Assembly (NCBI GenBank): GCA_001600695.1
Contig: BCKQ01000011.1
Span: 587,239-595,059, forward strand
Length of the DNA: 7,821 nucleotides
Origin: Ascoidea asiatica JCM 7603
Taxonomy: Eukaryota; Fungi; Ascomycota
Reading direction: 5' to 3'
Every line of letters begins with the position of its first letter. Within the stretch, counting starts at the first letter, position 1. The notes under the pieces are model-generated. The model had not been told where the DNA came from. It did not search any database and worked only from the letters and a program-made list of their open reading frames with translations. Shown here piece after piece: positions 1-7,821 of the stretch. The position numbers and the translations under genes were made by a program.

Positions 1-9
1 TAAATTTGG

Positions 10-410
10 CCTTAAATACGTATCATAAAAGTTGAAAATGATACAAAAGTGTATCAAAAAAATAAAAATGATACAACACTGTATCAAGAGAGTAAATAGG
101 AGATAGGAAATGTAAACCGATAGGATATTGATAACAATATGTATCAATAAATAGCAAATTAAACACGGAATCAGTAACCGATAAAAAAATGATACAAAAG
201 TGTATCAAAAAAATAAAGGTGATGCAAAATTGTATCCAAAAATAAAAGGGCTACAAATTGGTATAAAAAAATAATGAGGAAATAAAAAATAATAAAAAAA
301 AGAGAGGTAACTTTTTAGTAAAAATAAAATGTATTTTTTTAAAGATTACCCTAATTGACTATTGTAGTTACTAAGGTCAGAAATGATCGAAGAACCATTT
401 CTGTCAACAG
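10..410 (+). repeat. Left arm of 401-bp inverted repeat (TIR-like)
   Basis: Position p pairs with 7831-p without gaps. 10-176 is identical to the reverse complement of the right arm, with 4 mismatches in 10-331 and 11 in 332-410. Similarity stops abruptly at 411/7420. Confidence 0.97.
39..266. repeat. Array of TGATACA-N4-TGTATCA palindromes (mirrored at 7565-7792)
   Basis: Perfect copies at 39-56, 69-86 and 190-207. Degenerate copies at 129-146, 220-237 and 249-266. Start-to-start spacings are 30, 60, 61, 30 and 29 bp. Confidence 0.9.
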
Positions 411-575
411 GAAAAAGTAGCCTTAATTATTTCTTTAATTTGTTTCGACATTTTAGAAAAAGAATTTTATTTTATTAATTTTGATTATACTACCAAAAAC
501 ACAACCCATATTAAACAATGTTTCATCCTTTGATAAACACTCTACTAAAAGGGTGGTTAGTTTTTACTGTTGTTT

Positions 576-580
576 GTTTT
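576..580. repeat. 5-bp target site duplication, left copy GTTTT (right copy GCTTT at 6810-6814)
   Basis: 4/5 match flanking both inferred LTR outer ends. 5 bp is the expected TSD length for copia elements. The sequence is low complexity, so a chance match is possible. Confidence 0.6.
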
Positions 581-1534
581 TAAAGTGAATTCGTGGCAGA
601 TAATAAACTATGATTATTTTCAAGACCTAAAACAGGCATTTCAAAGAAAAACTAAGATGTAAAACGTGATCTTGAACAAGGCTTTAATTTATTAATAAAA
701 AAAATTAATAAAATAATAATAATAATAAAATAATATTAATAAATCGAGATGAAATACTAAACAATTGGGCATAATAAACGCTTATAAATAGTAAACTGAG
801 ATAACTTGAACATACAAACAAACTGAAATAAACTAAATAAAGAATGTTCTATTGATTTACTTTAATTTAAGAGCGAAACTAAACTGTAAAATCAAAAAAT
901 ACAATTGAATTTTAAAACTCAAACTCAGACAAATTAATAAAAAAAAGATAAAAACAAATTAAGAGGAAATTGATTTTAAATAAATGAAATCTCCAAATCA
1001 AACAACTGCAAACCTTAACTAAATTTGAGGTACTGAAAACAAAAGTTCACTAGAATAAAACAATTACTGAGCACAAAAATTTGCTAATGAGAACAGCACA
1101 AACGATTATTATTTGATAAAAATTAATTTACTTTATAAATGATCCACGCAAATAAATAAACCTAGTTCATTTTTCTGCGAAATATTAAACCTATCATGTC
1201 CACTAAATGGAAATTTCAAGACCACACCCCCAGTGCTGAATGATGAGAATCCGTTAGCCGTATAATATTGGAATTTACTTTTAAAAGTTCAGGCAACTGA
1301 AAATAATTACCATCTAGTATAATCCTTGCAATATATATTAAAGCCATATATACCGCTCACCTTGACAACATACGCATTCGTTGTAAAACAGAAACACTTC
1401 GCCTAAACAAATTGGGAAACAAAAGTAAAACAAAACATAAAACAAAAACAAATTATATTGAAATATGACAATTGCCAAGGCGGCAATCTTCGGTAAACTT
1501 CCTTACTTTGTTTGTGAATATATTTAGTAATTCA
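581..1534 (-). repeat. 3' LTR (~954 bp)
   Basis: Direct repeat of 5858-6809 (offset 5277 at the left end; 21 mismatches in the first 100 bp). On the minus strand it starts TGAA at 1534, 3 nt after the PPT. The outer end reads TA instead of CA. Confidence 0.88.
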
Positions 1535-2335
1535 AAATCTCTCCCTTTCCAGTTTTGAATAATTATCCAAAACACGGCTTATTGAAATAGTTGCCACCAT
1601 TGATTAATACTTGATATGATTTATTTTTAATGATCCATTGTTGTTTTATTCCTTACTGGCATGGTATCGGATATCATAATGTTTGTTCCTAGAGTTCACT
1701 TTTTGTTTCCTTGATAAAGTTATTACAGCTTCATTATCGAAATAAACAAAAACTTAGGTGAAAATGATTGTTAAAGAATAACTTTATTTCTGTCCACCAT
1801 CGGGCTTCTTTAAAAACCATCAGCAATCCCCGAATGTTAGGCTCAGTTTACGACGTACATAGAGGAGTAAAGTTATAGCGCCGTGCAATATGTGAATGAT
1901 CTGGCAACTTTAATATAATAGCGATACTAATCCTTTTTTTGGACCACTTGAAAAATCCTCCTCACAATAAATGTTAATTGAATTAATATTGATATGATCT
2001 TTGAATCTCAAACATTTTTCTTTTAAGAAATATGAATAATTCATTATATTTTCAAGTTTTTTAAATACGTTTGGATGTGGAAATTCACAAACTCTTGCCA
2101 TGTATTGAGCAGCATAAGAAATATCTGGATGACCTTTATTGCCTATATACATTAAAGATCCAACAATTGATCTGTAATTCTGGATACAGTTTACTAAAGT
2201 ATCTGCATCATAATCCATTTCTTTATCAACTAATCCAAAATAAACGCCACTAACAGTTGAAGTACGTCTTTTATCATTAATACAGTCATTGGCTTTACAT
2301 AGCTTTTTGATATTATCTTCTAAGGATAATTTCAT
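1532..2335 (-). pseudogene. pol: RT C-terminus and RNase H, degenerate
   Basis: YRSIVGSLMY...HPDISYA in ORF 1910-2335, then IYCEEDF. After frameshifts, YFDNEAVI...RNKHYDIRYH (about 1744-1655) by hand translation, with internal stops. Confidence 0.9.
1538..1550 (-). other. Polypurine tract
   Basis: Minus strand GGAAAGGGAGAGA (13 purines), followed by TTT and the TGAA start of the 3' LTR. Confidence 0.85.
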
Positions 2336-3579
2336 TTGTTCAATGATCCATCTGTGTTAAAAATCTTTTCAACATTAAAACTTAACAATATACCTGTACC
2401 ATCTGACTGTTTAAGTGTAATTCCAGACTTGAATTTGTTTTGAGTTGTATTCATAAGGTTCTTAAACACTTCCTCAGCTTTAGTCATAATTACCATATCA
2501 TCAACAAAGACTAATACAATAGCTTTAATTTCTAAATTTTTGTTCCTTAAATAAATAGAAGGGGCCATTGGAGAATCCTCGTAATTATATTCTTTAAGCA
2601 AAGCAGCTATGGTTGAGTACCATAATCTACCACTTTGTTTCAAACCGCAAAATGCCTTTAACAATTTTGCTATTCTAGTTTTACCAGCAGCACCGTTTAT
2701 ACCATCAGCTACATATATAAAAATATTTTTATCAAGCTCAGCATTTAAGTAAGCAGTTGAAATGTCCATCACATTTAACACTAACTTTTCCTTCAAGTAT
2801 AATCCAATACATATATTTAAAATAGTCAAATTTAATGTTGGAGAATATGTGTAATCATAAGTATTAGCATATTGAAGATTACCTAAACGAACTAATCTGG
2901 CTTTAAATACACTATTGCCTTTGATGTTGAAAACCCATTTTGTTGTGATCGGTCTGCTTTTCCATGCATCAGTAGCATTGCAAGGTTTAGTCCAAGTTTT
3001 ATGAAGTTCTAAACTTTCAATCTGTGAAGCCATTGCTTCTTTCCACTTTACCCATTCTTGTGAAGCTTCAGCTTGCATAACTGACTTTGGAATAACAACT
3101 GGATTAATATTATTTATCAGCAAGATATCATCAGGTAAGTCCTTATATAAATTTTCAACGTCTAACCTATTAAATAAGAATTTGATTTTGTTCTTGTATA
3201 GACTAGAAACATCTTTCTTTGTCTCAGGCTTGGTTATCTTGCCTTCCAAGTGTTTTATAGTCCTAGATGAAATTGACCTATCATTCATAGATAGGACAAC
3301 TTTAGCATTCAGAAGATCTGATTGCAAGTTCTTTGAAATAACTTCATCGGAATCCCCACTACCAGCCTTTTTTTCAATTTCATACTCATGACCTAAGTCT
3401 TCATTTTCACCAACACTTTCAAATTCTGGAACTAGTTTAATTACTTCTCTGTCATCATGACCTATGTGACCATAAACCTTATCACCGGGAATCACATCTT
3501 TATTTGTAATTCTTGATTTATTTTCATTTTCAACTTCCATATCATTATCTTCCAATTCTTTCACAAACTTTTCATACAT
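2332..3579 (-). pseudogene. pol: IN-RT linker and reverse transcriptase core (open fragment, frameshifted at ~2335)
   Basis: WKEAM...ESLELHKTW, TKWVFNIK, FKARLV, MDISTAYLNA, GLKQSGRLWY and VFVDDM are copia-type RT motifs. Confidence 0.95.
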
Positions 3580-3759
3580 ATTTTCTTGAGCAACAGCTTA
3601 TTTAAAAAAAAAATCTAACATGCTTAGTGTCAATACAATTATTCAACCTTTCAATAAAAATTTTCCATCCAAAACAGTTTGTTGAAGGACTTATCAAATA
3701 ACCAACAACATCTTTCGATTTCATTTTATCTTCGATATTTAATCTGTTACCACAAGGTC

Positions 3760-4495
3760 TGATCCAAAATTATGAAATTTTCCAATGTTGAGTACCTTAC
3801 CTGTTAAGTAAGGGTATGGACTGTCTCCTAATCTGTTGTTAAAAGTGCAGTTTCTTAACATGTTTCCATATAAAATAGCAAGAAGAAAAATTGTTGTACC
3901 CTGGATTTTAATTTGTGACTACCAGCTAATAAAACTTTTGCATCTCTAACCAAAATATGATTTTTCTTCTCTGCAATAGCGTTTGACGCAGGAGTATAAG
4001 GAGTACTAAAACTCTGTAAAATTCCTTCCCTAATGCAAGTAGAATTCATCTCTGTTAAAGTATATTCGGCACCATTATCGCCAAGAATCCTTTTGATTCT
4101 ATCATTATACTGAGTTTCAACCAATCTGATGAAATTATGAAAACTGTTAACCACTTCCGATTTATTTTGCATTGGTATTGTTTAACAATAACTAGTGAAA
4201 TCATCTGTGAATGTAGCAAAGTAAGAATAATTCAGGATTTTGAATGGTCCAGCGATGCCACTATGCACAACTTCCCATAGAAATGATGCCATTTGATCTA
4301 GCATACTTGAACCTTCATTAGCATACTTGAACCCTTATTAGCAAACCTTTCTGTTTTTCCTAGACCGCATACTTGTCGTTGAAGATCTTTCATCTCCTTG
4401 ATATCTCAGTCCTTAACACCAAAAACTAAACCATGATTCATACTTTTCATAATTGTATCTTTATTAATATGTCCTAATGCACTTTGTAAGTTTAC
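3760..4495 (-). pseudogene. pol: Integrase domain, degenerate (boundaries approximate)
   Basis: Decayed HHCC (LQSALGH...RQVC) with TGA at 4406-4408. VVHSGIAGP has the first catalytic D replaced by G (4257-4259). Also YFATFTDDFT, GDNGAEY, SNAIAEKKN and then LRNCTF..SPY..LTGK..FG in another frame. Several frameshifts. Confidence 0.92.
4299..4343. repeat. 20-bp tandem duplication causing an integrase frameshift
   Basis: TAGCATACTTGAACCTTCAT / TAGCATACTTGAACCCTTAT / TAGCA. Removing one unit restores the frame between the HHCC region and the catalytic core. Confidence 0.9.
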
Positions 4496-4559
4496 ATAAT
4501 TTACCAAAACATCTGGTTTCTTAATATATTTCATATCAATATTCCATACTCTATTTTTA

Positions 4560-4880
4560 TCAAAACTAGGGAAATATTTATGTTTATCTTTGCCAGAAAT
4601 AAGTTTTCTACCTGAAACACTTCCCTTTTTATCTTCTAGATTAATTACAGCAAAAAGTGTATGCCAGATTTCACAAAACTAATGACACTCAATCTTCATT
4701 TCAGTATCATCTTGAGCTAATACTAATGTACCAACTTCTTTTGGAGTAAAACTTTTACCAGTTGGACCTTTGAAATTCAATGATGAATGTTTAACATCAT
4801 TAACATCATGTAATAATAATCTATTACCTGTACTAGATGAACCAGCTCGTGAATCTATAATTATATTATTAATTTCGGTA
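4560..4880 (-). pseudogene. pol: Aspartic protease domain, degenerate (boundaries approximate)
   Basis: Hand translation IIIDSRAGSS (DSRA at 4844-4855; canonical DSGA) in the same frame as the zinc knuckle. In-frame TAG at 4679-4681. Confidence 0.8.
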
Positions 4881-4993
4881 CAATCTTTTGAAACATCTAA
4901 ATTAGCATATAATATTAGAAGTTCTGTGAATTTTGCTTCAAACCGTGCTCTATCATCACTACTACCATTTCCATTTTCATGGTTTAACTTAAA

Positions 4994-5916
4994 AAATTGA
5001 ACCTTTCTGTGACAAACAACTCCACAATGAAAACATTACTTGAAACTTTCTTCTTCTTAGAATTTTTCTGTTTCTTTTCATTTTTACCATTGTTATTAAC
5101 ATTGTTGACACCCAAGTTTGAATGTTGTTTAATTGCATCATTTGCATCAATATCCTCACTCATTATGATCAATGTATTAAACAACTAGTTTAACGATAGC
5201 TTCGAATTTTGAGCTCTAATAAACGTTCTAAATAGAACTATACTACCACCTGAACCTTTCAGAACATAGTTAATTCTAGTTTCATCTGAAACCTCAGATG
5301 CAGCACCTTTGATTTCCATCCTAATTGAATTTAGTTTCTTAATAAATTCATTTACATCTTTTCCTGAATAAGAAAGTTTATCTAAATCTGCTAAAATCTC
5401 AAATACCATCCTAGGGTTTCCTACCGTGACAACCAAGTTTCTCAATTTATGTACACCATGAGATAAGGGGTCTAAAAATCCTGCTAGATTATCACCAACA
5501 CAAAGAGTAAGAATATCATTTAATATATCCGAGATATTATCATCCAATTCAGTGAAAGGAATAGTTTTTTGTGAAACAGTTTTGATTCCCAACATACCAA
5601 TAACTCTTCCAAAGTTACCAAACCATAAATTCCATTTGGATTTAGATTTTAAAACACCAATAACTTTACCATAATTGAGAGCATAATTAAATTTTAAAGT
5701 ACCACTATGATTTGATTTTGAAGTCAATTTTACTTGACTAGTAAAATGATTGGGTTCATTATGTCCATCAACTGTATCGTTAGCCACATCCAGAATGTTT
5801 CCAAAAGCATTATCACCTCCAACAACTTGATTAAGTATATCATTAGCGGCGCTACCATGAAGAGAATTCGCGGCAGACAAAAAGGTATGTTCTGCTTCAA
5901 GACCTAAAACAGGCAT
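4994..5916 (-). pseudogene. gag: gag (capsid plus degenerate zinc knuckle), interrupted
   Basis: Open from ATG 5916 (inside the 5' LTR; an alternative in-frame ATG lies at 5961) through the PBS (SLHGSA, compare Ty1 ISHGSA) to TAG 5185-5187. It continues in frame through an N/K-rich tract, then frameshifts near 5036 into CFHCGVVCHRKVQF (4994-5035). Confidence 0.85.
5845..5857 (-). other. Primer binding site for initiator tRNA-Met
   Basis: Minus strand TGGTAGCGCCGCT is complementary to the 3' end of yeast tRNAi-Met (...AGCGGCGCUACCA) and contains the Ty1 PBS TGGTAGCGCC. It lies immediately after the LTR CA. Confidence 0.96.
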
Positions 5917-6809
5917 TTCAAAAAAAGACGTAAATGTAAAACATGATGTTAAATAAGGCATTAATTTATCAATAAAATAAATTAATAGAATAATAATAGT
6001 AATAAAATAATAATACTAAATGTAGATAATATAATAAACAATTATATATACGAAACTAAGATAATTCAAAACAACATACACATAAATAATATAAACTAAA
6101 TAAAGAATATTCAACTTATTTAGATTAATTTGAAAACAAACCTAATTTGTGAAATAAAAAAATAAAATTAATTTGTAACACTCAAACTCAGACAAATTAA
6201 TAACAAAAACATAAAAACAAATTAAGAACAAGTTGATTTTGATTAAATGAAATCACCAGATCAAACAAACTCAAAACTCAATTGAACTTTGAAGTAATAA
6301 AACGAAAAGTTCAATCGAACAAAAGAATTAGCGAGCAATAAAATTAGCTAATAAGAGCAACACTAAATGTTGACTAATTAAATATAACCAGTTTACATTT
6401 TAAATGATGCAAGCAATCAAATAAACCAATTTCACCTTGTCGCCAAGTATTAAACTTGCCTTTTCCACCAAATAGAAATTCAAAGAAAACACTACCAACT
6501 TTAATTTATAAGAATAAGTTTAGCATACAATATTTAAATTGCCTTTTAAAAGTTAAGGCAACTTAAATTTATTACCATCCAAAATAATCGTTGAGATATA
6601 ATTTACAGCCATATATGTCGAATACCTTGATATCATAAGCATTGGTTGTAACAATAAAACACGCGACATAAACAAATTGAAAAACAAAAATAAAACAAAA
6701 CAAAAATCAAAAAAAATTATTGTAAAAAATTTATAATTTCCAAGGATGCAGTATTCACCAGTTTTCAAATAGTAAAGTTGTTGTTTGCTTGTGTAAGGTA
6801 TGTTATTCT
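5858..6809 (-). repeat. 5' LTR (~952 bp)
   Basis: On the minus strand it ends ...CTCTTCA at 5858, directly abutting the PBS. Homology to the other LTR extends across a ~14-bp indel (about 6757-6774) to 6809. The outer TG is altered to AG, so the outer boundary is less certain. Confidence 0.85.
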
Positions 6810-7291
6810 GCTTTCAATCATTAATATCAAACCCAGAAATAACACTTAGATTGGCGCATATTTATCTCTGCTAGCTTAGTCGGCCACACCAAACACTTTC
6901 ACCTTGTCCCAACAAGGTATTATTAGAACAAGTTTTCAGAATTGGTTTTTTTTGATAAATGCAGTTATACGTCCAAGACAACGAGAACTGCAGTTCCAAA
7001 AATACGCGAGGGTACATGCGTCGCTTTGTTAATTCCTGGTCTCTCTGGTTCCAGTTAAATTGAGTTACACAGACAACTAAACTTTGCTGATTGCTTGCAT
7101 TGTCCCAAATATACAGGACCACCTTGACATCAGGACGTCGTTTAGTGGAAGTCCAATTGACAGAAACCCGGGACTATTGTTTCAATTTTCCTAACCTAAC
7201 CTAAAAAAGTTAAAAATGTCATGCCAGCTTTCACAAAAGTTGGGAAAGGTTAAGAAAATCTAACGTGTAGAACTTCTTTTTCCTGAATCAC

Positions 7292-7342
7292 GATTCGAAC
7301 CAATTCAGTTCTTCATTAAATGAAGACTGCTCCAGTACGCTA
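7292..7342 (-). promoter_or_regulatory. Putative Pol III type-2 internal promoter (A box + B box), tRNA-like
   Basis: Minus strand TAGCGTACTGG (7342-7332, A-box-like) and GGTTCGAATC (7301-7292, B box), 30 bp apart. Downstream T5 and T6 runs at 7216-7212 and 7208-7203. Confidence 0.55.
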
Positions 7343-7420
7343 CCAGCAGATCGCCGGAGCGGCAAAAAAATTCCGCCACACATAGTATAAAATGAAGCCA
7401 AGAAAAAAAAACAATAGGTG

Positions 7421-7821
7421 CTGTTTAGAGAAATGGATCTTCGATCATTTCTGACCTCAGCAACTACAATAGTAAATTATGGTAACCTTTAAAAATTTTC
7501 ATTTTATTTTTACTAAAAAGTTACCTCTCTTTTTTTTATTATTTTTTATTTCCTCATTATTTTTTTATACCAATTTGTAGCACTTTTATTTTTGGATACA
7601 ATTTTGCATCACCTTTATTTTTTTGATACACTTTTGTAGCATTTTTATATCGGCTACTGATTCCGTGTTTAATTTGCTATTTATTGATACATATTGTTAT
7701 CAATATCCTATCGGTTTACATTTCCTATCTCCTATTTACTCTCTTGATACAGTGTTGTATCATTTTTATTTTTTTGATACACTTTTGTATCATTTTCAAC
7801 TTTTATGATACGTATTTAAGG
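7421..7821 (-). repeat. Right arm of 401-bp inverted repeat (may continue beyond the window edge)
   Basis: Reverse complement of 10-410 at about 96% identity. The window ends inside or at the end of the repeat, so the true terminus and any TSD are not visible. Confidence 0.97.

Follow-up and report, generated by a model that had tools for sequence, protein, structure and literature searches.

How can two almost identical inverted arms enclose a retrotransposon that looks far older than they do? The question is posed by a 7,821-nt stretch of Ascoidea asiatica JCM 7603 DNA (the window), in which an inverted repeat at 10-410 and 7421-7821 (401 nt, 15 mismatches, no indels) surrounds a Ty1/copia element, here called copia X. 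The LTRs of this element are diverged with indels (75% identity over 916 aligned columns, 26 of them gap columns) and its pol is broken, RVT_2 and rve surviving as fragments in separate ORFs. The inverted arms, the diverged LTRs with indels and the damaged pol had been described in an earlier note on the sequence and were recovered in our analysis; the age paradox drawn from them is apparent rather than real, and nothing sets the locus apart from ordinary ones. It is proposed that the region is a retrotransposon nest in which two later LTR-like insertions were partly homogenised by gene conversion, which we regard as the probable history. Copia X (581-6750, minus strand) would have integrated first; two 1,717-bp LTR-like units would later have integrated separately and in opposite orientation beside it, at distances of 166 bp on the left and 666 bp on the right; and, because these copies lay close together and inverted, they could have exchanged sequence by gene conversion, one tract homogenising the outer ~1.5 kb (0.2% difference) and the inner ~235 bp keeping 6.4%. 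The paradox vanishes because the arms never hosted copia X, because their near-identity is partly secondary, and because the 23% divergence of the copia LTRs is inflated by unequal LTR rates. What can be read directly from the data are the unit boundaries, the target-site duplications (TSDs), the interruption of an older repeat, the heterogeneity of mismatches, the unequal rates of the two LTRs and the support from reads.

The repeat is real, and the arm length of 401 bp given at first reflects the edges of the window, which is cut by N characters at positions 0, 7822 and 7831; the inverted repeat runs ~1.3 kb further out on each side. BLAST extends the arms to -1309 to 410 and 7421 to 9140 (1,720 nt, 98.9% identity, 0 gaps), and at base-level boundaries each is 1,717 bp long, inverted relative to the other and 98.9% identical to it, with 0 indels. 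Arm L occupies C11:585931-587647 (-1307 to 409, plus strand), with its inner 409 bp (1-409) inside the window, and arm R occupies C11:594660-596376 (7422-9138, minus strand), with its inner 400 bp (7422-7821) inside. Each arm comprises a single, entire copy of a dispersed repeat bounded by TG...CA. At least 10 other copies of this family lie on 10 contigs, all solo, at 70–91% identity and with common boundaries; the arm ends coincide to the base with the family ends in at least seven others (C12, C32/C29, C18, C15, C13, C3), and both arms as well as the C12, C18 and C3 copies start with TGT(A/G)TAC and finish with CAACA. The terminal inversions of the unit are ~7 nt long and imperfect, with no long terminal inverted repeats (TIRs). 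An array of ~30-nt repeats with TGATACA-N4-TGTATCA palindromes (28-267, mirrored at 7564-7803) belongs to the internal structure of the LTR-like unit. The arms group as sisters, supported at 100/100 in outer and inner segments alike; the closest other copy shares 91% identity with them in the outer part, against 85-86% in the inner one, no young copy besides the two arms was found in the assembly, and none of any kind was found in the largest contigs.

Each arm carries a TSD-like flank of its own. For arm R the 4-bp match is perfect (GTGC at 7418-7421 and 9139-9142), and for arm L three of four bases agree (GGAC at -1311 to -1308, GGAA at 410-413); among the other copies C12 and C3 are perfect (GTAC|GTAC in both), C18 has three of four (GTTC|GTAC) and C32/C29 two of four, these matches being read with the caution that G at position 1 and C at position 4 are almost constant and that only the middle two bases are informative. 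An empty site is provided by two dispersed repeats, the small unit U (7180-7412, plus strand) and the repeat Z (9172-12038), which are contiguous at C13:383888-387065 and C4:1500752-1502443 and are parted here by arm R. When the flanks of arm R are joined, the sequence is collinear with both U-Z paralogues; these are only ~76% identical, which fixes the insertion point within a few bases. Arm R is an insertion into older repeat DNA. Because of the per-arm TSDs and the interruption of U-Z, the arms are probably two separate integrations beside an older Ty1/copia element rather than its host or a TIR system, and the earlier view of the arms as a passive host of the copia insert is abandoned, each being a discrete mobile unit with its own TSD. 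Flank combinations across the two arms mismatch and those within each arm match; therefore the assembled state carries no net inversion by arm-arm crossover. The idea that Z once formed the interior of the element from which the arms derive was rejected, the orientation of Z relative to the arm differing between the window and C13/C4. Targeting of the insertions to tRNA genes was also rejected, as ARAGORN found no tRNA in 22 loci; Rfam gave nothing at the gathering threshold, only a chance sRNA match (E = 0.13). What looks like a tRNA at 7290-7370 belongs to a dispersed unit that has degenerated.

The earlier note had offered a different solution, in which the arms are the TIRs of a young DNA transposon or composite (Pack-MULE-like, or two MITE-like copies) with the old copia element as cargo. 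Like such transposons, the locus has inverted, near-identical ends around unrelated DNA, and DNA transposons of the Ginger type, with TGT...ACA ends and 4-bp TSDs, have the same termini. The flanks tell against this reading: the pair is bordered by ...AAGGAC on the left and GTGCCGG... on the right, with no direct repeat, so that GGAC faces GTGC across the pair although each arm has its own TSD, and no single TSD was found around the whole arm-spacer-arm block. A genome search for paired copies or other cargo showed that all 13 other loci examined are solo, with no second near-identical inverted pair among them and no other cargo; no transposase was found, the only ORF of the arm being a near-neutral 200-aa orphan, and the terminal inversions are far from the long TIRs of such systems. 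We consider a TIR system highly improbable. If fold-back repair, template switching or a similar DNA-level event had made an inverted duplicate of one resident copy, this would account for the arms being by far each other's closest relatives with no other young copy present. Such a block would have had to begin and end precisely at the unit's TG and CA at both ends, and it explains neither the TSD-like flank of each arm (perfect for arm R) nor the clean splitting of U-Z by arm R; it also predicts uniform divergence, in contrast to the 0.2% and 6.4% seen. This origin is very unlikely.

Copia X is flanked by GTTTT (576-580) and GTATT (6751-6755), a 5-bp TSD matching at four of five positions, and comprises, all on the minus strand, a 3' LTR (581-1485), a degenerate internal region (1486-5847), a primer-binding site (PBS; 5848-5857, sense strand TGGTAGCGCC) that directly abuts the 5' LTR, and the 5' LTR itself (5858-6750). 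The internal region includes RVT_2 in an ORF (2332-3579), its reverse transcriptase match holding one TGA and one TAG, and an rve fragment (3855-4172); a gag-side ORF spans 5185-5961. The PBS pairs with the 3' end of tRNA-iMet, as in Ty1-type priming. Copia X is a real single integration, because its PBS abuts the 5' LTR and its TSD matches at four of five bases. The earlier note had foreseen that the LTRs might belong to different subfamilies, so that their divergence would not reflect age. They are true sisters, with 46 shared-derived sites and a split supported at 100/97, which together with the PBS and the TSD opposes a chimera of two elements; their divergence is nonetheless a poor clock. 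The pair differs at 205 of 889 ungapped sites (K2P 0.277), the changes being divided very unequally between a long-branch 3' LTR with 130 unique changes and a short-branch 5' LTR with 47. Across Tajima tests the counts were 128-136 and 47-56, respectively, a 2.8-fold asymmetry (p ≈ 1e-10), and the excess is scattered along the 3' LTR rather than confined to one block. As the rates are unequal, the divergence of these LTRs is therefore no simple age.

The differences between the arms are also unevenly spread. Among 18 scorable differences, 15 fall in the inner 233 bp (6.4%) and three in the outer 1,481 bp (0.2%), a contrast with a Fisher p of 3.7e-11 that persists when the inner part is allowed a 3-fold faster rate (P(<=3) = 9e-11). 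The 15/401 (3.7%) reported before is correct as a count and atypical of the arms, since the mismatches are concentrated in the innermost ~235 bp. This inner segment (176-409 on the plus strand in arm L, mirrored at 7422-7655; K2P 0.067) appears to be unconverted, and its derived changes, polarised by the per-column majority state of the LTR copies, are private to each arm (6 in L, 10 in R). The step from 0.2% to 6.4% fits a tract of gene conversion covering the outer ~1.5 kb, and we infer such a tract as the source of the heterogeneity; the earlier suggestion of active homogenisation thus survives in a modest form, that of a conversion-like distribution of mismatches.

The same heterogeneity could arise without conversion, for example from chimeric LTRs built from two source RNAs. 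Two insertions of the same lineage would then have differed from the outset, the contrast between outer and inner parts being preset by their different source RNAs or masters, and the TSD and boundary evidence fits this equally well. Mosaic LTRs are mechanistically possible because reverse transcription assembles an LTR from both ends of the RNA. The masters, on the other hand, would need to differ by 0.2% over 1.5 kb and by 6.4% over the neighbouring 235 bp, a pattern that already implies recombination; neither such masters nor other young copies are present in the assembly, and the private inner changes of each arm are what decay in situ predicts. We consider a preset contrast unlikely. As no other copy of the arm family is young, near-simultaneous insertion of the arms 7 kb apart needs either a target preference for the nest or luck.

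The nature of the arm unit itself is suggested by its boundaries and sequence features, and we assign it provisionally as a putative solo LTR, the insertions presumably having been made by an integrase. The assignment is indirect because the assembly yielded no full-length element with arm units as direct LTRs (no direct pair within 4-12 kb) and no PBS or polypurine tract beside any copy; the parent element may be extinct or missing from the assembly. The C18 copy was considered as a possible 5' LTR for a gypsy element, of which an RNase H match lies 4.3 kb away, and was rejected for want of a PBS or of a gag/pol ORF connecting the two. A TRIM-like mini-element was rejected as well, the arm being without internal terminal direct repeats. 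The 200-aa ORF evolves near-neutrally (dN/dS 0.5-1.3); no relative was found via Pfam, NCBIfam, a word-based protein search or an ESM Atlas feature search, and its AlphaFold model is uninformative (pLDDT 36.8).

The ~7.0-kb spacer between the arms is not palindromic and contains copia X, unit U and two unique stretches, of which one separates arm L from copia X (414-575, with no second copy in the genome) and the other, relatively GC-rich (39%), separates copia X from U (6756-7179). Short-read contigs from three public runs (two studies) were compared with 1822-7821 of the window. An independent 846-nt contig bridges 6718-7524, from U into arm R, with 0 differences and at single-copy depth (~47) in the three runs, and arm L alleles appear in read contigs at 7582, 7647 and 7654, both arms' alleles occurring within one sample. 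It had been foreseen that one arm might be an artefact of assembly or of palindromic reads, and N characters at mirror positions of the arms (0 and 7831) do suggest ambiguity in polishing. The read contigs speak against it, as do unique flanks that differ on all four sides, the 18 differences between the arms and the non-palindromic spacer; an artefact is hardly credible.

The surroundings bear on one more alternative, of which the centromere version alone would give the locus importance. The nest extends over at least 33 kb and is gene-free and rich in retroelements, with more copia elements at -11769 to -1353 and around +20.1 to +21.3 kb; leftwards, the first host gene is DUF1989, with its end at -11980, and no host gene was found from there to at least +21.3 kb. 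The inverted repeat and its 7-kb core might be a functional structure built from retrotransposons, either a centromere of the inverted-repeat (IR) type or an invertible segment, whose use maintains the identity of the arms. Budding-yeast IR centromeres have arms of 0.5-5 kb with 99-100% identity, a core of a few kb and a long gene-free region (PMC12711049; PMC4741521), a geometry shared by the present arms (1,717 bp, 98.9%), spacer and gene-free region. Two transposable-element insertions with their own TSDs explain the inverted repeat without any function, and the intact TSD pairs within the arms indicate no net inversion. The arm family forms a near-identical inverted repeat at none of the 13 other loci examined and is absent from the largest contigs, and the nest marks no single site per chromosome, retroelement fragments being scattered genome-wide (at least 77 RVT_2 and at least 60 RT_RNaseH_2 matches). 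The Ty1-type priming of copia X also differs from the Ty5-type priming of centromere-cluster elements (PMC12711049). A functional structure of either kind is thus improbable, and the narrower proposal that the arms and the 7-kb core form or sit in an IR centromere built in situ is slightly more doubtful still. If true, homogenisation of the arms would be part of the upkeep of the structure, and the locus would stand midway between the Ty-cluster and IR types of yeast centromere.

Described systems show both likenesses to the locus and differences from it. The IR centromeres of Candida tropicalis (PMC4741521), Komagataella phaffii (PMC5010909) and Barnettozyma spp. (PMC12711049) likewise have a kb-size IR pair of ~99% identity, a core of a few kb and a long gene-free region, and the identity of their arms is usually explained by homogenisation; unlike them, the present arms are transposable-element insertions with their own TSDs, and the family builds no comparable inverted repeat at the other loci examined. 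Hession et al. report that no IRs occur at Cyberlindnera centromeres except those made up of retrotransposon parts, to which they assign no function (PMC12711049). The Ty5-like cluster centromeres of Cyberlindnera sargentensis and Wickerhamomyces spp. (PMC12711049; bioRxiv 10.1101/2025.04.25.647736) resemble the nest in their gene-free, degenerate copia-superfamily elements and solo LTRs; in contrast, the PBS of copia X matches the 3' end of tRNA-iMet, whereas priming from the anticodon stem is diagnostic of Ty5 (PMC12711049), and retroelement fragments are here widely scattered and do not form one cluster per chromosome. Likeness to solo LTRs in nested LTR clusters (Jedlicka, Lexa & Kejnovsky 2020, PMC7251063) covers the TG...CA ends, the fixed-length TSD, the many solos, the younger units beside or inside older ones, and an inner element that seems to predate the outer; in plants, some 25% of nested LTR elements are reported to appear more aged than the elements hosting them, which is ascribed to gene conversion (PMC7251063). 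The arm unit differs from the elements of these clusters in having a relic 200-aa ORF and no full-length parent in the assembly, and its 1.7 kb exceed the usual length of a yeast LTR; the conversion partners would here be inverted solo copies and not the two LTRs of one element.

As far as our searches reach, the 1.7-kb LTR-like family with its relic orphan ORF is undescribed, and it would be of minor importance unless a full-length parent turns up. The locus offers a clean small case of putative conversion between solo copies in inverted orientation, divergence jumping sharply from 0.2% to 6.4%, and it cautions that inverted, almost identical copies on either side of an older-looking element do not by themselves imply a paradox, a flip-flop switch or a TIR system; the case was resolved by three checks, namely the true unit boundaries, the per-arm TSDs and the paralogous empty sites. 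Conversion and a 2.8-fold asymmetry between sister LTRs together undermine dating by LTR divergence in compact yeast genomes, a weakness already known from plants.

The inverted arms (10-410 and 7421-7821, 401 nt, 96% complementary) and the direct LTR-like repeats inside them that the earlier note had described are both present; the inverted repeat is real, but its length of 401 bp is partial, the window being cut at N positions (0, 7822 and 7831; C11:587238, 595060 and 595069 of contig C11, BCKQ01000011.1). In a stitched 37.8-kb region, in which negative positions and those above 7821 lie in the flanks, the full inverted repeat spans 1,720 nt per arm (-1309..410 and 7421..9140); the two arms align gap-free and are 98.9% identical. 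A search of the genome (20.3 Mb in 71 contigs) with two queries, the arm's inner 401 bp and its outer 1,309 bp, identified at least ten further copies of 69-90% identity, on contigs C12, C32, C29, C18, C15, C13, C3, C23, C14 and C4. Alignment of the left arm (arm L, with 3 kb of flank on each side) to 13 loci showed that at least seven copies share the arm's homology limits (-1312/-1308 and 408/412). Resolved to single bases, each arm is a unit of 1,717 bp (arm L, C11:585931-587647; arm R on the right, C11:594660-596376) that begins TGT(G/A)TAC, finishes CAACA and is flanked by a 4-bp direct repeat, GTGC/GTGC at arm R, GGAC/GGAA at arm L, GTAC/GTAC at the C12 and C3 copies and GTTC/GTAC at the C18 copy. 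Positions 1 and 4 of this repeat are nearly always G and C, so that only the middle two bases are informative; even so, the perfect matches in three of six independent copies are far above chance. TG…CA ends and a fixed short target-site duplication (TSD) are the signature of integrase-mediated insertion, and because of them the unit is read as a solo LTR, provisionally, since no full-length parent, primer-binding site (PBS) or polypurine tract for it was found in the assembly. No direct pair of copies around an internal region occurs among those found in the genome. A TRIM-like mini-element is ruled out, as the unit has no internal terminal repeats. The arm repeat represents an LTR-like family that is undescribed as far as these searches go.

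Each arm also carries a 200-aa open reading frame on the strand opposite to the arm L orientation (L033:4327-4929 on the minus strand and L032:5081-5683 on the plus strand of the two arm loci; window about -673..-71 and its mirror), which is improbable by chance at about 27% GC. Five family members (both arms, C12, C32 and C29) have it intact, and the C15 copy has one stop in it. Its dN/dS among copies, 0.5-1.3, fits a once-coding sequence that has since decayed neutrally. Relatives were found in none of Pfam, NCBIfam, a word-based protein search and the Atlas, and the AlphaFold model is uninformative (pLDDT 36.8). Near the outer end of each arm lies a tandem array, (GTAATAAATA)x8 (L033:3838-3917, window about -1162..-1083, with its mirror in arm R). 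The C12 copy is directly adjoined by an unrelated 1-kb inverted repeat of 92.6% identity with a 1.7-kb spacer (L043:414-1414 and 3131-4097; C12:167413-168413 and 170130-171096). The small contigs C32 (14489-23999, L036) and C29 (82000-91455, L038) share a stretch of at least 9.5 kb, 96.5% identical, that includes an arm-family copy with identical flanks; the two are haplotigs, the genome being heterozygous or hybrid, or else stem from a recent, large segmental duplication.

The insertion site of arm R can be reconstructed from paralogous loci. The dispersed repeat Z, 2.9 kb directly outside arm R (about 9172-12038), is 79% identical to C13:383888-386780 and 76-82% identical to C4:1500752-1502138, and the dispersed repeat U, 230 bp directly inside it (7180-7412), matches C13:386834-387065 and C4:1502247-1502443. 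U and Z are adjacent at both loci, and the two flanks of arm R, when joined, are collinear with these paralogues across the junction. The C13 and C4 loci act as empty sites of about 76% identity, which locate the insertion with an uncertainty of a few bases, at the TG/CA ends, and show that arm R inserted into repeat DNA older than itself. Within U (7180-7270) lies a conserved motif of about 90 nt with a (CCTAA)3, TTAGG-like triple, found at no fewer than six loci in all (the others at C5:388742-388818, C5:130000-130092, C10:444297-444389, C13:386834-387065 and C4:1502247-1502443); it has no tRNA or Rfam match and could be a protein-binding or telomere-repeat-like element.

Between the arms lies X, an older degenerate Ty1/copia element on the minus strand (581-6750), with an RVT_2 open reading frame (2332-3579), an rve fragment upstream of it (3855-4172) and stop codons in the reverse transcriptase match. 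Its 5′ LTR (5858-6750) is directly abutted by a PBS, TGGTAGCGCC on the sense strand (5848-5857), so that priming is of the Ty1 type, by the tRNA-iMet 3′ end; the 3′ LTR occupies 581-1485. The abutting PBS together with a 5-bp TSD (GTTTT/GTATT) shows that X is one genuine integration and that 414-575 and 6756-7179 were contiguous before its arrival. In a tree of 12 LTR copies a 100/97 split groups both X LTRs on the same side, with terminal branches of 0.22 (3′ LTR) and 0.067 (5′ LTR); identity to the 5′ LTR is higher for the C28 copies (83-84%) than for its 3′ partner (77%). In Tajima relative-rate tests against five outgroups, the 3′ LTR had 128-136 unique changes and the 5′ LTR 47-56 (p 1e-7 to 2e-10), a 2.8-fold contrast (130 vs 47), and the excess is distributed along the whole 3′ LTR. 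A chimeric X, with LTRs from different elements, is ruled out by 46 shared-derived sites that confirm sisterhood. The pair is therefore non-chimeric but not clock-like; the 5′ LTR may have been drawn toward other family members by ectopic conversion, or the 3′ LTR may have decayed faster. Judged by the short branch, the per-lineage age of X is only some two times that of the unconverted arm segment, and not many times greater.

The arms differ at 19 positions, one of them an N, leaving 18 to be scored. The outer segment holds 3 differences in 1,481 compared sites (K2P 0.002) and the inner segment 15 in 233 (K2P 0.067; Fisher p = 3.7e-11). The inner segment evolves faster family-wide, the other copies being 72% mutually identical there vs 80% in the outer part; allowing a 1.5- to 3-fold rate excess, 32-64 outer differences are expected vs the 3 observed (P ≤ 9e-11). 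When polarised against other copies, 6 derived states are private to arm L and 10 to arm R, so the decay recorded in the inner segment is real and affects both sides. Both segments group the arms as sisters (100/100 support). The data are most simply read as two copies of one lineage that stayed apart long enough for about 6% divergence, after which a recent gene-conversion tract reset their outer 1.5 kb or so. As the TSD pair of each arm is still in place, the spacer has undergone no net inversion by crossover in the assembled state. That one arm might be an assembly artefact was not borne out when the stretch 1822-7821 was compared with short-read contigs from three DNA runs of the same organism (two studies). 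An 846-nt contig present in all three runs matches 6718-7524 without a difference, at single-copy depth (~47-51); it crosses from U into arm R and has eleven alleles specific to arm R. Some contigs have the arm L letter at 7582, 7647 and 7654 (mirrors of arm sites 249, 184 and 177), and the letter at 7582 differs between X1 and X2, two runs of one sample. The U-arm R junction and both allele sets thus occur in independent runs, and both arm versions are real, as seen in short-read contigs, which are blind to spacer orientation. The Ns at 0 and 7831 stand at mirror positions of the two arms and that at 7822 mirrors a G at 9; mixing of reads from both arms probably left these ambiguities during polishing.

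To the left, across a 44-bp gap, arm L is adjoined by Y, a degenerate copia element of about 10.4 kb on the minus strand (-11769..-1353, C11:575470-585885) with short LTRs (228 bp, 88.6% identical), a leader of ~1.7 kb that contains tandem repeats, and a large region on the gag side; the closest host gene on this side, a DUF1989 gene, ends at -11980. Right of arm R follow Z, further dispersed repeats and another copia reverse transcriptase at about +20.1 to +21.3 kb. Given these elements and repeats, the window belongs to a nest of retroelements, free of genes, that extends for at least 33 kb and holds several generations of insertions. Inverted arms around a core could also suggest a centromere, as both inverted-repeat and Ty5-cluster types are known in budding yeasts (PMC4741521, PMC5010909, PMC12711049) and the geometry resembles them. 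However, we consider this very unlikely: two transposable-element insertions fully account for the inverted repeat, no other near-identical inverted repeat from the arm family was found, the family is absent from the largest contigs, retroelement fragments are spread genome-wide, and X has Ty1-type priming, unlike the Ty5 priming of the Ty5-cluster centromeres (PMC12711049).

The age paradox of the earlier note, near-identical arms enclosing a retrotransposon with much-diverged LTRs, rests on the argument that divergence in a passive host should equal or exceed that in its insert, and so presupposes that the arms hosted X. It dissolves because they never did, being later, separate insertions beside X, and because both divergence figures are distorted. 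A TIR system with captured cargo is likewise rejected, as the arms are separate insertions with their own target-site repeats; homogenisation is supported, in the mundane form of gene conversion. An insert that looks older than its neighbour or host is a pattern shared with nested plant LTR elements, about a quarter of which appear older than their hosts, for which the authors invoke gene conversion (PMC7251063). The locus is an ordinary nested-retrotransposon locus with a clear gene-conversion footprint.
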